The notes under the pieces: generated by a model
The model's database searches: none
Told to the model about the DNA's origin: nothing
What the model saw: only the letters and a program-made list of their open reading frames with translations
Assembly: GCA_964428845.1 (NCBI GenBank)
Contig: CAYRZH010000003.1
Span: 25,884 to 89,883 of the forward strand
DNA from: an uncultured Candidatus Saccharibacteria bacterium
GTDB lineage: Bacteria > Patescibacteriota > Minisyncoccia > Phycocordibacterales > DATGWK01
Direction of reading: 5' to 3'
Length of the DNA: 64,000 nt
Position numbers and translations under genes: made by a program
In this document: in pieces, positions 1 to 64,000 of the stretch
How the letters are laid out: each line of letters opens with the position of its first letter
Numbering within the stretch: position 1 is the stretch's first letter

Positions 1-1072
1 TGTCTGGATAAAAAAGATCAGCGGAAATCCGTCTAAAGGAAAAATTATTAAAGTATTTACATTTGAAGGTCTGGTAAAAAAGGAAACTGACGAGGCTGTT
101 GCCGGAGATATCGTCATGATCGCAGGACTACCAGAAATATATATAGGTGACACAGTCTGTGAAAATGAAAACCAGGATGCCCTGCCCGCTATAAAGATCG
201 ACGAACCAACCATTTCTCTAAATTTCCTTGTAAACGACTCACCTTTTGCTGGCCGTGAGGGAAAGTTTGTTACTGGCAGGCAAATCCGTGAGAGGCTCAC
301 TAAAGAACTCGAGATAAACGTCGGACTAAAGGTGGATTTCTCGCGAGATGATTATTTTACTGTTTTTGGGCGAGGGGAACTTCATATCGCGATCTTGCTT
401 GAAAACATGAGGCGTGAGGGATATGAACTTCAGGTCTCCCAACCACTCGTCATTACGAGAGAGGAGAACGGGGTGCTTTTGGAACCATTTGAAGAAGTGG
501 TTATAGATATACCGGAAGAATACTCGAGCACAGTGATAAAGAAGCTCTCCGAGCGCAAAGGAATAATGATCGAGATGAAGCCGGAGCATAACGGACAACG
601 CATTATATTTGAAGTGCCTACGCGCGGGCTTCTCGGATACCGTGGACAATTTGTCATAGACACGAAAGGCGAAGGGATTATCTCTTCAAGATTTATAGGC
701 TTCAAAAACCACGTTGGGGAAATAAAAAAGCAGGCTTTTGGTTCCATGATCTCGATGACTTCCGGAAAATCGCTTGCCTTTGCACTGTGGAATCTCCAAG
801 ATCGCGGAACACTTTACATCGACCCCAATACAGAAGTATATGAAGGAATGGTAATCGGTAATACATCTAAGGGGGAAACTATGTTTGTAAACCCAACAAA
901 AGGCAAGCAACTGACAAACATGCGAGCCTCCGGATCAGACGAATCCATCTACATCACTCCTGCATTCAAACTAAGTATAGAAAGAGCCATGGAAATCATG
1001 GCCGCTGATGACTTCATCGAGATTACTCCGAAAAATGTTCGTTTAAGAAAAAGGAAAGAAAATAGTAGATGA
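1..1072 (+). CDS. typA: GTP-binding translational GTPase TypA/BipA, C-terminal part. The reading frame is open from base 2, so the 5' end lies outside the window.
   Basis: Translation (VWIKKISGNPSKGKIIKVFTFEGLVK...MIAGLPEIYIGDTVCE...) matches the BipA/TypA domain III-V region. No stop codon between base 2 and 1072. Confidence 0.8.
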   Translation, partial: VWIKKISGNPSKGKIIKVFTFEGLVKKETDEAVAGDIVMIAGLPEIYIGDTVCENENQDALPAIKIDEPTISLNFLVNDSPFAGREGKFVTGRQIRERLTKELEINVGLKVDFSRDDYFTVFGRGELHIAILLENMRREGYELQVSQPLVITREENGVLLEPFEEVVIDIPEEYSSTVIKKLSERKGIMIEMKPEHNGQRIIFEVPTRGLLGYRGQFVIDTKGEGIISSRFIGFKNHVGEIKKQAFGSMISMTSGKSLAFALWNLQDRGTLYIDPNTEVYEGMVIGNTSKGETMFVNPTKGKQLTNMRASGSDESIYITPAFKLSIERAMEIMAADDFIEITPKNVRLRKRKENSR

Positions 1073-1136
1073 TCGTTTGCTCCTTTCCAAAATAACTCTT
1101 GTCTCTCCCCCATATTTCAGATAGAATTTAGCCAAT

Positions 1137-2456
1137 ATGAAGGAAAAAGCGGCTGCCCGACTCTCTACCGAAAGTTATAAAGGTGTCCGGGATTTCTATC
1201 CCGAAGAGATGTTTGTCCAAAATTATATATTTGACGTGATGCGGAAAACCGCCGAGAGCTTCGGTTTCGTCGAATACGAGGCTTCAATTCTCGAACCTGC
1301 CGAGCTATACCGGGCAAAAACTGGCGAAGAAATAGTAAACGAGCAAACTTATACTTTTAAGGATCGCGGGGGGCGCGAAGTGACTCTTCGGCCAGAAATG
1401 ACTCCGACTGTGGCCCGAATGGTCGCAGCGAAGATGCGTGAGTTCCCAATGCCCCTGCGCTGGTATTCGATCCCAAACCTCTTTCGCTACGAGCAACCAC
1501 AGCGAGGCCGTCTACGAGAACATTGGCAATTAAATGCCGATATATTTGGGATCGACAATGAGCAAGCCGACGTAGAAATCATTGCTCTGGCCTATCAACT
1601 ATTTAAAAATTATGGGGCAAAGGACGAGGATTTTACGATCAAGATCAACGACCGCCGAATAATCAACGAACTCTTTGAACTATACGAAATTTCTCCTGAA
1701 AAAAGACAGAAGCTCTCAAAAATAATAGACAAAAAGGAAAAGATTAGCGGCGAAGCATTTAGAGATTCAGTCTCGGTACTCCTAGACGAGAAAGCAGAAA
1801 AGTTTATCGACTCGATAAGTTCTGGAAAAAAGCTTGTGGAGGCGCTCGGGGAAAAGAATGTAGAGACAAAAAGAGTAATGGAGTTGATTGATTCTCTTTC
1901 AAATATGGGAATAAGCAACGTGACCTTTGAGCCAACCCTTATGCGAGGCTTTGACTATTACACTGGCACGGTTTTTGAGGGTTTTGACTCAAACGAGAAG
2001 AACAAACGCTCACTTTTTGGCGGTGGCCGCTATGACGACCTGCTGTCAGTTTTTGGCAATGAAAAACTTCCGGCGGTTGGTTTCGGCACAGGAGATGTCA
2101 CAATCCAGGATTTCCTAGAAACCCACGCCCTTCTTCCTTCTTACAAAACAAAGACAGATCTCTATCTTTGCATTATGGACGAGACATATGGCTTCGGAAG
2201 TGACTTAGCCAAGAAGCTACGAGAGTTGGGTCTAAACGTAGTATGCGATTATACAGATAAAACTGTCGGAGATAAGATAAAAAAGGCTGTCAAAGATCAT
2301 GTTCCCTATCTGGCTGTAGTTGGAAATAACGAAGAAAAATCCCAATCAATAACAATAAAAAACCTCTCTTCACGCAAAGAAAAGCAATTTAAGATTGATG
2401 ATAGCGGGATTCCTAAAATAGCTGAAGAATTTAAAACGGGAAAGATGGTTGAGTAA
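1137..2456 (+). CDS. hisS: Histidyl-tRNA synthetase (class II)
   Basis: HisRS motifs: FRYEQPQRGRLREHWQLNADIFG (motif 2) and GGGRYDDL (motif 3). 439 aa, a short form. Confidence 0.9.
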   Translation: MKEKAAARLSTESYKGVRDFYPEEMFVQNYIFDVMRKTAESFGFVEYEASILEPAELYRAKTGEEIVNEQTYTFKDRGGREVTLRPEMTPTVARMVAAKMREFPMPLRWYSIPNLFRYEQPQRGRLREHWQLNADIFGIDNEQADVEIIALAYQLFKNYGAKDEDFTIKINDRRIINELFELYEISPEKRQKLSKIIDKKEKISGEAFRDSVSVLLDEKAEKFIDSISSGKKLVEALGEKNVETKRVMELIDSLSNMGISNVTFEPTLMRGFDYYTGTVFEGFDSNEKNKRSLFGGGRYDDLLSVFGNEKLPAVGFGTGDVTIQDFLETHALLPSYKTKTDLYLCIMDETYGFGSDLAKKLRELGLNVVCDYTDKTVGDKIKKAVKDHVPYLAVVGNNEEKSQSITIKNLSSRKEKQFKIDDSGIPKIAEEFKTGKMVE

Positions 2457-2481
2457 GTGGTGTCCACCCCAAATCCAGTTT

Positions 2482-3057
2482 ATGAAAAAAGTTGTTTTTG
2501 ATATTGAAACAAGCAATATTTTCTCTGATGTTGGCAAGAACGACCCAGCTCTTTTAGATATATCTGTAGTTGGAATTTATGAATATGATAAAGATAAATA
2601 CACCTGCTTTGTAGAGGAAGAGTTCAAAAAACTTTGGCCGATTTTAGAAAAAACAGACCTTCTTATCGGTTTCAACTCCGAACATTTCGACCTTCCACTT
2701 CTCAACAAATATTATTCTGGCGATCTTTCAAAGATTGATCACCTGGATATACTCAAAGAAATCAAAAACTCCTTTGGTCGGAGGATGAAACTTGACCAGA
2801 TCGCCGAGGGGACACTTGGCTTGAAAAAAATTGGTCATGGACTGCAGGCTACAAACTGGTGGAGGAAGGGAGAGTACGAAAAAGTAAAAAATTATTGTCT
2901 AGACGACGTAAAGATCACCAAAGAAATATATGAATTTGCTCTAGCCAACAAAAAAGTGAGGTTTGCCGAGGGGGGAAGTATTATCGATGTACCACTAAAT
3001 ACAGATAGCTGGAGCAAAGATCGCGGCAATAGCATCACATTTACCTTGCCTTTTTAA
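2482..3057 (+). CDS. DEDD-family 3'-5' exonuclease (RNase H-like fold, DnaQ/RNase T-like). The likely start is the internal MKKVVFDIETS; the ORF track starts at 2449, overlapping hisS.
   Basis: N-terminal FDIETS Exo I motif and a later FNSEHFDLPLL motif, typical of DEDDh exonucleases. Confidence 0.6.
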   Translation: MKKVVFDIETSNIFSDVGKNDPALLDISVVGIYEYDKDKYTCFVEEEFKKLWPILEKTDLLIGFNSEHFDLPLLNKYYSGDLSKIDHLDILKEIKNSFGRRMKLDQIAEGTLGLKKIGHGLQATNWWRKGEYEKVKNYCLDDVKITKEIYEFALANKKVRFAEGGSIIDVPLNTDSWSKDRGNSITFTLPF

Positions 3058-3076
3058 GACCCGTCGGGGAATATCT

Positions 3077-3895
3077 ATGCTACAATTGAGCCCTATGAAA
3101 ACAAACAAAGGCTCACTCGCCGTTCCAATTGCCATCGTTATAGCTGGTGCCCTTATCGCCGTTGCGGTTTATTTTTCCGGATCTAAAGTAGGCCCAGCCC
3201 CGACGACAAATACCAACGGTCCAGCGCCAGCTGGTATTTTGACTGGTGATATCAAGGTGCCTCTAGTAGGATCGAATGATCATATTCTCGGCAATCCCAA
3301 TGCTCCGATTATTTTCGTCGAATATTCAGATACAGAATGTCCATTCTGTAAGCAATTCCACGCAACAATGCACAAAGTTATGGATAAATACGGTAAAGAT
3401 GGCCGGGTGGCGTGGGCTTACCGCCACTTTCCGATTGATACACTACACAAGAAAGCTCGTGGTGAGGCACAAGCAACAGAGTGTGCGGCCAAACTCGGCG
3501 GCAACGAAAAGTTCTGGAGCTACATAGATCGCTTACTTGAAGTCACAACCTCGAATGACACTCTTGACCCAGCCGAGCTACCGAAAATAGCCAAAGATGT
3601 TGGTCTTGATACCAAAGCCTTTACAAGCTGTCTCTCCGCAGGATCTGAAGCAGGCAAAATCGAAGAACAATATCAGGAAGCAGTTGCCGCTGGAGGAAGT
3701 GGTACCCCGTTCAGTGTCATATTGCTAAAAGACAAGTTTGATGGCAAAAAGATAAAAGAATTTGTCACTGGCCTCATTCAGAAATACCGATTGCCACCAG
3801 ATTTGATCGTAATATCAAATGATGAAAAGAAAATTTCCGTGGGTGGAGCAATGCCTTACGAAATCATAGAGCAGTTTATTACTGCCCTACAATAG
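3077..3895 (+). CDS. Membrane-anchored DsbA-family thiol:disulfide oxidoreductase (thioredoxin fold)
   Basis: N-terminal TM helix (LAVPIAIVIAGALIAVAVYF) and a CPFC active-site motif (YSDTECPFCKQFH). Confidence 0.75.
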   Translation: MLQLSPMKTNKGSLAVPIAIVIAGALIAVAVYFSGSKVGPAPTTNTNGPAPAGILTGDIKVPLVGSNDHILGNPNAPIIFVEYSDTECPFCKQFHATMHKVMDKYGKDGRVAWAYRHFPIDTLHKKARGEAQATECAAKLGGNEKFWSYIDRLLEVTTSNDTLDPAELPKIAKDVGLDTKAFTSCLSAGSEAGKIEEQYQEAVAAGGSGTPFSVILLKDKFDGKKIKEFVTGLIQKYRLPPDLIVISNDEKKISVGGAMPYEIIEQFITALQ

Positions 3896-6800
3896 TCTCC
3901 CTTAGACGACAAAATTCACAAGAGGAGTCATCACATTTTTTATTCCAAAACTTTAGGTCAAAAATTTCTGCAGCGATAGAAGAAATTTCCTTTCTCAAGG
4001 CATCTGCATCCTCTACCGTAATTTCAAACAATTCCTTTCTATATTTACCAGATTTGTCGGGCTCAACAAAGTCCACAACTCCCTTCCCTACCTTAAGTTG
4101 GCCACTGTCAAATTCGTCCAAAAGAATTTTGTAGAAAACGAGCTGTCTTTTGTAATTACCATCAGAGCTCTTGGTACCACCCTCTATCTCCCTTCTGCTT
4201 TTTGGATTTCCAGTCTTGTAGTCCACAACTGTGACAGAGTCCCCCAAGTCCGGTTCGATCTTATCGATTTTTCCTTTTAGGAGCAGACTCTCTTTACTTC
4301 CCGCCTGACTCGTAAACGGCAAGAAGGTTCCTACTACGTTTAGCTCATTTACAATTGGCTTCGGCCAAGTATTTTTATATGCCTCGAAATATCCCGATAG
4401 AGATTTTGTTCCTTTCTCGAGAAATAACTTGAAATCGTCTTCAGAAAGAGCTTTTTTGTTAAGAAAATTTTCAAAAAGTGAGAGGAAATTTTTCTTGGAC
4501 ATTAGCCTGCCGTTCCGATATTCATCAAAGAAAACCTTGAGAGTTTCATGAATGGCCGTGCCGTAAAGCTGATATCTTTCTTCGGCCTTCGGTACCCTGA
4601 TAAGATTCAAAAAGAAAAATTTCCAAGGGCAATCTATATAATTATTGAGAGCGCTTACCGATATGCCTTCTTCAAGAAAAACCTTTCTCAAATAATTCTT
4701 GTCCCTGATCGATGGAGTAACCTTAGGGCGACGATCAGAGGTTACCCGCCCCGCTTTTCCAATAGGAACTTTGATATCTATTTTTTTAATCTTACTTGGA
4801 TCAATTTCTTCCAAGAATTGACTAGGTAAAAGTTCCTTTTGAGAATTATCCTTTTTTGAATATGAAAGAGTCACCTCCTTACGGGCTCGGGTTAAGGCAA
4901 CATAGAGCAGGCGTCTCTCGTCTTCCACTCCACCGTCATCTACTTCACTTAGACTGCTTAGAGGCAGGAAATAACTGGGCATCCTCCTATTCCCCCAATG
5001 CCCATCGTTCATACCAACACAAAAAACATAATCAAACTCCAAACCCTTGGATTTATGCGCCGTCATAAGATTTACTTTTCCCGGTGCAACAGAAAAACCT
5101 TGAGTGCGGATTGAGACATCGTGCCTCGATAGAGTATTCAAAAAAATAATGTAGTCCTTGAGAGTGTAATATTTATGACGCTCAAGAAGACCTACCGCCT
5201 GACTTAGCAAGGTATTTAGAAGTGAAAGTTTCTCGGTTCCGCTTTCTCCAAGCATCAAGTAAGAGATGAAACCCATATTGTGCATAACAGCTTCAAGCGT
5301 CTCCGAAAGATTTTTCTTCTTCGCCGCGAGGCTTAGCTTGTGCAACTTCGAATAAAGATCACTGAATTTATTTACATCTTTTATACCAGCCGCCTTAAGG
5401 TCAGATGGCTTTCTTAAAGAATCGTAGATGGATATTTTGTTTTTTCTCGAAGCCCTGACCAGTTTGAAAACATCCAGATGATCCAGGCCTAAAAAATCGA
5501 AGAAAAGCACTGGAACAATAAGTTCGTCATTTCCAAAATCATTTATAGCATAAAGCACGGCGATAAAGGCTCTTATGTCTTCGTCAGCAAAAAGATCTGT
5601 CTCGGAATGTATTACGTAAGGTACCCCAGCTGACTCGAATACTTGTCTAAGAGGCAGAGCATCTTTATTGTCTCTGTATAAAACTGCAATGGAAGGCGCA
5701 TCTACCCCACCAGCGATCTTCATCTTGATTTTGGAGACAACCCACTCGTACTCAAGCCTTTGACTTGGAAGTTCTGCAAGGAAAATCGATGGCCCTGCGG
5801 TGGATCGTGATGAGACCAGCCGTGGTCGCATATCGTCTAGGGCCAGAATATTTTTTGAAATCAGACTATGGGAAGCATCGAGAATGGCTTGTGGTGATCG
5901 GTAATTTTTCTTTAGAGTAATAAGTTTTGCCTCCTTGAATCTCTTTTTAAAATAAAGAAAGTTTTCGAGTGAAGCGCCTTGGAAACGGAAAATAGCCTGC
6001 TTCTCGTCCCCGACGATGAATAGATTGGGGTTCTTGTGGAAGCCAGAAAGCAGTTCTAGAAGCTTATTTTGGGCGTTATTTGCGTCCTGGTGCTCGTCGG
6101 CCAGGATGTATTGGTAATTTTCTTGGAGTTCAAGGAGAAGGTTCTTATTTGCTCTCAATTCTTTCAGAACTTCTATAATCATATCCTCATAGTCATAGAG
6201 TCTCTTTTTATCAAGCGACTCCTGATATTTTTCGTAAACTAAAAAAAGTTCCTCGCTATTTTGGATTCTTCTTTCTGTTGGCTTCCACTTTGCTTTCATC
6301 TCACCCTTATAGGCTCCACTTTGATGATACAGGTCTTCGTTTGACTCGAAACGCTTCCTCTCGTCTGCCAGTATTTTTTTAAAATTTTTTGGGTCGATAT
6401 CGTCTCGCTTCAGTTCCTTTATTTGAGAAATTATTGATTTTAAATAGAAAAAAGGATTACCATAAGGTTTAAGATTTTTGAGTTTGGTCTTGGAAATTAT
6501 TTCTTCGAGAATTTTTATCTGATCAAGGTCACTCATGTTTTGAGCGCCAATGATTCGAGGAAATTCTTGAGGATAGCGTTTTATTATCTCATTACAGAAG
6601 CTATGGAATGTGTGAATGTTGGCTCTATAGCCTGTTGGGCCAACGATCTCCACGAGCTTTTTTCTTATGGAGTGAACCCCCGATTCGGTAAAAGTGAGCG
6701 CAAGAATACTTGAGACCGATGCATCTGTTTTTCGTAAGATATTTGCGATCCGCAGAGTAAGAATGGAGGTCTTCCCCGTACCTGGGCCAGCGATGACCAT

Positions 6801-6908
6801 GACTGGACCTTCTATTTCGTCCACGGCTTCTCTCTGCTCGGGGTTAAGGGCTCGATAGAGCTTTTCGAAGTGTGTTTCTAATTTTTCTCGATCTGGAGTT
6901 CTTCCCAT
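3879..6908 (-). CDS. UvrD/PcrA-type ATP-dependent DNA helicase fused to a C-terminal PD-(D/E)XK nuclease with Cas4/AddB-like cysteines (single-chain helicase-nuclease)
   Basis: Walker A AGPGTGKTS near the N-terminus. UvrD motifs (ILADEHQDAN, TAHKSKGLEFD). C-terminal VDYKTG...QLVFYKIL nuclease core flanked by CPW...CDDSSCEFC cysteines. Confidence 0.8.
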   Translation of the reverse strand: MGRTPDREKLETHFEKLYRALNPEQREAVDEIEGPVMVIAGPGTGKTSILTLRIANILRKTDASVSSILALTFTESGVHSIRKKLVEIVGPTGYRANIHTFHSFCNEIIKRYPQEFPRIIGAQNMSDLDQIKILEEIISKTKLKNLKPYGNPFFYLKSIISQIKELKRDDIDPKNFKKILADERKRFESNEDLYHQSGAYKGEMKAKWKPTERRIQNSEELFLVYEKYQESLDKKRLYDYEDMIIEVLKELRANKNLLLELQENYQYILADEHQDANNAQNKLLELLSGFHKNPNLFIVGDEKQAIFRFQGASLENFLYFKKRFKEAKLITLKKNYRSPQAILDASHSLISKNILALDDMRPRLVSSRSTAGPSIFLAELPSQRLEYEWVVSKIKMKIAGGVDAPSIAVLYRDNKDALPLRQVFESAGVPYVIHSETDLFADEDIRAFIAVLYAINDFGNDELIVPVLFFDFLGLDHLDVFKLVRASRKNKISIYDSLRKPSDLKAAGIKDVNKFSDLYSKLHKLSLAAKKKNLSETLEAVMHNMGFISYLMLGESGTEKLSLLNTLLSQAVGLLERHKYYTLKDYIIFLNTLSRHDVSIRTQGFSVAPGKVNLMTAHKSKGLEFDYVFCVGMNDGHWGNRRMPSYFLPLSSLSEVDDGGVEDERRLLYVALTRARKEVTLSYSKKDNSQKELLPSQFLEEIDPSKIKKIDIKVPIGKAGRVTSDRRPKVTPSIRDKNYLRKVFLEEGISVSALNNYIDCPWKFFFLNLIRVPKAEERYQLYGTAIHETLKVFFDEYRNGRLMSKKNFLSLFENFLNKKALSEDDFKLFLEKGTKSLSGYFEAYKNTWPKPIVNELNVVGTFLPFTSQAGSKESLLLKGKIDKIEPDLGDSVTVVDYKTGNPKSRREIEGGTKSSDGNYKRQLVFYKILLDEFDSGQLKVGKGVVDFVEPDKSGKYRKELFEITVEDADALRKEISSIAAEIFDLKFWNKKCDDSSCEFCRLRETIVGQ

Positions 6909-6920
6909 TTGGGGCAGACA

Positions 6921-8138
6921 TTAATAATTCCTCAAACGATTGATGTTTTCGTGCTGCCTGATTTTTTCATGGGCCTTGGCCTCGATCTGGCGGATACGTT
7001 CGCGGGTGACACCAAACTCTTTGCCGACTTCTTCGAGGGTGTGGGTGATACCATCCACAAGACCGTGCCTCATTTCGAGTATCTTTCTCTCTTTGGGCGG
7101 TAGATCTCCCAAAATTTCTCTGACTTGGTCAGAAATAATCCTTCGGGAAGACTCTTGGTCTGGCGAAAGAATCTTTTCATCGGCAATAAAATCACCGAGG
7201 GTAGACTTGCCATCATCTCCATCGTCTCCAACAGGGCTTTCGAGTGAGACTGTATTTTGGTCTATTTTCTCGATTTGATAGACCTTATCAACGTCCATGT
7301 TCATTTCTACAGCGACTTCTTCTGGTAGTGGATCACGACCAAGGTCTTGAGAAAGACGGCGCACCACCTGCTTGTATTTGGCAATAGTTTCAACCATATG
7401 GACCGGCACGCGGATAGTACGACTCTGATCTGCGAGAGCTCTGGTTATAGCCTGACGAATCCACCATGTGGCGTATGTAGAAAACTTGTACCCCTTAGTC
7501 CAATCAAATTTATCAACAGCTTTAAAAAGACCCAGATTCCCCTCTTGAATCAGGTCAAGGAGTGTAAGGTCAGGGCTTCGACCGACATATTTCTTGGCAA
7601 TGGAAACCACGAGTCGGAGATTGGCTCTGGCTAGGAGATTCTTCGCTTCTATATCACCTGCTTCAATCCTTTTTGCAAGCTCTTTTTCTTGGGTACCAGA
7701 AATGAGGGGGTATTGGCCAATTTCCTTAAGGTACATCTGTATGGAGTCATAAGACGAACTATCAGAGCCGTAGGCAAGTTTTTTTACTAGAGTTTCTTCT
7801 GTGCCAGCATCAAGCAGACCTCCCCCTTCAAGAATGTCTATACCTGCCTCGTGAACTCTGGCATACAAATCATCCAAAAAGACGATATCTTCTTCGATGG
7901 TTGGAAATTCTTTAAGGATTTCGTCATACGTAATAAATCCTCGTTTTTTACCCTTACCGAGCAAGATAACCATACTTGCTTCGAGTTTTTGAGCCTTTTT
8001 GGTAAGTTTACCCTTTTCAGGAATTTGTTCCTTGCCAGAAGTGATTTTTTTTACTACTCGAGTTTTCTTCGAGATTTTCTTTGCCTTTTTTACCTTAACA
8101 TTCTTTTTCCCTTTGGCCTTTTTTTTGTTTTTCTTCAT
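6921..8138 (-). CDS. rpoD: RNA polymerase sigma-70 factor RpoD with a lysine-rich N-terminal extension
   Basis: Region 2.4 ([18 protein letters not shown]) and region 4.2 ([22 protein letters not shown]) are present. Located immediately downstream of dnaG. Confidence 0.9.
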
Positions 8139-8151
8139 TTTAATTTTGTTT

Positions 8152-9867
8152 TTATACTTTGTGCTTTATTGCGGAAAGCTTGGTGCTGATCTCCTGACAG
8201 TGTTCCAGAAGTTGTCTTGCTAGATTTGCGTCATTACCTTTTTCTGCCACCCTCATCGCTGTTATGGTTTCGGCAAGTTCGTCTTTGAGTTTTTCTTCCG
8301 TAAGTCTTTCGAATAATTCTTCGATGTGATCCTCTAAACTATCACTCCCCTCAAAGTACTGCTCGATCTCAAAGATTAGTTTATCCTTATCGGGATAGAG
8401 CTCTGATCGGAGTTTTTCTAGCCTTTCTTTGCCAATAAGTTCTTCGAGACGCTTCAGTATATCAGGAACCTTTACAGAAGTATTTCTTACGGTCTCTTGC
8501 CAGAAAACTAGACCGAGTATCGAACGGGCAACGGTGTGTCTCTTTAATTCTCCATTTTGGTTACTAAATTTTGGATTTCTTATCTCCGGACGAATCTGCT
8601 TTGACAGAGCTTTTAGATCATCCCAAATCGCCTCTTCTTTTATGTTTGTTTTTTCTGAAATGCTTTTTACAAAATGAGATCTCTCAATAGCGCTCGAAAC
8701 CAATAGAACAAAAGGTAATACTTTTTCTTTTATCTGTTTTGAAATATTCCGCCCACTTATGCCAGAAGCAATTAGGGAATCAGTGTAGAAATCCACAATG
8801 TGTTTCGAGGTAGAGACCAGATCTCGCCACATCTTTGGGTTCTTTAGAATAAGAGAGGCCGGGTCATCGCCTTCGGGCAGACTCACAATTTTTACCTCCA
8901 TTCCTAGAGAAAGTGCTAGGGTGGCGCTTCTTTCTACCGCCACAAACCCCGCGCTATCTCCATCGAAAGCAAACATAATCCTGTTTGAAAGACTTTGAAG
9001 TTTCTTTATGTGCCGATCACTAAAGGCAGTGCCCGAGGAAGCTACAGTATTGAGAAAACCCGCCTGGTGCGACATTATCAGGTCAAACTGACCTTCTACT
9101 ACGATGGAGTAATCCTGCTTTCTAATGGCCATTTTGGCCCTATCCAGACCATATAGGAACTCTGACTTATTGAAGAATTTCGTTTCTGGGCTGTTCAAAT
9201 ACTTAGGTGATTTTTCATCAGGAGTAAAGATTCGACCAGAAAAACCGACGACCGTCCCTTTCTGATCAAAAAGTGGAAACATGATTCTGTCGCGGAATGT
9301 ATCGTAGTACGGTTCACCACTCCCCTTCTCGTTCTTTTTTATAAGACCAACGGAGAACATCTGCTCTGCGGTAACGCCCTTCTCGAGAAGGAAACTGTAG
9401 AGGGATCGCCATTCATTTGGGGCGTAGCCGATCTGCCAAGTCTCAATCGTACCCTCCGTCAGACCCCTCTTCTTCAGATACGACACCACCTCATCTTTTT
9501 GTGCTAGCCTGTCAACAAAAAACTCTACCGAATCCTCCAAAAGATTTAGTAAATTTTTGTTTTCATCTCTAACCTCTTTTTTCTCCGGGATAAGTTCGAC
9601 ACCGGCTCGCAAGGCCAACATCGAGAGCGCTTCTTTAAATTCTACGCCCTCAAACTCTTGAACAAAGCTGAAGATGTCACCTTTCGCTCCACATCCAAAA
9701 CAATAATATGTGCCGCGGTCTGGTGAGATGAAAAAAGAGGCTGTCTTTTCGTTGTGGAATGGACACTTGGCCTTGAAGTTTGCCCCCGCCTTCTCTATCT
9801 TTAGGTACGACGAAACTACTTCCGAGATACCAAGACGCTCCTTGATTTTTTCTACATGGGAAGACAT
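8152..9867 (-). CDS. dnaG: DNA primase
   Basis: Zinc-ribbon [11 protein letters not shown]...CFGCGAKGD, a Toprim region, and a conserved dnaG-rpoD arrangement. Confidence 0.9.
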
Positions 9868-9885
9868 AAACCCAAGTAAGAAGAG

Positions 9886-12800
9886 TTAACTTAAATTTCG
9901 CTTTCTCAAATCTTCAATCATCTTTGCCTTCGAACTTCCCTTAAAACCGGTACCGGCCGGAATCAAATTTCCAATAATGACGTTTTCTTTGAGACCAATT
10001 AGATGGTCCTCGTGACATTTCAAAGCTCCGCTGATAAGAACTCTCGTCGTGTGCTGGAAAGAAGCAGCAGATAGGAAGCTTCGCCTCGAAAGGGAAATCT
10101 CTGTGATGCCCATGATCACGGCTTCCCCCTTGGACTCATCGAGGTTTCTCTCCTTAGCAATTTTATTTGCCTCAAGAAACTCCGTGAGTTCGACCAGATC
10201 TCCGACAGAGAATTCTGTGCCACCCTCGTCTTTTATCCTGCGCCTACTGAACATTTGTCTAACGATAACTTCGATATGCTTCCTTGAAACAGGCGAGCCT
10301 TGCAGTTCGTAGAGTTTACTGATTTCGTGAATGACATATTGCTCGGTTTTCTCGCGGCCAGCATAGCGGAAAAGTTCATCCAAATCTGCAGATCCATCGG
10401 TAATCAAATCTCCTTTTTTGACCTGCTCCCCAACCTTAACAGAAATCATTCTGTTGTAGTTCACAGAATAATCTGAACTAGCTTTCGTCTTTGCTTTTGA
10501 TTTATCTGATACATCCGGCAAGATACTGATGAGTTTCTCACCGGCAGAGTTTTTGATTTCTGTTACAACACCATCCACATGGCTAATGACAGCGGGGTTT
10601 TTTGGCTTTCTTTTTTCAAAAACTTCTTCGACACGAGGTAGACCACGAGTAATATCACCACCGACAGAGGCAGTACCACCGGCATGGAAGGTTCTCATGG
10701 TTAGCTGGGTTCCTGGCTCACCGATAGCTTGAGCAGCAACTGTGCCGACTGCTTCTCCGAGCTCAATGACTTTATTTTTTCCTAAGTCGTAACCGTAGCA
10801 TTTTACACAGATTCCACGCAGACTCTTGCAAGAGAGTGGTGAACGGACCAGAACTTCGCTTATTCCTGCCTGCTCGATAGCGCGGGCCATTTCCTTTGTA
10901 ATACACTCTCCCTTTTTTGCTATCACTTCACCCTTACTGTCAATGCTGTCTTCGGCAAGAAATCTACCTTTAATGTTTTGAGACAGAGGAACTTCAATAC
11001 CAGAAGCACTTTCCTTTCTCAATACGATTCCTTCCTTGCTTCCACAATCTTCTTCTCCAACCACAACGTCTTGAGCCACATCGAAGAGACGCCTAGTGAG
11101 GTACCCAGCCTTGGCAGTATTGAGAGCGGTATCAGTGAGACCTTTACGCGAACCGTGAGTGGTAATGAAATACTCTAGAGGGCTCAATCCTTCTTTACTA
11201 CAAGACAGAATCGGAAACTCGATCGTTTCACCGGCTGTGTTCTGGATAAGACCTTTCATGCCGACCATCTGGGTGATCTGGCTAAATGAACCTCGGGCTC
11301 CGGAGTAGACCATGTCATAGACAGAGTCTTTTTTGCCCAAGGTCGTTGGCATTAGTTTCTCGACTTCTCCCTTGGCGCCGTGCCAGATTTCGATATTCTT
11401 TCTGATGCGCTCCTCTTCAGAGATAAGACCGTCTTTGTACTGTGTGAGGATCCCTTCGGCTTTTTGTTTTGCCTTTGCAATGACCGCATTCTTTTCTGTT
11501 GGAATTTTAACATCATCTATACCCCACGTTGTTCCAGAATACGTAGCGTATCGGAATCCGAAATCTTTTATTTTATCCATGACCGCCGGGATGTTTTCTA
11601 TCCCATATTTTTCGATGAGACTGTCGATGAGTTGCCCCATTTTCTTTCTATCGACTTCCGCATTTATAAATGGGTAGTCCAGCGGCAAGACGCTATTGAA
11701 GAGAATTCTACCCACAGTGGTTTCGAAAATCCCTCCATTAAATTCCTTGTATTTTGTTGTATCGTCGGCGAGAACCTTTATTTTTGCGCGGAAATCCAAT
11801 TCACCAAAATTATGCGCTGTAATAGCGCTATTTGGTTCTTCGAAATATTTGCCTTCTCCCTTTTCACCATCGATAGACTTGGTCATCCAGAAACAACCCA
11901 AGATGATATCGAGCTTATCGATAGACGCGACGAGATTACCACTTCCCGGCTTCAGGATGTTTTTGTCAGAGGCCATTATCTCACGAGCTTCTTCTTGTGC
12001 CTCTATAGACAACGGAACATGAACCGCCATCTGGTCACCGTCGAAGTCAGCGTTAAATGCAGTACAAACTAGAGGATGGACCCGGACAGCATCTCCTTCA
12101 ACAAGAATCGGTTTGAAGGCCTGGATACCTAGTCGATGCAAAGTTGGAGCACGATTTAGAAGGACAAATCTATTCTTGATGATTTCTTCGAGAATCGCCC
12201 AAACTTCTGGAATCCCATCTTCGATGAGCCTACTTGCTCCACGGATGTTATAAGCTAATTCTTTTTTTAGAAGGCCTGAGATTACAAAAGGTTTGAAGAG
12301 TTCCAGGGCCATATGTTTTGGCAAACCACACTGGTTGAGCTTAAGTTCTGGACCAACGACGATTACGGATCGTCCCGAGTAGTCAACACGCTTACCCAAG
12401 AGATTGGCCCTAAAGAGACCTCGTTTGCCCTTCAAATTGTCAGAAAGCGACTTGAGTGGTCGACGTTGAGATTGGTTGAGAGCAGAACCAGGAGAGTTTC
12501 CATGTCTGATGGTGTTATCTATAAGGGAATCCACTGCTTCCTGAAGGATTCTTTTTTCGTTTCGCAAGATCACTTCCGGAGCATTTATTTCTTTGAGTTT
12601 CTTTAGTCTATTGTTTCTGTTTATGACACGACGATATAGATCGTTGACGTCCGAGGTGGCATATCTACCTCCATCGAGCGGAACCATAGGACGAAGTGCT
12701 GGTGGGATGACAGGTACACGACTGATGAACATCCACTCTGGGCGGATATTGTTTCTGATCATTGAACGCACAAGCGATAGACGTTTTTGAATTTTATCGA

Positions 12801-13551
12801 GTTCGATAGCGCTAGCTTTTTCGAGAGATTGTTTCAAACTTTCTTCAAGTTTTTTGAGATCAACTTTTTTAAAAATATTGTATATAGCTTCGGCACCGAT
12901 CCCCGCCTCAAAGAGGGTCCCGTATTTGAGAGAAAAGCTGTGGTATTCAACTTCGTCAAAAACCTTGCCCATTTCTACGCTCTCTATCTCCTTTTTGGCG
13001 TTTGAAAGCATTTCCTTGATAGCTTCTTTGGTCTTGTCATCGGAAACTGCCTTGATCTTGGCTTTAAATTCGCTGTCCAGATCTTTGAGAATACGAGCCC
13101 GGGCTTCTTCTGAAACATTGGTAACAATGTAGCCAGCAAAGTATATAACCTTTTCGATATCACCAGCAGGAATACCCATTATGAGACTGAAACGAGATGG
13201 CATACTTCTTAAAAACCAAATATGCGAAACTGGGGTGGCAAGTTCGATATGACCCATACGCTCCCTGCGAACTATGGAGCGGGTAATTTCTACACCACAT
13301 TTTTCACAGACAATTCCTTTATATCTGATACCTCGGTATTTTCCGCAATAACATTCGTAGTCCTTGTCTGGACCGAAGATCTTCTCGTCAAAGAGGCCAT
13401 TCCTCTCGCTTCTCTGGGTTCTGTAGTTTATAGTTTCTGGTTTTGTTACTTCGCCGAAAGACCATTCCTTTATCCTTTCTGGGGAAGCGAGTTTGAGTAC
13501 GATGGTGTCGAAGTCATTCATTGATCCTTGTTTTGCTTTTGTTGGGTTCAT
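9886..13551 (-). CDS. rpoC: DNA-directed RNA polymerase beta' subunit
   Basis: NADFDGDQMAVH catalytic motif, N-terminal zinc-binding cysteines, 1221 aa. Confidence 0.95.
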   Translation of the reverse strand: MNPTKAKQGSMNDFDTIVLKLASPERIKEWSFGEVTKPETINYRTQRSERNGLFDEKIFGPDKDYECYCGKYRGIRYKGIVCEKCGVEITRSIVRRERMGHIELATPVSHIWFLRSMPSRFSLIMGIPAGDIEKVIYFAGYIVTNVSEEARARILKDLDSEFKAKIKAVSDDKTKEAIKEMLSNAKKEIESVEMGKVFDEVEYHSFSLKYGTLFEAGIGAEAIYNIFKKVDLKKLEESLKQSLEKASAIELDKIQKRLSLVRSMIRNNIRPEWMFISRVPVIPPALRPMVPLDGGRYATSDVNDLYRRVINRNNRLKKLKEINAPEVILRNEKRILQEAVDSLIDNTIRHGNSPGSALNQSQRRPLKSLSDNLKGKRGLFRANLLGKRVDYSGRSVIVVGPELKLNQCGLPKHMALELFKPFVISGLLKKELAYNIRGASRLIEDGIPEVWAILEEIIKNRFVLLNRAPTLHRLGIQAFKPILVEGDAVRVHPLVCTAFNADFDGDQMAVHVPLSIEAQEEAREIMASDKNILKPGSGNLVASIDKLDIILGCFWMTKSIDGEKGEGKYFEEPNSAITAHNFGELDFRAKIKVLADDTTKYKEFNGGIFETTVGRILFNSVLPLDYPFINAEVDRKKMGQLIDSLIEKYGIENIPAVMDKIKDFGFRYATYSGTTWGIDDVKIPTEKNAVIAKAKQKAEGILTQYKDGLISEEERIRKNIEIWHGAKGEVEKLMPTTLGKKDSVYDMVYSGARGSFSQITQMVGMKGLIQNTAGETIEFPILSCSKEGLSPLEYFITTHGSRKGLTDTALNTAKAGYLTRRLFDVAQDVVVGEEDCGSKEGIVLRKESASGIEVPLSQNIKGRFLAEDSIDSKGEVIAKKGECITKEMARAIEQAGISEVLVRSPLSCKSLRGICVKCYGYDLGKNKVIELGEAVGTVAAQAIGEPGTQLTMRTFHAGGTASVGGDITRGLPRVEEVFEKRKPKNPAVISHVDGVVTEIKNSAGEKLISILPDVSDKSKAKTKASSDYSVNYNRMISVKVGEQVKKGDLITDGSADLDELFRYAGREKTEQYVIHEISKLYELQGSPVSRKHIEVIVRQMFSRRRIKDEGGTEFSVGDLVELTEFLEANKIAKERNLDESKGEAVIMGITEISLSRRSFLSAASFQHTTRVLISGALKCHEDHLIGLKENVIIGNLIPAGTGFKGSSKAKMIEDLRKRNLS

Positions 13552-13569
13552 GATTTTTTGTTTTTATCT

Positions 13570-16500
13570 TTAGTTATTTTCTCCATCGTCCTCATTGTTC
13601 GACCTACTTGTCTTTTTGAGCTCGATATCAAGACCGAGCCCACGCAAGTTGTTTAAAAGCACATTGAACGACGCCGGAATATTGAGCTCACGAATCGGTT
13701 CATCTTTTATAATTGCATCGAAAGCACTCGATCGTCCGACGATATCATCTGACTTTATGGTAAGCATTTCGCGAAGTGTGTAAGCCACACCATGACCGAG
13801 AAGCGCCCAGACTTCCATTTCTCCAAATCTTTGTCCACCGCCTTGAGCCTTTCCACCAAGTGGTTGTTGGGTAATAAGGGAGTATGGTCCGATGGAACGC
13901 ATATGGATCTTGTCTTCAACCATGTGGTGAAGTTTCATTATGTACATATAGCCGATGGCAATCTTCTGACTAAACGGCTCACCTGTCCGGCCATCAAACA
14001 ACTCTGCTTTACCATCTTCGTCGAAACCAGCAGCTTTGAGTTCTGCTTTTATCTCACTGTCCGTCGCACCCGCAAACGGAGGAACCACCGCCTGATAACC
14101 AAGCGTATGGGCAGCAAGACCAAGATGTAGCTCAAGGATCTGACCTAGATTCATACGAGACGGAACTCCAAGTGGGGTAAGGATAACATCGATCGGCGTT
14201 CCGTCCTTCATGTACGGCATATCTTCCTCCGGTAGGATTTTTGAAATAACACCCTTGTTACCATGGCGGCCAGCAAGCTTGTCACCGACAGAAACATTTC
14301 GAAGTTGGGCGACTTCTATATGAATACGCTTTATGATCCCGCTTTCAAGCTTGTCCCCTTTTTCTCGAGAAAATACCTGGACGTTTATGATTCGACCTCG
14401 TTTTCCACCTTCCATCCTTTTTGATGTGTCTTTGACATCGCGAGCCTTCTCTCCAAAAAGTGATCGGAGAAGGCGCTCTTCTGGAGTAAGCTGTGTTTCG
14501 CCCTTTGGAGTGATCTTTCCGACAAGAATATCGCCGGGACGAACTTCTGCACCGATTCGCACAACTCCATCTTCGGCCAAATTCTTGAGTTTCATTTCAC
14601 CGACATTTGGGATATCACATGTTGTGACTTCGGGTCCGAGCTTCGTATCACGGACGTTTACAATAAACTCCTCGATATGAATACTTGTAAATTTACTATT
14701 TTTTACTAAACGTTCAGAGAGAATGATGGCGTCTTCATAGTTTGAACCTGACCACGACATGAAAGCTACTAGAACATTTTGACCAAGCGCCATTTCACCA
14801 CGATCGCTAGAGGATGTATCGGCAAGAGCATCTCCCTTCTTAATTTTGTCCCCTACATTTACACTCGGTCTCTGATGAAAACAAGTAAAACCGTTTGTGC
14901 GAGAAAAATTAATAAGCTTATATTCTTTATCTTTTCCCTTGCTAGATTTTACAATCACCTTTTCCGCATCGGCATGCGTAACTACCCCCTCTTCTTCCGC
15001 GAGCATGAGACGACCAGTGTCTTTGATAGCTCTACCTTCGATACCAGTAGAGACAAGGGGTGCCTCCGGCACAATACAAGGAGTAGCCTGCTTTTGCATG
15101 TTTGATCCCATAAGTGCACGGCTGGCATCATCGTGATTTAGAAACGGAATCATTGATGTAGCGACAGAAAAAGCTTGGCTAGTATCAACATCTATGAGGT
15201 CTACTTTGTCTTTGGCGACAAGGCCGGGTCGCCCATTTATTCGAATTTCAACAGCTTCCTCGAGAATATCACCCTCTGGATTGGTACGAGTTGCGGCATG
15301 AGCAATCTTGTATGATTCCTCTTCGAGGGCATTCATATAGACGATTTCGTTTGTCACTTTGCCGTCTTTGACACGAGCGTACGGCGTCTCAATCATTCCG
15401 AACTCATTGAGTCTAGCGTAGAGCCCAAGGCGAAGGATAAGACCGATATTGGGACCTTCGGGAGTGTGGATCGGACAGAGCCTGCCGTAGTGGGATGGAT
15501 GGACGTCACGAACTTCAAAGCCTGCACGAGCTCTATTGAGACCGCCAGGACCGAGAGCGGAAAGTGTTCGAAGGTGTTCGATTTCAGAAAGAGCGTTCTC
15601 CTGCTGCATAAACTGGGATAGCTGATTGGTAGTAAAAAATTCTTTTATACGAGCTTGGAGTGGCTTGGGCGAAATAAACTGCACCGGCAGAGTCACGTCG
15701 CTATCGATCGTAGACATTCTGTTTTGAATGTTTCTCTTGATTTGTGCCATACCCACTCGGATCTTTTGCTGAAACATTTCTCCAACGTATCGAACACGTC
15801 TACTACCAAGGTGGTCGATATCATCTTCCATGGCACCAGGAGTAGTATTTAAGGTCGCAATATTTGAAATGATAGTTATGACATCATCGAGTGAGATTGT
15901 CTTTTTATTTAACTCCGTTTCGGTTAGTTTCTTGTCGAAGCGCTTATTGAATCTAAATCGGCCAACTCGAGAGAGATCGTAGCGCTCTTCGCTGAAAATG
16001 GCGTTTATAAATTCTTTGGCATTTTCGGCTGTTGCCAAGTCTCCATCTCGCAGTCTCTTGTGGATTTCAATAAAAGCAGCATCTGTAGTCTTGGCATGAT
16101 CTTTAGATAGAGATTTTTCGAGGAATGGCTTAAGTGCTGGGTTTTCTTTAGAGAGAGCTAGGATACTTTTGTCATCAGCGGCACCAAGAACACGGAGTAG
16201 CGAGGTCACTGGGAACTTCCTTTTTCTATCGATGCGAACATAAATGACATTGTCAGCGTCTGTCTCTATCTCTATCCATGCGCCACGGGCAGGAATGATC
16301 TTGGCACCGAAGAGATTCTTCCCTTTGACCTCTTGAGAAGTGAAGAAAACACCGAAAGAACGAGCCAGTTGGGGAACAATGACACGCTCGACTCCGCTGA
16401 TAATGAAAGTGCCATGATTTGTCATCAGTGGGAAATCAGCCATGAAAATCTCTTGCTCTTTGGTTGTACCCAAAGTGAGATTTTTGAGTCTTACTGTGAC

Positions 16501-16767
16501 TTTGAGAGGTGCTTCATAGGAAATTTTATTATTTTTTGCAAAATACTCATCGTATTTTGGTTCTGCCAATTCAAAATTAAGAAAATCAAGTTGAAATTTC
16601 TTACCAAAATAATCTTTTATTGATGTAAATTCATCGAAAACATCCTTGAGCCCTTTGTCTATAAGCCATTTGTAAGAATCGATCTGTGAAGCCACGAGGT
16701 TGGGTATCGGAGCTAGGGCCTTTTTGTATTTACCAAAATATTTCTTTTGAATTTTTGTGGATGACAT
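13570..16767 (-). CDS. rpoB: DNA-directed RNA polymerase beta subunit
   Basis: 1065 aa with canonical beta-subunit blocks (GEMALGQNVLVAFMSWSGSNYEDAI, GRHGNKGVISKILP). Directly upstream of rpoC. Confidence 0.95.
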   Translation of the reverse strand: MSSTKIQKKYFGKYKKALAPIPNLVASQIDSYKWLIDKGLKDVFDEFTSIKDYFGKKFQLDFLNFELAEPKYDEYFAKNNKISYEAPLKVTVRLKNLTLGTTKEQEIFMADFPLMTNHGTFIISGVERVIVPQLARSFGVFFTSQEVKGKNLFGAKIIPARGAWIEIETDADNVIYVRIDRKRKFPVTSLLRVLGAADDKSILALSKENPALKPFLEKSLSKDHAKTTDAAFIEIHKRLRDGDLATAENAKEFINAIFSEERYDLSRVGRFRFNKRFDKKLTETELNKKTISLDDVITIISNIATLNTTPGAMEDDIDHLGSRRVRYVGEMFQQKIRVGMAQIKRNIQNRMSTIDSDVTLPVQFISPKPLQARIKEFFTTNQLSQFMQQENALSEIEHLRTLSALGPGGLNRARAGFEVRDVHPSHYGRLCPIHTPEGPNIGLILRLGLYARLNEFGMIETPYARVKDGKVTNEIVYMNALEEESYKIAHAATRTNPEGDILEEAVEIRINGRPGLVAKDKVDLIDVDTSQAFSVATSMIPFLNHDDASRALMGSNMQKQATPCIVPEAPLVSTGIEGRAIKDTGRLMLAEEEGVVTHADAEKVIVKSSKGKDKEYKLINFSRTNGFTCFHQRPSVNVGDKIKKGDALADTSSSDRGEMALGQNVLVAFMSWSGSNYEDAIILSERLVKNSKFTSIHIEEFIVNVRDTKLGPEVTTCDIPNVGEMKLKNLAEDGVVRIGAEVRPGDILVGKITPKGETQLTPEERLLRSLFGEKARDVKDTSKRMEGGKRGRIINVQVFSREKGDKLESGIIKRIHIEVAQLRNVSVGDKLAGRHGNKGVISKILPEEDMPYMKDGTPIDVILTPLGVPSRMNLGQILELHLGLAAHTLGYQAVVPPFAGATDSEIKAELKAAGFDEDGKAELFDGRTGEPFSQKIAIGYMYIMKLHHMVEDKIHMRSIGPYSLITQQPLGGKAQGGGQRFGEMEVWALLGHGVAYTLREMLTIKSDDIVGRSSAFDAIIKDEPIRELNIPASFNVLLNNLRGLGLDIELKKTSRSNNEDDGENN

Positions 16768-17002
16768 GATTCTAGTATCGTGCTACGCCTTTGATAATTT
16801 TTGTCACTTTCGCATATAAAAAACGCCTCAAAAGAAAAAGCTGCCCTTGTGGATAAAGGGTTTGCTTGAAACTTTTTTGTTTATCTATTTTTTAGAGGCA
16901 ATTTCACTTAAAGGACCAATAAGCCTTGTAATCCTTCATTTTCCAGCCATAACTCAATCGTTTTGAAGTAGAGCCAAAGTATAGACGAGGCTGTTTTACC
17001 TG

Positions 17003-17665
17003 TCAAGCCGCTTTTCCACTGCTAGATCTTTTATTTCTCCAGATCTCAATTTTTTTGTGATTTCCAGAAAGAAGAACTTTAGGCACTCTGTACGTTCTTT
17101 TTTTGTAGACAAATGTCTCTGGTCTTGTGTAGACATCTCCACTGGCCACCCGTGATTCTTCAAGTGATGAGATGTTACCCAAAACTCCCGGCAACCTCCG
17201 AGCCACGGCATCTATGATGATCATCGCTGGTAATTCTCCTCCAGTGAGAACAAATGGCCCAATCGAAATCTCTTCCGCTTTAAATATTTTCTTTACCCTG
17301 GCATCAATCCCTTCGTAACGACCAGAAATGATGACAATATCTGTGTATTTTTTTACCACCAGGTCAGCGTATTTGTTTGTGAATTGTTTTCCGCCCGGCG
17401 AAAGAAAAATTATTTTCGCTTTTCCCTTTTTGCATTGACCCAGAGCTTTCTCGATAGCTTTTATCACGGGTTCTGGCCTTAGTACCATACCCGGTCCCCC
17501 ACCATAGGGTTTGTCGTCGATTCTCTTTTTTTTATTATTTTCAAAATTCTTTGGATCGTAGAATTTTATTTTAATTTTTTTGCTGACCTGGGCACGAGCA
17601 ATGAGCGACTCGGCCAAGTAAGAGCTAAACGCATCCGGGAATAATGTAATGATGTGAAAAGTCAT
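17003..17665 (-). CDS. trmD: tRNA (guanine37-N1)-methyltransferase
   Basis: MTFHIITLFPD N-terminus and an SPOUT-fold TrmD signature (GGGPGMVL, ISIGPFVLTGGELPAMIIIDA). Confidence 0.9.
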   Translation of the reverse strand: MTFHIITLFPDAFSSYLAESLIARAQVSKKIKIKFYDPKNFENNKKKRIDDKPYGGGPGMVLRPEPVIKAIEKALGQCKKGKAKIIFLSPGGKQFTNKYADLVVKKYTDIVIISGRYEGIDARVKKIFKAEEISIGPFVLTGGELPAMIIIDAVARRLPGVLGNISSLEESRVASGDVYTRPETFVYKKRTYRVPKVLLSGNHKKIEIWRNKRSSSGKAA

Positions 17666-17723
17666 GGTCTGTTGCGAAAACTGCCGCGAGAGCGGCAGTT
17701 TTCCTCTTCTATATAGAAATTAT

Positions 17724-18032
17724 CTAGAGTTTTAGGTCTGCCATCGCTTCGTCTACTGTTTTTGAGGCCTTTTCCATCCTCGCTCCTCCTTCTGGTTCAT
17801 TTATTTTCAAATTGACTCGGGCGTTATTTTTCATGCCGACAACCCGCAGAAGGGTTCTGATAGCTTTCGCTGTGTTGCCTTCGCGACCGATAATCTTACC
17901 CATGTCTGCAGGATTAACATCGAGTGTCATAAGGACCCCCATCTCATCGACTGTCCTTTTGATCTTTACATCACTTGGATTGTCGACCAGAGACTTTACT
18001 ACAAACTCCAAAAACTGTGTATCTTGTTCCAT
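17724..18032 (-). CDS. KH-domain RNA-binding protein (YlqC/UPF0109-like) of the rpsP operon
   Basis: GKIIGREGNTAKAIRTLL KH GXXG motif. Located between rpsP and trmD. Confidence 0.75.
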   Translation of the reverse strand: MEQDTQFLEFVVKSLVDNPSDVKIKRTVDEMGVLMTLDVNPADMGKIIGREGNTAKAIRTLLRVVGMKNNARVNLKINEPEGGARMEKASKTVDEAMADLKL

Positions 18033-18128
18033 GCTAATTCGTGAATTCTTATTACTTAATTACTTTTCGTGCAGTATATGTTTCGACTATAGTGCTCTCT
18101 TGGAGCTTACTGCCTGTCTTAAAGAATA

Positions 18129-18560
18129 CTAAGCTGGCTTGGAGGCGTCAACGGCGGCATCAACAGTTGTGACTGGCTCTGCTTCTGTTTTGGTTGAAGT
18201 CTCTGCGGTAGCCGGCGGTGGAGTAGTGGTGGAAGTAGCGGCAGAAGCAGCGGCAGCCGGAGCCTCACCTTGTTCTTTCTTGATAGGTCTCTTTTTAGGG
18301 AGGACATTTATTTTCTTACCGTCAATAATCTTTCTGCCAACCAGGAGGTTATGCATAGTTTCTGAAGGTTTCGCACCTTTCGATATCCAATGTTTTATTC
18401 GCTCTTGGTTCACAACTGCCTCCTCCGCTCTGCGAGAATCAAACGAACCTAAAACTTCCAGGGATTTACCACTCTTAGGGCCATTTTTCGAATCAGTCAA
18501 AACAACCCGAAATGTCGGTTCGTTTTTGCGGCCCACTCTTTGCAGTCTGATACTTAGCAT
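18129..18560 (-). CDS. rpsP: 30S ribosomal protein S16 with an Ala/Pro/Thr-rich C-terminal tail
   Basis: MLSIRLQRVGRKNEPTFRVVLTDSK is the canonical S16 N-terminus. Confidence 0.9.
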   Translation of the reverse strand: MLSIRLQRVGRKNEPTFRVVLTDSKNGPKSGKSLEVLGSFDSRRAEEAVVNQERIKHWISKGAKPSETMHNLLVGRKIIDGKKINVLPKKRPIKKEQGEAPAAAASAATSTTTPPPATAETSTKTEAEPVTTVDAAVDASKPA

Positions 18561-18582
18561 TGGCGTATCTTAACAGATGATT

Positions 18583-18611
18583 GCTGGGGGGTCAATTAGG
18601 AGAGCAGGGGG
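18583..18611 (-). promoter_or_regulatory. Sigma-70-like promoter for rpsP (TTGACC-N17-TAAGAT on the minus strand)
   Basis: Reverse complement reads ttgacc ccccagcaatcatctgt taagat, ending about 15 nt before the rpsP ATG. Confidence 0.5.
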
Positions 18612-18623
18612 TCTGCTCTCACG

Positions 18624-18734
18624 GGGTCTTGAATAGATGCCTCGTCGAGCACGGATAAATTTTTGCTAAAATTTTCCTCGAGCTCGCGCCGTCGCGCTCG
18701 CTAGTCTCGCCTCGGCATCTATTCAAGACCCCCT
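18624..18734. repeat. Hairpin element copy 1: a roughly 110-nt element with 21-nt terminal inverted arms (gggtcttgaatagatgcctcg ... cgaggcatctattcaagaccc) and a conserved GC-rich core
   Basis: Aligns end to end with copies at 26265-26373 and 54584-54690. The arms are reverse complements of each other. Confidence 0.8.
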
Positions 18735-18883
18735 ATGTATAAATCTTCTTGCGGACTCCCCTCGAGTGATCTCTGTGGCGGACAGGCAGGCCGGTAAGGC
18801 AGAGTATTCAAGTATTCAAAATCCATTGGGCAAACCTCGACAAGATGGGCTCCAAAAAAACATCTTGGACAATTGCAGAAACG

Positions 18884-18912
18884 AAAAACCCCCCAGAAAA
18901 ACCTGGGGGGCT
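18884..18912 (-). terminator. Rho-independent terminator downstream of the island-1 gene
   Basis: Minus strand: ccccccagg ttttt ctgggggg followed by TTTTT. Confidence 0.7.
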
Positions 18913-18941
18913 GGATTGTTTACATGAACTAGACTTGACCT

Positions 18942-19649
18942 CTAGGTGGCTTGAGGGACGGCAACTGGTGTATGAGAACCGACTTGCGACACAGCGAACG
19001 CGAACCCGCGGTCACGAAGCCTCCCGCCGCCAGGCCTGCCGCTGCACGCGTTGAGCCAGCGACCACCGCCGACACGGTCCGCGCAGAGCAAGCGCGGATC
19101 GCCGACGGAGTCGTTGATGGGTTCGTGCATGGCAACGATGTACCACAGACCCATCGCTTCGATCTCCTTGTCCGTGAACTTCTCACGGATGAGGCAGGCC
19201 AGTTCGGCGTTCGGCTTCGAGAGCTTGCGTCTGTCGGCCTCGGCGCGGATCTTCTTCGTGGTCCGGTCGTTGTCCTCGAAGAGCATGCCCTTGAGAACGG
19301 CGACTTCGGTCGTCACGCCGCTCGTCGGCTTGAAGTCAGGGCTTCGGAGCACCTGCTTGGCGTAGTCACCCACACGGAGGCCTCTGCTTTTGAGTCGAGT
19401 GATCCAGGCTTTACCGGTCGTGCCGTCGCTCGTAACCCAGAAGTAGATGACGCCGCCTTCCTCGTGCCAACGCTTGGGGGGGTTGGAGAGCGGGAACGGA
19501 CCACGAATCGCGTCGGCAATTCTCACCTGCTCTACCACAGATGCGCCTCGAAATCTCTGCAGATCCGCTCGAGTGACACCCCTGACATCCAAGATCTCCA
19601 ATGTGGCCATGGCTTCCGAAATAGGTATTTCACTGACAAGGCTCCCCAT
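18942..19649 (-). CDS. High-GC island gene 1: hypothetical protein of an unrecognised family (paralog of 50662-51318 and 26555-27223)
   Basis: About 63% GC against an approximately 40% host. Strong SD (GGAAGGAGAcccaaATG). Shares a 331-bp identical block with 50803-51133. C-terminal motif AMHEPINDS...GGGRWL..C.GRP shared with the two other island genes. Confidence 0.7.
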   Translation of the reverse strand: MGSLVSEIPISEAMATLEILDVRGVTRADLQRFRGASVVEQVRIADAIRGPFPLSNPPKRWHEEGGVIYFWVTSDGTTGKAWITRLKSRGLRVGDYAKQVLRSPDFKPTSGVTTEVAVLKGMLFEDNDRTTKKIRAEADRRKLSKPNAELACLIREKFTDKEIEAMGLWYIVAMHEPINDSVGDPRLLCADRVGGGRWLNACSGRPGGGRLRDRGFAFAVSQVGSHTPVAVPQAT

Positions 19650-19764
19650 TTGGGTCTCCTTCCTTCTTTTGGGCTCTCTTGCTTGCGCAAGCTCGCCGTG
19701 AATCTGATCAGCTAGAGGACCACTACGTCGTGGCCATAGCTATTTAAAAGAACGATTCAGTAGG

Positions 19765-19793
19765 ATTCTACGTCTCCAATAGCTAAACGTCAA
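19765..19793 (-). promoter_or_regulatory. Near-consensus sigma-70 promoter for island gene 1 (TTGACG-N17-TAGAAT)
   Basis: Reverse complement reads ttgacg tttagctattggagacg tagaat. Confidence 0.55.
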
Positions 19794-19867
19794 GGTCGGC
19801 ACGCGAACCAACCTCAATCTCAAACCAATTTCCGCACCTTCGTTTTTCTGCTATAGTTCCCTAATAA

Positions 19868-21814
19868 ATGGATAAAAAAGACAAGAAATACCACGGAACA
19901 ATCACGGTAAGCTCCAGAGGGATAGGTTTCGTAGACATAGACGGCTTCGAAGAAGACATAGAAATAGAGAGTCAGTTTCTCAACACTGCCCTACATGATG
20001 ACGAGGTAGAGGTAGCGCTTTTGCCCCCAGTAAAAGGCGAGCGACAGAGGGGCAAGGTGGTGGAAATAACCAAGCGGGCCAAGACACAGTTTGTTGGCAC
20101 ACTCGACGCTGGCGCGCCGGGTAAAAATGACGAGTTTTTCCTTGTTCCAGATGATCGGCGCCTATACCGAGACATTCTTGTCCCAAAAAGTAAATCTATG
20201 GGAGCAGAGGTTGGCAATAAGGTCCTTGTAAAAATGGAGGATTGGACTGATCCTAAAAAAAGTCCAGTTGGCGAGGTTATTCGGATCATAGGAAAAAGAG
20301 GTGAGCACAATACAGAGATGGAATCCATCGTGCTCGAAAGTGGATTTGAGATTGGATTCCCTGCTGAAGTTGAGCGTGATGCCGAGGAGGTGGCGGCTCG
20401 GGAAAAAGCACGATTCGAAGATGAGATAAAATTACGGAAGGATTTTAGGCAAACCTTTACCTGCACCATAGATCCTTTCGACGCCAAGGACTTCGATGAC
20501 GCCATTTCATTCAAAGAACTTGGTGTCGAGAAGGGGGTTAAAACTTACGAGATCGGGGTTCATATTGCTGACGTATCACATTATGTAAAAGAAGGAAGTG
20601 CTCTCGATATAGAAGCGAGGAAGCGCGGGCTTTCGGTGTATTTGGTAGATCGCACCATACCCATGCTTCCGGAAATCCTCTCAAACGACCTCTGTAGCCT
20701 CAACCCAAACGAAGATAAAATGGCATTTGCAGCAGTTTTTACTATTACTGAAAATGCCGAGGTAAAAAGTAGGTGGTTCGGAAAGACAGTAATAAATTCC
20801 GACAAGCGCTTCACATATGAGGATGCGCAGGGTGTTCTCAACTCAAAAAGTGGTCAGTATTTCAAGGAGTTAAATATTTTAAATGAGATAGCAAAAAAAT
20901 TTCAGGCTGAAAAGTTTAAGCAGGGCGCGATTGACTTTGAGACAGAAGAAGTAAAGTTTCGTCTCGATGATAAAGGGGTACCGATCGAGGTATACAGAAA
21001 AGAGCGCCTAGATACCCACAAGCTAGTAGAAGAATTTATGCTTCTCGCCAATCGTGAAGTAGCTGAGTTCCTTTCCAAAGATTCCAAGCAGAAAAAGGCT
21101 ACGGGGATTTATAGAATTCACGACAATCCAGATCCAGAAAAGATTCTCGATCTTTCGATTTTTCTTAAGGCTCTTGGCTACGACCTCAAGAGTCATGAAG
21201 GGAAAATTTCTTCTGCGGAAATAAATAATCTTCTAAAGAAGGTCGAAGGCACGCCACACGAATCGCTCATAAAGACGGCTGCTATTCGCTCTATGTCAAA
21301 AGCTGTTTACTCTACAAAAAATATCGGGCACTTTGGCCTGGCATTTAAATACTACACGCACTTTACCTCCCCTATTCGCCGCTACCCGGACCTGATCGTC
21401 CATCGGATGTTGGAAAATAATCTCGAGGGTCACCCGGTTCCGCAAGATGAATTTGCCAAATACGAGAAGCTCGCGATCGACGCCTCAGAGCGCGAGATAG
21501 TAGCGGCCGAGGCTGAAAGAGCTTCTATAAAATACAAACAGGTTGAATATATGGAGAAGCACATTGGTGAAATTTTTTCCGGCGCAATTTGCGGAGTTGC
21601 GGAATGGGGTATCTATGTCGAGGAAGAAAATACAAAATGTGAGGGTATGGTAAAACTCCGAGACCTCGGTGGCGATTTCTACACTCTAGACAAGAAAAAT
21701 TACTCGATAGTTGGCGAGCGAACAAAAAGAAAATTTTCTCTTGGTGACAAGGTGAGGTTTAAGGTAGTAGCGGCGGACAGGGACAAAAGAACGCTGGATT
21801 ACGTCTTTGTGTAA
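19868..21814 (+). CDS. rnr: Ribonuclease R (RNase II/R family 3'-5' exoribonuclease)
   Basis: HFGLAFKYYTHFTSPIRRYPDLIVHR RNB catalytic motif, an N-terminal cold-shock-like region and a C-terminal S1 domain. Confidence 0.9.
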   Translation: MDKKDKKYHGTITVSSRGIGFVDIDGFEEDIEIESQFLNTALHDDEVEVALLPPVKGERQRGKVVEITKRAKTQFVGTLDAGAPGKNDEFFLVPDDRRLYRDILVPKSKSMGAEVGNKVLVKMEDWTDPKKSPVGEVIRIIGKRGEHNTEMESIVLESGFEIGFPAEVERDAEEVAAREKARFEDEIKLRKDFRQTFTCTIDPFDAKDFDDAISFKELGVEKGVKTYEIGVHIADVSHYVKEGSALDIEARKRGLSVYLVDRTIPMLPEILSNDLCSLNPNEDKMAFAAVFTITENAEVKSRWFGKTVINSDKRFTYEDAQGVLNSKSGQYFKELNILNEIAKKFQAEKFKQGAIDFETEEVKFRLDDKGVPIEVYRKERLDTHKLVEEFMLLANREVAEFLSKDSKQKKATGIYRIHDNPDPEKILDLSIFLKALGYDLKSHEGKISSAEINNLLKKVEGTPHESLIKTAAIRSMSKAVYSTKNIGHFGLAFKYYTHFTSPIRRYPDLIVHRMLENNLEGHPVPQDEFAKYEKLAIDASEREIVAAEAERASIKYKQVEYMEKHIGEIFSGAICGVAEWGIYVEEENTKCEGMVKLRDLGGDFYTLDKKNYSIVGERTKRKFSLGDKVRFKVVAADRDKRTLDYVFV

Positions 21815-21998
21815 TGAATTCCAGTGGAAATATCGCCACGAGAGGGTGCACAGGCCGGTTTGCATGGTTTTGTCAAATTTGGTCAGTCACTCAGGTAAGT
21901 ATCTGACAAATTTGACAAAAAACTGGCCGAGCACTAGTGAGCAGCCTCGCTGGAGGCTGCGAACGCCCTCGAGGGGCAATATTTCCACTGGAATTCAC

Positions 21999-24308
21999 CT
22001 ACTTCGCCACTGTCACCGCCTCCTCAAATTTTATTGAAAGGATCTTTGAGACGCCTCCTATCATGGTGACTCCGTAGAGGATGCCGGCGCGCGACATCGT
22101 TTCCCTATTGTGAGTAATAAGAATGAGCTGAGAGAGCTTAGCAAGATTTTCGATCATATCTCCATACTTCTTTGAGTTGGCCTCATCGAGAGCCGCGTCT
22201 GTTTCGTCCAAAATGATAAATGGTGGTGGGTTTACCTGGGAAATCGCAAAGATAAGAGCGATTGAGGTAAGCGCTCTCTCACCGCCCGAAAGCATCATTA
22301 ATCCTTTGATTTTCTTGCGCGGCAAACTTACAGAAATATCAACCCCCTCTTCTTCCCCCTCGATTGTTTCTGAATTCTCGCCCTCTGGAACAACATCGAT
22401 GTCTGGGCCTTCCTCGAGGAGACTCGAGATGTCGGTGTCTGATCTAGGGCGGCGTTTTTCCTTTACGATTTCGAGTGAGGCACTCCCACCACCAAACATA
22501 AGGGAGAAAAATTCTTCGAATTGTCTGTTTATTTTATCAATGCCTGTCTTAAATTCGGTGTTGATCTTTTGTTCCAGATCACCAATAAGTTTACGGAGAG
22601 ACAGGGCAGATTTTTCCAAATCCGAAAGTTCGCTTGCAAGAAAGGCGTCTCGATCCGAGACATCCTTGTACTCCTTTAGAGTTTCGTCACTCGAAAGGGC
22701 TCCGCTGTCCTCTATCCTGATTTTAATCTTTTCTATTTCACGACGACGATTTTCCTGGAAACTACGATTTTCGCGGGCAATCTCTTTTGTATCGAGCTTG
22801 ACGCTATCTTCTGAAAGGACTTCGAATCTTTCAAAATCCAAAACTTCCCGTCCGATAAGGACACCAGCCTCACCAAGCTCCCTCTTGAAATTCTCTTCCT
22901 CAAGGCGAATTTTATCAGCCAAACTTTTAGAGATATTTAATCTTGAGATGGCTTCATTTTGGAGAGACATTATCTCAAAGACTTTCTTTTCTGCATCTCT
23001 GTTGGTATCTTTTTCTTTTTCTATGTCTCTCTCAAGAATTTTGTACTGCTCATAGGATTCCTTATCTTCTCTGTCAATATTTTTTATCTCTTTTTCAATA
23101 GATGATTTTTCGTGTCGCAACTTTTCTAAATCACTTTCTATTTCACCAAGTGAACCATCGGATGATTTTGACTTATGTTTATGAACAAAAGAATGCAACA
23201 AATCTTTTATCTCATCTAAAATCTTTTGTAGGAAAGTTGGGTTGTCATTTTTTGCGATCTTTTCTACCTCGAACTCTACCTTTTCTATGAGCTCCTCTAC
23301 ATCAGCTATCGCCACTGCTTTGTCTGGAAGCGTGTGGGAAAGCTCTTTTTGTCTTTTAAGCAACCGCTCGCCAGACGATATCTCTCCCTCGATACGGCCC
23401 AGATCGCGCATGAGCTTGTCCTTCTCGATTCTTATTTTCCGTATTTTTTCCTCCAATTCCACGATTTTTGAGCTTTTGGAGTCATGATTCGCGGATTTTC
23501 TAAGAATCTCTTTGGCATGAGAAAGTCCGGCCTCTAGATCTTTAAGTTCTTTGTCTATAGGCCGCCTTTCATTTTCTATCTCCTGTTTTTTTGTAGAAAG
23601 ATAGATACTTTCGCGTTTCAAATATTCTTTGTAAAGCGACAGCAACCTATTCTTCATCTCAAGGGCTTTCTCTACTTTTTCCACTTGCTTCTTGAGGAAT
23701 TTGAGATGAGGCAATATTTCACGACGAAGTGACTCGACAGATTTGATATTTTCTTCGGTTTTAGCAAGTTTGCGCTCACTCTCCTCTCTTTTGTATTGGT
23801 AGACCTTGAGACCAAGCGCACCCTCGATCATTGATTTGCGCTCCTTTGTGTTGGCATTTAGGATCCGATCTGCCTCACCTTGGGAGATAATATGGTGCCC
23901 AGAGGAGCTTATATGAGCACCGGCCATCAGTTCTAGTACGTCACGGAGTCTCACTGCACTGCCGTTTATGAGATACTCGTTTATTCCATCGCGATAGACA
24001 ACTCGTTCCAAGGAGACTTCGTCGAAGTCAAGATCGAGAAAGCGCTTACTATTATCAAATACAATTTTTACAGAAGCACGGTTGGCCCGACCGACGTCTC
24101 CCCCGCCGTTAAAGATAAGGTCTTCACCTTTTTTGCCACGGAGAGACTTGATAGACTGCTCTCCCAGAACAAATCTAAACGCTTCGGCAATATTTGATTT
24201 TCCCGATCCGTTTGGACCAACTATGGCTGAAATCGCTGTACCGAAAGAGAGTTCACATTTTTTAGCAAAAGACTTGAAGCCGGAAAGTTCGAGACTTTTT
24301 AGATACAT
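21999..24308 (-). CDS. smc: SMC-family chromosome segregation ATPase, short form (769 aa)
   Basis: N-terminal FKSF...GPNGSGKSN Walker A. A long charged coiled-coil. C-terminal LSGGERALTSIAL signature and ILDETDAALD Walker B. Confidence 0.8.
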   Translation of the reverse strand: MYLKSLELSGFKSFAKKCELSFGTAISAIVGPNGSGKSNIAEAFRFVLGEQSIKSLRGKKGEDLIFNGGGDVGRANRASVKIVFDNSKRFLDLDFDEVSLERVVYRDGINEYLINGSAVRLRDVLELMAGAHISSSGHHIISQGEADRILNANTKERKSMIEGALGLKVYQYKREESERKLAKTEENIKSVESLRREILPHLKFLKKQVEKVEKALEMKNRLLSLYKEYLKRESIYLSTKKQEIENERRPIDKELKDLEAGLSHAKEILRKSANHDSKSSKIVELEEKIRKIRIEKDKLMRDLGRIEGEISSGERLLKRQKELSHTLPDKAVAIADVEELIEKVEFEVEKIAKNDNPTFLQKILDEIKDLLHSFVHKHKSKSSDGSLGEIESDLEKLRHEKSSIEKEIKNIDREDKESYEQYKILERDIEKEKDTNRDAEKKVFEIMSLQNEAISRLNISKSLADKIRLEEENFKRELGEAGVLIGREVLDFERFEVLSEDSVKLDTKEIARENRSFQENRRREIEKIKIRIEDSGALSSDETLKEYKDVSDRDAFLASELSDLEKSALSLRKLIGDLEQKINTEFKTGIDKINRQFEEFFSLMFGGGSASLEIVKEKRRPRSDTDISSLLEEGPDIDVVPEGENSETIEGEEEGVDISVSLPRKKIKGLMMLSGGERALTSIALIFAISQVNPPPFIILDETDAALDEANSKKYGDMIENLAKLSQLILITHNRETMSRAGILYGVTMIGGVSKILSIKFEEAVTVAK

Positions 24309-24327
24309 AGAAATAAGGATAACATTT

Positions 24328-25026
24328 CTATTTCCAACTCTTAACCTTCAGAGCGTTACGAGCGGCTTCTTGCTCGGCGTCTTGTTTGGACTTGCCAAAG
24401 CCGGTTGCGACAAGCTCTCTGCCTAGGTAGACACCGACGGTAAATTGTTTGTCATGGTCTGGACCGGTTTCCTTGCTGGTTTTGTATGCTGGAGTAACAC
24501 CTTCCATATCTTGGGCACGCTCTTGAAAAAGGCTCTTGGCATCAATCCATGAACCCTTTTCGACGATTTCGTCGATCAGGGGTGAGACATTGTCTAGGAC
24601 AAAAATTTTGGCTTTCTCGTACCCTTGGTCTAGAAAAATGGCGCCGATGATGGATTCGAGGGTATTGGCGAGGATGTATTGACGGGCCCGTCCAGTATCT
24701 TTCATCTCACCGCGAGAAAGAAGTAGGAAATCATTTACCCCAAGCTTGGTAGCTACTTCGGAACAAGTAGTGGCGTTGACCAGAGCAGATCTGTAGGCAG
24801 TCAAATCACCTTCGGTTTTGTCTTTATACTTCTTATACAAATAATCTGTGACGATAAGCTCAAGCACTGCGTCCCCGAGAAACTCCAAGCGCTCATTGTG
24901 TTCTAGGTTAAAGTCCTTGTTTTCATTTATATATGAACGGTGAACAAAGGCCTGTTTTAGAAGGTCCTTGTTTTTAAATGTGACAGCGATCTTTTTTTCA
25001 AAAATTGAAAAATCTGGAATAGACAT
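24328..25026 (-). CDS. rnc: Ribonuclease III
   Basis: ERLEFLGDAVLELIV RNase III signature and a C-terminal dsRBD. Confidence 0.9.
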   Translation of the reverse strand: MSIPDFSIFEKKIAVTFKNKDLLKQAFVHRSYINENKDFNLEHNERLEFLGDAVLELIVTDYLYKKYKDKTEGDLTAYRSALVNATTCSEVATKLGVNDFLLLSRGEMKDTGRARQYILANTLESIIGAIFLDQGYEKAKIFVLDNVSPLIDEIVEKGSWIDAKSLFQERAQDMEGVTPAYKTSKETGPDHDKQFTVGVYLGRELVATGFGKSKQDAEQEAARNALKVKSWK

Positions 25027-25043
25027 GGTGGGCTTTCTAGAAA

Positions 25044-25985
25044 TTATTTCTTAAGCAAGATATTGATAGCTTTTGTAACAATAGGAAGGATATCGTTGTA
25101 GAAGTTCAGATCAAGGATATCAGCCAATTTGAACCATTTGGCGTCATCGAGACCGCCGTTTCCCTCTTCGAGCTTCAGATCTTTAAACTTCGCTTCGGCA
25201 AGAAAATATACAACCTGTTTTTTCTTTTTGCCATTTTCGGGATGATAGGCAATGTATTCGTTTTCGCCCAGTTTCTCCTTGGGGACTACATCTACGCCTA
25301 TCTCTTCTTTGGCTTTTCTTACAATACCATCAGCATACTCTTCTTCTGGGCCAATTTTCCCTTTGGTAAGGGTCCAGTGGCCGAAGACATCGTGGACAAG
25401 TGCAAGATAGATATCTCCCTTGTGGTGGGAGTAAACTACGGCACCACAGAGTTTTTCTACCGGGATCTTGTCTGCGGGGATATCTTTATTTGGCTTTTTT
25501 TTTGAGGTTTCGTTTTTGCCCGGCTCCCCCATTTCTTTGTACACCGCCCCCAAAACCCCGTTTACAAATTTGCTGCTAGTGTCACCGCCAAATGTTTTGG
25601 CTAGTTCGATAGCTTCGTTGATGGCGACTTTTGGTGGTACCTCGTCTCGATTGCCAAAGATGAGCTCGTAGAGGCCAATTCTTAAAATGTTTCTATCGAC
25701 GACAGATATTTTCTCAAGTGGCCAGTCTGGTGCTGCCTTTACGATTATGTTATCGAGATCTTTTTCTTTCTTGAGCACATTTTTCATAAGTGACTCCATA
25801 AACGAAAAATCTCCTATACCAGGAGCAAATTCTTCTGCATTTCTACGGAAAATTTCCATGGCCTCCTTCTCACTCTTTTTTCCAAAGTCTACTTCAAAGA
25901 GTGACTGCACGACTATTGATCTCGATAGGTGTCTGTTTGCCATATTCTCTATTTGCAAGAACTGTTCACCTTTACTATAACCCAA
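25044..25985 (-). CDS. nusB: Fusion protein: NusB antitermination factor (N-terminal) plus NUDIX hydrolase (C-terminal)
   Basis: N-terminal half resembles NusB (LFEVDF..., VDRNILRIGLYELIF). C-terminal half carries a Nudix box GKIGPEEEYADGIVRKAKEEIGV. Confidence 0.7.
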   Translation of the reverse strand: MGYSKGEQFLQIENMANRHLSRSIVVQSLFEVDFGKKSEKEAMEIFRRNAEEFAPGIGDFSFMESLMKNVLKKEKDLDNIIVKAAPDWPLEKISVVDRNILRIGLYELIFGNRDEVPPKVAINEAIELAKTFGGDTSSKFVNGVLGAVYKEMGEPGKNETSKKKPNKDIPADKIPVEKLCGAVVYSHHKGDIYLALVHDVFGHWTLTKGKIGPEEEYADGIVRKAKEEIGVDVVPKEKLGENEYIAYHPENGKKKKQVVYFLAEAKFKDLKLEEGNGGLDDAKWFKLADILDLNFYNDILPIVTKAINILLKK

Positions 25986-25999
25986 ACAGATATTTTTTT

Positions 26000-26221
26000 C
26001 TATTTCTTTTCCTTCTGCGCCTGTTTTTTGGCCTTCTTTTTGAGCTGTCCCTCGAGATTTATGACTATTTTACCTTTATATTTGCCACAATTCATACAAA
26101 CGGCATGTTTGAGCTTTGAAGATCCACAGTCTTTGCAAAGAGAAAGAGATCGCGCTTTTAGAGCGTGATGAGACCGGCGATTGCCGGTGTGAGAGCGGGT
26201 GCTGCGCATTCGGACTACCAT
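26000..26221 (-). CDS. rpmF: 50S ribosomal protein L32
   Basis: [22 protein letters not shown] is the canonical L32 N-terminus. Zinc-ribbon CKDCG...CMNCG. Confidence 0.85.
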
Positions 26222-26227
26222 GGGTGG

Positions 26228-26258
26228 GTATTATACATGGCAGTGGCGGGAAATCAAT
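26228..26258 (-). promoter_or_regulatory. Sigma-70-like promoter for rpmF (TTGATT-N16-TATAAT)
   Basis: Reverse complement reads ttgatt tcccgccactgccatg tataat acccaccc ATG. Confidence 0.5.
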
Positions 26259-26264
26259 AGAGGT

Positions 26265-26373
26265 GGGTTTTGAATAGCATACCTCGTCGAGCACGGATAA
26301 ATTTCTGCTGAAATTTTCCTCGAGCTCGCGCCGTCGCGCTCGCTAGTCTCGCCTCGGCATCTATTCAAAACCC
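26265..26373. repeat. Hairpin element copy 2
   Basis: Full-length alignment to copy 1. The core ctcgtcgagcacggataaattt.tgct.aaattttcctcgagctcgcgccgtcgcgctcgctagtctcgcctcgg is identical except for 2 nt. Lies immediately upstream of the rpmF promoter. Confidence 0.8.
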
Positions 26374-26483
26374 TGATAGATACGCAAATCTTCCTGCGCA
26401 GTCTCCTCGTGCAATCTCCAAGCCAGACACCAGACGCCATCTCGCTCCGGAACCTATTAAAGATCGCAAAGATTGACTTACCT

Positions 26484-26510
26484 ACACCTATGAAAAAGCC
26501 CCGGAGACGC
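26484..26510 (-). terminator. Rho-independent terminator downstream of island gene 2
   Basis: gccccg gagacg cggggc hairpin with an A-run on the plus strand, giving a T-run on the minus strand. Confidence 0.65.
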
Positions 26511-26554
26511 GGGGCTCGAAGAGTCTAAAACGGAAGATGACCAATACTCAAGAA

Positions 26555-27223
26555 CTACTTACGACGGACAAACACCAAGCGGTGGCCAGGACCCCAGACG
26601 CTGAGAGGGCGGCCGTCGCAAGTACGGAGCCACCGCCCACCACAGACGTCGCATCCGACAGAGAACACGTCGAGGTCGCTGTACGAGTCCCAAATGGGAT
26701 GCATCGCGATAGCGACACACTCGTCGTTGGGTTGGTCGATGTACTGCAAGCGCAGTTGCGGACCGGCTTCTGCTGGACAGAGACCAAGTCCGAGCTTGTC
26801 GGCCTCGGCACAGATGTTATAGAAGGCCGTACTGTGCTTGAAGCCGAGTTCAGCTACTGTAACAAGCACGAGGTCGAGTTCTATCGGCTCCTTGCTCACG
26901 ATAAACTCGGGCTTGTCGAGGATGTCGCCCGCCGCCAGGTCGTCGATTTTCATTTTCGCGGACTTGATGGCCCTTCGGAAACCCGCGCCATCCTTGATGC
27001 CGGTGCCGAGCTTGATGGTTTTCCATGTCGACCAGGCCCTAATAGGCTCGGCTCTTGCCCTGCCACCATTGCGGAGAAACTCCGTGAACCGAACCCCCGC
27101 ATTGTGCGGACTGTCGATCAGTGCCTGGACGCCACTTGGGCTAAGCACTTCCCAGTTGGTGTTTGCCCCCAACTTGGCAAGCAACTCGAATCTCTGCTCG
27201 ACGCAGATTGTCTTGGCAGCCAT
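26555..27223 (-). CDS. High-GC island gene 2: hypothetical protein, a divergent paralog of island genes 1 and 3
   Basis: High GC. SD AAAGGAGGtagccaATG. Shared blocks with the island-1/3 proteins: GTGIKDGAG vs DGTTGKAW, ICAEADKLGL vs IRAEADRRKL, AIAMHPIWDS vs IVAMHEPINDS, CGGRWLRTCDGRP vs GGGRWLNACSGRP. Confidence 0.6.
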   Translation of the reverse strand: MAAKTICVEQRFELLAKLGANTNWEVLSPSGVQALIDSPHNAGVRFTEFLRNGGRARAEPIRAWSTWKTIKLGTGIKDGAGFRRAIKSAKMKIDDLAAGDILDKPEFIVSKEPIELDLVLVTVAELGFKHSTAFYNICAEADKLGLGLCPAEAGPQLRLQYIDQPNDECVAIAMHPIWDSYSDLDVFSVGCDVCGGRWLRTCDGRPLSVWGPGHRLVFVRRK

Positions 27224-27302
27224 TGGCTACCTCCTTTTCTGTGCAGCTTACCTCCCTCGCAACATGCGAAGAAAGCTAACCGCCACTCAAAGAACTCTCC
27301 AG

Positions 27303-27331
27303 ATTGTACATTTACTAGCCAGGCTTGTCAA
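27303..27331 (-). promoter_or_regulatory. Consensus sigma-70 promoter for island gene 2 (TTGACA-N17-TACAAT)
   Basis: Reverse complement reads ttgaca agcctggctagtaaatg tacaat. Confidence 0.6.
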
Positions 27332-27360
27332 TATCGATGACTTGACCTATACATATTGAC

Positions 27361-27984
27361 TCAATTTAAAATATTTCCAATAAAACTCCTCCTATGTATC
27401 TCACACGGCCCGAGTTTTCTAATAAGCGAAATGTGGCGCTTAGTGCCATACCCCTTATGCACATGGAAATCAAAACCCGGGTACGCAAGCGACAGACGTT
27501 CCATCCGGCGATCACGCATCACTTTGGCAGCAATAGACGCAAGACCAATGATCGGCTCTTTTTCATCCCCGCCGATGATAGTCTTTTGATACAAAAACTC
27601 TCTCGGTGCCTTGAGACCACCATCGAGAAGTATGAAGGACTCTTCAGGATTTATTCCAAGCTTAGAAAGAGATCTTTTGATAGCAAGCCGCGTCACTCTA
27701 CTGATCCCTAGATTGTCGACAAGTCTCGAACTCACGAATGAAACCCGATACTCAAGAATGGCCTCCCGCCGCGCCGCCTTTATTTTCTCAAACCAGATTG
27801 CCCGACCTAGAGGGGTGAGATCTTTTGAGTCACGCACGTCGCGGAAAAAACTTTTAGGAAAATCATTCTTCACAAGCACCGCCCCAACAGCAATAGGCCC
27901 CGCCAAAGGACCGCGTCCTACTTCATCGATTCCCACTATGTATTTGATAGAGGGTAATTTTTGTGCCGTACGAAAATAATGCAT
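27361..27984 (-). CDS. rnhB: Ribonuclease HII
   Basis: IVGIDEVGRGPLAGPIAVGAVLV N-terminal catalytic motif. Confidence 0.9.
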   Translation of the reverse strand: MHYFRTAQKLPSIKYIVGIDEVGRGPLAGPIAVGAVLVKNDFPKSFFRDVRDSKDLTPLGRAIWFEKIKAARREAILEYRVSFVSSRLVDNLGISRVTRLAIKRSLSKLGINPEESFILLDGGLKAPREFLYQKTIIGGDEKEPIIGLASIAAKVMRDRRMERLSLAYPGFDFHVHKGYGTKRHISLIRKLGPCEIHRRSFIGNILN

Positions 27985-28007
27985 GCCTGCTTTGATATAA
28001 TTCTAAC

Positions 28008-31000
28008 ATGTCGAAATTCGTCCATCTGCACGTCCATAGCCACTACAGTCTCCTCAATGCATTACCAAAAATTCCAGATCTAGTGGCAACAGCCAAGAAG
28101 TTTGAGATGCCAGCACTAGCTCTTACCGACAATAGCAATCTCTACGGCACGATAGAATTTTATAAGGAATGCAAAAAAGCAGGTATAAAAGCGATTATCG
28201 GTATAGATGCGTATGTGGCAATCCGCACCCGCCACAACAAAGAAGCTCGTGTCGACAGTGTTCGCAACAGACTCGTTCTTCTCGCCCAAAACGAAAACGG
28301 GTACAAGAGCCTTATAAAACTCGTAACTCTGGCCCACCTCGAGGGCTTCTACTACAAACCAAGAATCGACAAAGAACTTATCGAGAAATATTCGGACGGT
28401 TTACTTGCCATTTCGCCTTCATTTAGTGGTGATATCGCGGTAGCAGTTTCCAATGACGATCAGGAAAAAGCTAAAGACCTCATAGCTTGGTACAAAAAGA
28501 TTTTTGGAGCGGATCGATTCTATATAGAAATAACCCATCACCCAGAAATCGAAGGTCATGAAGAGAAGATGCGGAGTCTGGTTGACATCGCCAAAGAAAC
28601 CAAAACTCCTATCGTCGCGGCCCACGATGTCTACTATCTCGATAGGAAAGATCGCCGAGCGAGAGATACGCTGGTTTCGATACAAAATATTGATTTTAGC
28701 GAAAGAAATACCGGTGGCATCGGCGAAAGCAAAGAAGATTTTTCTTTTATATCTCAAGGTGAGGCGGAAAAGTTTTTCAAAGCACTGCCCGAGGCTTTGG
28801 AAAATAGTCTAAAAATTTCTGAAATGTGCAATCTGGAGTTGCCCCTCGGCAAGTGGCTTTTCCCAAACTTCATCGTGGAAAGCGGTTTGAGTCACGATGA
28901 AGAACTTCGTCGTTTGGTCTTCGAGGGAATGAAAATTCGTGGTATCAAAGAGGCACCCGAGGTCCTAGAACGCATCGAGTACGAGCTTAAGGTGATCAAG
29001 GATAAAGGCTACGCACCATACTTCCTCGTCGTTGAAGATCTCCTAAACTACGCACATGAGCACAATATTCTGACCACGATTCGTGGCTCGGTTGCGGGCT
29101 CCCTAGTCACGTACCTCGCGCGTATCACAAATGTGAATCCTCTGACATACAAGCTTCCGTTCGAACGATTTCTAAATGCCGAGAGACCGTCCGCGCCAGA
29201 TATCGACATGGACTTTGCTGACAACCGACGCGACGAAGTCATCGACTATGCCAAAAGAAAATATGGCGCAGACAAAGTGGCCCAGATCGGTACATTCGGT
29301 ACGATGATGGCCCGCGGCGCGGTAAGAGACGTGACACGAGCGCTAGGATACCCATATCCCCTAGGAGACAAGATCGCCAAGCTAATCCCGATAGGCGCTC
29401 AAGGTTTTCCGATGACCATCAATCGAGCTTTTGACGAAGTACCGGAGCTGAAAGAGCTTTACAAGGCAGACAAAGATGTTCAGGAGATCATAGATATGGC
29501 CAAAAAAATCGAGGGTTGTGCCCGCCATATTTCTGTCCACGCTGCAGGTGTAGTCATATCCCCCATTCCACTCACAGAGGTGGTACCGCTACAGTTCGAT
29601 ACAAAAGAAACCGGGAATATCATAACCCAATACGACATGCACTCAATCGACGAGAATAATGCTGGGTTATTGAAGTTTGATTTCCTCGGGATAAAGAATC
29701 TTGCAATCCTTGCTGATGCCGTTTCTTTAGTAGGAAAACTTGAAGGAATATCGATCGACATCGAAAATATTCCCGTTGATGATAAAAGAACATTTGAGAT
29801 GCTTGCACGTGGTGAGACCATAGGACTTTTCCAATTGAACGGGTCTGGGATGACCCGTTTTCTTAAAGATTTGAAACCCTCAACGATTTTTGATATCAAC
29901 GCCATGGTCGCACTCTATCGTCCCGGCCCGATAGAATCGATTCCACAGTACATTGAACGAAAACATAATCCAGCCCTAGTCACATTTCTTGATCCACGGA
30001 TGAAAGACATTCTGTCGCAGTCATACGGGGTCATTACTTACCAAGACGACGTGATGCTTATCGCAATCGAGCTCGCTGGCTATTCTTGGCTTGAAGCCGA
30101 CAAACTTCGTAAAGCCATGGGAAAGAAAATTCCAGAGGAGATGCAGGCCCAAAAAGAAAAACTTCTTAATGGTCTCATAAAAAAAGGAATGTCAAAGGAA
30201 AAATCTGAAAAACTCTGGAAGCTCATTGAACCTTTTGCCGCTTACGGCTTCAACAAAGCTCATGCCGCAAGCTATGGGAAGGTCGCGTACCAGACGGCAT
30301 ACATGAAAGCCAATTTCCCCACCATTTATATGTCAGCGGTGCTTACCGCCGACTCCGGTGACGTCGAGAAGATCGCTGAAATCATCGCCGAGTGCAAGCG
30401 TATGGGCATTGCCGTCCTTGCCCCAAGCATAAATGAAAGTTTCGGTGGGTTTACGGTAGTAAGAGATAGTGAGGTTACCAGGGGCGTTGCCGACAAAACA
30501 ACCGACTCCACCGCTGAAAAAATTCGTTTCGGTCTCCATACCATCAAAAACCTCGGGGAAGGTATCGCGGACACTATTATTTCCGAGAGAAAAAAGAACG
30601 GAAGGTTCAAATCACTCGCCGACTTCCTGGATCGGATAAAGGATAAAAACTTAAACAAAAAATCCCTCGAAGCTTTGATAAAATCCGGAGCGATGGATGA
30701 GCTTGGAGAAAGAGGAGAAATGCTTGGAAACATTGATCAGATCCTTGAGTATAATAAAGAAAAGAATAAATCACCGGAAGGTCAGGACTCGCTTTTTGGT
30801 CTTTTCAGTGACACGTCAAGCGTGCCACAACTCAAACTTTCTCCGGTCAGAGCAGCCACCCAAGAAGAGAAACTCGCCTGGGAGAGAGAACTTCTGGGTC
30901 TATATATTTCTGGTCACCCTCTTGATCGGTTCAAAGAGAAACTCGTAAGCCGTGATTCCAATATTTCAAAGACAAAAGAAACCGCCAAAGAAGGGATGAC

Positions 31001-31238
31001 TGTTGTGATCGGAGGTCTCATCGAGGAGGTCAAGGAAATAAACACAAAAAACGGTGATGTGATGGTTTTTTTAAAAATCACCGATCTTGGTGGTAATATC
31101 GAAGCCGTAGCTTTCCCTCGTACCTTGACCGAGTACAAAAATATTTTGGTGCCAGAACAGTGTGTAGCTATCAAAGGAAAAATTTCTCACAGAAATGGCG
31201 CCGTGAGTATCATTGTGGAGAAAGCAAAGGTGTTGTGA
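28008..31238 (+). CDS. dnaE: DNA polymerase III alpha subunit
   Basis: PHP domain HLHVHSHYSLL, a polymerase core (GLLKFDFLGIKNL) and a C-terminal OB fold. 1076 aa. Confidence 0.9.
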   Translation: MSKFVHLHVHSHYSLLNALPKIPDLVATAKKFEMPALALTDNSNLYGTIEFYKECKKAGIKAIIGIDAYVAIRTRHNKEARVDSVRNRLVLLAQNENGYKSLIKLVTLAHLEGFYYKPRIDKELIEKYSDGLLAISPSFSGDIAVAVSNDDQEKAKDLIAWYKKIFGADRFYIEITHHPEIEGHEEKMRSLVDIAKETKTPIVAAHDVYYLDRKDRRARDTLVSIQNIDFSERNTGGIGESKEDFSFISQGEAEKFFKALPEALENSLKISEMCNLELPLGKWLFPNFIVESGLSHDEELRRLVFEGMKIRGIKEAPEVLERIEYELKVIKDKGYAPYFLVVEDLLNYAHEHNILTTIRGSVAGSLVTYLARITNVNPLTYKLPFERFLNAERPSAPDIDMDFADNRRDEVIDYAKRKYGADKVAQIGTFGTMMARGAVRDVTRALGYPYPLGDKIAKLIPIGAQGFPMTINRAFDEVPELKELYKADKDVQEIIDMAKKIEGCARHISVHAAGVVISPIPLTEVVPLQFDTKETGNIITQYDMHSIDENNAGLLKFDFLGIKNLAILADAVSLVGKLEGISIDIENIPVDDKRTFEMLARGETIGLFQLNGSGMTRFLKDLKPSTIFDINAMVALYRPGPIESIPQYIERKHNPALVTFLDPRMKDILSQSYGVITYQDDVMLIAIELAGYSWLEADKLRKAMGKKIPEEMQAQKEKLLNGLIKKGMSKEKSEKLWKLIEPFAAYGFNKAHAASYGKVAYQTAYMKANFPTIYMSAVLTADSGDVEKIAEIIAECKRMGIAVLAPSINESFGGFTVVRDSEVTRGVADKTTDSTAEKIRFGLHTIKNLGEGIADTIISERKKNGRFKSLADFLDRIKDKNLNKKSLEALIKSGAMDELGERGEMLGNIDQILEYNKEKNKSPEGQDSLFGLFSDTSSVPQLKLSPVRAATQEEKLAWERELLGLYISGHPLDRFKEKLVSRDSNISKTKETAKEGMTVVIGGLIEEVKEINTKNGDVMVFLKITDLGGNIEAVAFPRTLTEYKNILVPEQCVAIKGKISHRNGAVSIIVEKAKVL

Positions 31239-31315
31239 TTTTGATAAAAAACACTCTTTATAATTTTTAATTTTCCTTTTGCCAAACAGACTCAAAAAAA
31301 GCTATAATTTGCCTC

Positions 31316-33061
31316 ATGGATAAACACAGTGATCTAGGGGTGATGCGTCACTCCCTCGCCCACCTCCTCGCCGCCGCCGTCTTGGAGCTCTGGCCAGAGG
31401 CAAAGCCGACAGTCGGTCCGGCGATTGATACTGGTTTTTACTATGATTTTGACCTACCGACCCCCCTCTCCGATAAAGATCTCCCGAAAATAGAGACGCA
31501 GATGCGCAAAATTCTTCCCTCTTGGACTGCCTTCACCCGCAAGGAAGTTACTGAAAAAGAGTCGCGAAAACTTTTCAAAAAAAACCCGTACAAGCTCGAG
31601 CTCATAGACGACATTATAAAAAGTGGCGAGAAAATTACTCTCTACACTTCGGGAGACTTCACTGACCTATGTCGCGGCGGACATGTAGAAAATCCGGCAA
31701 AAGATATCAATCCAGAGAGTTTTAAACTAGAGCGTGTCGCTGGTGCCTATTGGCGCGGTGATGAGAAAAATAAAATGCTAACGCGTATTTATGGCTTGGC
31801 CTTTGGTAGCAAAAAAGAACTCGATGATTTTATCGCCCAAAGAGAAGAAGCAAAAAAACGTGATCACAAAAAGCTCGGCAAAGAGCTAGGCCTCTTCGTT
31901 TTCTCGGAGCTGGTAGGGCCAGGCCTCCCTCTCTGGACTCCGAAAGGCACCATTATCCGCGAGCTTCTGAACGACTACGTTTGGCAGTTGCGCAAAGAAA
32001 AGGGGTACATGAAGGTGGCAATCCCCCACATCACAAAGAAGGGACTCTATGAAATCTCTGGACACTGGACAAAGTTTGCCAACGAACTCTTCAAGATCAC
32101 CACCCGCGAGAACCACCTCTTTGCCATGAAGCCGATGAATTGCCCGCACCACACCCAAATATTTGCAAGCTCACCCAAGAGTTACCGCGACATGCCGCAG
32201 AGATATTGCGAGACCACCATGGTTTACCGCGACGAACAGTCTGGAGAACTTTCGGGTCTCTCGCGTGTCCTCTCTATCACCCAAGATGACGCCCACGTAT
32301 TTTGCAGGAAAAATCAGATCGAAGAAGAAGTTTTTGCCGTTTGGGATATTATTGACAAGTTCTACGGAGCCTTTGGCTTCGAACTTTCGGTACGCTTTTC
32401 AAAACACGATGACAAACATTTTGAGAAATACATCGGCACTCCAGAGATTTGGAAGAGCTCCGAAGAGCAGCTCCAGAGTCTTATAGAGAAGCGCGGTGTG
32501 GAGTGGGTAGACGGTGCGGGTGAAGCAGCTCTTTACGGACCAAAGATAGACTTTATGACCAAGGATTCAATAGGTAGAACTCTGCAGATCGCCACGATCC
32601 AGCTCGACTTCAATACCCCAAAAAGCTTTGACTTGGTCTGTGTAAATGAAAAGGGTGAGCGTGAACAGGTGGTGATGATCCATGCCGCCATCATGGGTTC
32701 GATAGAGAGATTTATGGGAACTTTGATCGAGCACTATGCTGGCGCGTTTCCAGTTTGGCTTTCCCCTGTTCAGATAAAGATTCTACCAGTCAGTGAAAAC
32801 CAATTTACCCTTGGAAAGGAAATTTTAAATGAATTTAAAAAACATGATATTCGCGCAGAGCTTGATCTCGACAACGAAGGACTTGGTAAGAAAGTCCGCA
32901 ACGCGAAAGTAGAAAAAGTGCCATACTTCATCGTCGTCGGAGAAAAAGAGGCTCAATCAAAAAGATTCAATCTTGAAAAGCGTGAGGGTGAGAAAACCGA
33001 GGGTTTGGAAATAGAAAATGTTGTAGGAAAACTTCTCGAGGAGATTATCAGCAAAAAATAA
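31316..33061 (+). CDS. thrS: Threonyl-tRNA synthetase, short form lacking the N-terminal TGS/editing extension
   Basis: MRHSLAHLLAAAV N-terminus, class II motifs, and an anticodon-binding C-terminus. Confidence 0.85.
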   Translation: MDKHSDLGVMRHSLAHLLAAAVLELWPEAKPTVGPAIDTGFYYDFDLPTPLSDKDLPKIETQMRKILPSWTAFTRKEVTEKESRKLFKKNPYKLELIDDIIKSGEKITLYTSGDFTDLCRGGHVENPAKDINPESFKLERVAGAYWRGDEKNKMLTRIYGLAFGSKKELDDFIAQREEAKKRDHKKLGKELGLFVFSELVGPGLPLWTPKGTIIRELLNDYVWQLRKEKGYMKVAIPHITKKGLYEISGHWTKFANELFKITTRENHLFAMKPMNCPHHTQIFASSPKSYRDMPQRYCETTMVYRDEQSGELSGLSRVLSITQDDAHVFCRKNQIEEEVFAVWDIIDKFYGAFGFELSVRFSKHDDKHFEKYIGTPEIWKSSEEQLQSLIEKRGVEWVDGAGEAALYGPKIDFMTKDSIGRTLQIATIQLDFNTPKSFDLVCVNEKGEREQVVMIHAAIMGSIERFMGTLIEHYAGAFPVWLSPVQIKILPVSENQFTLGKEILNEFKKHDIRAELDLDNEGLGKKVRNAKVEKVPYFIVVGEKEAQSKRFNLEKREGEKTEGLEIENVVGKLLEEIISKK

Positions 33062-33067
33062 TAAAAA

Positions 33068-33130
33068 AAGAACCCGCCCTGCCGACAGAGCGGGTTCCGA
33101 ATCCGCAGAACACCCACGGATTCTTCTTCG
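33068..33130. terminator. Tandem GC hairpins after thrS. A-run on the 5' side and T-rich 3' side, so it can terminate in both directions.
   Basis: gaacccgccctgccgacagagcgggttc and gaatccgcagaacacccacggattc stems. The minus-strand reading ends in TTTTTTT. Confidence 0.55.
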
Positions 33131-33303
33131 CCAAATCAGAATTGTATTTTTTAGTGCTCCTTAAGTCAAGACCCTACCAATCAAGAAAAACCCGCCCCGG
33201 ACCCTCCGCGAAGGAGGACGGAAGCGGGTTCCCACGATAGGCGACGATCGCCCACGTGTGCAAAAAATATCGTATTACATCTTTCGACCCAGATCAATCT
33301 CAT

Positions 33304-33442
33304 AAAAAAATGGGGCCCGCTCGCGCGAAGCGCAAACGGGCCCCGGGGGCGGGGGCTCTGTAATCCCCCCTGGCTACAGCCACCACCGCCTACCCCCCAA
33401 CGGTCCATCGGCATATTAAACTGAACACATTTTTTTGTCAAA
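33304..33442 (-). ncRNA. Candidate small RNA unit: a consensus promoter (TTGACA-N17-TAATAT at 33408-33442), about 95 nt of GC-rich structured sequence, then a terminator (ggggcccg...cgggcccc + T7 at 33304-33350)
   Basis: Promoter and terminator both read on the minus strand. No RBS-plus-ORF that avoids the terminator. Family unknown. Confidence 0.35.
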
Positions 33443-33490
33443 TGCTAGAAACGACCCGAGCATGCAGCACATTATCAAAAATTTAGATCA

Positions 33491-33523
33491 AAAAGGCCTG
33501 CCCACGCCATCGTGGACAGGCCG
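33491..33523 (-). terminator. Likely gyrB terminator
   Basis: ggcctgcccacg...cgtggacaggcc stem with T5 on the minus strand, 108 nt past the gyrB stop. Confidence 0.6.
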
Positions 33524-33630
33524 ATCTAGCCGACGGGCTCGCGGCACTTGGTCTAACGGCCCACCAAGCACTCACGTACACCCGCGGCAGATCCCCCCCG
33601 ATATAAAAAATACATTGTCCGCGACAAATG

Positions 33631-35736
<2,106 letters not shown>

Positions 35737-35891
35737 CTATCTGTAGCGCGAATCCGCCTATTACAGGCGGATGGTACTATCAAAAAAGCCTTATAATATA
35801 TGGTTATTTATTCATCAATTGTATCAAAGCCTCACCTTAAAAACAAGCCTAAAATGGCCTAAAATATGGGGGGTTGTGGGTAACTTTCTTG

Positions 35892-35919
35892 CTTGACAAA
35901 AAAATATTTAGGTGTATAA
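35892..35919 (+). promoter_or_regulatory. Consensus sigma-70 promoter (TTGACA-N16-TATAAT)
   Basis: cttgacaaaaaaatatttaggtgtataatg. Confidence 0.6.
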
Positions 35920-35996
35920 TGATGTCTAGAGATGCTGGAGAAGAGGCCCAATGGGGGCAGCACCAGCATCTTTGGCTCCTTTTAGGGGAGATGTCC

Positions 35997-36173
35997 CATG
36001 AGGCTTCGCATCGAGGGTGGCATGGTCTACGGCCCGAACGATCACAAGACGTTCGAGGATCTCCGTGAGGACGGGTTCTCCGAGAACCCGCCCGTCAGGG
36101 TGATCCGGCCGCGGACGAAGGCGAAGCGGTCTTCCGGGAATTCCCGGGTGACCAACGGCAAGCGGCAGCGCTA
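35997..36173 (+). CDS. High-GC small ORF (58 aa, MRLRIEGGMVYGPNDHKTFEDLREDGFSENPPVRVIRPRTKAKRSSGNSRVTNGKRQR) with a strongly basic C-terminus
   Basis: SD AGGGGAG 7 nt upstream. A consensus promoter lies 80 nt upstream and a strong terminator 47 nt downstream. Missed by the ORF track's 60-aa cutoff. The region could alternatively be a noncoding RNA. Confidence 0.4.
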
Positions 36174-36220
36174 GCCGGCCCAGGGGGGGACATCTACTGA
36201 CCTTTTGTTTCGGTCGGGAA

Positions 36221-36254
36221 AGGCTCGCGCTTGTTTGCGAGCCTTTTGTTTTTG
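36221..36254 (+). terminator. Rho-independent terminator
   Basis: aggctcgc gcttgttt gcgagcct followed by tttgttttt. Confidence 0.7.
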
Positions 36255-36262
36255 TAAAAAAA

Positions 36263-38224
36263 CTATCTAGTTTGCCAACCTGATTCCGAATTGAAACTTT
36301 TTGTAATCCTATCCATAATTTCATTTACTTCGACGTCTGTGAGTGTTCGTTCCTCCGATTGGAACACTAGTCGAAAGGCATAGGATATCTTTTCTACCCC
36401 ATCTGGGGATTTTTTTGTAAAAGTATCAAAGAGAAAATGGTTTACAAGAAGAGGACTTTTTGTCTTTAGAATCTTTTTTAACACCTTATCTCCTGAAACT
36501 TTGATCGGTACAAAAACAGCAATGTCTCGAACTACAAATGGGTATGGGGACGGTTTTTTGTATTGGGCAATATTTCTGAAAGATTCTTCTGGGTCAGGGC
36601 CAACGGGGTCCGGAAGATGAGCAATCAGTTTCGTTAGGTCAACCTCGGCGACTCCATTGCCCGAAAACCCGATTATATCTGTTGGCAAGGTTTCTTCAGA
36701 AAGCTCCCTAAAGACTTTCTTCAAGATTTCGTCCGGAGATGTTAGCAGGTCCGCCCTTTTATTGGGCTGTCTACCCCTGACACCAATGCCGAGCGACAGG
36801 TGCTCCCCCGCCTGGCTAAAAATATTTCCTATCTCAAAAACTTTTACTTGGGAAATACCTAGAAGATCAACCAGACTGATGTTGTGGCTTAAGACCTTCT
36901 CGATAGCTGGAGCAAGTGAGTTGCGCAGAAATCCTTTATCCGAAGCAATAGGGTTAGCCACTTCCACTTCCCCATTCTTCTGGAAGGCATATGTGTATAC
37001 TTCACAAAAACCCTGGCCGACTAGAATTTTTCTTATCTTTTCCTGGTAGTAGAAAATCTTATTTACTGCCGCCCTCTGACCTTCGCCGAGAGAGGCACTT
37101 CCGATATTTTCATAACCAAAAAAACGTCCGAATTCCTCGACAAGATCTTCCTTAATTCTCAAATCCAACCTTTCCGATGGAATCTCAACTACAAATTTCT
37201 TATCTTCCTTAATAACACTAGAAACGTAATCCCATCGGAATCCGGCCTTGGTAAAAATATCTGAAACCTTTCTTAGATTTGTTTTTATACCTAGACAATT
37301 TTCTATATCTTCAAGTGAGATACTTATACTATGCCTTTCTTCTTTTTTAGGATATATATCCAAAATATCAATCGAGATTTTACCACCAGCAGTTTTTTCG
37401 ATAAAACTTGAGAGAAGTTCTACGGCTTCAGGAACAATCTCGGCTGTTATGCCGTTTTCGAAACGGATAGAGGCGTCGGTTCGGAGACCGAGGGTTTTGG
37501 ATGTTTTGCGTATTGAGATGGGATCGAAATTGCAAGCAGAGATAAGAACATTCTTTGTATTCTCATCAATCGCCGAGGATATCCCTCCTTTAATACCTGC
37601 AATATCGAGAGCTTTGATCTCGTCGCTTATGACGAGTGCTTCGCTCGAAAGAGTATATGTTTTGCCGTCGAGACATCCTAGAGTTTCCCCATCCTTAGCA
37701 TTTCTTATCTTTAATTTTTTCTTCTGCTCGCCGGAGATTTTATCAAGATCAAATGTATGTACCGGCTGGCCAGTTTCAAGCATCACAAAGTTGGCAGAGT
37801 CGACGATGTTGTTTATCGACTTTTGACCGACGGCATTTAGATATTTCTTGAGCCAGTCTGGTGACTCCCCCACTTTTACACCGACCACAACCCTTTTGGC
37901 GGCACGATAACACTTCGCGCCGCTCTCGATCTCAAGAGAAATAAAGTCAGCTGTTTTTATAGCTGGATCTGTCTTCGAACGTTCGGGTTCATAAGAAAGT
38001 TTTCTTGACAGTAGAGCTGAAATTTCACGAGCAATGCCTTTTTCGGAAAGACAATCATGACTCCGGTTTGGTAAAACTTTTACATCAAGCACACTGTCGT
38101 CCGAGATCGACTCGATAGATTCGACCTCGAAAGCGTGCATAGTCAGTAGTTCTGATATTTTCTTGGGAGCAGGCAGGCTTTTACTAAAAAATCTATCGTT
38201 TAGCCAGTTGTAGGAAATTTTCAT
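36263..38224 (-). CDS. pheT: Phenylalanyl-tRNA synthetase beta subunit (short, 653 aa)
   Basis: B3/4 and B5 domain blocks and a C-terminal FDBD-like region. Directly downstream of pheS. Confidence 0.8.
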   Translation of the reverse strand: MKISYNWLNDRFFSKSLPAPKKISELLTMHAFEVESIESISDDSVLDVKVLPNRSHDCLSEKGIAREISALLSRKLSYEPERSKTDPAIKTADFISLEIESGAKCYRAAKRVVVGVKVGESPDWLKKYLNAVGQKSINNIVDSANFVMLETGQPVHTFDLDKISGEQKKKLKIRNAKDGETLGCLDGKTYTLSSEALVISDEIKALDIAGIKGGISSAIDENTKNVLISACNFDPISIRKTSKTLGLRTDASIRFENGITAEIVPEAVELLSSFIEKTAGGKISIDILDIYPKKEERHSISISLEDIENCLGIKTNLRKVSDIFTKAGFRWDYVSSVIKEDKKFVVEIPSERLDLRIKEDLVEEFGRFFGYENIGSASLGEGQRAAVNKIFYYQEKIRKILVGQGFCEVYTYAFQKNGEVEVANPIASDKGFLRNSLAPAIEKVLSHNISLVDLLGISQVKVFEIGNIFSQAGEHLSLGIGVRGRQPNKRADLLTSPDEILKKVFRELSEETLPTDIIGFSGNGVAEVDLTKLIAHLPDPVGPDPEESFRNIAQYKKPSPYPFVVRDIAVFVPIKVSGDKVLKKILKTKSPLLVNHFLFDTFTKKSPDGVEKISYAFRLVFQSEERTLTDVEVNEIMDRITKSFNSESGWQTR

Positions 38225-38229
38225 AAAAT

Positions 38230-38991
38230 TTAAAACTGCGACACTAGACGCAAATCACCATTGTAGAGTTCGCGAACGTCACCAATAGAGTACTTGAGCA
38301 TTGCCAGCCGATCTATACCACAACCAAATGCAAATCCTTGATATTTTTCTGGATCAATGTTGACTCCCTCAAGAACTTTTGGGTGAACCATCCCCGCACC
38401 CATAATTTCGATCCAGCCTGTTCCTTTGCAGACAGGGCAGGTAGTCTCTTTTCCACGGCATTTGAAACACGACATATCTACCTCAACTCCGGGTTCAACA
38501 AATGGAAAGTAACTCGGACGCATCCGGACATTGGCCTTTTTACCAAAAAACTCACTGAAGAATTTCTCCAAAACCCACTTCAAGTTGGCAAGAGAAATGT
38601 TGGCGTCTATGGCTAGTCCTTCGATTTGAAAAAATTGAGCTTCGTGTGTGGCATCTGTAGCTTCATGCCGGAAAACCTTTCCAGGAGAAATAATGCGAAT
38701 GGGTGGAGTATGAGACTCCATGTATCGGATCTGAACGGGAGAGGTATGAGTACGCAGTAGACGACGGGTATTCTCCGGTTTAAGCCAAAAGGTGTCCCAC
38801 ATATCACGCGCTGGGTGGTAAGCCGGTATGTTTAAGGCGTCAAAGTTGTAATGCTCGGTTTCGATCTCTGGACCTTCTGCGTACCCAAATCCAAGATTGT
38901 AAAATATTTGATTGCACTCCGAAATAATCTGCGAGAGCGGATGTTTGTGTCCCAATTTCTCTTTATCATCAGCCCAGTTTTTCTCCCCCAT
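38230..38991 (-). CDS. pheS: Phenylalanyl-tRNA synthetase alpha subunit (catalytic core only)
   Basis: Class II motifs (FRHEATDATHEAQFFQIEG, SYFPFVEPGVEVD, GAGMVHPKVLE). Confidence 0.85.
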   Translation of the reverse strand: MGEKNWADDKEKLGHKHPLSQIISECNQIFYNLGFGYAEGPEIETEHYNFDALNIPAYHPARDMWDTFWLKPENTRRLLRTHTSPVQIRYMESHTPPIRIISPGKVFRHEATDATHEAQFFQIEGLAIDANISLANLKWVLEKFFSEFFGKKANVRMRPSYFPFVEPGVEVDMSCFKCRGKETTCPVCKGTGWIEIMGAGMVHPKVLEGVNIDPEKYQGFAFGCGIDRLAMLKYSIGDVRELYNGDLRLVSQF

Positions 38992-39002
38992 ATTTCTAAA
39001 AT

Positions 39003-39863
39003 TTATTCTAAATCTATTGAATAGAAACGGTTACTGTCTTTTATATAAACCACCTCTTTGTCGACCCTAAAGTCAGGGTCTTCGCCCTTAAAGAGTGGGT
39101 AGAAATTGTGATAAGTTCGGTTGTCGATCTCCATGGCATAGATACTGCGATCGAGTGTTAACATAATAACATCATCCCGCCGAGGGTAGAAATCAATCTG
39201 GCCGATTGGAGAGTAGGCTGTGAACACTTTCAGAGTTTTCGAACAAGGTTTTGTTGGGCAAAAATATGGTGGGGTTCGGTCTTCAGGGCCAAGCCACGAA
39301 GCAAAGATCAAGTTGTCATCTTTCCAAACTTTTATGTTTTTGTTGGCAATCGTCACCAGACCTTGTTTTTCGACCAAACCATCATCTGTTTCGGTCGAAG
39401 CTCCAGCCAGAGTACCAGCGAGACTCTTGGGTTTTGTAAAAAACAGGTTTTGCAAATCCTTGTAGATTTCATTTGTTCGAAAGATTTCTTTAACAGGAAG
39501 CGATCGTGGAATAAGAAGCGGATAAAGAGCTGATACTTCGCCTTGTAGAACAGGCACAATTTTGGCCCAAGGCCAAAATGCATCATTACCTGTAAGCACC
39601 AAATATTCTTTTGGTTTGAGATTTTTTACCAAAACCTCTCTTTGGAAAAGACTGGTAGTACGTTTGAGTTCATTGCCAATGTAAACATCTATGTCTGGCT
39701 TTGCTACAGAGACATATATACCACCACGACCATAAAAGCCGTTGGTAAGATCAATGGAATAACCCATCGAATAAAAAATGAGTATTGGTATGCAAAAAAC
39801 AAAGAATAAAACAAAAACAATAAAATATATGATTCTCTTTCTTTGGGATGCTGTTTTGGGCAT
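39003..39863 (-). CDS. Hypothetical membrane-anchored extracytoplasmic protein next to the GT2 synthase
   Basis: Single N-terminal TM (IIYFIVFVLFFVFCIPILIFY). No recognisable domain. Confidence 0.4.
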   Translation of the reverse strand: MPKTASQRKRIIYFIVFVLFFVFCIPILIFYSMGYSIDLTNGFYGRGGIYVSVAKPDIDVYIGNELKRTTSLFQREVLVKNLKPKEYLVLTGNDAFWPWAKIVPVLQGEVSALYPLLIPRSLPVKEIFRTNEIYKDLQNLFFTKPKSLAGTLAGASTETDDGLVEKQGLVTIANKNIKVWKDDNLIFASWLGPEDRTPPYFCPTKPCSKTLKVFTAYSPIGQIDFYPRRDDVIMLTLDRSIYAMEIDNRTYHNFYPLFKGEDPDFRVDKEVVYIKDSNRFYSIDLE

Positions 39864-39890
39864 GTTTAATCTGTATAGTATAACAACAAA

Positions 39891-41438
39891 CTATTTTGCG
39901 TTGACTCTATGTTTTGGAGTAATCCAGAACCCCATATACCTTCCAAACATCAGTCTGGTTTGTGCCTCAAGTCCGGGTATAGAACCAAAAAGGGTGATGG
40001 TGATCGGCACCAAGATCCACTGGATAATCATAAGCGGTCTCGTATAGATTTTTTTGTGTTTAGGAATTTTTGGAAGAAAACTCATTGATATTATGGCCGA
40101 AAAAATGAGACCGCTCATGGCAAGAAGCATCAGATCTCTTGTCATCACTGGTAGATTGTACGAGAGTATCGTGGCGTTGAAAGCCGCACCACCAAGCCAG
40201 AGTGGGGCCCACCCAAGTAAAAAAATAATTATGGGATTTGTGGAAAGAGACCAAAAACCCTCGATTTGCACGAAGATCACCTTGATCTTCTTCCACAGCT
40301 TTATTTTTTTATTTTTTACAGCGCAAAAAATTATATATGGAACGTTCTCTACTCCCCAACCCCAGCGACGCTGCTGCTTGTATATATTTTTCATAGTTTG
40401 CCAAAAGGTTGGGGCCAGATTGGCATCCATTGAAACCGGATACGAAAGCGGAGTCACGGCATAGTCACCATTGTAGGCGATAAAGGCGTTCCAGAATATT
40501 CTGGAATCTTCCGAAACCATATTTTTCTGCCAATATCCGATCTCGTAGAGAGTCTGAAAACTGACTGAATGTGATGAAAAGGTTGCAAGCTTTTCTGGTC
40601 TTTCTTGCTGGATCATCTGCCAGAAAGTACCCGATGTAGCGACGACCCGCGAAAGTGCTGGGGCATCCCAAATGTTGTTGTTGTAAAGCGGAACAGGTTG
40701 AAAAGATGTGCGGAATGGTCTATCGGAAGTAAGAAAGTTCCACGTCACACAGGAGAAATAATCTTTGTAGACAACCGTGTCTACGTCGAAAGCAGAGACG
40801 ACAACATTCTCATAAGGTATTGTTTTGACGTTAAGAATTTTCTTACGGGCCTCTTCGATTGCATGAGTGATATTTGAACCCTTACCGTTCATTTCTCCGG
40901 GAATCCCAGACGGGTGAGAAGTTATAAGAAACGCCCCAAAACTTTCGTTGAACTGACGACTCATTTCCTCTGCCACACGACGAGCAGGCTCCCCCACCCG
41001 TGCTTCGGCGGCGAGAACCACCAAAATCCTCTTCTTGTCGTAGTTTGATGCAATGAGAGACTCGATGCATTTGGATATTACTTTACTATCTTCATTAAAA
41101 AATGGCAGAAGGACTAAATGGTAGATGTGTTCGTATTTTAGGTTTGAGAGCATTTTTGACCAATCGACAGACTGATTGTGCCTCATGCGGCGCCAGTTTT
41201 GGCGTAGGTAGATTGAAAAGTAGAGAGTCTTGAGAAGCCAATAGAAATCAAAAATGATGATAAAAATGGCAGCATAAAAAGGACTAAAATATGAAATAGC
41301 CAGACAGCCGATAATCGTGCCCCAGGCAAGAAAGCCAGGCACAATCTCCAGTAAACGATAAAAAACCCTGTCTTTCCCAGTGAGTTCGCTGGCTCGGCCT
41401 ATATGTGGCGGCTTCTTGTATCCAAGCTCTCGCGGCAT
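39891..41438 (-). CDS. Processive family-2 glycosyltransferase, integral membrane (cellulose/chitin/hyaluronan-synthase-like)
   Basis: Multiple TM segments at both ends. A cytoplasmic GT-A domain with DxD-like motifs and a QQRRWGWG (QxxRW) processivity motif. Confidence 0.7.
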   Translation of the reverse strand: MPRELGYKKPPHIGRASELTGKDRVFYRLLEIVPGFLAWGTIIGCLAISYFSPFYAAIFIIIFDFYWLLKTLYFSIYLRQNWRRMRHNQSVDWSKMLSNLKYEHIYHLVLLPFFNEDSKVISKCIESLIASNYDKKRILVVLAAEARVGEPARRVAEEMSRQFNESFGAFLITSHPSGIPGEMNGKGSNITHAIEEARKKILNVKTIPYENVVVSAFDVDTVVYKDYFSCVTWNFLTSDRPFRTSFQPVPLYNNNIWDAPALSRVVATSGTFWQMIQQERPEKLATFSSHSVSFQTLYEIGYWQKNMVSEDSRIFWNAFIAYNGDYAVTPLSYPVSMDANLAPTFWQTMKNIYKQQRRWGWGVENVPYIIFCAVKNKKIKLWKKIKVIFVQIEGFWSLSTNPIIIFLLGWAPLWLGGAAFNATILSYNLPVMTRDLMLLAMSGLIFSAIISMSFLPKIPKHKKIYTRPLMIIQWILVPITITLFGSIPGLEAQTRLMFGRYMGFWITPKHRVNAK

Positions 41439-41493
41439 AAAGTATGAGGATAATACCCCGCAAGTAGAAGATTTACAACAAAAGAATCTGCTC

Positions 41494-41569
41494 TGGAGCC
41501 ACCTCCCGGGCTTGAACCGGGGACCTATAGTTTACAAAACTATTGCTCTACCAACTGAGCTAAGGTGGC
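41494..41569 (-). tRNA. tRNA-Thr (anticodon UGU)
   Basis: Reverse complement GCCACCT-TA-GCTCAGTTGGTAGAGC-A-ATAGT-TTTGTAA-ACTAT-AGGTC-CCCGGTTCAAGCCCGGG-AGGTGGC-T-CCA folds as a cloverleaf with 7-bp acceptor, D, anticodon and T arms. CCA is encoded. Confidence 0.85.
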
Positions 41570-41626
41570 ACACACGGCACACAAACAATAACTTATCACA
41601 ATTCCTCCCCAAACTGTAGGGAGGCG

Positions 41627-41995
41627 CTATCTTTTGTCATCCTTTGAACCGAGGTTGCGCATAAATGGCGACACATCTCCCCCATGATCTAGCGTTTGTT
41701 TACCCCTCATCTTGACTGACATTTGGCGGTACTTATCATGAGCCCTCTTTTTGAGTCTAGCAAAAAATAATTCTATGCGCTCTGGTAAATGGACCAGAAA
41801 GAAGAATATCGTTCTGTGTTTATTGTCATGAAAAGAATCTTCTGCGGCTACTTTTACCTTAAAGAGATGGGTATCTCCGCGAGCAAGGAATTTGCTTAGA
41901 AACATTTTTCGCTGCTTCTTCTGTTCCCAAACCTTGATCAAAACAAATACGATCGTCAAAAAAAGGGAAGCTAAAAAGATATTCAGTGTCGTCAT
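41627..41995 (-). CDS. Hypothetical small membrane protein
   Basis: N-terminal TM (IFLASLFLTIVFVLI) followed by a basic region. No recognisable family. Confidence 0.35.
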   Translation of the reverse strand: MTTLNIFLASLFLTIVFVLIKVWEQKKQRKMFLSKFLARGDTHLFKVKVAAEDSFHDNKHRTIFFFLVHLPERIELFFARLKKRAHDKYRQMSVKMRGKQTLDHGGDVSPFMRNLGSKDDKR

Positions 41996-42012
41996 ATAAG
42001 TTCGCGTCTAGA

Positions 42013-42603
42013 CTATGAGCGTGAAATTTCAAAACGAACAAATCTTCCGATTTCAATTTTTTCTCCAAACTTTTGTATAGCAGACTCAATAACCTGGGAA
42101 ACAGTAATTTCTCCATTTTTGAAAAATGGTTGGGAGGTAAAAATCTTCTCTCCGAAAAATGCATCTAGCTTACCATCCAAGATTTTCTGTTTAATATTTT
42201 CTGGTTTACCTTCCACATCTTTTACGAAGACTTCCATAGCTCTTTTCTTCTCTTCTTCGGTAATATCTTCTTTCCTCAAAAACTGGGGGTTGATGGCCGC
42301 CGCATGCATGGCGAGCTCTCGGGCAAGATTCTTGAATTCTTCGTTTTTAGCTACAAAATCTGTCTCGCAGAGGAGTTCGACCATAGAACCCACAGTACCG
42401 GCACCGTGAATATATGACTGGATTACGCCCGCCCCGAGCTTTCTGTCGGATTTCTTAGAGGCAATAGATTTGCTATTTTTCTCAAGAATAATGATAGCTT
42501 TGTCCATATCGCCCCCGGCTTCGATAAGAGCCTTACGACATTGCATTATCGAAATGCCAGTTTTGTCCCGTAGATTTTTTACACTTTCTGTTGTAATTTC
42601 CAT
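42013..42603 (-). CDS. tsf: Elongation factor Ts
   Basis: N-terminal UBA-like LRDKTGISIMQCRKALIEAGGDMDKAI. Downstream of rpsB. Confidence 0.9.
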   Translation of the reverse strand: MEITTESVKNLRDKTGISIMQCRKALIEAGGDMDKAIIILEKNSKSIASKKSDRKLGAGVIQSYIHGAGTVGSMVELLCETDFVAKNEEFKNLARELAMHAAAINPQFLRKEDITEEEKKRAMEVFVKDVEGKPENIKQKILDGKLDAFFGEKIFTSQPFFKNGEITVSQVIESAIQKFGEKIEIGRFVRFEISRS

Positions 42604-42617
42604 GCTTTTACTAATCT

Positions 42618-43334
42618 CTATTTCTTGCTTCCAATTCTCTTACCTTCATTATAAGCTTCTACAATTTTATTTACAAAAAGAGCGACACTTCTTTTGGATG
42701 AGTCATTTGCCGGGATTGGGAAATTGACCTCATTTAAATTGCAGTCCGACCCACATAGTCCGACGACTGGAATATTTTTATCTTGGGCTTCCTTCACAGC
42801 AATCTCTTCGTTCTTCGAGTCAATAACAAAAATGGCTTTTGGCAGTTCCTTCATGGGGACCAGACCTTCAAAAAATTGCTTAAGTCTTTCGATCTCTCTG
42901 TCGATAAGCAAACGTTCCTTTTTAGTATATTTAGAAAGTTCTCCTTTTTCTCGATCGGAGAGAAGCTGCTCGAGCTTCATTGTCCTTTTCCTGATTTCGG
43001 GAAAATTGGTAAGAGTACCACCGATCCATCGGCCGGCGACGTAGGGCATGCCGATTGATTCGGCACCTTTTTTTATAGCTTCCCTTGCCTCGTTCTTCCC
43101 ACCGACGAAAAGAATCTGGCTATTCCTCTCCCCTAGTTCTTTTATAAAACCCTCTGCAACTTTCAATAGTTCATTTGTCTTTTCTAGATCGAATATCTCA
43201 ATCTTATTCTTAACACCAAAAATATACGGTCTTGCTGAAGGATGACGTCTAGACTTGGTATAGCCAAAATGAGCGCCTACATCAAAGAGGTGCTCAATAG
43301 CTTTCTTGGTGTCGTTCTTCTTTGTTAGTTCCAT
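42618..43334 (-). CDS. rpsB: 30S ribosomal protein S2
   Basis: HFGYTKSRRHPSARPYIFG and IFVIDSKNEEIAVKEA blocks. Confidence 0.9.
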   Translation of the reverse strand: MELTKKNDTKKAIEHLFDVGAHFGYTKSRRHPSARPYIFGVKNKIEIFDLEKTNELLKVAEGFIKELGERNSQILFVGGKNEAREAIKKGAESIGMPYVAGRWIGGTLTNFPEIRKRTMKLEQLLSDREKGELSKYTKKERLLIDREIERLKQFFEGLVPMKELPKAIFVIDSKNEEIAVKEAQDKNIPVVGLCGSDCNLNEVNFPIPANDSSKRSVALFVNKIVEAYNEGKRIGSKK

Positions 43335-43386
43335 ATTAAATTACTTCGAGAGTCTAGCAAATTGGGACCTGGATTGCAAATAAGCC

Positions 43387-44340
43387 TTATTTACCAGGTT
43401 TTATGTCTCGAAAAGTTTCTATTATCGGGTCAAGATCACCTAAAAAGATTCTGGTAATGTTATGCCAAGATTCCTTTGCTCGGTGGTCGGTTATGCGGTC
43501 TTGGAGGATATTGTACGTGCGAATTTTCTCCGAACGATCGGCCGTACCCACGAGATCTCTTCTCTCTGCCGAGTTTTTCCTCGCTTCATTTTCCTCGTGG
43601 ATCACATCCAACTTGGCTTGTAGAATCTGCATGGCTTTCTGACGGTTGCTCCCTTGGCTTCTCTCTGAAGTTGAACGGACATCGATGCCAGTCGGCTTAT
43701 GAATGAGACGAACGGCCGATTCGACTTTATTGACGTTCTGCCCGCCCTTACCTCCAGCTCGAGAAAACTCCACTTCCAGATCGGCTGGATTTATCTCAAA
43801 CTTTACTTTTTTTCGAATAGGTAAAACTGCCACAGAAGCGGTAGAGGTATGTACTCGACCCATCTTCTCTGTAGCTGGTACACGCTGGACTCTATGTACT
43901 CCGGACTCAAAACGGAGGTCTTTGTATACATCTTTTCCTTTTACCTCAAATACTACTTCTTTGTAACCTCCAAGCTCGGATCGGGATTCACTAAGAAGTC
44001 TCGTTCCCCACCCACGCTTGGCAGCATATTTCTGGTACATAAGAGCAAGCTCTTCGGCAAAAAGTGCGGCCTCGTCACCGCCGGCTCCAGCTCTCACTTC
44101 GATTATAATTTCATTGGGAAATTCTTCTGTTCCTTCCTCGAGAGCGAGAATTTCCTCCATCTGTTTCAGAATAGTTTCCCTCTGAAGTTTCAAGTTGGAC
44201 AACTCTTCGGTAGCGAGATCAGACAAAGTCTTATCAAGAGAAGAGAGGGATAGGATTTCAGCCTCCTCTTTTTCAAGCTTTTTATAGAGATCCGCAAGGT
44301 ATGCGGTTTTCTCGTTTTGTCTGAATTTTTCTAAATCCAT
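43387..44340 (-). CDS. prfA: Peptide chain release factor 1
   Basis: GGQ motif ([13 protein letters not shown]) and a PAT tripeptide (RVPATE) diagnostic of RF1 rather than RF2. Confidence 0.85.
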
Positions 44341-44349
44341 TAGGTCTAT

Positions 44350-44613
44350 CTAAGACTTTTTTACAGCCTTACTTTTGACTTCACTAGATTTGGCACGTCT
44401 GTTTTTGAACCTTTCAACTCGTCCGGCCGTATCCAATACTTTTTCTGCCCCAGTGTAGAGTGGATGGCAGTTGCTGCAGATTTCCACCTTTAAACTCTCT
44501 TTGGTCGAACCGGTGGTAAATTTGTTACCACAGGCGCAAACCACAGAGGCTTCGGGGAAATATTTAGGATGTATATCCTTTTTCATGGCGGTACTATACC
44601 AATGGTGACTCAA
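44350..44613 (-). CDS. rpmE: 50S ribosomal protein L31
   Basis: MKKDIHPKY...CxCG...CSNCHP zinc-ribbon form of L31. Confidence 0.85.
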
Positions 44614-44651
44614 TTTTGCAAGAAAAAGTGGCGGCTGGGAGGTTTTGTAAT

Positions 44652-46037
44652 CTAGAGATTCTGAAGTGGATCAATCATATTTTCCTGTATATTTTTTGCT
44701 TTAGCCATCACCTCATTGCCGTAAAAAGCATTCTTGGAGCTGCTCCAGGCACCACCGGCATAATACTTGAGGGCAGCGGTACGTTCAGCAGTGTATGTAT
44801 TGGCACCCGCCCCGAGGTCTTTCAAATATAGACCTGATGCCATAAAAGCATCCTGTGGTTCCCAAGGGCTGACCAATCTTTTGCCAAGAGCGCTAGCGAT
44901 ACTGCTTTTCTTTGATTCCCAGGTTGTCGGTATAAATTGGGATGGCCCCATTGCCCCTCCCCATCCTCCTTGCCACGGACAAGATAGTGGCATCGAATCC
45001 GGATCAAGCCCCAACTCACTCGTGATACGCAAATACGCGGCTTGGTCGTTTCTCTTCGACTTCTTGCTCGCGATAGCTTCTGGACCCGGCATTATTGCTT
45101 TCCAGAGTTTCGAAGGAGGATCGCCAGGGCGATTACATGTTCCTATGTTTTCCCCTAGATTTGATTCTTGAGTAAGGATAGCGAGGAGAAAGGCCGGTCT
45201 GACCCCGGTTTTTTGAGAGACAGCGATAGCATAATTTAGAGCCGTCCCAAAAGGAATAGCAGCTGTGTCTCGGAGAGCAAAGAGAGCGGAACGGATTTCG
45301 GCAGCTTTCTTTTGTCGATCTTTCAAGACCTGTTCATAAGTTTTTTCCTGGGTTTTGCTGATTCTTAAGAGCTCTTTCTTTTCGGCTTCATTTTTTTCAA
45401 CTTTTCTTTTTTCAGCTTCTACCACCTGCTTTATATCTGTCTCCTGGTTTTTCTTCTTCTCTAGCCCGATTTTTTCTGTTTCGGTGGTCTCTTTGGTAGT
45501 GCGAATTTCCTCAAAAAGCTCGTTTAAAGAACGCTTGATCGAAGAGAAAGAATCAACATCTTCAAAAAACTCGGAAATGTTTTGGTTGGAAAGCATGACC
45601 TCCGCCAGAGAAAACGAATCTATTTCGTTGCTTTTCCTGATGAGTTGGGCCAAGGACTCCTTGCTACGTTCGAGTTTGGCATTAAGGGTTTCGATAGTTT
45701 TCGTCTTTACTCCGATATCTTTGCCCAACCTTTCAATCGCGATGTTTCTTGCCCGGATTACTAGTTTAGCCTCCTCGATTTTCGCGTTTAAAATGGCCGC
45801 ATCACGTTCTATCGAAGCAGTTTCTTTCTGTTTATTTGTGAGGATCGTCCTCCATTGTTCGATCTGTTTTTCTGTAACTTCGAGTTCGGCTCGGAGGCGG
45901 GCTTCACGTTCGGCGATTGATTCATTGATACTCTGGGCTAGAGCAGTTGGTAAATATGAAAAAGACTGACCAGATAAAAAGAAAATAAAAATGGCAATAA
46001 AAAAGAAATATGAAAACCGCTGGATTTCGTTTTTCAT
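44652..46037 (-). CDS. Secreted coiled-coil protein with a C-terminal lytic-transglycosylase-like (SLT/muramidase) domain
   Basis: Signal/TM N-terminus. A long heptad-rich segment. C-terminal [10 protein letters not shown] (catalytic Glu-Ser context) and [13 protein letters not shown]. Confidence 0.5.
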
Positions 46038-46090
46038 GACAATTTAACTATAACACACAGACGAGAGCGTCTTTTGAAGCTTACAAATCT

Positions 46091-46786
46091 TTATTTTTTC
46101 TCGGCTTTTTCTGACTTTGGAGCAGGGGCCGGTTCACCAGCGGCTGGAGCTCCTTCTTCTTCTTTCTTACCCTTCTTCTCAACTTCTATTGCAGAAAGAT
46201 CCACAGGAGCAGCTACTTCCTCGATCACCTCTTCTTTGGCTTCTGTTACTAGAGCTACGACGTCGTTATGCCCTTGGCCAAGAACCACACCAGCCGGCAA
46301 TACTATATCTTTACCAAGAATCTGACTTTCAAAATTGACTAGAGAAGAAATATCTACTTTTAGTTCGTGAGGAAGATCCTTCGGCAATGCCTCTACTTCG
46401 ATATCGTGACGCACTTTTATTAGTACCCCACCTAGATCTTTCACCGCCGGTGACACACCAACGAATTCGACAGGAACTTTGATTTTAATCTTCTGGCCTT
46501 TTTCGAAGACATAAAAGTCGGCATGACGAGGAGTCTCGGTAACGGGATCTAGATCTACTTCATGGACCAGAGCTTCGAGCTCGTCTCCATCTTTCGTTTT
46601 AAGGGTAACGACAGATGATTCGCCAGCAGTTTCCCAGACTTTAACAAAATCAGCTAGTCTGACTGTAATAGGGGTGGATTTTTCTTTCCTGCCATAAAAA
46701 ACAGCTGGAATGAAGCCTTTTATCCTTAATTTCTCTAGATTGTCCTTGACCTCTCGTTTTTCAACATTAAGGGAAACCATCCGCAC
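46091..46786 (-). CDS. rplY: 50S ribosomal protein L25 / general stress protein Ctc form
   Basis: Canonical L25 N-terminus (RxxxGKxxxRxLRxxGxIPAVxYG pattern) plus an acidic/Lys-rich C-terminal tail. Confidence 0.8.
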   Translation of the reverse strand: MRMVSLNVEKREVKDNLEKLRIKGFIPAVFYGRKEKSTPITVRLADFVKVWETAGESSVVTLKTKDGDELEALVHEVDLDPVTETPRHADFYVFEKGQKIKIKVPVEFVGVSPAVKDLGGVLIKVRHDIEVEALPKDLPHELKVDISSLVNFESQILGKDIVLPAGVVLGQGHNDVVALVTEAKEEVIEEVAAPVDLSAIEVEKKGKKEEEGAPAAGEPAPAPKSEKAEKK

Positions 46787-46821
46787 ATTATATCTGTAGC
46801 TTTCAAAAAATCAAGATTTGA

Positions 46822-48546
46822 TCAAGATTTCGCAAGATGTGACTCCATGTACTCGATCGAGCCACCGACTTTTTTGCCAGGATTGAATATGTTCTGTGGA
46901 TCAAAAATCTTCTTCGTTTTTTCAAATAATGTATAAACCTCGGGACCATACATCTTCTTTATATACGGTGTACGAATGATTCCATCGTTGTGCTCGCCAG
47001 TGATAGAACCATGATACTCGGCAACCAAATCATAGATCTTGTCCGAAACTTCTCTGATAGCGGAGCGATTCTTTGGGTCTGCCATATTCATGAGAGGAAT
47101 AATATGAAAGTTGCCATTTCCAGCGTGACCAGCAATAGTATAGACAAGCTTGTAATCATCTAGAATTTTTCTCATCTTCGGCAGAAACTCCGGCATATGT
47201 TCCGGGCGCACTACTACATCATCCACAAAAGGCGCGGTCCGTGCTCCATGTATATGCTTACGCAAGAGACTGAAACTCTCTCGCCTGATAGCCCAATATT
47301 TTTCGGACTCGTTTGTCGAACGGGTCACCCGACTCACCAAACCAAAATGAGCAATTTTCTTCTTGAGAGCACTCATTTTTTTGTCTATTTCTTTTTCATC
47401 ATCACTCGAAAATTCAACCAGCAGAATAAGCTTTGGGATACCGCCAGAGAGCATCATGAAAACTTCTGGGATAAAACTAAAAATCATTTTGAAAAAATGC
47501 TTGGTCTTCATAGATCTCAACATGCCCGGGAGAAACTTTACCGCGAGCTTCATAGTGCTATCGTCATAAGACTCAAGACTTTCGGGTTTAAATTCGAGTA
47601 TCTCATTTACAATATCGCCGAGACGCTTTAGATCCTTCATAAAAATCACAAAAAGCTTTGATTTCTTTTTGACCGGAACTAGTTTTAGCTTTATGTCCGT
47701 AACGATACCTAGAGTCCCCTGCGAGCCGACGATGAGTTTTGTGAGGTCAAAAGTGGTACCATCCCAGACATTCCATAGGTAGTAGCCCGCCGAGTTTTTA
47801 GACACATTCGGTCTGGCACGGGTGATGAGTTCGCGGTTCGCCTCGATCAGATCGAAGATTTGTTTGTATATATTTCCCTCAAAATCACCCTGACCCATCT
47901 TTACGTCAAGTTCACTTCGGGTTAGAGGCTTTAGAGTGTATTCGTTTCCGTCGGTGAAAACCACCTTAAGTTTCTTTATATAGCTCTCCATTTTTCCATA
48001 CTGAAGTGTCTTTTCTCCCGCCGCATTATTTCCCACCATACCGCCGACGGCACACATGTTTTTCGAAGCAGTGTAGCAGGGCAAAATCACACCCTTTTTG
48101 AGTGTCTCAACCTCAAAATCTCGATAAAAAGTGCCAGGGAGGACTTCGGCCTCAGCTCCTGTCCCCCGCCCATCTTCAGCCAAAGAAATAGACTTGATGC
48201 CTGTAATATGTTTTGTAAAGTCCACAATGATCGACTCGTTCAAGGATCCGCCAGACATACACGAGCCAGCGGCACGAGCGGTGATAGAGAGCGTCGGGTC
48301 ACTCGCCTTGTGCTCGCCCACATAAGAAACAAGTTGTTTTATATCCTCCGCATCTTTAGGGAAAAGCACGAGCTTCGGGGAGACTTCAAAAAGACTGGCG
48401 TCGCGGCTGTATGCATCGAGAGTTTTTTTGTCGTCAAAAACTTCTCCCTTGAAAAATTTTTGAATATCTTCCTTGAGCGGCATCAGCAAAGTATTAAATA
48501 TTGTTAAATAGTTTGAGTTTTGCCTCAACGACTTTCTCGACAGCAA
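46822..48546 (-). CDS. FAD-linked oxidoreductase (GlcD/D-lactate dehydrogenase family)
   Basis: FAD-binding PCMH-type block (RAAGSCMSGGS, GTLGIVTDIKLKLVP) and a C-terminal FAD-oxidase domain. Confidence 0.7.
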   Translation of the reverse strand: MLSRKSLRQNSNYLTIFNTLLMPLKEDIQKFFKGEVFDDKKTLDAYSRDASLFEVSPKLVLFPKDAEDIKQLVSYVGEHKASDPTLSITARAAGSCMSGGSLNESIIVDFTKHITGIKSISLAEDGRGTGAEAEVLPGTFYRDFEVETLKKGVILPCYTASKNMCAVGGMVGNNAAGEKTLQYGKMESYIKKLKVVFTDGNEYTLKPLTRSELDVKMGQGDFEGNIYKQIFDLIEANRELITRARPNVSKNSAGYYLWNVWDGTTFDLTKLIVGSQGTLGIVTDIKLKLVPVKKKSKLFVIFMKDLKRLGDIVNEILEFKPESLESYDDSTMKLAVKFLPGMLRSMKTKHFFKMIFSFIPEVFMMLSGGIPKLILLVEFSSDDEKEIDKKMSALKKKIAHFGLVSRVTRSTNESEKYWAIRRESFSLLRKHIHGARTAPFVDDVVVRPEHMPEFLPKMRKILDDYKLVYTIAGHAGNGNFHIIPLMNMADPKNRSAIREVSDKIYDLVAEYHGSITGEHNDGIIRTPYIKKMYGPEVYTLFEKTKKIFDPQNIFNPGKKVGGSIEYMESHLAKS

Positions 48547-49372
48547 GCATGGCCGGTTTAAGAAGCTTGTATGGAGCTACTTCATCAGGATTTTCTTGAA
48601 GAAACTTTCGGAGAGCGTCTCTATAGGCGACGCGGATTTCGGTATTTATATGGACAACAGAAACGCCGGCGGCGATAGCAGCGCTAAAATCATCAGCAGA
48701 GTTACCCGAGCCACCGTGTAGCACTAAAGGAACGCCGGCGGCTTTTTTAATCTCCTCTACTCGCTCGATATTTAGCTTCGGGTCCACGCCACCGCGGAGC
48801 ATGCCGTGTATGTTACCGACCGCCGGGGCAAGAAGGTCCACGCCCGTCTCGGCAACAAATCTTGCCGCGTCCTGTGGATTTGTAAGTGACTCTGGCGAGA
48901 GCTCGACACCCTCTGGGATCTCGTCTAGAACTTTTGAAGATTGGCCGATGTAGCCAAGCTCTCCTTCGACGAGAACTTCCTGACCTGTTTTGCTCACCGC
49001 TTTCTTTGCATATTCCACACATTCTTTGGTCAGTTTTATATTTTCTTCAAGTGGCAGCTTGGCTCCGTCGAAAATCACAGAGTCGTAGCCAGCGTCGATC
49101 GCCTCTTTTACCTTTTCTACAGAATAAGTGTGGTCGGCATTGAGAAAAATCGGATAGTCGAACTCTTCTCGAAGACTTTTTACCAAAGCCGCAGTTTGTT
49201 TTACTCCTATAAAATCCCTCTCTCCTTCTGAAGTACCGATGATCACTGGCACGTTTAGCGCGCGAGCGGCATTGAAAATTCCCCACAACGCTTCAAGGTT
49301 CGAGATGTTGAAGTGGCCGATCGCCACCTTTTTTGCTGCCGCATCTCGTATGTATTCGCGAAGTGTTTTCAT
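48494..49372 (-). CDS. fba: Class II fructose/tagatose-bisphosphate aldolase
   Basis: HFNISNLEAL, VPVIIGTSEGE, LNADHT and HGGSG metal-binding blocks. Confidence 0.85.
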   Translation of the reverse strand: MKTLREYIRDAAAKKVAIGHFNISNLEALWGIFNAARALNVPVIIGTSEGERDFIGVKQTAALVKSLREEFDYPIFLNADHTYSVEKVKEAIDAGYDSVIFDGAKLPLEENIKLTKECVEYAKKAVSKTGQEVLVEGELGYIGQSSKVLDEIPEGVELSPESLTNPQDAARFVAETGVDLLAPAVGNIHGMLRGGVDPKLNIERVEEIKKAAGVPLVLHGGSGNSADDFSAAIAAGVSVVHINTEIRVAYRDALRKFLQENPDEVAPYKLLKPAMLAVEKVVEAKLKLFNNI

Positions 49373-49433
49373 GGGGATATTTTAACATAAAAATCCTGGC
49401 GATTGCCGACAACTGGTTGTGCTACAATTGTCT

Positions 49434-50445
49434 CATGGCAAAATTTGATTTTTTGGCTCTCGGAGATATCACCACCGACGCATTTATCCGGCTCAAGGAC
49501 GCCTCGGTCCACTGCAATCTAGATCGCGAAAAGTGCGAACTCTGCCTGCGATTTGCTGATAAAGTTCCTTATGAATTTGTTGAGATCATCCGTGCTGTGG
49601 GCAACAGTGCCAATGCGGCCGTAAGCGCCGCCCGCCTAGGTCTCAAATCCGCATTTATGACAAATCTCGGCGCGGATCAAAACGGTCGTGAATGCTTGGC
49701 AGAACTCAAAAAAAATGGAGTTTCGACAAAACTTGTCACCATCCACCGGAAAAAAGAAACAAATTATCACTATGTTTTATGGTTTGAAGATGAGCGAACG
49801 ATTTTAATAAAACACCAGCAGTATGAATACAAGTTTGTAGCGCCAGCGCGAGCACCAGGTTGGCTTTACTTGAGCTCACTTGCCGAAAATTCTCTCCCCT
49901 ATCATCTGGAGATAATTGAATACCTTAAGAAACATCCGGAAACAAAGCTGGCGTTTCAGCCTGGGACATTTCAGATGAGGCTTGGGCGAGAAAAACTTTC
50001 TGATTTATATAAGCTATCTCACGTTTTTATTTGCAACACAGACGAAGCAAAAAGGGTTTTGGAAATTTCGGAAGAGACAACGGGAAATGAGATCGATATT
50101 CCAGAGCTTCCTAAAAAAATACACGCGCTCGGGCCAAAAATTGCTGTGATCACCGACGGTCCAAAAGGGGCGTATGTCTTTGACGGGACAACTACTTGGT
50201 TTATGCCGCCGTATCCAGATCCGAAGCCACCGTACGAGCGCACTGGCGCAGGCGATGCTTTCGCGTCTACTTTTGTTTCTGCCCTAGCGCTCGGCAAAAG
50301 TATCGAGGAAGCACTTATGTGGGCACCGATAAACTCAATGTCAGTGGTGCAAGATATAGGGGCACAAAGAGGACTCTTGAAACGCGAGAAACTTGAGGAG
50401 TATTTAAAACAAGCGCCGGGGGATTATAAGCCGAGGAGGATTTAA
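49434..50445 (+). CDS. PfkB-family carbohydrate/nucleoside kinase (ribokinase-like). Start chosen at MAKFDFLALGD; the track's 49333 start overlaps fba.
   Basis: N-terminal GD..D glycine motif and a C-terminal TGAGDAF anion-hole motif. Confidence 0.75.
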
Positions 50446-50454
50446 ATATTTATC

Positions 50455-50492
50455 AAAAGAAAAAAGCCCCGCAACCACGCGAGGCCTCCATG
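50455..50492 (-). terminator. Repeat A: terminator-like 38-mer (aaaagaaaaaagccccgcaaccacgcgaggcctccatg), repeated at 51897-51935
   Basis: Minus-strand reading gives an imperfect GC stem followed by T6. A second, 37-bp copy lies at 51897-51935, with a 1-nt indel and a few substitutions. Confidence 0.5.
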
Positions 50493-50585
50493 TTTACGTC
50501 TGGAATACGTTGCGACAATTTGCCGCGAGCAAAGGTCTAAAGTCAAAGGGTTCTACTGCCGATATAGGTATAACTGGTTTTATAT

Positions 50586-50625
50586 AAAAAATTCAGCCCT
50601 GCTCCGACGGATCGGAACAGGGCTA
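50586..50625 (-). terminator. Rho-independent terminator of island gene 3
   Basis: agccctg...cagggct stem and T-run on the minus strand. Confidence 0.65.
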
Positions 50626-50661
50626 AGGGCTAAGGCCAAAGGGACTGAAGTCCCGAGGGTC

Positions 50662-51318
50662 TTAGGATTGAGAACCAACTTGCGGGACAACGAACGCGAA
50701 CCCCCCACCACCATCCCACCTGCGGTCAGGCCCGCCGCCGCGCGCGCGGAGCCAGTCACCACCGTCGCACCGGTCCACGGAGAGCAAGCCCGGAACACCA
50801 CAGGAGTCGTTGATGGGTTCGTGCATGGCAACGATGTACCACAGACCCATCGCTTCGATCTCCTTGTCCGTGAACTTCTCACGGATGAGGCAGGCCAGTT
50901 CGGCGTTCGGCTTCGAGAGCTTGCGTCTGTCGGCCTCGGCGCGGATCTTCTTCGTGGTCCGGTCGTTGTCCTCGAAGAGCATGCCCTTGAGAACGGCGAC
51001 TTCGGTCGTCACGCCGCTCGTCGGCTTGAAGTCAGGGCTTCGGAGCACCTGCTTGGCGTAGTCACCCACACGGAGGCCTCTGCTTTTGAGTCGAGTGATC
51101 CAGGCTTTACCGGTCGTGCCGTCGCTCGTAACCGAGAAGTAGATGACGCCGCCTTCTTCGCGCCACGAACGGGTCGGCTTTGAAACAACCCATTCACCCG
51201 AATTGACGAGTCTGATCGCTTCATTCGGGTCGGTCGAGCCGGTCTGACGCATGATGTTCTTCACCAGTGCGTTCAGCTTGCCGGGTAGCACGTCTGCGAT
51301 TGCGAATTTTGTGCTCAT
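50662..51318 (-). CDS. High-GC island gene 3: hypothetical protein, a close paralog of island gene 1
   Basis: The 331-bp block 50803-51133 is identical to 19108-19438 by manual comparison. SD AAGGAGatacaatcATG. The protein shares EEGGVIYF...GLWYIVAMHEPINDS with island gene 1. Confidence 0.7.
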   Translation of the reverse strand: MSTKFAIADVLPGKLNALVKNIMRQTGSTDPNEAIRLVNSGEWVVSKPTRSWREEGGVIYFSVTSDGTTGKAWITRLKSRGLRVGDYAKQVLRSPDFKPTSGVTTEVAVLKGMLFEDNDRTTKKIRAEADRRKLSKPNAELACLIREKFTDKEIEAMGLWYIVAMHEPINDSCGVPGLLSVDRCDGGDWLRARGGGPDRRWDGGGGFAFVVPQVGSQS

Positions 51319-51470
51319 GATTGTATCTCCTTGGGCTAATTTGCCCGTTTCGTTTTCCTCTAATCCGAGGAGGAACCATGGCCTATGTGGTCATAGCGAG
51401 GAATGGCCTAGTTTTAAGCCACTTTTCGCTATGACCACTTACAAGTAGTTCAATGTTCAGTCTGCGGCTC

Positions 51471-51499
51471 ATTTTACACCCTTTCTTGGTATAAGTCAA
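51471..51499 (-). promoter_or_regulatory. Near-consensus sigma-70 promoter for island gene 3 (TTGACT-N17-TAAAAT)
   Basis: Reverse complement reads ttgact tataccaagaaagggtg taaaat. The 150-nt leader contains the hairpin gtggtcatagcg...cgctatgaccac. Confidence 0.55.
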
Positions 51500-51511
51500 T
51501 ACCTCGTCGTT

Positions 51512-51808
51512 TTATGATTTTTTTAGATATCTAACAAGTTTCTTACCAGTAAAAGGACCTATTGATTCACCTCGAGTATATTCTTCTCTTGCCTCTCGTA
51601 TGATTTTTGCTAGGTATGGAGTTGGCACTAGCTCGTTAGCAGATAGTACTAGTTTCTTCTCCCGAACAAATTGCTTCAGGAAAGCATTGATCGCGGTGCT
51701 CAATGGTACACCAAGCTCTTCGGCTGTTTCCTTGGCCGCCTTTTTTAAATCCTTCTCCGTTTTTATATTTAATATTGTTTTGGTATTCATATACCAAAGT
51801 ATATACAA
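51512..51808 (-). CDS. Ribbon-helix-helix RelB/DinJ-family antitoxin-like protein, with no RelE-like toxin partner adjacent
   Basis: Length and the TAINAFLKQFVREKKLVL pattern match DinJ/RelB antitoxins. The downstream gene on the same strand is island gene 3. Confidence 0.55.
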   Translation of the reverse strand: MYILWYMNTKTILNIKTEKDLKKAAKETAEELGVPLSTAINAFLKQFVREKKLVLSANELVPTPYLAKIIREAREEYTRGESIGPFTGKKLVRYLKKS

Positions 51809-51838
51809 TGGTATATTTAAGTCAATACTGCCTTACTT

Positions 51839-51881
51839 CCTCCCCACCACCTTCAAAACAGCTTTCTTTATAACTTCTACT
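51839..51881. repeat. Repeat B: a 43-bp duplicate of the 3' coding end of the transketolase C-subunit gene (true copy at 53603-53645)
   Basis: tccccaccaccttcaaaacagct(t/c)tctttata(a/g)cttctactc. The minus-strand translation ...VEVIKKAVLKVVGRK* mirrors the tkt C-terminus ...VEAIKRAVLKVVGRK*. Confidence 0.8.
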
Positions 51882-51936
51882 CTCTCGAAAAAAATTGAAA
51901 AGAAAAAGCCCCGCACCGCGCGAGGCCTCCATGCTA

Positions 51937-52650
51937 TCAACTCAACGATTCGCTTAGACCTACCCCCATCTCGCTGTAGAACTCATCAAGAGGAGCTTTG
52001 ATCAATCCTAGTTGCTTGAGGGTAAAGTATTTCCCCTTTAGTGTCTCGACTTCTCTTTTCACCTGCCCCTCATCCAGAGTCTCGCCCTCGCCCAGCTCAC
52101 CTTTCAACTGCAGGATTTTGACGACTTGCTGAGCCATAATCTCATTCGCAATACCCTCTAGCTCGGCAAGGTTTAGCCCACAGAGATCTTTCAGATCAGT
52201 GACACCTGTTTCCCTGATAAAGTCCGATAAACAAACTCGGAATAGGTAGAACTTCGGAGATATGAGGTTGGTTAGAAACCTCCCAACCGCAGAGAGGACC
52301 ATTCCAAAAACACAGAGAACAAGGCCGATTTCTATGGCGATCGATATCCACATAGACACGACGGCCTGACACAGAGCCAATAAGGTATTGGGGGTTATGA
52401 AGACAGTGCTCAACAGAAGGGTAAGAAAACAAAACCCCACTAATAGGGCCAGAGCCAGTATAAGATACAGATAGCCCCACATCACACCCTCGATGAACCG
52501 TATCGCCCTCGCGACTCTTAGAAAATCCTTTCCAGTTCTTTCTCTCCATAGGTTGAGAATAGCTTCTGGAATTTGCTTTCTCTTTACGACCACCACCCAA
52601 TCCTTCGTACTCCAGCCATGGATACTATTCAGTTTACGGACAGTGCTCAT
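51937..52650 (-). CDS. Hypothetical integral membrane protein (3 TM plus a C-terminal coiled/acidic cytoplasmic domain). Start chosen at MSTVRKLNS, which has an SD ACAGGAGAcagagaATG.
   Basis: TM segments (WGYLYLILALALLVGFCFLTLLL, LLALCQAVVSMWISIAIEIGLVLCVFGMVL). The track ORF extends to 52761, but the promoter at 52752-52785 argues for the shorter start. Confidence 0.45.
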   Translation of the reverse strand: MSTVRKLNSIHGWSTKDWVVVVKRKQIPEAILNLWRERTGKDFLRVARAIRFIEGVMWGYLYLILALALLVGFCFLTLLLSTVFITPNTLLALCQAVVSMWISIAIEIGLVLCVFGMVLSAVGRFLTNLISPKFYLFRVCLSDFIRETGVTDLKDLCGLNLAELEGIANEIMAQQVVKILQLKGELGEGETLDEGQVKREVETLKGKYFTLKQLGLIKAPLDEFYSEMGVGLSESLS

Positions 52651-52751
52651 TCTCTGTCTCCTGTGTTTTATTAGAAAATGGCCCTGTTTCGCACATTTTC
52701 TACCAGTTATCGATTCTTTTTGCCCGCTACCAAAGAACATCTTCCCGCGAG

Positions 52752-52785
52752 AACAATACAACTTTTTAGTACTGAGTCAATCACG
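52752..52785 (-). promoter_or_regulatory. Sigma-70-like promoter (TTGACT-N16-TATTGT)
   Basis: Reverse complement reads ttgact cagtactaaaaagttg tattgt. Confidence 0.45.
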
Positions 52786-52821
52786 CCATAGTTACAAGAT
52801 GATCTCGCAGGGCAAAGGAAA

Positions 52822-52850
52822 AGCCCGCGACGATTGTCGCGGGCTTTGAA
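52822..52850 (-). terminator. Rho-independent terminator of the 52861-53397 gene
   Basis: Perfect 10-bp stem agcccgcgac/gtcgcgggct followed by TTTTCCTTT on the minus strand. Confidence 0.7.
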
Positions 52851-52860
52851 AACTTGAAAT

Positions 52861-53397
52861 TCAACTTGCGAGAACCGGAGTGGGGGCAGAGGCGGTCCAC
52901 TGTCCTTCCGTGCGACCTTCTAGATAAGCCTGATCGCAGAAAGGATCCCAATGCTCATCCCAGGAGAGACGGAGAACGAACTCCCCAATGCCATCCTGGA
53001 AGATGGTACCCCAGAAGCAGAGATCGGTCCTTTTCCCAAGACGATCTCTCTTCCATCTTGCGGGAATGAGTTTGGGGTTCTGCTTCAGAACAGAGAGGAC
53101 CGTGGCAGGCAAAGCCTTACCCCTGATCTGGAAACGGAACTTGGAACCAGGGACCGCCTTACCCGCCAACTGGTCGGGAGAGAGGAAGAGTTCGATCTTC
53201 TCACCGTTGGCAAAAAGATCGTCTCCCACACGGGTGAGCTTGAGCTCTCCCATGTCAGTGTGCTGCTTGATCGACCAGCCGTCTTCGAGCTGTGCCGGAT
53301 CGAGGTGACGTGGAACGTCGAACTCGGTCGGCAGTCCAACGTCGAGCCCCAGCTCATTGTTATTGCCAGCCATTTGAGTCTCCTTTCTGGTTTGCAA
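52861..53397 (-). CDS. High-GC hypothetical protein (178 aa), unrelated in sequence to island genes 1-3
   Basis: High GC against the local background. Minus-strand ORF with a strong terminator. No recognisable domain. Confidence 0.45.
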   Translation of the reverse strand: MQTRKETQMAGNNNELGLDVGLPTEFDVPRHLDPAQLEDGWSIKQHTDMGELKLTRVGDDLFANGEKIELFLSPDQLAGKAVPGSKFRFQIRGKALPATVLSVLKQNPKLIPARWKRDRLGKRTDLCFWGTIFQDGIGEFVLRLSWDEHWDPFCDQAYLEGRTEGQWTASAPTPVLAS

Positions 53398-53595
53398 CAG
53401 CGTTCTTTCGAACTGCGTTGCTTTTACTCTGTTTTGCTTACCACATTGGTTTGCCCCAGCATAGAAAGCCCTTTTGGGCCCTCTACGCTAAGGCAAACTC
53501 GCAAGTTTGTTAACGTGCTATCTGCGTATATTATACCACCATTCAAATAATAAGTCAAGCTAATCTGTTAGGTAACACACTCCCAAATTAATAGC

Positions 53596-54573
53596 CTATT
53601 TTCTCCCCACCACCTTCAAAACAGCTCTCTTTATAGCTTCTACTCCCATGCCGTAATGCTCGATGAGCTCGTCTGGCTTGCCTGATTGACCAAACTCGTC
53701 TTTTACGCCGAGAAATTCTATTGGTACTGGAAAATTTGAGGCTAGGCATTCTGCAACGGCGCTACCCATTCCACCCGCGATCTGATGTTCCTCTAGGGTC
53801 ACTATTGCGCCAGTTTCTTTGGCCGCATCTACAATAGCTTTCTCGTCGAGCGGTTTTATGGTTGCCAGATTTATAACATTCACATTTGTGCCAGCGGTTT
53901 CAAGATCGTGCGCCGCCTGCATGGCTCGGTAGACAAGCGCGCCGGTTGCGATGATTGTGGCGACCGGCGTATTCTTCGGTTCAAAAAATGTTGCCGCCTT
54001 CCCTATTTCAAAAGGAGTATCTTCGGTTGTGATAACTGGAGTCTTTTCTCGTCCAAGACGAATGTAAACCGGAGTATCTGTCTTTGCGGCCGCGATCGTA
54101 GCTTTGCGCGCTTCGATGGCGTCGCAGGGTGAGATCACCACCATACGCGGGATGACTCGCATGATAGCAATGTCCTCGATCGCTTGATGTGTGCCGCCGT
54201 CGGGCCCTACAGAAATACCCGCATGCGACCCGATGATCTTCACAGGACGATCGTTGTAGCAAATAGTGGTCCGGATTTGTTCCCAGTTTCTTCCTGGAGA
54301 AAACATAGCGTAAGAAGTAATGAAAGGAATTTTGCCCATGGCCGCCATACCGGAGCCAACTCCAGCAAGATTTTGCTCGGCAACTCCGATCTGCACAAAT
54401 CTTTCCGGAAATTTTTTGGCAAAAAGGTGGGCTTGGGCAGACTCTGTAAGGTCGGCACAGAGAGCTACCACTCGCGAGTCGGCTTCACCAGCAGCTAAAA
54501 GCCCTTCGCCATATCCTTTTCGGATCGGCACCTGCTCGATGTCAGCGGAAAAAAGTTTGGGGTTCAGGTTCAT
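53596..54573 (-). CDS. tkt: Transketolase C-terminal section (pyrimidine-binding and C-terminal domains) of a split transketolase
   Basis: 325 aa matching the transketolase C-half (GVAEQNLAGVGSGMAAMG, GPDGGTHQAIEDIAIMR). Confidence 0.85.
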   Translation of the reverse strand: MNLNPKLFSADIEQVPIRKGYGEGLLAAGEADSRVVALCADLTESAQAHLFAKKFPERFVQIGVAEQNLAGVGSGMAAMGKIPFITSYAMFSPGRNWEQIRTTICYNDRPVKIIGSHAGISVGPDGGTHQAIEDIAIMRVIPRMVVISPCDAIEARKATIAAAKTDTPVYIRLGREKTPVITTEDTPFEIGKAATFFEPKNTPVATIIATGALVYRAMQAAHDLETAGTNVNVINLATIKPLDEKAIVDAAKETGAIVTLEEHQIAGGMGSAVAECLASNFPVPIEFLGVKDEFGQSGKPDELIEHYGMGVEAIKRAVLKVVGRK

Positions 54574-54583
54574 TATGGATATG

Positions 54584-54690
54584 GAGTTTAAATAAATACC
54601 TCGTCTCGCACGATAAAATTCTCGCTGAAATTTTCCTCGTGCTCGCGCCGTCGCGCTCGCAAGGCTTCACCTCGGTACTTATTTAAACTC
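54584..54690. repeat. Hairpin element copy 3
   Basis: Arms ggagtttaaataaatacctcg / cgaggtacttatttaaactcc pair perfectly. They differ from copies 1 and 2 at several positions on both arms simultaneously. Core ...aaattttcctcg.gctcgcgccgtcgcgctcgc is conserved. Lies 11 nt upstream of the tkt C-section ATG. Confidence 0.75.
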
Positions 54691-54715
54691 CAGTTATTTC
54701 TTTTAATAGATTTAT

Positions 54716-55066
54716 TCATTTTCGTTTCCTAGCCCAGCCCCAGATCGAGCCGAGGATTGCACCTATTAAAAAAACAATGATTAGAGAAACAGCTTCTGCA
54801 GCAATAATACCAATTACATAATCATTGAGTGAAACCCCTGGCATCCCCCCGCCTGGAATATGAGAATAAACAAAGTCGCTGTCAAGAAGTACTAGCGAAG
54901 GAAAAACCAAAAAACCAAAAATTAGGATCCAAAAAAAACTAATATCAAAACCGACACTTTGTCGCACCTTTACAGCAAGAAAGATTACCGAAATTAAGTG
55001 AACAAGCGAGAGGATTAACCCGCCCTTGACCCAATAAGGTAAAATTTTCCAGCTTACTTTATTCAT
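54716..55066 (-). CDS. Small hypothetical membrane protein (116 aa, 3-4 TM) inserted between the two transketolase halves
   Basis: Hydrophobic segments throughout. No recognised family. Confidence 0.4.
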   Translation of the reverse strand: MNKVSWKILPYWVKGGLILSLVHLISVIFLAVKVRQSVGFDISFFWILIFGFLVFPSLVLLDSDFVYSHIPGGGMPGVSLNDYVIGIIAAEAVSLIIVFLIGAILGSIWGWARKRK

Positions 55067-55079
55067 CTATGTTTGCATA

Positions 55080-55943
55080 TTATTTATTTTTAATGCTCAT
55101 CTCAACCTCCCGCAGTGCCGCGAGTGCCATCGCTGCCTCTTCTTTGTTTGGCGGCTTGCCATGCCATTCAAACTTGCGCTCGAACGCAGGCACACCCTTG
55201 CCTGGAATATTGTGAGAAATAATCACCGACGGTTTTTCAAAAATCGCTTTTGCCTGGCCCACCGCGTCTACAATTTCTTCAAAATTGTGCCCATTGATTT
55301 CCTGCACGTGCCAGTTCCACGCTTCCCATTTGGCTCGAAGCGGCTCGAGCGGCATGATGTCCTCGGTGAAGCCGTCTATTTGGATGTTGTTGCGATCGAT
55401 GATGGCGATGACATTTCGCAGCTTATTTTTCCCCGCAAGCATAGCGGCCTCCCAAGTCATACCGGAGTCGAGCTCACCGTCGCTCAAAAGTGCGTAAATA
55501 TATCGCTCGCTTGAAATGCCCTTATCTATCCTATCTGCCAGAGCCATACCCACTGCCTGTGAAAGACCACAGCCAAGCGGGCCGGAGCTAGTCTCAACCA
55601 TCGGCAAGAACTCGCGATGAGGATGACCCTGCAAGCGCGAGCCAAATTTTCTTAAAGTTTTGAGTTCTTTCAGGGGAAAATATCCGGCATATGCCATCGT
55701 GGTATAAAGGACTGGGCAAATGTGGCCGTTTGAAAGCACCAGACGGTCGCGCTCTGGCCAGTCTGGTTTTTTAGGGTCATGTTTTAAAAGGTGAAAATAG
55801 AGCGCAGTAAAAATGTCGGCCATACCGAGTGGCCCGGCGGTGTGTCCAGACCCAGCCTCAAGTAGCGTCTCAATGATCGTCTGTCTGATCTTGTTCGCCT
55901 GAAGCTCAAGCTCCTTTATTTTTTTATCTGTGAGTTCGGTCAT
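55080..55943 (-). CDS. tkt: Transketolase N-terminal section (TPP-binding domain)
   Basis: GHTAGPLGMADIF and GDGELDSGMTWEAAM (TPP-binding GDG motif). 287 aa. Confidence 0.85.
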   Translation of the reverse strand: MTELTDKKIKELELQANKIRQTIIETLLEAGSGHTAGPLGMADIFTALYFHLLKHDPKKPDWPERDRLVLSNGHICPVLYTTMAYAGYFPLKELKTLRKFGSRLQGHPHREFLPMVETSSGPLGCGLSQAVGMALADRIDKGISSERYIYALLSDGELDSGMTWEAAMLAGKNKLRNVIAIIDRNNIQIDGFTEDIMPLEPLRAKWEAWNWHVQEINGHNFEEIVDAVGQAKAIFEKPSVIISHNIPGKGVPAFERKFEWHGKPPNKEEAAMALAALREVEMSIKNK

Positions 55944-56669
55944 TTAGTTTTCTTCGTTTACCTCCGCGCCACCCGCTAGATTTTGCAATTCCTCAAGTGC
56001 CTCCGCAACATTCTCACTTGAAAATATTGCGGAGCCGGCAACGAGCCTTTCGGCGCCTGCCGATATTAGCTCGTGGGCGTTCTTCTTACTCACCCCCCCG
56101 TCAACGCTAATTGTAACGTCAGGAAATTTGCGGCGCAAATCCGATATTTTTTCTAAAACACGATTGTCAAAGGGTTCGCCCTGAAAACCAATCTTGGCAA
56201 TGCCCATAAATTGGATAAGGTCTACCTCCGGAACGATTTCATAAATTTTTTCATTCGGTGTGTCGACGTTCAAAGCCACCCCGATGTCGACATGAAGAAA
56301 CGACTCGCCGCTTGGAATGTTCTCTCTCATAGTTTTGACCAGTGAAAGCGGATTGCTCGCAGACTCAAAATGAATAATTATGCGGTTGGCACCAGCTATA
56401 AGCCAATCCCTCCAAATGTTTTCGGGGTTCGAAACCATAAGATCGACTTCAAAATCGAGACTTTCCCAAAAAGGGAATCCTTTTTCTTCTTTAAGGATAG
56501 CGGTAAGATCCGGATCGGGAATTTTTTTGTACGGCCAGGATTTTTCTCCCACAAAAACACCGTCACATACATCGACCTGGACCTGCGTTACAAGGCCGGA
56601 AACTGCTGACATTTTTTCTTCCAAATCAGAAAAGTTCTGCGGAATGATGGCGGGAATTATCTCGATCAT
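55944..56669 (-). CDS. rpe: Ribulose-phosphate 3-epimerase. Start chosen at MIEIIPAIIP; the track ORF extends to 56792 over rpiB.
   Basis: VDVCDGVFV metal-binding block and C-terminal ISVDGGVSKKNAHELISAGAERLVAGSAIF. Confidence 0.75.
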   Translation of the reverse strand: MIEIIPAIIPQNFSDLEEKMSAVSGLVTQVQVDVCDGVFVGEKSWPYKKIPDPDLTAILKEEKGFPFWESLDFEVDLMVSNPENIWRDWLIAGANRIIIHFESASNPLSLVKTMRENIPSGESFLHVDIGVALNVDTPNEKIYEIVPEVDLIQFMGIAKIGFQGEPFDNRVLEKISDLRRKFPDVTISVDGGVSKKNAHELISAGAERLVAGSAIFSSENVAEALEELQNLAGGAEVNEEN

Positions 56670-56685
56670 TTTATTTTTAGGATTT

Positions 56686-57216
56686 TTAATGACCCACATG
56701 CCCGCGCTGATCGGCGCCGTGTTGGCCGCCACGCTGACTGACGTGAAGGCCATCGATCTTTTCAAGCCGGCGAACGTGCCGAACATCACCACTAAACGGT
56801 GTGGTGAGCCACTGTTTGACTGCTTCTTTGGCGTCCTTTATAGAGAGAAAGCGGGCGCCGAGGGAAAGAACATTGGCGTCATTGTGCTCACGGGCAGTGG
56901 CAATTTCATGGGGAATTACCCGACCGTCGACAGGCTTGTATTGACCATTAAAAACAGCGGCCCGGACGTGAGGAAAGCGATTGGCCACTATTGCTTCTCC
57001 CTGCCCCGTTCCACCGATGATTATTCCCCGCTTCGTGCCACCACTCTCCGAAACTTCGCGCGCAAGTGGAGCGATAAAGTCCGGATAGTCGTCTTCGGCA
57101 TTAAATTCATATGAGCCAAAGTCTCTCACCGCATAGCCAAGGTCGCGCAAAAATGGCACGAGTTCGCGCTTGAGCTCGAAGCCGGCATGATCATTGGCGA
57201 TGAGGAGAGTTTCCAT
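56686..57216 (-). CDS. rpiB: Ribose-5-phosphate isomerase B (RpiB/LacAB family)
   Basis: IANDHAGFELK N-terminal signature. 176 aa. Confidence 0.85.
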   Translation of the reverse strand: METLLIANDHAGFELKRELVPFLRDLGYAVRDFGSYEFNAEDDYPDFIAPLAREVSESGGTKRGIIIGGTGQGEAIVANRFPHVRAAVFNGQYKPVDGRVIPHEIATAREHNDANVLSLGARFLSIKDAKEAVKQWLTTPFSGDVRHVRRLEKIDGLHVSQRGGQHGADQRGHVGH

Positions 57217-57223
57217 AAAAAAA

Positions 57224-58018
57224 TTATTCTACACCTCTCTCTGGCCCTTTAAGTAAAGAATTTAGAAAATTTCTTGTAAGCGGTCCAAAGAAACCAGTAC
57301 CTGTCGTAATCCCAAGTTTTACCTTGTGGGTTTCCTGAAATTTAATCAGAGCTGTTTTAGTAAGTGGTCCAAAGTATGTTGATTCATTTCCTGGTGATCC
57401 AGTTCCAGAAACGGAAACAGTGAACTTGTTTAAATTTAAAATCTCTTGAAGAACTTTTACATCACTTCCGGCTGAACCAATTTGGAGATCCCTATAAAAA
57501 AGAAAGTGGCCCCATAAAGGTTGAGGAACTTTAACAGGTGGAATTTCTAGTTTGAATGGATTTTCAGTATCAACAGGAATCTGGGAGTTCCCTAGTTGCT
57601 CTATCGCCGTACCCGAATCTTCAATAAAAGCTGTGCCGGAACAGGCTCCTGTTATATATGATCCATTTTCGAGTTTATTAGCATAAACAAGATAAGTTTT
57701 GTCGAGCTGTGGAATTCCAAAACCACACATTGCATCGGCATTTGTTTTAAGTTCTACATACTTAAGGAGTGTTTTAGGTTTCCAAAACTTCGAGATCTCT
57801 AGAATTGTATTCGCACTAGAGCCCAATGTAACGGATTGATTATACGGATTAGGTGTGACTTTGACAGATATCGCCTTACCGACAAACACTGCATCAGATT
57901 GAGCCAGTCTTTCGATTGGGGTCGTAAGCATACACGAACAAGCGTTGACATCTTTCGGAATAAATAAAATCGAGAGCGAGAAAGCGGTAATGAGAGAGGA
58001 AGTTACGAGTTTATTCAT
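57224..58018 (-). CDS. Secreted protein with a C-terminal peptidoglycan-binding (PG_binding_1-like) domain
   Basis: Signal peptide and Cys-rich N-terminus. C-terminal VKVLQEILN...GPLTKTALIKFQ pattern typical of PGBD. Confidence 0.55.
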   Translation of the reverse strand: MNKLVTSSLITAFSLSILFIPKDVNACSCMLTTPIERLAQSDAVFVGKAISVKVTPNPYNQSVTLGSSANTILEISKFWKPKTLLKYVELKTNADAMCGFGIPQLDKTYLVYANKLENGSYITGACSGTAFIEDSGTAIEQLGNSQIPVDTENPFKLEIPPVKVPQPLWGHFLFYRDLQIGSAGSDVKVLQEILNLNKFTVSVSGTGSPGNESTYFGPLTKTALIKFQETHKVKLGITTGTGFFGPLTRNFLNSLLKGPERGVE

Positions 58019-58173
58019 GTTAGATGAATGTTTTCACTGATAATATTATCAATATTCATTATACCAACTCATAAACCCGAGCGAAACAAGTTGACAGCCT
58101 TTTATGAGTTGCTACAATGGCGATGTCATACCTTCCCCTTAACGGGGGAATTTTCATTTCTCTACCAGATTAC

Positions 58174-58683
58174 TTATAATCGTGAAATTTCACCTTTAAG
58201 TTTCTTAAGGTTTACATATTTTGCTCTGTCTAAAAGTTCCTTAGAAACATGACCTTTTGTAGAAATCACTATTACTCGTTTTCCGTGGTTTTTGACGACA
58301 TCGAGCAAGGCGGCAAAATCACTGTCGCCAGACATAAGAATAAGTGAGTCAAATTTGGGAATGTTCTCTAAAATATCGATGGTAAGCTCAACATCGAGGT
58401 CCCCCTTCCATTCAAAAGTATTATTCTTTAGTCTGATTCGTTTTACCTCTTTTGCCTTGACTATATAACCCAGATTTTTAAGTTTCTCGAGAAAAGAATT
58501 TTGTTTTTCATTATCACCAACTCGACCAGTATGAAAGTAAATTTTTAAAAGATCGCATTCTTTTTCGAAATATTTCTTTAACTTTTCATAATCAACTTTC
58601 CAGCCAAGGCTCTGTTGAGAGTAAAGTATATTGGCAGCATCAACAAATACAAATACCCTACCACTTACTAGATTCCTTATCAT
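58174..58683 (-). CDS. NYN-domain (LabA/DUF88-like) predicted RNase
   Basis: VFVFVDAANI...LILMSGDSDF...VIVIS acidic-residue pattern of NYN/PIN-like nucleases. Confidence 0.65.
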   Translation of the reverse strand: MIRNLVSGRVFVFVDAANILYSQQSLGWKVDYEKLKKYFEKECDLLKIYFHTGRVGDNEKQNSFLEKLKNLGYIVKAKEVKRIRLKNNTFEWKGDLDVELTIDILENIPKFDSLILMSGDSDFAALLDVVKNHGKRVIVISTKGHVSKELLDRAKYVNLKKLKGEISRL

Positions 58684-58816
58684 GATATTTACCCCTAAAT
58701 ATATAATTATCGGGGGGTGAACATCATTTATTTATAAATTTTTATTAAAATCCAGTTCTTGATTCTCCCCATCCACACCACCGCAAGACAGAGTTTCCGT
58801 ATTAGAATAGAGAGCA

Positions 58817-60283
58817 ATGGATTACCCGGATCACGACTTTGACTGGAAAGGTTTTGGCTTTGCTTTTAGATGGAGTGCGCTCTGCCTTCTCCTCGGCATC
58901 GCAGCGTATCAAGGCCCCCTTCTTCTTATTCACTACTACCCCACAACAGGACCGGCTTCTGCTGTGACTACGAAAAACAGCGACACTTATTCATCCCCCA
59001 CCCTCACGGCAAGTCCTTCTAGCGTCATCACCAAAAGAGAGATCAATTCTCTTGCTATAGCCGACGTCATTCCCAATGAAGGCAAGCTTATAGTGGCAAA
59101 TCTGGCAGACATGCGGATTTCTCTCTATGACGGAAGTACTGTCGTAGCCGAGTACCCCATCGTCACCAAAGGAAAACCCGGCACACCATGGGAAACCCCG
59201 TCTGGATTTTACGAGATAGAGACAAAGGAGAGAGATCATTACTCGACCATAGGACATGTGTTTATGCCTTACAGTATGCAATTTTACGGAAACTACTTCA
59301 TCCATGGCCGCACTTACTACCCAGACGGGACTCTCACATCGGCAACTTTTTCTGGTGGATGTATCAAGCTAAGTACCGAGGACGCCAAGGAAATTTTCAA
59401 TTTTGCTGAAATCGGTACCAAAGTCTTTGTCTATGACCCAAAGACTAGAGCTGATCTACCGACTCTCAATCTTGGGAAAAAGGATCTACCGGCGATCACA
59501 ACAAGCTCGTACCTGATCGCGGATATAGACACGGGAGACGTCTATGCGGAGCAGGATGCGCAAGTAGTGCGACCGATAGCCTCGATCACAAAGCTCATGA
59601 CCGCGCTTGTAGCAAACGAGACGATAAGTTTCAATAAAAAAATCGAAGTTTCTAGGGGCGGTCTCGAAAACCCTCCAGACACAGAATCATCTTTGAAAAA
59701 AATATTTGTCGTTGGCGACCTTTTCTATCCTTTACTTATGCAATCAAGCAACTCTGTCGCAGATTCTCTAGCTTATTATTATGGAAAAAGTGGTTTTATC
59801 GACTGGATGAATACCACAGCCAAAGCCCTGGGAATGAACTCCACCGTATACGCTGACGCCAGTGGTGCCTCGTCCGGAAACATTTCCACCCCGGACGATC
59901 TCTTCCGTCTTGCCGCCTATCTTGCAGACAAGAAGTCCTTCATTTTCAACATCACACATACCCCAGAGAAAAAAATAGTGGCTATTGATGGATCCATATA
60001 CAACATGAGAAATCTGAACGCCCCTGTAGACACCGAACCATTTATCGGTGGCAAAGCGGGACACACAACCCTCGCCAAGGATACCATGCTCTCTGTTCTT
60101 TCTTTAAAAATCGGCGACCAGACACGCCGAGTAGCGATAATAGTCCTCGGCTCGGACGATCGAGTGGCGGACACCTCTCGTCTCGCAGAATGGATCACTG
60201 CGTCAGCAAAAAGTACGGCGACTCTCACTGCTTGTGCATCCTGTGCAAAACCCTCGTATCGTAAGATTGAGTTGCCGTATTAG
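58817..60283 (+). CDS. Fusion: L,D-transpeptidase (YkuD) domain plus D-alanyl-D-alanine carboxypeptidase (S11/PBP5-like) domain
   Basis: YkuD catalytic HG...SGGCIKL. The downstream half has SITKLMTA (SxxK), SSN and KAG-like (GGKAGHT) motifs. Confidence 0.7.
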   Translation: MDYPDHDFDWKGFGFAFRWSALCLLLGIAAYQGPLLLIHYYPTTGPASAVTTKNSDTYSSPTLTASPSSVITKREINSLAIADVIPNEGKLIVANLADMRISLYDGSTVVAEYPIVTKGKPGTPWETPSGFYEIETKERDHYSTIGHVFMPYSMQFYGNYFIHGRTYYPDGTLTSATFSGGCIKLSTEDAKEIFNFAEIGTKVFVYDPKTRADLPTLNLGKKDLPAITTSSYLIADIDTGDVYAEQDAQVVRPIASITKLMTALVANETISFNKKIEVSRGGLENPPDTESSLKKIFVVGDLFYPLLMQSSNSVADSLAYYYGKSGFIDWMNTTAKALGMNSTVYADASGASSGNISTPDDLFRLAAYLADKKSFIFNITHTPEKKIVAIDGSIYNMRNLNAPVDTEPFIGGKAGHTTLAKDTMLSVLSLKIGDQTRRVAIIVLGSDDRVADTSRLAEWITASAKSTATLTACASCAKPSYRKIELPY

Positions 60284-60299
60284 GAGAAGAGTAGACAAG

Positions 60300-61334
60300 C
60301 TATTTTATAAACCCTCCAGTTTTTACAACATGCTCCACCAGCGTATGTGTATACCCCATCTCGTTGTCGTACCAAGCCATGACTTTCACAAGGTTTCCAT
60401 CAACGACGCGGGTAAAAGCGAGGTCGGCGATCGAGGCAAAGCGGCTACCAACAATATCAGATGAGACAAGCGGCTCTTCGGTGACAGAGAAAATCTTCTG
60501 CCAACGTTTCTCCTTGGCAGCCTTCTTTAAAATTGAATTTACTTCTTGGGTAGTGGTGTCTCTCTTTGCAATAAAAGTGACGTCCACGATCGATCCCACC
60601 ACTACTGGTACTCGAGTGGAAATACCATCAAACTTACCAGCGAGACCACTGAAGGCTTTGGTGACAGCGATCGCTGCCCCGGTAGAAGACGGTACGATGT
60701 TTTGGGCGGCCGCGCGTCCTTCTCTAAAATCTTTCTTGTTGGGAGCGTCTACCAGAGCCTGACTCGCGGTATATCCATGCACAGTATTCAAAACAGCCTT
60801 CTCGATCCCCACAGCTTCGTCGAGAATAGCAATGAGTGGACTGCCAGCATTTGTAGTGCAAGAAGCGTTCGAGGTGATGCTGCACGTCTTGAGTTTCTCT
60901 TCGTTGATGCCAAGAAGGACGGTCGCTCCCGCCACGCCCGCCCCTGGCTCATCTTTCATCGGCGCTGTCACCACTACTTTCTTTGCCCCGGCATCGAGAT
61001 GAACTTTGGAGGATTCGTATGAAGTGTATAGACCGGTGGACTCTACTACCACGTCTATATTGAGAGCCTTCCAAGGAAGTTTGGTCGGATCTTTTTCCGA
61101 AACAAACTTAACTTCTTTCCCATCGATGAGAATAGCTGATTTGTCGTTTTTCACCTCGATTGGAAACTGGCTGACACCGTACGCCGTGTCGTACTTTAAA
61201 AGGTAGGCAATATTTTCTACGTTGCCGATGTCGTTTACTGCCACAAGCTCGATCTCGCTGCGCTCGCGAGCTACTTTTATAAAAGCTCGACCGATCCTAC
61301 CGGCACCATTTACCGCCACCCTAATTGTTTTCAT
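60300..61334 (-). CDS. gap: Glyceraldehyde-3-phosphate dehydrogenase
   Basis: NGAGRIGR Rossmann motif and the active-site ASCTTNA block. Confidence 0.9.
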   Translation of the reverse strand: MKTIRVAVNGAGRIGRAFIKVARERSEIELVAVNDIGNVENIAYLLKYDTAYGVSQFPIEVKNDKSAILIDGKEVKFVSEKDPTKLPWKALNIDVVVESTGLYTSYESSKVHLDAGAKKVVVTAPMKDEPGAGVAGATVLLGINEEKLKTCSITSNASCTTNAGSPLIAILDEAVGIEKAVLNTVHGYTASQALVDAPNKKDFREGRAAAQNIVPSSTGAAIAVTKAFSGLAGKFDGISTRVPVVVGSIVDVTFIAKRDTTTQEVNSILKKAAKEKRWQKIFSVTEEPLVSSDIVGSRFASIADLAFTRVVDGNLVKVMAWYDNEMGYTHTLVEHVVKTGGFIK

Positions 61335-61411
61335 GGGAATTATTATTTTATATTATCTCTTCATTATACCAGAGAGCGAGCACCGAGGTCGCAAGGAAGA
61401 GAGTGAGCAAA

Positions 61412-62434
61412 TTATTCCTCTGTAGAAACCTTTTCCTTCTTCTCCTTAGGAGTAGCAGCATGAGCGCGGCCGTCTACTTCGTAGCTTGTATTTTGAGCTT
61501 CAAAAAAGTTCACCAGTTCAAACACATCTGTGGCGGCGCTCATCCACTTAGCAGGATTTTTGGCGTTATAGTGCTTTGGAAGACCGAGCTCTTCTAGTCT
61601 GCGGTCGGCAACATACTGCACATACTGGTTCACATAATCAGCATTGAGACCCAAAATTCCATTTGGAAAAAGATCTCTATTGTAATCAGTCTCGAGATTC
61701 ACACCCTCTATCACGATGTCACGAATTTCGTTGGCGTAATCTTCGGTTAGGAGTTCTTGGTTTTCCTCCAGAATATTGTGAATAAGATTGATACCAAACT
61801 GCAGATGAAGACTTTCGTCGCGCAGGACCCAGTTGATCATAGAGCCGAAGTTTCGCAGCTTGTTTCGCTGACGAAAAGAAAGAGCCACCATGAAGCCACT
61901 GTAGAACCAGACTCCTTCCATAACGATATTTGTGGCGACAAGATTGCGAATAAAATCCTTCTTTCCTTCGATGGTGGAGATGTCGAGCGTAGTTTCAGTC
62001 ATTCTCCTCATGTATTTGTTTATATAGTCCTCCTTGGCCTTCATCGAAGGAACATTGAGATGAAGATCGAAAATATGTTCGCGGTCAAATGGAAATGTTT
62101 CTAGGACGTATTCAAAGGCCACACAATGGTTGGCCTCTTCCCACATCTGCTTGGCCAAGTAGAGGTGACACTCGGGAGACTTGAGGTATGGATAAATGCC
62201 GAGAGAGATAGAGCGGTTGACGATAAGTTCGGCTGGATTAAAAAAGGCCATGAGAAACTTTACAGCATGACGCTCATCGTCCGTCATTTTTTCAAAATCA
62301 TCAAGATCTTCCTTGAGAGCGATCTCGTGTGGAAACCATGTGTTTCTAACTGCCTGATTGTACAGATCGTATGCCCACTTGTACTTCAGTGGGTGCAAAT
62401 TCATATCATCCGGCGAGGCTTTTCCTATAAGCAT
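61412..62434 (-). CDS. nrdB: Ribonucleotide reductase class I beta (R2) subunit
   Basis: Ferritin-like diiron ligands (EANHCVAF, VMEGVWFYSGF). Confidence 0.85.
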   Translation of the reverse strand: MLIGKASPDDMNLHPLKYKWAYDLYNQAVRNTWFPHEIALKEDLDDFEKMTDDERHAVKFLMAFFNPAELIVNRSISLGIYPYLKSPECHLYLAKQMWEEANHCVAFEYVLETFPFDREHIFDLHLNVPSMKAKEDYINKYMRRMTETTLDISTIEGKKDFIRNLVATNIVMEGVWFYSGFMVALSFRQRNKLRNFGSMINWVLRDESLHLQFGINLIHNILEENQELLTEDYANEIRDIVIEGVNLETDYNRDLFPNGILGLNADYVNQYVQYVADRRLEELGLPKHYNAKNPAKWMSAATDVFELVNFFEAQNTSYEVDGRAHAATPKEKKEKVSTEE

Positions 62435-62443
62435 ATTTTGTTT

Positions 62444-64000
62444 TTACTGACAGCTATCGCAAATAAATTGTTCTTGAGGATCCGTCGGGCCATGCACCTT
62501 TATACCACTTATACCACTACCATTCTCTTGTGGAGAGACGATATCCGTGGTCGGTTTGGAGAAAACTGCCGGAGTAACCGCGACTGGCACCAAACTTGTT
62601 TTTTGTACGGCCTGAACTTCTTGCACAGAGAGAGCTACGGGCATATCTTCTAGATTTATGGCAGTTGGACCAGAAACCACCGGTCGAGAGACTGGAGTCT
62701 CGACGGCCGGCGCCGAAGAGGTAGCCGTAGGAATAGTCGTTTGGAGAGGCATACCGAAAGCTCTCTTCTCCTTTTCTTCATTGGTTTTCTTCCCCAATGA
62801 AGCAATAGCGGCAAACCCAACTTTCCCTATCTTTTTGGCCTTGTTGACGTCCACAGTACTCTGCTCTGCCGTGTGTCGAGGCTTCATGTGTAGATAGTAT
62901 GTAGTTTTTACTCCCTTTTCCCAGGCAGTGCTGTAGATTTTCATCATATCGTCAATATCGCGTGTCTCAAGATACATGTTTCTCGAGAGAGCTTGGTCAA
63001 CCCATTTTTGAGCTCGTGCCGCAACTTCGATATACGCGTATGGATTTGTGGTAAACGAGGTTTTATAAATATTTTTTATATGTTGGGGAATATCATCGAT
63101 ATTTGAGATATCTCCCTGGTTTTCGATGATGGAATTTTTGTTCTTCTCCCAGATACCCATATTCTTCAAATCCTTCACGAGATTGTGGTTTAGATCGAGA
63201 TATTTACCAGAAATTTTGTTCCTAGAAAAGACTTGGGCAAAACGAGGGTCGATCCCTGGGGTTGTCGCCGCAACCAAACCAATATTTGCGTTGGGAGCAA
63301 CAGCCATGAGTGTAGCATTTCTCATGCCCTTCTTTACTTTGGCACGGAGGAGATCCCAATTGAGACCTCGGTGTTTACTTTCTTTAGAAACAGTGAGTGG
63401 TGCACCGCGGTCTTCTTCGAGGGTTTTGATAGTGTCGATTGGCACTTTCCCTTTGGACCATTCTGACCCTAGATAATTTTTGTAGCTTCCGCGTTCGGCT
63501 GCAAGGTTGGCACTTTCGTCGATCGCGATGTAGCTTATAAATTCAAAAATCCTGTCTGCAAAATCCCAAGCATGCTGACTATCGTAAGGCATGCCAAGTT
63601 GCTCGATGGTGTCAGAGAAACCCATAACACCAAGCCCGACGGCTCGATTTTCCTTGTCGGATTTGGCTGCCTCTGGGATCGGTAGAGTATTGATGTCGAT
63701 CAGATTGTCGAGCTGACGAACTGCAAAACGAACGCTTTCTTCGAGTCTAGCCCAATTAATCTCTTTGTTGTTTATATGGGCGGCGAGATTGAGTGATGCG
63801 AGATTGCATACGGCTACATTTTCTTTGTCTTGCGGCAGACAAATCTCTGTGCAGAGATTGGACATGTGAATAGTACCGGTGTTGTTGTTCAGAGCTCTAA
63901 GATTGATCGGATCCTTCCAGGTAAGCCACGGATGTGAGGTGGTCTGGAGAGCCACCAGAATCTGCCTAAATTGCTCACGAGCTGGAACTTTCTTGTACAC
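62444..64000 (-). CDS. nrdA: Ribonucleotide reductase class I alpha subunit, C-terminal 518 aa. The N-terminus lies beyond the window end. Has a Pro/Thr/Val-rich linker before the C-terminal Cys pair.
   Basis: SNLCTEI active-site block, a C-terminal CDSCQ redox-shuttle cysteine pair, and an open frame to position 64000. Confidence 0.85.
   Translation of the reverse strand: MYKKVPAREQFRQILVALQTTSHPWLTWKDPINLRALNNNTGTIHMSNLCTEICLPQDKENVAVCNLASLNLAAHINNKEINWARLEESVRFAVRQLDNLIDINTLPIPEAAKSDKENRAVGLGVMGFSDTIEQLGMPYDSQHAWDFADRIFEFISYIAIDESANLAAERGSYKNYLGSEWSKGKVPIDTIKTLEEDRGAPLTVSKESKHRGLNWDLLRAKVKKGMRNATLMAVAPNANIGLVAATTPGIDPRFAQVFSRNKISGKYLDLNHNLVKDLKNMGIWEKNKNSIIENQGDISNIDDIPQHIKNIYKTSFTTNPYAYIEVAARAQKWVDQALSRNMYLETRDIDDMMKIYSTAWEKGVKTTYYLHMKPRHTAEQSTVDVNKAKKIGKVGFAAIASLGKKTNEEKEKRAFGMPLQTTIPTATSSAPAVETPVSRPVVSGPTAINLEDMPVALSVQEVQAVQKTSLVPVAVTPAVFSKPTTDIVSPQENGSGISGIKVHGPTDPQEQFICDSCQ

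Follow-up and report, generated by a model that had tools for sequence, protein, structure and literature searches.

The hairpin element that occurs three times in the 64-kb window (the whole stretch of DNA analysed here) is likely to be a non-autonomous palindromic mobile DNA repeat, a member of a Patescibacteria-wide family that is defined by its structure and not by terminal repeats. CPR/Patescibacteria have very small genomes, which are regarded as poor in mobile DNA. An initial annotation of the window had picked out the hairpin from the letters alone; the finding is real, and it is more widespread than that annotation could know. We conclude that a dedicated regulatory RNA is not what the element is, and that its matching arms probably come from hairpin copying at the level of DNA rather than from a regulatory RNA. 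For the three copies in the window, the best explanation is that they are passengers beside rpsP, rpmF, and a transketolase gene, with any effect on transcription being secondary. The family is apparently undescribed so far: no description of it was found in the literature, Rfam yielded no family at the gathering score, nor any hit over copy 1 at E ≤ 10, and one protein-database query with the element-encoded peptide gave no match.

Fold and Copies in the Window

The element folds as a three-way junction, in which a long outer stem (P1) closes off two hairpins (P2 and P3), and it has a core of ~65 nt that is conserved in sequence. On the consensus strand, which is the plus strand of the window, the order is the left arm of P1, GCACGGATA, P2, TTCCTCG, P3, AGTCTC, and the right arm of P1, where P2 is an A/T-rich hairpin of 7–10 bp with a TGCT-like loop and P3 has the consensus (A/T)GC-TC-GCGC-CGTC-GCGC-TC-GC(T/A). 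Three co-oriented copies lie at 18623–18732, 26265–26373, and 54582–54692, essentially where the initial annotation had placed them; a 33-mer core pattern occurs three times in the window against an expectation of zero (none in shuffles), and the folding of all three copies, on either strand, gives z values of −5 to −9 against shuffled controls. A covariance model, run with its filters off and with every position scored, found no fourth copy in the 64 kb.

Copy 1 (+, 104.6 bits) is a complete branched hairpin, with the consensus written on the plus strand and the minus strand folding better. The left arm of its P1 (18623–18649, +) carries a TC x TC internal loop (GCC-TC-G) and is followed by P2 (GGATAAATTTTTGCTAAAATTTTCC; 18653–18677, +), by P3 (AGC-TC-GCGC-CGTC-GCGC-TC-GCT; 18681–18702, +), the TC x TC loop of which corresponds to tandem G.A on the minus strand, and by the right arm of P1 (18706–18732, +), which pairs with the left as an inverted arm (27 nt, 89% complementary). 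Copy 2 (+, 92 bits) has a core 96% identical to that of copy 1, and its left arm is degenerate, with GAATAGCATACC on the left being mismatched to GGCATCTATTC on the right past 13 bp. Copy 3 (+, 63.9 bits) is diverged, being 72% identical to copy 1, and has 19-bp arms of other sequence (54582–54600 and 54674–54692; 19 nt, 95% complementary) with one A.C mismatch. The right arm had been described as the exact complement of its own left arm in every copy, and this does not hold for any of the three, since the 21 nt originally delimited in copy 1 include a T x C mismatch in addition to the TC x TC internal loop, copy 2 pairs over 13 bp only, and copy 3 has its A.C mismatch. The repeat unit shared by copies 1 and 2 extends ~40 nt past the hairpin, the flank at 18733–18773 (+) being homologous to that at 26374–26418 (+), for 154 nt at 86% in all. 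The arms were also considered as guides to other sites, a reading that was rejected, as they have no further match within the window.

The neighbouring genes rpsP, trmD, rpmF, and the transketolase C-section had been correctly named. As had been proposed, copies 1 and 2 sit beside the promoters of rpsP and rpmF, as judged from sigma-70-like consensus matches: a promoter-like site for rpsP (TTGACC-17-TAAGAT, 18595→18567, minus strand) lies 28 nt from copy 1, and one for rpmF (TTGATT-16-TATAAT, 26257→26230, minus strand) lies 8 nt from copy 2. The −10 box of each of these two sites (18567–18595 and 26230–26257) is separated from the ATG by only 6–8 nt, and thus the rpsP and rpmF mRNAs may be leaderless; a relative (locus L062) has the same layout. 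Immediately 3' of rpmF lies a gene for an apparent NusB–NUDIX fusion protein (25044–25985, minus strand). The transketolase C-section gene (53596–54573, minus strand) has its ATG ~10 nt from the end of copy 3, in agreement with the position reported for that copy close upstream of the start, and there is no high-GC island there. The transketolase is split (53596–55943, minus strand) into this C-section and an N-section at 55080–55943, between which lie a hydrophobic ORF of 116 residues (54716–55066) and copy 3.

The window holds further repeats. A second, unrelated branched palindrome at 21815–21997 (32-nt arms, two inner hairpins, predicted −100.6 kcal/mol, z = −11.5) has the same architecture as the element and occupies precisely the space between the stop codons of the convergent RNase R and SMC genes. 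Short dispersed repeats occur at 51834–51882 and 53597–53645 (49 nt at 92%) and at 50457–50492 and 51898–51933 (36 nt at 78%), the latter pair resembling related terminator-plus-start regions.

Distribution of the Family

The suggestion that further copies be sought beyond the three proved fruitful outside the window: the exact 27-mer core was found at 61 loci in ~41 species-representative assemblies, all of them titled Patescibacteria/CPR, with carriers including Paceibacterota, Parcubacteria, Taylor-, Nomura-, Vogel-, and Giovannonibacteria, and MAGs labelled Saccharibacteria. Within 409 kb of sequence around these loci, the covariance model found 77 copies, at most three per 8 kb, which include diverged subfamilies and head-to-head pairs. 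Members of the family are ~100–150 bp long, and nested insertion occurs, with an extra hairpin-forming insert of ~60–70 nt in the P2 loop at L012:258–417 and L053:5062–5235. The element is small, non-coding, multi-copy, and patchy among relatives, as MITEs are. Among rpsP loci in 351 kb from 76 related metagenomic contigs there is only one strong copy, which lies directly against the rpsP promoter in the orientation opposite to that in the window, and the nearest relative found (S16 80% identical, rpsP–KH–trmD syntenic) has the same promoter with neither element nor island upstream of rpsP. No match to the element was found in the IMG/VR, phage, and plasmid collections.

Genomic Context and the Terminator Question

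The copies occur in both orientations relative to genes, and their surroundings are varied. Apart from those inside genes, copies lie in intergenic DNA, typically right behind a stop codon. About 19 of 64 abut the stop codon of a co-directional gene, and for 17 of 18 such copies the stem overlaps the stop codon or begins no more than 10 nt from it; the genes upstream are varied housekeeping genes with natural C-termini (S7, Ndk, UppS, RpoD, GyrB, AtpG, UvrC, S1, L31). Roughly 15% of copies lie in frame inside housekeeping genes. Long ORFs span ~10 copies, in either orientation, and a Pfam analysis of nine of these ORFs located seven of the inserts in relation to known domains, either inside one or between two: TsaD (twice), UvrD_C, Methyltransf_11, and Pur_DNA_glyco (methylpurine glycosylase) are domains that span an insert, and PheT and an AddB-like helicase carry one in a linker. 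Each in-frame copy adds roughly 25–50 residues to an essential protein such as TsaD, and more where two copies stand side by side. We rejected a reading as an intron or ribozyme on these grounds, since the copies stand in coding sequences in both orientations with the frame preserved; in-frame copies in either orientation, like those of the Rickettsia palindromic elements (RPEs) discussed below, argue against any orientation-dependent RNA.

Whether the element might be a host-used terminator, insulator, or mRNA-processing element, with a long hairpin after genes that stops or punctuates transcription or serves as an RNase III site and with mobility being incidental, has to be weighed against this distribution. 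The stop-adjacent copies fit such a role, as do the T-runs that follow some copies (e.g. at L035, L006, and L007), the unrelated branched palindrome that fills the gap between two convergent stops in the window, the RNase III encoded by the genome, and the fact that Correia and ERIC elements act in this way (PMC10969869). However, none of the three window copies has a U-tract or terminator-like site on either strand; ordinary terminators do exist in this genome, a canonical one with an 11-bp stem and a T-run being found at 18887–18912 (minus strand), directly after the first of the high-GC island genes, and copy 1 lies downstream of that terminator and upstream of the rpsP promoter. Moreover, copies occur inside coding sequences in both orientations, and termination needs no sequence-conserved branched core. 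We therefore regard this explanation as improbable; the narrower proposal of a transcriptional insulator likewise finds no support in a high-copy dispersed repeat, one copy of which sits between a terminator and a promoter. Under the mobile-repeat reading, some copies may nonetheless now serve the host as terminators or RNase III sites.

The flanks were also searched for a partner. All-versus-all clustering of the flanking ORFs (409 kb) gave only syntenic housekeeping clusters, with no recurrent partner gene and no transposase; no HUH/Y1 transposase or RAYT was evident in the 8-kb slices, and no parent insertion sequence with the same ends was found in the 409 kb of flanks or in the phage, plasmid, and IMG/VR collections. 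Target-site duplication gave no signal, the longest word shared by the two flanks having a mean of 4.85 against 4.67 ± 0.12 for shuffled pairings, in a comparison in which the stem ends are crudely defined and there is no close filled/empty pair at the DNA level. In a subfamily of 13 copies the left flank carries the motif TAAAGGnC-GYTCG, which could be a target site or an element end; at the stem base, motifs seen by eye are GYTCG ... CTCRC or none. In one genome group (L003, L005, L014, L021, L025, L033, L041, L044, L049, L055, and L058), the element is embedded in a repeat unit of ~300 nt and is flanked by other small repeats, e.g. attgtcatcc...gggaatccatg and gctaaaacattttg...gttcgcccgaacaaatttg, which suggests that several small-repeat families cluster in intergenic DNA.

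Covariation and Strand Asymmetry

What is conserved in the stem is pairing, not sequence, and here the claim of the initial annotation stands. Across 59 copies, 85.4% of cells are paired, compared with 66.2% when partners are shuffled and 35–49% in slid controls, and double changes occur in 30 of 42 pairs. P2 is 99% paired and has six covarying (double-change) pairs family-wide, and the sole variable pair of P3 (56–77) is A-U in 38 copies and U-A in 20. The sequence of P1 is entirely different between copies, with pairing being kept; the arms differ between genomes, and in the ELA554 copies an arm segment is hypervariable even within one genome.

The two strands of the element are not equivalent. 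A 2x2 loop, TC x TC, flanked by G-C pairs, is the dominant tandem mismatch; it recurs in P3 and often again in P1, and on the opposite "GA strand" (the minus strand of the window) it reads CGAG/CGAG, the context in which tandem sheared G.A pairs are favoured. By prediction, it is the GA strand that folds better in 48 of the 59 copies selected by pattern and in 16 of the 17 diverged copies that the model found, although the better folding of a G-rich strand may partly be an effect of composition. Isolated A.C mismatches outnumber G.T ones by 30 to 8; with related arms collapsed, the counts are 16 and 8, which is not significant (p = 0.15), and part of this asymmetry, too, may reflect composition. 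The consensus strand lies on the G-rich strand, as defined by local GC skew, in 51 of 64 copies (p = 2e-6), the correlation with the coding strand being weaker (41 of 64). The C-rich consensus strand is thus found mostly on the G-rich strand, and the better-folding strand, its complement, is usually not on the lagging-strand template.

An orientation that tracks GC skew, together with a core that is identical across many lineages, would also be compatible with a strand-oriented DNA signal read by a conserved host protein, for instance in DNA uptake, in priming or restart, or in organising the chromosome. Most related genomes, however, are without the element, the window copies are mostly in the minority orientation (two of them clearly, the skew at copy 1 being near zero), and the insertions into coding sequences and the nested copies look parasitic, so that we consider such a signal quite unlikely, and more so than a terminator.

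A Recurrently Occupied Site in tsaD

The most informative series of copies is found at one site in tsaD, between the sequences encoding LAEExR and (F/L)SLPRPM, which is empty in seven TsaD orthologues and filled in at least seven others. Two of the filled genes carry two head-to-head copies (L142:2113–2328 and L144:970–1188), which with their arms add ~60–75 residues in frame. Filled and empty states are interleaved on the TsaD tree, with P0121 (filled) and P0122 (empty) being 80% identical and filled P0188/P0189 having a TsaD 80–83% identical to that of empty P0226, and the element subfamilies are discordant with the tree. From this interleaving and discordance it follows that the site has been gained repeatedly, lost repeatedly, or converted by other copies.

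The three-way hairpin is kept inside the tsaD coding sequence, with predicted folding energies of −48 to −104 kcal/mol against −7 for the empty site. Double changes are present in 39 of 42 pairs among nine tsaD-resident copies, in an alignment that was fitted to the model and therefore favours structure. The P2 stem reads AATTTTC/GAAAATT (encoding NFQQKIM) in some copies and ATCCGCC/GGCGGAT (IRQQADM) in another, and pairing has thus been kept at the cost of the peptide sequence. At L141 and L142, the outer left arm consists of the conserved host codons GAA GAA GCC AGA A (EEAR), which recur in the right arm as an exact reverse complement, T TCT GGC TTC TTC. At L140, the host codons are the variant GAA CTC AGG A (ELR), and opposite them stands T TCT GAG TT, an imperfect reverse complement with one G·T wobble; the second copy in L142 shows the same tendency to mirror its host flank. 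Neither reverse complement is present in the empty sites L145 and L146. Since the right arm mirrors host codons in a manner that is absent from empty sites, part of P1 has been made in place by inverted duplication of the flank. The empty site itself contains a weak inverted repeat, CTCGCAGAG ... CTCTTCCGAG.

These observations bear directly on the proposal that the element is a structured regulatory RNA. A functional structured RNA, be it cis-regulatory or a small RNA gene, with its stem kept by selection on RNA pairing, would readily account for the strong covariation in P1, P2, and P3, and the purine-rich unpaired regions with a tandem G.A motif on one strand would suit it as well. Selection on an RNA stem is, however, less well supported once part of the "compensatory" arm variation turns out to be an inverted duplication of host sequence, with the arms being partly copied from host flanks. 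There is, moreover, no fixed gene context, no conserved promoter, and no Rfam match; the copy number is high and patchy; the copies take both orientations relative to transcription while the same strand always tends to fold better; and some lie in frame in essential genes. A dispersed repeat found in ~41 species, in both orientations and in frame within protein domains, yet absent at the rpsP of the relative, does not behave as a regulatory RNA, and the probability that it is one appears to us very small, slightly below even that of a DNA signal.

The High-GC Islands Are Targets of a Retroelement

Copies 1 and 2 had been described as lying between rpsP or rpmF and a high-GC island, and this is correct, the islands being located such that each copy is ~180–210 nt downstream of an island gene. 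There are three such genes, all on the minus strand and encoding paralogous proteins of 218–235 residues with no Pfam match: isl1 (18942–19649), a second (26555–27223), and one in a third island (50662–51318) that has no copy of the element. Two of the island genes are ~99% identical except for a hypervariable stretch comprising the last ~140 nt, the family has >1,800 relatives that are 75–80% identical and spread over many CPR phyla, and a homologue at L138 stands upstream of a template repeat (TR, 5074–5202) and a reverse transcriptase gene (RT, 5700–6653). The hypervariable ends, the size of the family, and the homologue beside TR and RT together identify the islands as targets of a diversity-generating retroelement (DGR), although the window itself contains neither a template repeat nor a reverse transcriptase. 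Upstream of the third target gene, a simple hairpin at 51384–51441 (27-bp arms, 4-nt loop) gives a weak match to the model on both strands (E = 0.006).

We asked whether the element serves the adjacent islands as an accessory or recombination site, a possibility raised at the outset and one to which the placement of copies 1 and 2 on the 3' side of two DGR target genes, with a 40-nt flank in common, and the reverse transcriptase genes in some element-bearing loci lend some colour. A DGR target-recognition hairpin lies within a few to tens of nucleotides of the 3' end of the variable region, at every target; the element, by contrast, is 180–210 nt from the target genes and is absent at the third target and at the L138 and L139 DGR loci. 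No copy accompanies the third island and no island accompanies copy 3, a complete DGR locus gave no match to the model, isl1 has its own terminator between itself and the element, and an island homologue occurs in only one of the 61 element loci, 1.6 kb away. Island adjacency is not a general property of the element, and this reading is largely refuted, its remaining likelihood being minimal. Two candidate associations were rejected in the same context: the island protein as a partner of the element, being a DGR target found near 1 of 61 loci only, and reverse transcriptase, which is equally frequent in element and control loci, with no enrichment in the former.

Comparison with Known Repeats

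The closest counterpart in behaviour is provided by the RPEs, which are palindromic repeats of ~100–150 bp in a reduced genome that lie in frame in unrelated housekeeping genes, are translated as an extra peptide, and have no known transposase (PMC10969869). The element shares with them its size, its dispersal, and its in-frame residence in unrelated housekeeping genes with the frame kept on both sides, as well as the lack of a known transposase. The likeness is one of behaviour, and there are differences: the host phylum is another, only the branched core is conserved in sequence here, the arms are hypervariable and partly host-derived, and there is a strand asymmetry together with a bias relative to the direction of replication.

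Bacterial MITEs and similar repeats (Correia, ERIC, and BOX/RUP/SPRITE) are small hairpin-forming repeats near promoters and gene ends that cluster, nest, and can affect transcripts (PMC10969869). The element resembles them in being small, non-coding, high-copy, and hairpin-forming, in its promoter and gene-end sites, and in its clustering and nesting; it differs in that MITEs have conserved, transposase-bound terminal inverted repeats and target-site duplications, whereas its own ends vary across the family and its flanks gave no sign of a duplication. That it is not a plain MITE with conserved terminal repeats, as had been anticipated, is borne out by arms that differ completely between copies with only pairing kept; the comparison of flank words gave no duplication signal.

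IS200/IS605 and REP/RAYT elements are without terminal repeats and target-site duplications, and their orientation is biased relative to replication. The element shows such a bias, neither conserved terminal repeats nor a duplication signal was found for it, and recognition of a folded single strand is plausible for it as well. Its single large three-way junction nevertheless differs from subterminal hairpins or a 20–40-nt REP, its better-folding strand is mostly on the leading-strand template, the polarity opposite to that of IS200/IS605, and no HUH/Y1 gene was seen in its flanks. Integron attC sites are likewise imperfect palindromes conserved in structure, with strand-specific folding and a position just after the stop of a co-directional gene. 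In attC, however, the R/L boxes at the stem base are conserved and the tip is variable, whereas in the element the tip is conserved and the stem variable; no GTTRRRY core site is apparent by eye, neither an integrase nor a cassette array was seen, and the neighbours are housekeeping genes. Outside bacteria, the Allomyces double-hairpin elements and the GC clusters of yeast mitochondria are mobile, structure-conserved organellar hairpins. The Volvox palindromes (PMC2670323) are of the same kind. All of these invade intergenic and coding DNA and show apparently compensatory changes, as the element does; unlike it, they are organellar, and they are unrelated in sequence.

A Model for Spread and Stem Formation

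We propose that the element would spread as selfish DNA through a folded, strand-specific, single-stranded form, recognised by a putative factor encoded elsewhere; this single-stranded route is a tentative part of the model, to which we give somewhat less than an even chance. Landing would occur in or next to existing hairpins or inverted repeats, such as terminators after stops, the pseudo-hairpin in tsaD, and the P2 loops of other copies. Once a copy is inserted, its outer stem would be built by inverted copying of the local flank, as is seen at tsaD. Replication template switching at quasi-palindromes is a known mutational process, and such switching could extend and repair the arms. With the stem being repaired in this way, the arms would stay complementary even if no RNA function were served. 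As for the polarity relative to GC skew, it could come from the way in which copies insert, or else from the loss of those that have the more stable strand on the lagging-strand template.

Several observations count against a mobile repeat. Movement is inferred rather than observed, as strain-level presence/absence polymorphism was not seen; no transposase, recurrent neighbour gene, or target-site duplication was found; the core is conserved more strongly than is expected of decaying selfish copies; and the better-folding strand has the polarity noted above, opposite to that of IS200/IS605. Persistent pairing in old tsaD copies could also mean that each copy is functional. Even so, a mobile palindromic repeat remains the reading we favour.

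A bolder version of it, which we think unlikely, is that the element represents a class of mobile element new to prokaryotes, the hallmark of which, in place of its ends, would be a folded three-way-junction core that homes to the loops of hairpins or short inverted repeats (terminators, the tsaD LAE...LPR pseudo-hairpin, P2 loops), acquires its arms by inverted duplication of the flank, and moves via a strand-specific single-stranded intermediate with the help of an enzyme that so far has no known link to transposition, perhaps a reverse transcriptase, genes for which are common in these genomes.

Significance

Hairpin arms can "covary" without selection at the level of RNA, which calls for caution in covariation-based RNA discovery. 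If the mobilising activity is found, it could reveal a structure-guided insertion mechanism. For the organisms themselves, the family is a repeat that pervades one major branch of the CPR/Patescibacteria, and the element accounts for some of the unexplained insertions in CPR proteins.

Follow-up and report, generated by a model that had tools for sequence, protein, structure and literature searches.

What do three GC-rich genes lying apart from each other in a Patescibacteria genome encode, and where does their unusual composition come from? A sequence-only reading of the window, that is, the whole 64-kb stretch analyzed here from a 96.8-kb contig, had described a family of three divergent paralogs, horizontally acquired and independently transcribed, and had hinted at a small thiol-dependent enzyme. 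Our analysis leads to another function: these genes, called A, B, and C hereafter, are very probably target (variable-protein) genes of a lineage of diversity-generating retroelements (DGRs) specific to Patescibacteria (CPR).

Composition and relationships of genes A, B, and C

The three ORFs were recovered exactly where that reading had placed them:

18942..19649, minus strand: gene A, 235 aa, probable DGR-type variable protein, A-subtype
26555..27223, minus strand: gene B, 222 aa, probable DGR-type variable protein, B-subtype
50662..51318, minus strand: gene C, 218 aa, probable DGR-type variable protein, A-subtype

Gene A is flanked by RNase R and S16-TrmD genes, B by RNase HII and L32-NusB genes, and C by a RelB-like gene and a PfkB kinase, all ordinary housekeeping neighborhoods. 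Direct repeats flanking A and B were searched as insertion scars, and none was found. The contrast in composition reported earlier is real, but smaller: the genes reach 61.2% (A), 58.4% (B), and 60.4% GC (C) rather than 60–65%, in a backbone of about 44% rather than about 40% (44.3% for the window minus these loci; 43.8%, with a GC3 of 0.44, for ten large host genes). The 25 GC-richest 700-nt segments all fall in the A, B, and C loci, the mean over such segments of the window being 0.448 (sd 0.04).

None of the three genes matches a Pfam family. That they form a real paralogous family was borne out by pairwise alignment, A and B being 31% identical over 129 aa (BLASTP E = 3e-8) and A and C 77% identical. 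However, A and C are not simply divergent, since a block of perfect DNA identity is followed by a hypervariable stretch of 99 nt:

19107..19437, minus strand: scaffold block (331 nt) with 100% DNA identity to 50803-51133 of gene C (ungapped comparison)

The first ~64 codons and the leaders are unrelated between the two genes. Gene A consists of an N-terminal part of ~64 aa of its own, a scaffold with a predicted C-type lectin fold, and, at the C-terminus, a variable repeat (VR); the N-terminal module of C is not the one of A and also occurs in a homolog at the metagenomic locus L001. To judge from this alignment, the 331-nt identity probably reflects a recent gene conversion or recombination between the paralogs. 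Nor was the count of three complete: a fourth gene of the same layout (52861-53373), described below, had been overlooked.

Variable repeats and complete DGR cassettes in related genomes

A VR or its equivalent lies at the 3' end of each gene:

18984..19109, minus strand: VR of gene A (VR_A), ending at the ...TCGCAA junction
26559..26689, minus strand: stretch of gene B equivalent to the VR (VR_B)
50680..50805, minus strand: VR of gene C (VR_C), 6% A

Directly past the identical block, A and C disagree at 30 of 99 positions, and 25 of these differences fall on codon positions 1 or 2. After the variable 99 nt, the similarity resumes (~35 nt), up to ...TCGCAAGTCGGTTCTCA. The two VRs diverged either later than the event behind the identity of the upstream 331 nt or independently of it. 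Adenine occupies a single one of the 69 positions common to VR_A and VR_C, compared with 25% in the identical block upstream (binomial P = 5e-8). More generally, adenine makes up 7–10% of the final ~120 nt in all three genes, versus 17–32% elsewhere in them; for gene B taken separately, it is 7–10% in the final 120 nt and 18–27% elsewhere. Among A-type proteins, the scaffold shows almost no entropy, and sharp peaks occur at discrete positions from 182 to 214. Hypervariability is therefore limited to the C-terminal repeat and goes together with adenine depletion, as in DGR targets. At the level of nucleotide sequence, the C-termini of A, B, and C all bear the signature that the products of DGR adenine mutagenesis would carry.

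Relatives of these genes are numerous. We identified 1,775 homologs of gene A, with an identity of about 75–80% across the last ~180 aa. They are distributed over Wolfe-, Uhr-, Vogel-, Woese-, and Niyogibacteria and Minisyncoccota, and every one of them lacks both an annotation and a Pfam domain. The 290 homologs of gene B are more divergent than those of A. Several of these relatives lie in complete DGR cassettes. At L001, the final 134 nt of the homolog are repeated 560 nt downstream in a template (TR), and 18 of the 20 mismatches are from an adenine in the TR to another base in the VR (TR-A to VR-N). An RVT_1 gene is located downstream of this TR, and the minus-strand ORF of 128 aa between them shows a weak but full-length match to bAvd. 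In L005, the closest relative of A, and in L007, which carries a B-type homolog, 17 of 17 TR/VR mismatches are at TR adenines. L007 and L008 share the order B homolog, TR, bAvd (PF22296), and RVT_1, and about 28 further loci harbor a TR whose mismatches derive mostly from adenines. The adjacent TRs with A-specific mismatches, together with a DGR RT, identify these homologs as bona fide targets. Viral contigs (IMG/VR), where a phage-borne DGR would be expected, contained no relatives when searched with two queries.

The templates of the sister genomes also match the VRs of the window, to different degrees. VR_B aligns codon for codon with the TR of L007 and has non-Asn residues at the AAC codons of the template. 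VR_A differs from the TRs of L005, L043, and L032 at 21 template adenines and three other positions. When compared with the TR type fitting VR_A, VR_C differs at 23 adenines and 16 other positions, and it has at least 16 non-adenine differences with every sampled TR. Since VR_C does not fit the TR type that explains VR_A, the two VRs probably derive from different templates; a single template shared by A and C is disfavored, as no single sampled TR type could have written both.

Neither a TR nor an RT was detected in the 64-kb window. A degenerate TR pattern matched only the two VRs, with no third copy; the motif scan for an RT gave no ORF with a YxDD context, and the best tblastn match with the L001 RT as query had an E value of 1.9. 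In the genome collection, which did not include the source MAG, a "shared-base-or-A" pattern matched only the VR of another genome, L003, at a chunk edge. In the window, A, B, and C are therefore remote or orphan targets. This situation appears common. In a survey of 80 metagenomic loci, about 37 extended 1.5 kb or more past the gene; of these, about 17 carried a TR 330–470 nt past the stop codon and/or an RT, and about 20 carried neither within ~5 kb, indicating that orphan or remote copies such as A, B, and C are frequent.

Expression signals, leader RNA, and possible mobility of the cassette

The near-consensus sigma-70 promoters proposed earlier are present at all three genes, with the quoted hexamers:

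19793-19765, minus strand: promoter-like site of A, TTGACG-17-TAGAAT
27331-27303, minus strand: promoter-like site of B, TTGACA-17-TACAAT
51499-51471, minus strand: promoter-like site of C, TTGACT-17-TAAAAT
19650..19793, minus strand: promoter of A and its leader of 115 nt, distinct from the canonical leader RNA, no match to leader model R1
27224..27331, minus strand: promoter and 80-nt structured leader of B, fold z = −4.9
51316..51499, minus strand: promoter and canonical structured leader RNA (51464-51316) of C, R1 match of 163 bits
18887..18912, minus strand: terminator-like hairpin of A (scan)
50593..50626, minus strand: terminator-like hairpin of C (scan)
~26493-26517: weaker hairpin of B, seen by eye only
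50641..50654, minus strand: post-VR hairpin of C, GGGAC-TTCA-GTCCC, just past the stop codon; kept in L001 and L005, absent from A

The promoter-like sites match the consensus at 10–11 of 12 positions, and shuffled sequences yield 0.5–0.8 such sites per region. Each gene has an AGGAG-type SD, as previously noted, but this SD sits in a long structured leader of 80–150 nt. Terminator-like hairpins were called for A and C, and the scan did not call that of B. The leaders of A (fold z = −2.9) and B differ in sequence from the canonical leader, are structured as well, and have a 5' GUUCUUU segment in common; in A, it pairs with the purine tract at the SD, and in B, UUCUUU is paired to AAAGGA of the SD. 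In the canonical leader found at C, an outer stem of 12 bp is combined with an inner hairpin and two further, small hairpins; the leader also has a UUCC segment for which pairing with the SD is predicted. Over 33 loci, 98% of the cells are paired, versus 35–51% when the 3' partner is slid. Eight pairs show covariation, with 32 cells carrying double compensatory changes, a value reached by none of 500 shuffles; the helix pairing with the SD is conserved, without covariation support. This leader matches no Rfam family at the gathering threshold, nor at E ≤ 1. The covariance model matches upstream of about 79 related genes, one of them B-type, and upstream of D-type genes in L003 and L089; in the window, R1 gives a full match only at C and a partial one at D (24.8 bits). 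As these structured leaders could mask the SD, expression is probably regulated and not simply maximal.

The three genes also differ in their 3' elements. Gene C retains the conserved ...CGCAA junction, stop codon, hairpin, and terminator common to L001 and L005, and its post-VR hairpin is a candidate for the DGR target-recognition hairpin by analogy with phage BPP-1, in which efficient homing depends on a hairpin just 3' of the VR (PMC3240598). In gene B, the junction is present (CGTAAG), and the only hairpin lies at some distance. Gene A has the junction without the hairpin: family homology ends at 18972, right after GGTTCTCA, and, lacking the usual stop codon, the ORF runs 13 codons longer. 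Given the requirement in BPP-1, the loss of this hairpin suggests that A may no longer be a competent target.

The overlooked fourth gene shows the same layout:

52861-53373, minus strand: gene D, 170 aa, very divergent gene with a predicted C-type lectin (CLec) fold (52861..53558 with promoter and leader)
53558-53530, minus strand: promoter of D, TTGACT-17-TATAAT
53524-53398, minus strand: leader of D, partial R1 match

Gene D is 56% GC, is followed by a terminator, and has 519 remote relatives. Its predicted fold is of the same kind as that of A, B, and C, without detectable sequence similarity to them (hhalign probability of 0.3%). D-type genes end in GTTCTCGCAAGTT(A/G)(G/A), which holds the word marking the end of TR/VR homology in A- and B-type genes, and the shared 3' word GTTCTCGCAAGT is read in three different frames among A-, B-, and D-type genes. 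From its primary sequence, GTTCTCGCAAGT suggests, without proving it, that D-type genes might be DGR targets as well. The D-type genes of L089 and L092 have no TR or RT alongside, and the C-terminus of D is not A-depleted. Other matches to TTCTCGCAA in the loci are due to chance.

The related loci also bear on the origin of the GC contrast. In most of them, the gene is at 54–63% GC and its flanks at 31–53%; where the gene is only 41–51% GC, it still exceeds its flanks by 1–13 points. The excess is carried by the synonymous sites of the target genes (GC3 of 0.69–0.81). The cognate RT genes 1 kb away are host-like, with 36–48% GC and a GC3 of 0.32–0.61. For the same pairs of loci, the median DNA identity is 89% in the target scaffold and 67% in the RT (70% at the protein level). 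As the RTs have host-like GC and the excess is confined to the synonymous sites of the target gene, a simple recent import of the whole element is insufficient to explain the contrast, and we rejected a recent horizontal transfer of the whole DGR as its cause. Of the horizontal acquisition proposed earlier, the foreign composition thus stands, but it concerns the synonymous sites of the target genes and leaves the related RTs aside. The part describing independently transcribed modules holds: promoter, leader, gene, hairpin, and terminator are kept together as a unit in other genomes, amid unrelated neighborhoods.

Either the target cassette moves or is homogenized independently of the RT, or it is under constraint at the nucleotide level. 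GC-biased gene conversion among paralogs is one candidate mechanism for homogenization. We tentatively envisage, as a possibility that we consider somewhat doubtful, that the cassette formed by promoter, leader, CLec gene, hairpin, and terminator is exchanged or homogenized among Patescibacteria without the RT, and that the leader represents a new class of cis-regulatory RNA co-regulating A-, B-, and D-type families. Independent exchange or homogenization would explain the GC3 of the cassette and its ~89% DNA identity compared with the host-like GC and ~67% identity of the RT. The leader could then be a riboswitch or an RNA binding a protein or the RT, and at least three gene families with a CLec fold (A-, B-, and D-type) would form a regulon of retroelement-diversified binding proteins in CPR.

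Fold, alternative explanations, and comparison with described DGRs

The proteins encoded by A, B, and C are small and apparently cytoplasmic, no signal peptide or lipobox being visible by eye. For the predicted fold (pLDDT 77.8), the structural comparison that had been proposed as a check returned C-type lectins only among the 50 best Foldseek matches, none of them significant (E values of 0.3–1). These matches are uniform but non-significant, so that the assignment is consistent in kind and modest in strength: the model tentatively points to a C-type lectin, a binding fold, in which the VR would form the C-terminal strands. Among the lectin-like binding domains that the fold matches, those of the FGE/EgtB type are enzymes on the same fold. 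As for a family of small thiol-dependent enzymes with a Cys...His...Asp catalytic arrangement, as hinted at earlier, Cys152, His175, and Asp180 are indeed conserved inside the A-subtype. Across the family, however, this triad fails: 43 of the 44 B-type members have a proline in place of Cys152, B-type proteins have lost His175 by deletion, and Asp180 varies. Together with the lectin-like fold, this makes the enzymatic interpretation extremely improbable, all the more since the C-terminal "GG.WL..C.GRP" motif (W198, L199, P206) corresponds to the invariant framework of the hypervariable DGR repeat.

Other explanations were weighed against the same data. In AT-rich genomes, a GC-rich island is often a structured RNA, and long ORFs exist here on both strands, so that the loci could have been noncoding structured RNAs or mobile-element remnants whose ORFs are artifacts of GC content. 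The substitutions between C and 11 homologs speak otherwise: they are distributed as 110:116:310 over codon positions 1, 2, and 3 of the minus-strand frame, a third-position excess showing that this frame is coding and that the long plus-strand ORFs are the GC artifacts. Given the thousands of protein homologs of conserved length, a protein fold predicted with reasonable confidence, and the lack of an Rfam match, a noncoding nature is practically inconceivable. Ordinary divergence of paralogs without any retroelement, by point mutation under diversifying selection or by recombination with other alleles, would agree with the recombination evident from an identical scaffold beside unrelated N-termini and leaders, and with the differences of VR_C that do not map to adenines of the sampled TRs. 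It leaves unexplained the scarcity of adenine at the shared positions (one of 69) and the coincidence of the variable codons with the AAC and AAT codons of sister-genome TRs, and we regard it as highly improbable.

A less remote alternative, although still an unlikely one, accepts the membership in a DGR-target family and supposes that the genome has no matching RT and TR, either lost or never present, so that the VRs are frozen and the products are fixed binding proteins. The lack of RT and TR in 64 kb, the same lack within ~5 kb at about 20 of the ~37 related loci, the missing post-VR hairpin and native stop codon of A, and the two templates implied by VR_A and VR_C all agree with it. On the other side, the perfect 331 nt beside VRs diverging by 30% imply rewriting of the VR, or a recombination limited to the scaffold, that is recent relative to neutral drift; the ORFs, the promoters, and the hairpin of C are intact; and active DGRs with remote targets are well documented, with 64 kb of this genome in view.

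If, as we favor, A, B, and C are targets of a CPR DGR, each protein would combine a variable N-terminal module of ~60 aa, a conserved scaffold with a C-type lectin fold, and a C-terminal VR of ~125 nt. By reference to the complete cassettes of related genomes, in which the target is followed by a TR 330–470 nt downstream, by avd on the opposite strand, and by the RT, reverse transcription of the TR RNA would misincorporate bases at random opposite adenines, and the resulting cDNA would overwrite the VR up to the ...CGCAA junction. Such rewriting would recode about 19 codons of the binding face and leave the scaffold residues W198, L199, P206, and F218 unchanged. RT and TR may be located elsewhere in the source genome and act in trans on the dispersed copies. 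C, with its intact post-VR hairpin, and perhaps B would be competent targets; A would be a recombinant copy that lost its native 3' end and is possibly frozen. Each gene would have a strong promoter of its own, from which transcription would run through a structured leader able to mask the SD, and the proteins may act as binding modules of reprogrammable specificity.

Several consequences follow. About 2,000 "hypothetical" GC-rich homologs across CPR lineages become recognizable as DGR variable proteins, and a single CPR genome would be able to harbor multiple scattered targets belonging to two subtypes. The CPR lifestyle is believed to be one of attachment to hosts, which makes programmable binding proteins prime candidates for factors that interact with hosts or phages. 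The leader RNA without Rfam counterpart could open the regulation of DGR targets to experiment, and the target-specific anomaly in composition and conservation points to gene conversion or independent mobility of target cassettes.

Part of this picture is already known. A CPR-restricted clade of cellular DGRs has been described (clade 2; Roux et al. 2021), with targets lacking recognizable domains (PMC8144416), and the report of CPR cellular DGRs is attributed to Paul et al. 2017 where they are cited in PMC8867640. Non-adjacent and remote DGR targets are also documented (PMC5758913; "CPR set" of Wu et al. 2018). CPR-specific DGRs with small domain-less targets being known, A, B, and C do not represent a new enzyme family. 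They resemble the described systems in host group, in the small size of targets without recognizable Pfam or transmembrane domains, in the position of the VR at the extreme C-terminus, and in adenine-specific TR/VR mismatches; the association of an RVT_1 RT with Avd is found in related loci such as L001, L005, L007, and others. The lack of a signal peptide agrees with the remark of Roux et al. that CPR targets have no membrane or other domains. The described CPR DGRs differ in having mostly one adjacent target, compared with three and possibly four dispersed copies, without RT or TR, in the 64-kb window.

We note separately that a single adjacent target, as mostly reported in CPR, sits awkwardly with the three or four dispersed copies seen here.

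In the published accounts of CPR DGRs that we consulted, we found no description of a target-specific GC3 excess, of a hyperconservation of target DNA relative to the RT, or of a leader RNA. Leader RNAs that sequester the SD, such as riboswitch expression platforms and RNA thermometers, share with the canonical leader a multi-helix 5' structure with covariation and a predicted SD pairing; the canonical leader differs in having no Rfam family even at E ≤ 1 and an SD helix without covariation support.

Outside CPR, the TvpA DGR of Treponema denticola (2y3c) and the DGRs of Trichodesmium (PMC8867640) provide precedents for one RT serving several non-adjacent or remote targets; in the window, targeting in trans would be the equivalent arrangement. 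TvpA, a surface lipoprotein, carries a 277-aa CLec domain of the FGE type and has 8% sequence identity to the window proteins, whereas A, B, and C have ~220 aa and no visible signal peptide or lipobox. The Mtd DGR of phage BPP-1 (1yu0) is the model for the mechanism, mutagenic homing from TR to VR, and has its VR at the 3' end of the gene, as here. A GC-rich hairpin lies just 3' of its VR, as it does after C and in L001 and L005, but its loop is GRNA instead of TTCA or TTTA; an IMH of the BPP-1 type with a (GC)14 element is not evident here, TR/VR homology ending at ...CGCAA. BPP-1 is phage-borne, whereas A, B, and C are chromosomal, in housekeeping neighborhoods and without relatives in viral contigs. 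Another aspect that goes beyond the descriptions of CPR DGRs known to us is that a single segment of a CPR genome carries multiple scattered targets, which fall into two or three subtypes.

A conserved leader RNA and a hairpin element in three copies

The target gene C is preceded by a structured 5' leader RNA, also found upstream of about 80 related C-type lectin (CLec) genes (metagenomic loci L001, L003, L005, L007, and L009-L089).

51316-51464, minus strand: structured 5' leader RNA of C, about 150 nt, conserved

Besides a 12-bp outer stem, it has three hairpins, one inner and two small, and its UUCC segment is predicted to base-pair with the Shine-Dalgarno site. Covariation is strong, and no Rfam family matches this RNA. 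Another element, of about 105 nt, is present three times in the window.

18637-18731: copy 1, directly downstream of A and just upstream of rpsP
26279-26373: copy 2, directly downstream of B and just upstream of rpmF
54596-54690: copy 3, upstream of a transketolase gene

A long, very stable hairpin is predicted for all three copies, with z from -6 to -8, and its outer stem shows compensatory changes from one copy to another. No Rfam family matches the element at the gathering threshold; it may be an RNA or else a MITE/REP-like repeat.

Gene D and the nested direct repeats

A fourth GC-elevated gene of the window, D, encodes a protein of 170 aa with a predicted CLec-type fold, for which 519 remote relatives were identified.

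52861-53558, minus strand: D with its promoter and leader

Its promoter matches the consensus, its leader is a partial version of that of C, and a terminator is present as well; D shows no sequence similarity to A, B, or C. D-type genes end with GTTCTCGCAAGT, the word that A-type and B-type genes have at their TR/VR junction.

C and D lie within a set of nested direct repeats (50457-53645).

53597-53645 and 51834-51882: 49-nt repeat, the former being the 3' end of the transketolase gene
51898-51933 and 50457-50492: 36-nt terminator sequence

The 49-nt copies, spaced by 1,763 nt, bracket D and a gene encoding a 274-aa membrane protein, and the 36-nt copies, spaced by 1,441 nt, bracket a RelB-like gene and C. 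These nested repeats look like scars of serial insertion or duplication.

Neighborhoods and modularity of the target genes

Several family members adjoin translation genes (S16, L32, EF-G/EF-Tu, and secE-nusG-L11), and ribosomal protein genes within CPR DGRs were noted by Wu et al. (PMC5758913). In L004, an orphan B-type copy (2567-4249) is flanked by fusA and tuf and followed by a gene-free stretch of about 1 kb without TR. The single metagenomic contig L081 (774-6114) carries, in this order, an A-type gene, argS, and a B-like target accompanied by avd and RT. A single DGR can therefore have both subtypes around it, as may be the case for A/C and B in the genome of the window.

In ten related loci (L001, L012, L029, L030, L032, L049, L057, L060, L062, and L068), the target gene has a GC3 of 0.69-0.81 and a DNA identity of about 89% between genomes, whereas the adjoining RT has a host-like GC content (36-48%) and a DNA identity of about 67%. 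The target cassette and its RT differ in evolution or movement.

The N-terminal 60 aa or so of A-type proteins exist in at least three unrelated versions, all fused to the same scaffold: that of A, that of C and L001, and that of L003 and L005.

19438-19649, minus strand: N-terminal region of A
51134-51318, minus strand: N-terminal region of C

Roux et al. proposed intragenic module swapping for DGR targets (PMC8144416), and these versions are a concrete example of it.

Follow-up and report, generated by a model that had tools for sequence, protein, structure and literature searches.

A clade of diversity-generating retroelements (DGRs) restricted to Patescibacteria is known (PMC8144416), and the DGR target genes of these bacteria (the CPR) are largely unclassified (PMC5758913). 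Documented features of DGRs include non-adjacent or remote targets, avd-TR-RT units (TR, template repeat; RT, reverse transcriptase) that act in trans, frequent inactivation of the DGR, atypical GC content, and horizontal transfer (PMC5758913), and the DGRs of CPR bacteria tend toward single targets (Wu et al. 2018, PMC5758913). In Thiohalocapsa PB-PSB1, a C-terminus with the C-type-lectin (CLec) fold that bears the variable region (VR) has been duplicated within the genome and joined by recombination to different N-terminal domains (Dore et al. 2024, PMC10907252). Redundant DGR parts have decayed in Thiohalocapsa, and duplication combined with recombination has been suggested to be a general process (PMC10907252).

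We analysed a 64-kb stretch of DNA (the window) in which three genes, referred to here as genes 1, 2 and 3, stand as single-gene, GC-rich inserts amid housekeeping genes (Table 1). The GC content of the three genes is 0.58-0.61 (0.612 for gene 1). Gene 1 has rpsP-KH-trmD on one side and RNase R on the other, gene 2 is flanked by rpmF and RNase HII, and gene 3 adjoins a gene for a pfkB kinase. We found no match in Pfam or NCBIfam for genes 1, 2 or 3. The possibility that the GC-rich islands are structured RNAs mis-called as open reading frames was ruled out by an Rfam scan of the window, which returned tRNA only; it is also at odds with the preservation of frame and length across more than 2000 family members, and with the substitutions between genomes, about half of which are synonymous. 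The VR-like tail of gene 2 contains …GGRWLRTCDGRP…, and we found no TR for gene 2 in the 64-kb window.

Table 1. Positions, in the window, of genes 1 to 3 and of the features assigned to them
Feature	Positions	Strand	Description
Gene 1	18942..19649	-	235-aa predicted DGR-type variable protein (ORF translation); family member P0097
Gene 1 intrinsic terminator	18887..18912	-	predicted; 11-pair stem, then T-run
VR1 (gene 1)	18976..19109	-	predicted VR, 134 nt, in register with cassette VR/TR repeats; IMH-like 3' end CAAGTCGGTTCTCA
Shared scaffold tract, gene 1 copy	19107..19460	-	residues 64-181; predicted CLec-fold core
Gene 1 N-terminal module	19500..19649	-	~50 aa (MGSLVSEIPISEAMATLEILDVRGVTRADLQRFR...); unrelated to the N-terminus of gene 3
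Gene 1 promoter-like site	19765..19793	-	TTGACG, 17 nt, TAGAAT; consensus match only
Gene 2	26555..27223	-	distant third paralog, ~29-30% identical; same fold family; VR-like tail
Gene 3	50662..51318	-	218-aa predicted DGR variable protein; resident cassette target, TR-Avd-RT missing
Gene 3 cassette-type 3' flank	50575..50661	-	includes terminator hairpin 50593-50626
VR3 (gene 3)	50672..50805	-	predicted VR, in register with cassette VR/TR repeats; differs from every sampled TR at A and non-A sites
Shared scaffold tract, gene 3 copy	50803..51156	-	perfect block 50803-51133
Gene 3 structured 5' leader	51319..51445	-	predicted hairpins 51388-51437, 51357-51373 and 51333-51346; gene 1 is without a leader
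Gene 3 promoter	51471..51499	-	predicted; TTGACT, 17 nt, TAAAAT; aligns with the cassettes' TTGACA/TATGAT

Genes 1 and 3 share a long block of identical sequence. The first-pass annotation had described this block as 331 bp without a mismatch, and we observed exactly that at an offset of 31696, where 19107-19437 equals 50803-51133. Its gene 1 coordinates needed correction by one base; the literal pairing of 19108-19438 with 50803-51133 (offset 31695) gives ~25% identity, which is the random level. The block is followed by a single mismatch at 19438 and then by 22 more identical bases up to 19460, giving a shared tract of 354 bp with one mismatch. Comparison of the window with itself by BLASTN, which the annotation had proposed as a check, returned one strong repeat with 92.6% identity over 497 bp (18973-19469 and 50669-51165). 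The chance of a run of 331 identical bases is 0.75^331 = 4e-42 at the identity of the flank, and 0.91^331 = 3e-14 at the identity of the core to its closest relatives in other genomes.

The sequences on the two sides of the block differ in kind. On the C-terminal side, positions 18973-19106 are identical at 100 of 134 sites (74.6%), in agreement with the ~70-80% identity that had been reported outside the block. On the N-terminal side, homologous sequence extends for only 32 nt (19438-19469, identical at 29/32), and beyond 19469 the ungapped identity between gene 1 and gene 3 drops to 10/30, a random level, indicating that this side is non-homologous, not diverged. The same comparison ruled out a continuation of low-identity homology upstream of 19469. 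Hence, the description of both protein termini as diverged held for the C-terminal region, whereas the N-terminal regions are different modules.

We next consider the protein family to which the two genes belong. Relatives of gene 3 number more than 2000 and are essentially all unnamed Patescibacteria (CPR) proteins of 205-235 aa, with 65-83% identity. For comparison at the DNA level, we used a set of 80 family loci from species-representative genomes. Family loci from different candidate phyla are 88-95% identical in DNA over 1-3 kb, with the similarity between loci beginning ~190 bp upstream of the target gene and extending downstream of it. At L037, L026, L016 and L010, the 134 nt at the end of the gene are repeated ~470 nt downstream, and the mismatches between the two copies (VR and TR) fall at TR adenines in 22/24, 15/18, 15/18 and 24/28 cases, respectively (76/88 in total), the rest being located at the extreme 3' (IMH) end. 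The TR is followed by Avd (Pfam bAvd, E = 6e-10; NCBIfam "diversity-generating retroelement protein Avd", E = 3e-16), and Avd by a reverse transcriptase (RVT_1, E = 2.7e-23). A template repeat was detected within 3 kb at 29 of 74 loci. From these arrangements, we assign the family as the target gene of a complete DGR (134-nt VR, TR, Avd and RT) in other CPR genomes. An AlphaFold model of gene 3 had a pLDDT of 83, and a Foldseek search with this model returned C-type-lectin matches only, with weak E-values; as modelled, the VR of the family would sit in a C-type lectin fold that tolerates variation.

Whole cassettes, comprising leader, target, TR, avd and RT, are 88-95% identical in DNA at L007-L011, L016, L026, L036, L037, L066 and other loci, and such cassettes span genomes labelled Uhr-, Wolfe-, Azam- and Nomurabacteria as well as other candidate phyla. 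Identity of this level across candidate phyla points to recent horizontal transfer between lineages. We found no relative of the family on IMG/VR viral contigs, and on that ground set aside carriage of the cassette by phage. The earlier proposal that the island genes belong to a variable, mobile gene family agrees well with these observations: genes 1 and 3 are GC-rich (0.60-0.61, compared with 0.448 for the window) and are probable members of a horizontally spread group of DGR variable-protein genes.

The first mismatch between gene 1 and gene 3 lies 3 nt inside the VR, and the perfect block ends there. We identify the diverged C-terminal flank of the block as a predicted 134-nt DGR VR, the edge of which appears to set the C-terminal boundary of the block. 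Compared with the foreign TR of L037, VR1 matches at 98/103 non-A sites and at only 9/31 A sites; compared with the TR lineage of L011, L026, L036 and L037, it matches at 93/96 non-A sites (97%). For VR3, the best match to sampled TRs at non-A sites was ~81-84%, and an A is found at only 7/31 TR-adenine sites. VR3 would be either derived from an unsampled TR or drifted since the loss of its template, and may have decayed rather than diversified. The two VRs differ from each other at 34 positions, 18 of the 31 TR-adenine sites versus 16 of the 103 non-adenine sites (Fisher p = 7e-6). This enrichment at template adenines argues against ordinary paralog drift, with about half of the VR1/VR3 differences (16/34) nevertheless falling off adenine sites. 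At the eight AAC codons of the TR, VR1 carries R/C/D/V/N/S/G/R and VR3 carries G/S/D/C/R/G/R/G. Both VRs end in CAAGTYGGTTCTCA, like cassette VRs (CAAGTCAGTTC) and unlike TRs (CAAMTCTCTTC), such that their 3' ends appear IMH-like and distinct from the IMH* of the TR. We detected no RT, Avd or TR in the 64-kb window, either by tblastn with the cassette RT and Avd (nothing below E = 0.6) or by blastn. A DGR elsewhere in the genome may still act on either VR.

The surroundings of gene 3 resemble those of an intact cassette. The 119-129 nt upstream of gene 3 share 95-99% identity with the corresponding stretch of cassettes from other phyla, and ~85 nt downstream of the gene share ~92% identity with what lies immediately downstream of the target at L002, L037 and L026. 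The flanks of gene 1 had no match among the cassette flanks of the 80 family loci. The convergent pfkB-kinase gene ends at 50445, downstream of the terminator of gene 3, indicating that TR-avd-RT is missing there. Gene 3 thus appears to be a cassette remnant that kept its promoter, leader and terminator and lost TR-avd-RT. Three open reading frames without a Pfam match lie beside gene 3 in the interval 51600-53397 (51600-52001 on the plus strand; 51937-52761 and 52861-53397 on the minus strand), and short repeats occur near the gene (51834-51882 with 53597-53645, and 51898-51933 with 50455-50492).

The leader of gene 3 has an MFE of -57.2 kcal/mol (z = -7.6), and 15 of its 20 predicted pairs have compensatory changes across 28 loci. 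It is 95-99% identical between CPR phyla, which makes it more conserved than the coding sequence, and no Rfam family matches it. We regard the leader as a candidate for an undescribed cis-regulatory RNA, and it may regulate DGR target genes. A separate structured repeat of ~110-150 nt, flanked by palindromes, is found in three copies in the window (18624-18773, 26265-26418 and 54587-54687) that are 80-86% identical. Each copy lies just upstream of a minus-strand gene, namely rpsP, rpmF and the gene for the C-terminal half of transketolase. The repeat is predicted to fold into two inner hairpins enclosed by a long outer stem, and the outer stem of the third copy has G-to-A and C-to-U compensatory changes. 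Neither Rfam nor the 80 family loci contain a match to the repeat, which could be a MITE-like element or a shared leader.

The N-terminal module of gene 1 also occurs in other proteins. An exhaustive HMMER search, which was needed here because a word-indexed search gave no homologs, detected the module at the N-terminus of ~14 cluster representatives of 200-230 aa, with 50-58% identity. The small CPR proteins that carry the module have quite different C-terminal domains, several of them with VR-like tails rich in W/Y/G/R, and a distant relative of the core of genes 1 and 3 is present in one carrier, P0133. The DNA of the module has no match in the 80 family loci. The pattern common to the module is MGSLVxEIPxSE…ATLEvLD…GVTR.DL.RFR (residues 1-50 of gene 1; proteins P0121-P0135). 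This distribution suggests that diversified proteins share the N-terminal module as an adaptor or docking unit. Judging from its three parts, gene 1 appears to be chimeric, combining an N-terminal module that has been shuffled with a core of the C-type-lectin fold and with a VR at the C-terminus.

We then asked why the cores of genes 1 and 3 match. The 118 codons of the shared tract contain no synonymous difference and one nonsynonymous difference (W/S at 19438). The closest cores elsewhere have 30-37 differences from the window core, 15-20 of which are of the synonymous class. Synonymous divergence in the tract therefore appears far below that of comparable copies. Because there are 0 synonymous differences in the window and 15-20 elsewhere, selection at the protein level cannot explain the identity, and because two independent acquisitions would differ at ~30 sites, a recent, non-reciprocal event within the genome is required. 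These counts lend support to the first-pass annotation, which had attributed the mosaic to recent gene conversion, recombination or partial duplication.

A recent exchange is also backed by another CPR genome. Two paralogs in the Paceibacterota MAG Go_SlDig_bin_86 (L073 and L077) switch abruptly from ~75% to ~100% identity mid-gene. The tract of identity in this pair is ~500 nt, includes the VR (3 mismatches), and is accompanied by a 30-nt indel near the IMH; the ~75% identity is found upstream of it. We rejected the reading of this pair as an identical core with a diverged VR; full alignment revealed a near-identical VR, and the 30-nt indel had produced the windows of low identity. The occurrence of such a tract in an independent MAG indicates that scaffold exchange recurs in the family. 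Four other sets of paralogs had ordinary identities of 60-90%. The whole family is mosaic when the nearest relatives are identified segment by segment: the window core is slightly closer to cassettes with a type-B N-terminus (90-91% identical) than to most of those with type A (82-90%), and the N-terminus of gene 3 itself is of type A. Scans of metagenomes for strain variants, using an exact 51-mer and a degenerate peptide pattern, returned none.

We consider it highly probable that genes 1 and 3 are recombined paralogs of a DGR target, and that the identity of 331 bp (354 bp with the single mismatch) is the mark left by a recent exchange that was non-reciprocal. As to the form of this exchange, we favour a gene-conversion tract between paralogs that were already homologous, to which we give roughly an even chance. 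Two observations underlie this preference: three mismatches are present in the 32-nt upstream edge versus 0 in 331 bp, and the VRs differ at 16 non-adenine sites as well. The preference is a slight one, since there is little homologous sequence (32 nt) on the N-terminal side.

A possible but less probable account is a very recent partial duplication without conversion, in which ~500 bp of gene 3, containing scaffold, VR and IMH, were copied beside a pre-existing N-terminal module, after which a DGR acting in trans overwrote one of the VRs. Homology between gene 1 and gene 3 is indeed confined to 18973-19469 and abrupt at both ends, its 3' end falls where the IMH-like sequence ends, and VR1 looks freshly templated, with 97% agreement at non-A sites to a TR lineage; moreover, the mechanism is one already proposed for DGR targets (PMC10907252). 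However, a duplication requires VR3 to have been already unlike the acting TR at 16-19 non-A sites, leaves unexplained the clustering of three mismatches in the 32-nt upstream edge when there are none in 331 bp, and needs a VR to be rewritten in a window that has no TR or RT. Retro-duplication of the scaffold by the RT of a DGR was rejected, as the scattered A-to-N changes that it is expected to leave are absent across the 331 bp.

An artefact of assembly or polishing, whereby bubble-popping or the polishing of multi-mapped reads homogenised similar cores in a metagenome assembly, is in our view improbable. The source is probably a MAG, the cores of the family are ~90% identical even between genomes, which invites collapse, and the similar tract in a second MAG (L073/L077) could itself be a recurrent artefact. 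Nevertheless, both copies lie in frame in intact open reading frames whose flanks are unique, on a single contig, the tract retains a single internal mismatch, and its edges are biologically meaningful, namely the start of the VR and the junction with the module. Such an artefact would change the count of differences, not the conclusion that the genes are closely related paralogs of a DGR target. Selection on the sequence itself with no recent exchange, whether by extreme purifying selection or through an embedded RNA or DNA element, is scarcely credible: conservation within the protein family is highest in the core, but the cores of other genomes show 30-37 differences, of which about half are synonymous, compared with 0 synonymous differences between the window copies, and even the truly constrained non-coding leader is just 95-99% identical between genomes.

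In the overall account that we favour, genes 1 and 3 are paralogous targets of a DGR family that spreads horizontally among CPR bacteria. Each would encode a small N-terminal helical module, a scaffold with the C-type-lectin fold and a 134-nt C-terminal VR, and in intact cassettes the RT-Avd complex would copy the downstream TR into adenine-mutagenised cDNA that overwrites the VR. Gene 3 would be a resident cassette target that lost its TR-avd-RT, and gene 1 would combine the same scaffold and a VR with another, shuffled N-terminal module, in a location without cassette flanks. The tract may stop at the VR for either of two reasons: templated hypermutation would have cut identity to 75%, removing the homology that recombination needs, or the VR would have been overwritten later. 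The other boundary of the tract would be the junction with the non-homologous N-terminal module. What we observed comprises the block, the DGR identity of the family, the register of the VRs, the bias toward adenines, the remnants of a cassette around gene 3, the shuffling of modules and the absence of synonymous differences; the direction of the exchange and its exact mechanism are points that we infer.

More tentatively, and as a combination that we think doubtful, the targets of CPR DGRs may evolve in two tiers, with scaffolds that recurrent conversion keeps identical and that acquire exchangeable N-terminal adaptor modules, and with VRs independently rewritten in trans by a cassette that is elsewhere or transient. 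Gene 1, beside the S16 operon, would then be a live remote target, and the resident target would be under the control of a covarying leader RNA not described before.

If our assignment is correct, three anonymous GC-rich island genes become recognisable parts of a hypermutation system, and more than 2000 unannotated proteins acquire a functional label (DGR variable protein, C-type-lectin fold). A sharp edge in the identity of paralogs can stem from retroelement-templated mutagenesis, and not from recombination alone. DGR finders that centre on the RT will miss RT-less targets such as genes 1 and 3. For the biology of the CPR, the locus is a further example of DGR targets that exchange scaffolds and shuffle N-terminal modules.

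Compared with the described DGRs of Patescibacteria (PMC8144416), the protein studied here is small (~215 aa) and without a Pfam or NCBIfam model, the window lacks TR, Avd and RT, avd is on the opposite strand in related cassettes, and the target is preceded by a leader RNA that is structured and conserved. Like the remote targets of Treponema and Legionella (Wu et al. 2018, PMC5758913), genes 1 and 3 bear VRs and are far from any RT, and the differences between VR1 and a TR lineage are almost confined to adenines, as are those of non-adjacent targets by the criterion of the same study (PMC5758913). By contrast with those remote targets, the comparison for gene 1 uses foreign TRs, not its own cognate TR. 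The resemblance to interlocus gene conversion in bacterial variable or antigenic gene families lies in a short perfect tract within diverged paralogs that is non-reciprocal and ends where identity collapses; unlike in antigenic families, one of the bounding divergences would come from retroelement-templated hypermutation, and not from drift or silent-cassette donors. As in Thiohalocapsa PB-PSB1 (PMC10907252), the paralogs have a CLec, VR-proximal region of high identity, different or shuffled N-termini, and have lost redundant DGR components, whereas here the host belongs to the CPR, the proteins are much smaller, no transposase is nearby, and the exchanged tract excludes the VR. Duplication and recombination of the C-termini of DGR targets with new N-termini is already known in kind; what is new here is the unannotated CPR family, the window without an RT, and a conversion edge that appears to be set at the VR.

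Follow-up and report, generated by a model that had tools for sequence, protein, structure and literature searches.

The window, by which we mean the whole stretch of 64,000 nucleotides that was analysed, encodes on its minus strand a fusion protein made up of a NusB domain, a Lys-rich linker and a Nudix-fold domain (nusB::nudix). An uninterrupted open reading frame of 313 aa runs from a TTG codon (25044-25985, minus strand) and corresponds to the single 313-aa frame of the original prediction, which had given no strand. The TTG at 25985 lies in frame upstream of an ATG and would add 14 aa, and homologues do not use it as a start. Because 111 homologues open with MANRHL and are 296-304 aa long, translation almost certainly begins with the ATG at 25943, so that the likely coding sequence (25044..25943, minus strand) comprises 299 aa and a stop codon at 25044-25046. 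A database protein of this length (P0001, 299 aa) is 100% identical to the window protein.

Across the family the gene lies in a cluster with the order rnhB-rpmF-nusB::nudix-rnc-smc. In the window, immediately upstream across a 56-nt gap, is rpmF (ribosomal protein L32, PF01783; 26000..26221, minus strand), and 17 nt downstream is rnc (RNase III, with PF14622, PF00636 and dsrm; 24328..25026, minus strand), followed by the gene for a short SMC-like ATPase of 769 aa (PF02463, SMC_N; 21999..24308, minus strand). The rpmF-to-smc part of this order is held in 74-77 of 80 related loci, with rpmF upstream in 76, rnc directly downstream in 77 and the SMC-like gene present in 74. Both divergent members examined also have rnc directly downstream, and the gene order is kept in members only ~30% identical in the Nudix half. 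Judged only by the short intergenic gaps, rnc is probably co-transcribed with nusB::nudix. A promoter-like site upstream of rpmF (26257-26230, minus strand) is a consensus match only, and promoters and terminators predicted across the cluster were no more numerous than in shuffled sequence. Neither an rRNA operon nor a boxA was found in the 64-kb window, in which the RNA scan found just one tRNA.

NusB is a universal bacterial transcription factor, normally single-domain. It forms a pair with ribosomal protein S10 that binds boxA RNA and starts the assembly of the rRNA antitermination complex. The NusB domain of the window protein is all-helical and covers aa 1-140 (25524..25943, minus strand). 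Pfam places NusB (PF01029) at aa 21-150 of the 313-aa frame (E=1.2e-32, 113.5 bits against a cutoff of 23.1), and the nusB equivalog model TIGR01951 scores 121.4 bits, its trusted cutoff being 88.35. This half matches T. maritima NusB (PDB 1tzt) at a profile E-value of 2.4e-35 and M. tuberculosis NusB (1eyv) at a Foldseek TM of 0.83, and AF2 models it as seven helices over residues 4-138 with a pLDDT of ~90. The motifs for RNA and S10 interaction are all present, namely the Arg-rich N-terminus together with VAINEAIELAK and KFVNGVL, both of which are the same in the window protein and E. coli NusB when the two are aligned. In the fusion family R4, R8, Q13, E110, A111, E113, F126 and N128-L131 are conserved at 90% or more. 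Since the protein scores above the TIGR01951 trusted cutoff and matches solved NusB structures in sequence and fold, we regard this gene as the organism's own NusB; no second NusB and no Nudix gene of the same type were found in the 64-kb window. The original prediction was right that a stand-alone NusB has about 140 aa, and against that single-domain form the window protein, with 299 aa and an added Nudix-fold domain, falls outside and represents a variant architecture that is real and conserved.

The two halves are joined by a flexible, Lys-rich linker, PGKNETSKKKPNKDIPADKI (aa 141-160; 25464..25523, minus strand), of which residues 141-152 have an AF2 pLDDT below 50. Across the family the linker varies from 12 to 42 aa, remains in frame and has a mean identity of 47%. 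With a mean pLDDT of 88, a pTM of just 0.53 and this disordered linker, the AF2 model shows two domains that are therefore predicted to fold independently.

The C-terminal half (aa 161-299; 25047..25463, minus strand) is a Nudix-fold domain of the Ap4A/Ap6A-hydrolase type. The original prediction had placed NusB and a C-terminal Nudix-fold domain in one polypeptide, had asked for Pfam assignment, and was to fall if the C-terminal half lay below the Nudix profile threshold. Both domains were found above their curated thresholds, NUDIX (PF00293) at aa 199-297 of the 313-aa frame with E=2.1e-10 and 41.2 bits against a cutoff of 21.1. The best profile match was the Aquifex Ap4A hydrolase 3i7u (E=2.3e-19), which also superimposes with a Foldseek TM of 0.89 and an rmsd of 1.9 A, in keeping with the alpha/beta/alpha Nudix fold, followed by CT771 (1.2e-15), Ndx1 (1.1e-13) and then the C. 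elegans and human Ap4A hydrolases. Dcp2 catalytic domains were significant profile matches (~1e-9), the Bdellovibrio RppH 3ees reached just 2.3e-4, and NrtR 3gz8 gave the best Foldseek E-value. The W-T-x-x-K-G motif of the Ap4A/Ap6A branch is kept, and so are the Lys downstream of it and a C-terminal Tyr. In both sequence and fold the half is closest to the bacterial Ap4A/Ap6A-hydrolase branch, from which it appears to descend. Identity as RppH was rejected, the RppH models NF001936 and NF001938 scoring 20.9 and 12.7 bits where 118 and 116 are required, with K210 at the equivalent of E53. Identity as NudC, the NAD/dpCoA-cap enzyme, was rejected as well: a Pfam scan at E<=1 contained no zinc ribbon or NADH-pyrophosphatase domain, and NudC structures were distant Foldseek matches (TM 0.31-0.33).

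The Nudix box, GKIGPEEEYADGIVRKAKEEIGV (aa 195-217), is encoded at 25293..25361 (minus strand) exactly as had been predicted, but it is not canonical. It reads G-X5-E-X7-R-K-A-K-E-E-I-G-V, with RKAKEE in place of REUXEE. Six of the seven signature residues are present (G1, E7, R15, E19, E20 and G22), and the Glu of the 'RE' pair (E16) is replaced by K210 (codon AAA; 25314..25316, minus strand), which corresponds to E53 of E. coli RppH. K210 is not a sequencing error, because an independent homologue at 90% identity (P0002) also has Lys there; relatives at 77-83% identity to the window protein have E, A or S. The E53A mutant of E. coli RppH is inactive (PMC6061791), and CFIm25, which lacks the second and fourth conserved Glu and works in an RNA-processing complex, binds Ap4A at 2.4 uM and does not hydrolyse it (PMC2425470).

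Erosion of the box extends across the family. The complete GX5EX7REUXEEXGU signature is found in 74 of 223 members and in 5 of 37 divergent cluster representatives. Glu occupies E16 in 84 of the 223 relatives and another residue does so in 139; among the residues seen there are K, V, E, G, I, A and N. When the family was thinned at 70% identity to 56 sequences (K in 16, V in 13 and E in 13), E16 ranked 102nd of 145 columns in conservation. The minimum number of changes by parsimony on the family tree was 59 for E16, 39 for E19 and 30 for R15, and E20 is 89-99% conserved family-wide. Some divergent members retain almost none of the box, and P0239 has no NUDIX Pfam match. As a control, 'RE' is kept in 16 of 19 stand-alone-length relatives; the three that lack it (P0237, P0140 and P0190) could represent pieces of fusion genes.

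The residues that align with the substrate pocket of Ap4A hydrolases behave differently from E16. D185, W190, K194, Y230, Y246, W270 and Y282 each show 0-3 changes by parsimony, in a run that did not include K242, and these seven and K242 are 92-100% conserved in the 139 sequences without E16. W190, K194, K242 and Y282 are invariant or almost so, and Y230 is almost invariant. The alignment is to W32, K36, F75/Y76, K83, Y87 and Y121 of the C. elegans Ap4A hydrolase, the register of Y230 against Tyr76 being uncertain by 1-4 residues. In Ap4A hydrolases the equivalent Lys and Tyr bind the P1 phosphate and stack the adenine (PMC4734340, PMC2425470). At matched NusB divergence the identity of the Nudix half is 0.68 in the E16-lost sequences against 0.71, which is only slightly faster evolution, and mean pairwise identity is 59% for the Nudix half against 67% for the NusB half. 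These figures are consistent with a Nudix half that stays under purifying selection. The half is mildly acidic, with a mean net charge of about -5, and non-specific binding of the RNA backbone is disfavoured on this ground.

Collinear fusion proteins of ~299 aa are present in no fewer than 454 GTDB species-level genomes of Patescibacteria (Paceibacteria-type), and the best 120 database matches are all ~299 aa with both Pfam domains. The fusion is kept, with no confirmed split, down to ~28-30% identity. Two apparent split forms were examined and rejected: P0129 is what a contig end has left of a fusion gene, namely its 3' half, followed by rnc, and P0137, which lies on a 695-bp contig, looks like a chimera whose N-half is MutT-like and whose C-half belongs to the fusion family. 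By these comparisons the gene is a real fusion, ancient and fixed in its lineage of Patescibacteria, and the usual form of NusB across a large group of Patescibacteria/CPR. The databases name these proteins just 'NusB', with the Nudix domain unmentioned, and a search of open-access papers found no description of a NusB-Nudix fusion.

We propose, with a probability of roughly 0.5, that the protein is a genuine NusB with a tethered, mostly non-catalytic module for binding nucleotide polyphosphates. Because the key catalytic residue is lost in the window protein and in most relatives, the Nudix half more likely binds than hydrolyses its nucleotide, both here and in most of the family. The NusB of a Patescibacteria lineage has permanently gained a C-terminal Nudix-fold domain through a ~20-aa Lys-rich tether. 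In the proposed scheme the domain would no longer depend on the canonical catalytic apparatus, and its selected function would be to bind a nucleoside polyphosphate without turnover. Candidate ligands are free Np4N or NTP and a nascent transcript whose 5' end carries (p)ppN or an Np4 cap. Held by NusB, the Nudix half might serve as a sensor or anchor beside the RNA exit channel, and would be co-expressed with L32 and RNase III in a ribosome-biogenesis cluster. Several points count against binding without turnover. With six box residues intact and E20 conserved, the metal site and some activity could survive, and with about one-third of the family carrying a canonical box, hydrolysis may still be important for some of its lineages. 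The invariant aromatic residues might be kept for folding and not for a ligand. Some Nudix enzymes have their catalytic base outside the box; an E16-independent mechanism is possible in the Nudix half, and so is residual or non-canonical activity.

A different reading takes the Nudix half as an active, transcription-coupled hydrolase, either of the Ap4A/Np4N type or of an RppH-like kind (RNA 5'-pyrophosphohydrolase or decapping), which would work through E7, E19 and E20 and take its base from another part of the protein. Brought to nascent (r)RNA by NusB, it would allow 5'-end conversion to be coordinated with processing by RNase III. The Pfam score above the gathering threshold agrees with this, as does a box that lacks one residue only, retains an almost invariant E20 and is perfect in a third of the members; however, the missing residue is the one that is nearly free to vary, that RppH needs and that the non-hydrolysing CFIm25 lacks. 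R15 and E19 vary too, and some divergent members are almost without a box. The nearest solved relatives are real hydrolases and the Dcp2 matches are significant, whereas the RppH models score far below cutoff. The conserved rnc adjacency brings an RNA-processing theme, yet the acidic surface of the domain is not RNA-friendly. An active hydrolase seems to us possible but doubtful.

The fusion might also be functionally uncoupled, a housekeeping Nudix gene having joined nusB by chance in a genome-reduced ancestor and having been kept for co-expression or economy, so that each half works on its own while the Nudix half slowly decays. Genome streamlining in Patescibacteria favours gene fusions, and the flexible linker, the low pTM with no predicted interdomain packing and the eroding catalytic motif all fit such a history. 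A decaying passenger would hardly be expected to differ so little from NusB in pairwise identity, or to hold invariant residues after the loss of E16. Nor has the fusion come apart across its many species, the close matches examined that looked stand-alone being a contig-end fragment or a chimera, and we consider an uncoupled fusion improbable. That a sequencing or assembly frameshift joined a nusB gene to a Nudix gene, a concern raised with the original prediction, has nothing beyond the unusual length to suggest it and can be dismissed almost entirely. Assemblies from NCBI, JGI, ENA and Logan all contain the same collinear proteins of ~299 aa, and the linker keeps the reading frame while varying in length. 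In every one of the 80 related loci the relative is unbroken; 79 cover nearly the whole query, and the remaining one (L059) is cut short by a contig end. Frameshift or misassembly is excluded by this comparison with thousands of independent assemblies that carry the collinear two-domain protein.

To return to the preferred reading, a NusB with a tethered binding module, we infer a coupling to antitermination from two things, the covalent tether and the synteny. The original prediction had suggested that the fusion might couple antitermination to hydrolysis of nucleotides or of NAD/dpCoA caps. Its NusB-Nudix fusion is borne out as a conserved feature; the hydrolysis is not, given Lys at the position of RppH E53 and of the Glu lost from CFIm25, a poorly conserved E16, no features of NudC, low RppH scores and the Ap4A/Ap6A hydrolases as nearest relatives. 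The domain resembles a nucleotide-binding module that has been kept more than it does an enzyme devoted to decapping. A more specific and speculative version, which we think unlikely as it stands, makes the Nudix half a tethered pseudo-enzyme and a lineage-specific subunit of the machinery for rRNA antitermination and processing in Patescibacteria. Such a subunit would capture the nascent rRNA leader by its 5'-(p)ppN or Np4N-capped end or sense Ap4A-type alarmones, so that NusB-dependent transcription of rRNA would be tied to processing by RNase III or to the state of stress, much as SuhB is used independently of catalysis in E. coli.

Among ultra-small and for the most part uncultured bacteria, a whole class has exchanged NusB for a two-domain protein, which points to a lineage-specific change in the organisation of rRNA transcription or processing. 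Patescibacteria are already known for unusual ribosomes. With variable catalytic residues and frozen pocket-aligned residues, the family offers a natural example of an enzyme fold that has apparently become a binding module. Where the Nudix half was noticed at all under the 'NusB' names, it would be mistaken for an active hydrolase.

Compared with stand-alone NusB proteins (E. coli, T. maritima 1tzt, M. tuberculosis 1eyv and Aquifex 3r2c), the window protein has the same motifs, Arg-rich N-terminus and predicted helical fold, to which it adds a ~20-aa linker and a 139-aa Nudix-fold domain. Its gene lies in an rpmF-nusB-rnc-smc cluster, unlike the ribH-nusB or nusB-folD arrangements of E. coli and B. 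subtilis. The one well-known protein in which a NusB-type domain is fused to an rRNA-directed enzyme fold is RsmB/Sun, where a NusB-like domain is joined to a 16S rRNA methyltransferase. RsmB/Sun models match the window protein partially, through the NusB-like region; the RsmB domain is a divergent RNA-binding module, whereas the window half is by its sequence a bona fide NusB orthologue with a Nudix partner.

On the Nudix side, the Ap4A/Ap6A hydrolases (Aquifex aq_158 3i7u, T. thermophilus Ndx1 1vc8 and Chlamydia CT771) and NUDT2 share D-x-x-G-x-W-T-x-P-K-G with the window domain. They are stand-alone proteins with an intact REUXEE, whereas the window domain is fused to NusB and has Lys for the Glu of 'RE'. 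RppH and Dcp2 belong to the same Nudix superfamily and are directed at RNA 5' ends, as the original prediction had envisaged for this domain, but RppH differs in its model scores and in its essential E53, where the window protein has Lys. In SuhB, a member of the E. coli rRNA antitermination complex, and in Nudix sensors such as NrtR, a small-molecule-phosphatase or Nudix fold serves binding or structure in transcription control instead of catalysis. SuhB, however, is a separate protein of IMPase fold, and NrtR is a DNA-binding repressor, whereas contact of the window Nudix half with RNA polymerase or Nus factors is hypothetical. The closest functional analogy may be CFIm25 (NUDT21), a Nudix fold that is missing the same second Glu and binds Ap4A and ATP without hydrolysis (PMC2425470). 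CFIm25 was absent from the listed best sequence and Foldseek matches of the Nudix half, and it differs from the window protein in being eukaryotic, in having N- and C-terminal extensions and no fusion to a transcription factor, and in lacking the fourth Glu as well.

The nusB::nudix gene is one ORF (25044-25985; 313 aa from a TTG codon) encoding both domains, as the original prediction had described, and lies on the minus strand. Both halves are assigned by Pfam above the gathering score, NusB at aa 21-150 (E=1.2e-32) and NUDIX at aa 199-297 (E=2.1e-10) of the 313-aa ORF, and the protein scores 121.4 bits with the NCBIfam NusB equivalog TIGR01951 (cutoff 88.35). Since 111 database homologues of 296-304 aa begin with MANRHL, the start is almost certainly the ATG at 25943, giving a protein of 299 aa whose numbering is used below. 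The Nudix-box motif GKIGPEEEYADGIVRKAKEEIGV (25293-25361, minus strand) translates to the peptide originally quoted. No second NusB or Nudix of the same type was found elsewhere in the 64-kb window.

The AlphaFold2 model of the protein, based on a 63-sequence alignment, has a mean pLDDT of 88 (under 50 for residues 141-152) but a pTM of 0.53, and so indicates two well-folded independent domains on a flexible tether. This interdomain linker (PGKNETSKKKPNKDIPADKI) is the least conserved segment of the protein, and its length ranges between 12 and 42 aa among family members. In fold comparison the NusB half reaches a TM of 0.83 to M. tuberculosis NusB, and the Nudix half a TM of 0.89 (rmsd 1.9 A) to the Aquifex Ap4A hydrolase 3i7u. 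When a profile of the Nudix half was run against PDB sequences, 3i7u gave E=2.3e-19, Chlamydia CT771 1.2e-15, the T. thermophilus Ap6A hydrolase Ndx1 1.1e-13, the C. elegans and human Ap4A hydrolases about 6e-12, Dcp2 about 1e-9 and Bdellovibrio RppH only 2.3e-4. Identity as RppH was rejected because NCBIfam RppH models scored far under cutoff, and identity as NudC because the NudC-specific domains were absent from the Pfam scan. By every sequence and fold test the protein is a NusB, except that it is not a single-domain one; the C-terminal half is a member of the Nudix superfamily by fold and profile, but without the full box. A phmmer search of 1.84 billion cluster representatives with the Nudix half returned only 739 matches at E<=1e-3 and 141 at E<=1e-10, the latter mostly fusions or fusion fragments, so on these matches this Nudix type is found mainly inside the NusB fusion.

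The best 120 matches in a collection of 5.8 billion proteins, derived from NCBI, JGI, ENA and Logan assemblies, are all collinear, about 299 aa long and equipped with both Pfam domains; their source labels are 'NusB' of Patescibacteria, Parcubacteria, Paceibacterota or Zambryskibacteria. Surveying the fusion's spread in one genome per GTDB species detected relatives in at least 454 genomes, a lower bound because the survey patterns were derived from the query. Collinear proteins in so many assemblies and genomes dispose of the concern that a frameshift had joined two genes, and the probability that the fusion is an artefact is negligible. Thousands of these proteins are already in public databases with both domains precomputed, under the name 'NusB' only, and no description of the fusion was found in the open-access literature searched.

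In 80 fetched loci the one-strand order is rnhB, rpmF (L32), nusB::nudix, rnc (RNase III) and smc, with dnaE divergent to the cluster; of the 80, 77 have rnc as a neighbour, 76 have rpmF and 74 have smc. The order is unchanged in members whose Nudix half is about 28-31% identical. In the window, where Pfam supports the identity of the neighbours, the gaps are 56 nt (rpmF-nusB), 17 nt (nusB-rnc) and 19 nt (rnc-smc); terminator-like matches do not outnumber those in shuffled sequence, and the gaps themselves contain none. The data show a true NusB orthologue in permanent fusion with a Nudix fold of the Ap4A/Ap6A-hydrolase type, a fusion that extends across the lineage in synteny with rpmF and rnc.

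The SMC-like gene 3' of rnc (21999-24308, minus strand) encodes 769 aa, and its counterparts in divergent relatives about 700 aa, much shorter than canonical SMC proteins of about 1,100-1,200 aa; an SMC_N match covers the full protein and a hinge-domain Pfam match is absent. The rnhB-rpmF interval, only a few hundred bases in many related genomes, here contains a GC-rich orphan gene (26555-27223, minus strand; 222 aa, 58% GC). A second copy (18942-19649, minus strand; 235 aa, about 54% GC) lies between rpsP and the RNase R gene, and a third (about 50665-51222, minus strand) within a 1-kb stretch of 52.5% GC, against a whole-window GC of 44.8%. Copies 2 and 3 are 77% identical, while copies 1 and 2 show about 31% identity and a common C-terminal GGRWL..C.GRP motif. 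Neither Pfam nor PHROG matches this family, and of 80 related loci a single one has a homologue; its appearance is that of a multi-copy gene that is mobile or was acquired recently. Near-consensus sigma-70-like matches lie just 5' of rpmF (TTGATT-16-TATAAT, 26257-26230, minus strand) and 5' of copy 1 (TTGACA-17-TACAAT, 27331-27303, minus strand), in a region whose promoter-match total is no higher than that of shuffled sequence.

The window box reads G-X5-E-X7-R-K-A-K-E-E-I-G-V, with Lys210 at position 16 in place of the 'RE' glutamate. The equivalent residue in E. coli RppH is E53 (motif residues 38-60), and the E53A mutant is inactive (PMC6061791). Scoring G1, E7, R15, E16, E19, E20 and G22 in 223 non-identical family members found the full signature in 74 (69 among 186 close relatives, plus 5 among the 37 divergent representatives of 50% clusters) and Glu16 in only 84. 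Thinning at 70% identity leaves 56 sequences, in which position 16 is K in 16, V in 13 and E in 13, and ranks 102nd of 145 columns in conservation; relatives sharing 77-90% identity with the window protein have K, E, A or S. Stand-alone-length relatives retain 'RE' in 16 of 19 cases, and the other three may be fusion-gene fragments. For E16, E19 and R15, Fitch parsimony on a simple NJ tree of identity distances requires a minimum of 59, 39 and 30 changes respectively, against 0-3 for W190, K194, Y230, Y246, W270, Y282 and D185.

HMM alignment to the C. elegans Ap4A hydrolase pairs W190, T191 and K194 with W32, T33 and K36, K242 with K83, Y246 with Y87 and Y282 with Y121; Y230 falls at F75/Y76 to within a residue or loop gap. 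Individual residue roles in that enzyme were reportedly assigned by Bailey et al. in 2002. In Ap4A hydrolases the PKG-motif Lys, a second Lys further downstream and a loop-5 Tyr together hold the P1 phosphate, and the adenine is sandwiched by the same Tyr and a Tyr/Phe of the C-terminal region (PMC4734340; PMC2425470). The conserved residues are still 92-100% conserved in the 139 sequences without Glu16, where the rest of the Nudix domain evolves just slightly faster, at matched NusB divergence, than in canonical-box lineages. Pairs of sequences share on average 59% identity in the Nudix domain, 67% in NusB and 47% in the linker, and by this comparison the Nudix domain overall is under purifying selection. 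The alignments show an eroded catalytic box, with the residues that align to the Ap4A-hydrolase pocket frozen.

Other architectures occur among database relatives. P0209 (577 aa; contig L086, 3605-5338) has a partial NusB, the same Nudix type and a weak cold-shock-domain match, and lies outside the usual synteny beside NB-ARC, HEPN_Swt1 and a DDE transposase, in a defence-island-like context. P0222 joins sigma-70 region 4 and a DnaA C-terminal HTH to a Nudix with an 'RK' box, and P0138 adds a weak Rho_N/SAP-like C-terminal tail to NusB-Nudix. P0222 and P0138, single sequences and possible chimeras, hint that the Nudix type is repeatedly joined to nucleic-acid-binding modules. P0137, an apparent stand-alone Nudix on a 695-bp contig (L081), has a MutT-like N-half (WVAPGG, canonical REIKEE) and a C-half typical of the fusion family, and is probably an assembly chimera or recombinant.

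Our preferred reading, with a probability of about 0.5, is that the added Nudix domain was selected for nucleoside-polyphosphate binding, not turnover. Six of the seven signature residues are intact in the window protein, E20 is nearly invariant and one third of the family has a fully canonical box, all of which would suit an active hydrolase of non-canonical mechanism; set beside the repeated loss of Glu16, we consider this possible but doubtful. That the two halves, independently folded as they appear and joined throughout the lineage, are functionally uncoupled seems quite improbable. Non-specific RNA binding by the Nudix half is disfavoured by its mildly acidic surface. As a binding domain tethered to NusB near the RNA exit path, it would serve as sensor or anchor, with free Np4N or NTP, or the nascent-transcript 5' end, as candidate ligand. 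The conserved adjacency of rnc and rpmF suggests a ribosome-biogenesis context.

The NusB-Nudix fusion is a genuine and ancient oddity of the Patescibacterial transcription machinery that can be put to the test; its function we infer. A conceptual precedent is SuhB, which the rRNA antitermination complex of E. coli uses independently of catalysis. Like the window protein, CFIm25 lacks the position-16 glutamate of the Nudix box, and it lacks the fourth glutamate as well; it binds Ap4A (Kd 2.4 uM) and ATP, hydrolyses neither, and works within an RNA-processing complex (PMC2425470).

Follow-up and report, generated by a model that had tools for sequence, protein, structure and literature searches.

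The thrS and gyrB genes, whose identities were established by Pfam, face each other across a short intergenic spacer in the 64,000-nucleotide stretch of DNA analyzed here, which we refer to as the window. Both genes assign the window to the class Paceibacteria of Patescibacteria/CPR, close to Zambryskibacteria-like MAGs. For gyrB, the best matches are 78% (genome contigs) and 77% (metagenome contigs) identical, and the closest thrS other than the source itself, from a search of 5.8 billion proteins, is 77% identical. The GC content of the spacer is 0.54, compared with 0.47 for thrS, 0.44 for gyrB, and 0.45 for the 64-kb window. A first-pass annotation of this DNA had described the spacer as far more GC-rich than its flanks, which holds for four discrete bodies within it (0.61 to 0.76) but not for the segments between them, which are AT-rich. 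The promoter segments upstream of the second, third, and fourth bodies have GC contents of 0.33, 0.27, and 0.32, respectively, and alternate abruptly with the bodies themselves. Homopolymer runs of G or C and the motif GUGGG are mildly enriched.

The same annotation had placed four GC-rich stems followed by T-runs on the minus strand, together with a single TTGACA-N17-TAATAT promoter. All of these were recovered, the stems by terminator scan and predicted folds and the promoter (P2 in Table 1) by promoter scan. Two further minus-strand sites with 10 of 12 consensus positions, P1 and P4, had been overlooked, and when they are added to P2, the spacer resolves into four head-to-tail minus-strand modules, each composed of an AT-rich promoter segment followed by a GC-rich body. 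The promoter-like site of the third module, P3, was read from the sequence; it is weak, scores below the scan threshold, and was not reported by the promoter scans. In the predicted folds, every body consists of two hairpins set directly against each other, the 5' one and that of the terminator, and is followed by a U-tract.

Table 1. Features of the gyrB-thrS spacer, given as positions in the window; for minus-strand stems, hairpins, and tracts, the higher position comes first
Feature	Position	Strand	Description
thrS	31316-33061	+	Flanking gene
gyrB	33631-35727	-	Flanking gene
Spacer	33062-33630		569 nt
P1	33607-33634	-	TTGACA-16-TATTTT, 10/12; gyrB TGA stop codon (33633-33631) falls within the -35 hexamer
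Unit 1, predicted RNA	33488-33601	-	About 112 nt; body 70% GC; unpaired 5' G7 run; z -5.4
Unit 1, 5' hairpin	33593-33523	-	Long, irregular
Unit 1, terminator stem	33522-33495	-	Followed by U-tract 33494-33490
P2	33413-33441	-	TTGACA-17-TAATAT, 10/12; named in the first-pass annotation
Unit 2, predicted RNA	33304-33406	-	About 102 nt; body 76% GC; z -3.7
Unit 2, 5' hairpin	33395-33345	-	G-rich/C-rich
Unit 2, terminator stem	33344-33312	-	15 bp; followed by A and U7, 33311-33304
P3	33269-33297	-	TTGATC-17-TACGAT, 8/12
Unit 3, predicted RNA	33186-33262	-	About 75 nt; body 71% GC; z -4.4
Unit 3, 5' hairpin	33258-33233	-	
Unit 3, terminator stem	33232-33187	-	CCUCCUU at apex; followed by U-tract ending at 33186
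P4	33141-33169	-	TTGACT-17-TACAAT, 10/12
Unit 4, predicted RNA	33062-33134	-	About 72 nt; body 61% GC; unpaired 5' tail; z -5.3
Unit 4, 5' hairpin	33123-33099	-	
Unit 4, terminator stem	33098-33069	-	Followed by U7, 33068-33062, which ends at the thrS stop codon

The spacer feature is real and non-random. Over its two strands, the window contains 24 promoter-like sites with at least 10 of 12 matches. Three of these fall on one strand of the spacer, about 30 times the window density; by our own estimate, approximately 0.11 such sites would be expected for one strand of 569 nt (Poisson P of about 2e-4). Measured from the -10 hexamer to where the T-run ends, the distances in units 1, 2, and 4 are 117, 109, and 78 nt, respectively. 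These are the shortest promoter-to-terminator distances in the window and the only ones without intervening coding sequence; the only other pair separated by less than 250 nt joins the thrS promoter to a weak hairpin (-13) that lies 131 nt away within the thrS coding sequence. Units 1, 2, and 4 thus each have a promoter-like site of their own that matches the consensus, and unit 3 has only the 8/12 site. With regard to the consensus itself, TTGCCA-18-TATAAT ends 7 nt upstream of the ATG of thrS, and a small open reading frame (ORF) at 35998 has a 12/12 match ahead of it, which together make it plausible that the host organism uses a sigma-70-type consensus.

The stems of the terminators comprise 12 to 15 pairs (20 in unit 3), with predicted energies from -15.7 to -33.6 kcal/mol, and are followed by T5 to T7; all four are therefore GC-rich stem-loops with a U-tract on the transcribed strand, as in intrinsic (Rho-independent) terminators. 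In a window-wide scan, the spacer contains the strongest terminator-like hairpin of the 64 kb, that of unit 2, and three of the top four sites (-33.6, -23.9, and -23.0 kcal/mol, with one unrelated site at -27.0); the fourth spacer terminator is scored at -15.7 kcal/mol for its inner stem alone. Successive terminators are spaced 110 to 190 nt apart. The 1.7 kb between 32500 and 34200 holds 8 terminator-like and 8 promoter-like sites, against 2.3 ± 1.4 and 2.1 ± 1.4, respectively, in shuffled sequences. The site scan gave no indication that the terminators are used bidirectionally, as it found no plus-strand terminator-like site in the spacer, and T-runs occur on the minus-strand side only.

The predicted folds are strand specific. 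When the units are folded one by one, the minus strand is better than the plus strand by 8 to 19 kcal/mol (for unit 1, -66.9 versus -48.3 kcal/mol), and for the whole spacer the values are -264 and -188 kcal/mol, respectively. G·U pairs account for 24 of 136 pairs in the minus-strand folds, in comparison with 1 of 105 in those of the plus strand, an asymmetry that points to selection on a minus-strand RNA and not on a DNA palindrome. The units also appear to be non-coding by ORF and Shine-Dalgarno (SD) scan and by Pfam: no ORF of at least 10 amino acids preceded by an SD motif is present on either strand of the spacer, and Pfam recognizes none of the three long mechanical ORFs. The earlier proposal, of at least one small structured RNA from the minus strand, is thereby partly supported by the strand-specific folds, by three promoter-terminator pairs spanning 78 to 117 nt, and by the lack of an SD-preceded ORF. 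Its architecture requires revision, however, from one promoter with four stems to four modules, and from RNAs of about 95 nt to RNAs of about 72 to 112 nt. The idea was broadly right, if incomplete.

Database searches give no indication of a familiar RNA. With Rfam 15, no family attains its gathering threshold in the spacer, and when E values up to 10 are admitted, only terminator look-alikes appear, with 14 to 23 bits against thresholds of 39 to 70; ARAGORN reports nothing in the spacer, its sole match being a tRNA-Thr at 41494 to 41569. These negatives speak against a known housekeeping or otherwise curated RNA, in agreement with the failure of the first-pass annotation, which had proposed such a scan, to recognize signatures of tmRNA, SRP RNA, RNase P RNA, or 6S RNA, and the loci of relatives are negative in Rfam as well. 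By blastn, the spacer matches only itself and its own hairpin arms in the 64-kb window; with no further copies there, it is not, on that evidence, a dispersed repeat of the REP/BIME or MITE kind. A phage, plasmid, or IMG/VR origin was likewise rejected, as the phage and plasmid collections contain no match to the spacer and the two strongest spacer stems are absent from IMG/VR. To look for pseudogene remnants, 9303 ORFs taken from 175 related loci were compared with the spacer by tblastn, which returned chance-level matches only (best E value of 2e-4). Finally, paralogy among the four units was rejected, since local alignments of all six pairs score within their shuffle distributions, units 3 and 4 being marginal (13 of 300 shuffles). 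Searches for homologues of the four bodies came up empty in the 175 related loci, elsewhere in the window, in the phage and plasmid collections, and in IMG/VR.

The wider group provides comparative context. The converging layout of gyrB and thrS is widespread in it, with spacers of 0 to 2.5 kb that often contain assorted small protein genes. For the nearest clade, defined by thrS about 72 to 77% identical, the fetched contigs yielded six distinct clade spacers. One of these (L162, identical to L173) has two modules on the gyrB strand, and those of L163, of L165, of L167, and of L169/L170/L172 have one module each, also on the gyrB strand. A strict scan, which required a promoter of at least 10/12 and a terminator of -12 kcal/mol or lower at a distance of 50 to 170 nt, returned two modules for L161/L173 and one each for L163, L167, L169, and L170, all of them in the nearest clade (here with thrS 73 to 76% identical). 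About 50 more remote relatives that share the gene order gave no module, and the thrS strand gave none in any spacer. This type of module is conserved at the gyrB-thrS position in the nearest clade only.

Within that clade, promoters and terminators are conserved and the RNA bodies diverge between members, a pattern to be expected equally of function-free DNA between two signals and of fast-evolving small RNAs (sRNAs). L162 and L167 have in common an extended -10 element (GTGTATTATA) and a homologous terminator. The RNAs of L163, L165, and L169 are weakly homologous, with the common blocks GAGACGAACCUC...AGGUG...CUC-CCGCG. A covariance model (R1) built from the L169-type RNA matched L165 and L163 with E values of 0.003 and 0.05 in a small search without filters and of 0.089 and 1.5 in the full search; it had no match in the window, nor in any of the other 160 loci. 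Alignment of the relatives' RNAs by MAFFT was of no use, and by blastn and nhmmer none of the clade spacers aligns to that of the window, the closest thrS being at most 77% identical. The G·U strand asymmetry is mixed among relatives (18 of 199 versus 10 of 187) and is absent in L167 and L169. L163, L165, and L169 resemble unit 1 in layout, with a promoter at the gyrB end and the first downstream terminator. In these three, the -35 hexamer TTGACA is encoded by the C-terminal codons of GyrB, ATT GAC ATT (IDI*), and is consequently weaker there as independent promoter evidence. In the window, GyrB ends in IDFNA*, and the hexamer spans GCT TGA CA at the stop codon, a codon context unlike that of the relatives, so it is not simply a by-product of coding. 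The position is not exclusively non-coding, however, since a unit located there has a small ORF behind an SD-like motif in L171 (55 amino acids) and in unit 2 of L162 (30 amino acids).

When these observations are combined, we judge the case to be about evenly balanced that the gyrB strand of the spacer carries four small non-coding transcription units independent of one another, that is, four candidate sRNA genes. What we infer from the sequence is that the promoters are active, that they give rise to discrete RNAs, and that any of these has a regulatory role. Each unit would be transcribed from its AT-rich promoter segment, three of which carry near-consensus sigma-70-type sites and the third in order a weak one, to its intrinsic terminator. 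Unit 1 would start at P1, which lies across the stop codon of gyrB, and end at the first terminator met by transcription of gyrB, and it could thus serve both as the 3' untranslated region (3'UTR) and terminator of gyrB and as a 3'UTR-type sRNA with a promoter of its own. For unit 3, transcription from its own promoter is only one option, as it may instead be expressed by read-through from unit 2 or may be a decayed or backup terminator module.

Unit 4 is predicted to terminate at the thrS stop codon, such that no minus-strand transcription would enter thrS as antisense. Its RNA would be fully antisense to any 3'UTR of thrS and may work in cis as an antisense RNA on the 3' end of that gene. 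On the plus strand, a hairpin at 33099 to 33123 followed by UUCUUC appears to be the only terminator-like feature available to thrS. The four unrelated RNAs would most likely be regulatory small RNAs that act via base pairing or protein binding. No outlier emerged when the units were compared by RNAduplex with the 5' regions of genes in the window (|z| of about 2); the method is not meaningful for RNAs so structured and GC-rich.

Similar arrangements are known from better-studied bacteria. Early screens in E. coli recognized intergenic sRNA genes by an "orphan" promoter combined with a Rho-independent terminator (PMC4211561). The units described here share this organization, with a sigma-70-like promoter, a structured non-coding body of 70 to 115 nt, and a U-tailed terminator, all intergenic and without an ORF. 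They differ from the E. coli genes in being known from sequence alone, in having neither a conserved seed nor a known chaperone context, and in belonging to a CPR host. Tandem sibling sRNAs have also been described, namely PrrF1/PrrF2 in Pseudomonas, OmrA/OmrB in E. coli, and AbcR1/AbcR2 in Rhizobiales, and are duplicates that are more than 65% identical or have identical blocks (PMC4211561). As in those pairs, the units lie head to tail in one intergenic region with a promoter and a terminator each; unlike those pairs, there are four of them, and they have no significant mutual similarity, so that they are not siblings in this sense. Read-through of an internal terminator, of the PrrH type, could be a route of expression for unit 3.

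Two further comparisons concern the ends of genes. In DapZ-type 3'UTR sRNAs, a separate promoter for the sRNA lies within the upstream coding sequence or at its end, and the terminator is that of the mRNA. Unit 1 is placed in the same way, with P1 across the stop codon of gyrB and with the first terminator downstream of that gene. The likeness is one of position; unit 1 has no conserved seed or Hfq-type context. The T1-T2 region of rrnB consists of tandem intrinsic terminators, and the spacer resembles it in its succession of strong hairpins with U-tracts in one orientation. It departs from rrnB in having near-consensus promoters and extra 5' hairpins between terminators.

This last likeness leads to the alternative that fares best, in which the spacer would be a gyrB 3'UTR with a stack of redundant one-way terminators that insulate thrS from antisense read-through, the promoter-like hexamers being incidental to the AT-rich linkers or serving only as counter-directed roadblocks to thrS read-through and the RNAs being functionless. 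The orientation of all four terminators in one direction, with the last ending at the thrS stop codon, is what such an insulator would look like, and the explanation could also accommodate the lack of a canonical plus-strand terminator for thrS in the spacer, the retention of terminators and not of bodies in near relatives, and the lack of a good promoter in unit 3. We nevertheless regard it as rather unlikely. A single terminator of -24 kcal/mol at 110 nt past gyrB would suffice for this purpose, as it does in the relatives with one module, and the explanation leaves unaddressed the crowding of P1, P2, and P4, each 10/12, onto one strand of the 569-nt spacer, at about 30 times the window density, as well as the sRNA-like distance of each of them from the next terminator. 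In addition, every unit has a stable 5' hairpin that is unnecessary for termination.

The comparison with relatives allows a broader and more speculative reading, which we consider unlikely, in which the 3' end of gyrB in this sub-clade of Paceibacteria would be a conserved "slot" whose promoter and terminator persist as the body turns over completely and whose modules increase in number from one to four. Such a slot might be a nursery of new sRNA genes. Alternatively, it might hold short counter-transcription units that buffer the essential genes gyrB and thrS independently of sequence, by acting as a roadblock to thrS read-through or by shaping local supercoiling at gyrB, in which case the RNA product would be immaterial.

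Small protein genes at this position in relatives raise the possibility that the units are the empty shells of lost small-gene cassettes, from which the protein genes were deleted and the promoters and terminators left. The L171 spacer has the 55-amino-acid ORF, which includes a hydrophobic stretch, with a promoter and a terminator; the L165 spacer has an ORF of 240 amino acids and that of L175 a methyltransferase; unit 2 of L162 has its 30-amino-acid ORF behind an SD-like motif; and spacer length across the wider group varies from 0 to 2.5 kb. Against this, the tblastn search with the 9303 ORFs of the 175 related loci remained at chance level, and bodies of 61 to 76% GC in a genome of 45% GC, which fold well above shuffled sequences, are the opposite of what decay would leave. 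We therefore find this explanation improbable.

It is still less probable, and in our view very unlikely, that at least one of the units codes for a very small protein (fewer than 35 amino acids) translated without a recognizable SD motif. Leaderless translation is plausible here because thrS itself looks leaderless, its -10 hexamer lying 7 nt before the ATG, and both the predicted start region of unit 2 (AUGCCGAUGG) and the GGAGG-N-ATG with a hydrophobic 30-amino-acid ORF in unit 2 of L162 could be read in this way. However, no SD-preceded ORF of at least 10 amino acids exists in the spacer, the long mechanical ORFs cross terminators and unit boundaries and have no Pfam match, and the frames are rich in Gly, Arg, and Pro, as translated GC-rich hairpins would be. 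E. coli REP/BIME elements bind gyrase, and the GC-rich imperfect palindromes found here lie at gene 3' ends, adjoining gyrB, yet palindromes acting at the DNA level (REP/BIME-like, MITE, or recombination sites) and a divergent copy of a housekeeping RNA have the slightest probability of all, given that the 64-kb window contains no other copies, that the 24:1 G·U asymmetry favors RNA over DNA, and that there is no Rfam, tRNA, or tmRNA match even at E values up to 10.

The candidate sRNA array is of interest beyond this locus. Patescibacteria/CPR have small genomes, and the intergenic DNA of their assemblies is mostly unannotated. Full-text literature searches for sRNA work in these bacteria gave nothing relevant, and to our knowledge RNA-based regulation is little charted in them. 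Nothing in the spacer findings contradicts expectation, and the four compact promoter-to-terminator units beside two essential genes provide sRNA candidates, defined at the level of coordinates, in a little-studied lineage. Should the units prove to be unexpressed, the locus would still be a clean case of stacked one-way terminators between converging genes. The relatives suggest that a module is kept at this position as its content changes, which may bear on how sRNA genes are born and lost.

A unit of the gyrB-thrS spacer, that is, a promoter-then-terminator module on the gyrB strand, appears, judging from sequence, to be protein coding in two relatives, denoted here by their loci L171 and L162. 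In L171, the ORF comes with an AAGGAGG-N5-GTG motif and is flanked by a TTGACA-17-TAGTAT promoter and a terminator. The ORF in unit 2 of L162 comes with GGAGG-N-ATG and extends across the terminator of that unit.

Features in the window and in two relatives (promoter scores are hexamer matches to the sigma-70-type consensus)
Feature	Position	Strand	Detail
L171 unit	L171:4756-5121	gyrB strand	55-aa ORF with hydrophobic stretch
L162 unit 2	L162:3132-3416		30-aa hydrophobic ORF
Structured element	18600-18760	-	inside gap 18574-18950
Separate terminator	18884-18910	-	in gap 18574-18950
Promoter-like site	17006-16978	-	TTGACA-17-TATACT, 11/12
thrS promoter-like site	within 31279-31318	+	TTGCCA-18-TATAAT; ends 7 nt 5' of thrS ATG (31316)
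pheT-gyrB spacer	35728-36262
Promoter-like site	35893-35920	+	TTGACA-16-TATAAT, perfect 12/12
58-aa ORF	35998-36174	+	GC-rich, MRLRIEGGMVYGPNDHKTFEDL...; 3' of 12/12 promoter
Terminator after 58-aa ORF	36222-36253	+
tRNA-Thr	41494-41569	-	anticodon TGT; Rfam/ARAGORN
Terminator	50626-50586	-	-27 kcal/mol
Terminator	50485-50460	-	-12.9

The pheT-gyrB spacer of the window also contains a promoter-ORF-terminator stretch (35893-36253, plus strand). Its 58-aa ORF, which is preceded by an SD-like AGGGGAG and has no match in Pfam, is divergent to gyrB and lies within the would-be gyrB upstream region. The gyrB-pheT gap is large in relatives (937 nt in L162).

Gene content upstream of thrS differs between the window and most of its nearest relatives. 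A minus-strand gene of 140 to 203 aa is found directly upstream of thrS in 8 of the 10 distinct loci showing the region (among L161 to L175), and between dnaE and thrS wherever the upstream contig is long enough; L171 lacks it, and L173 is uninformative on this point. The version in L161 and L162 has a faint N_methyl/pilin-like match. The gene is absent from the window, where 31238 is the last position of dnaE and 31316 the first of thrS (compared stretch, 31239-31315).

The tRNA-Thr gene is the only RNA gene detectable by Rfam and ARAGORN in the 64-kb window. Within the gap at 18574-18950, a perfect 19-bp inverted repeat (GGGGUCUUGAAUAGAUGCC / GGCAUCUAUUCAAGACCCC) flanks approximately 70 nt, and another hairpin comes after it; this minus-strand element (MFE, -75.2 kcal/mol; z, -7.9) has no Rfam match at the gathering threshold. 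The minus-strand stretch at 50446-50661 may be another small orphan unit, with two terminators approximately 100 nt apart and a weak promoter-like TTGACT...CAAATT between them. The minus-strand stretch at 16768-17006, which has no match in Rfam, may be a long structured leader. Its promoter-like site lies approximately 210 nt 5' of the next minus-strand ORF, and a weak hairpin with a T-run is present at 16872-16818.

At thrS itself, given the proximity of the promoter-like site to the ATG, the mRNA would be leaderless or nearly so and would have no space for a T-box/operator-type leader.
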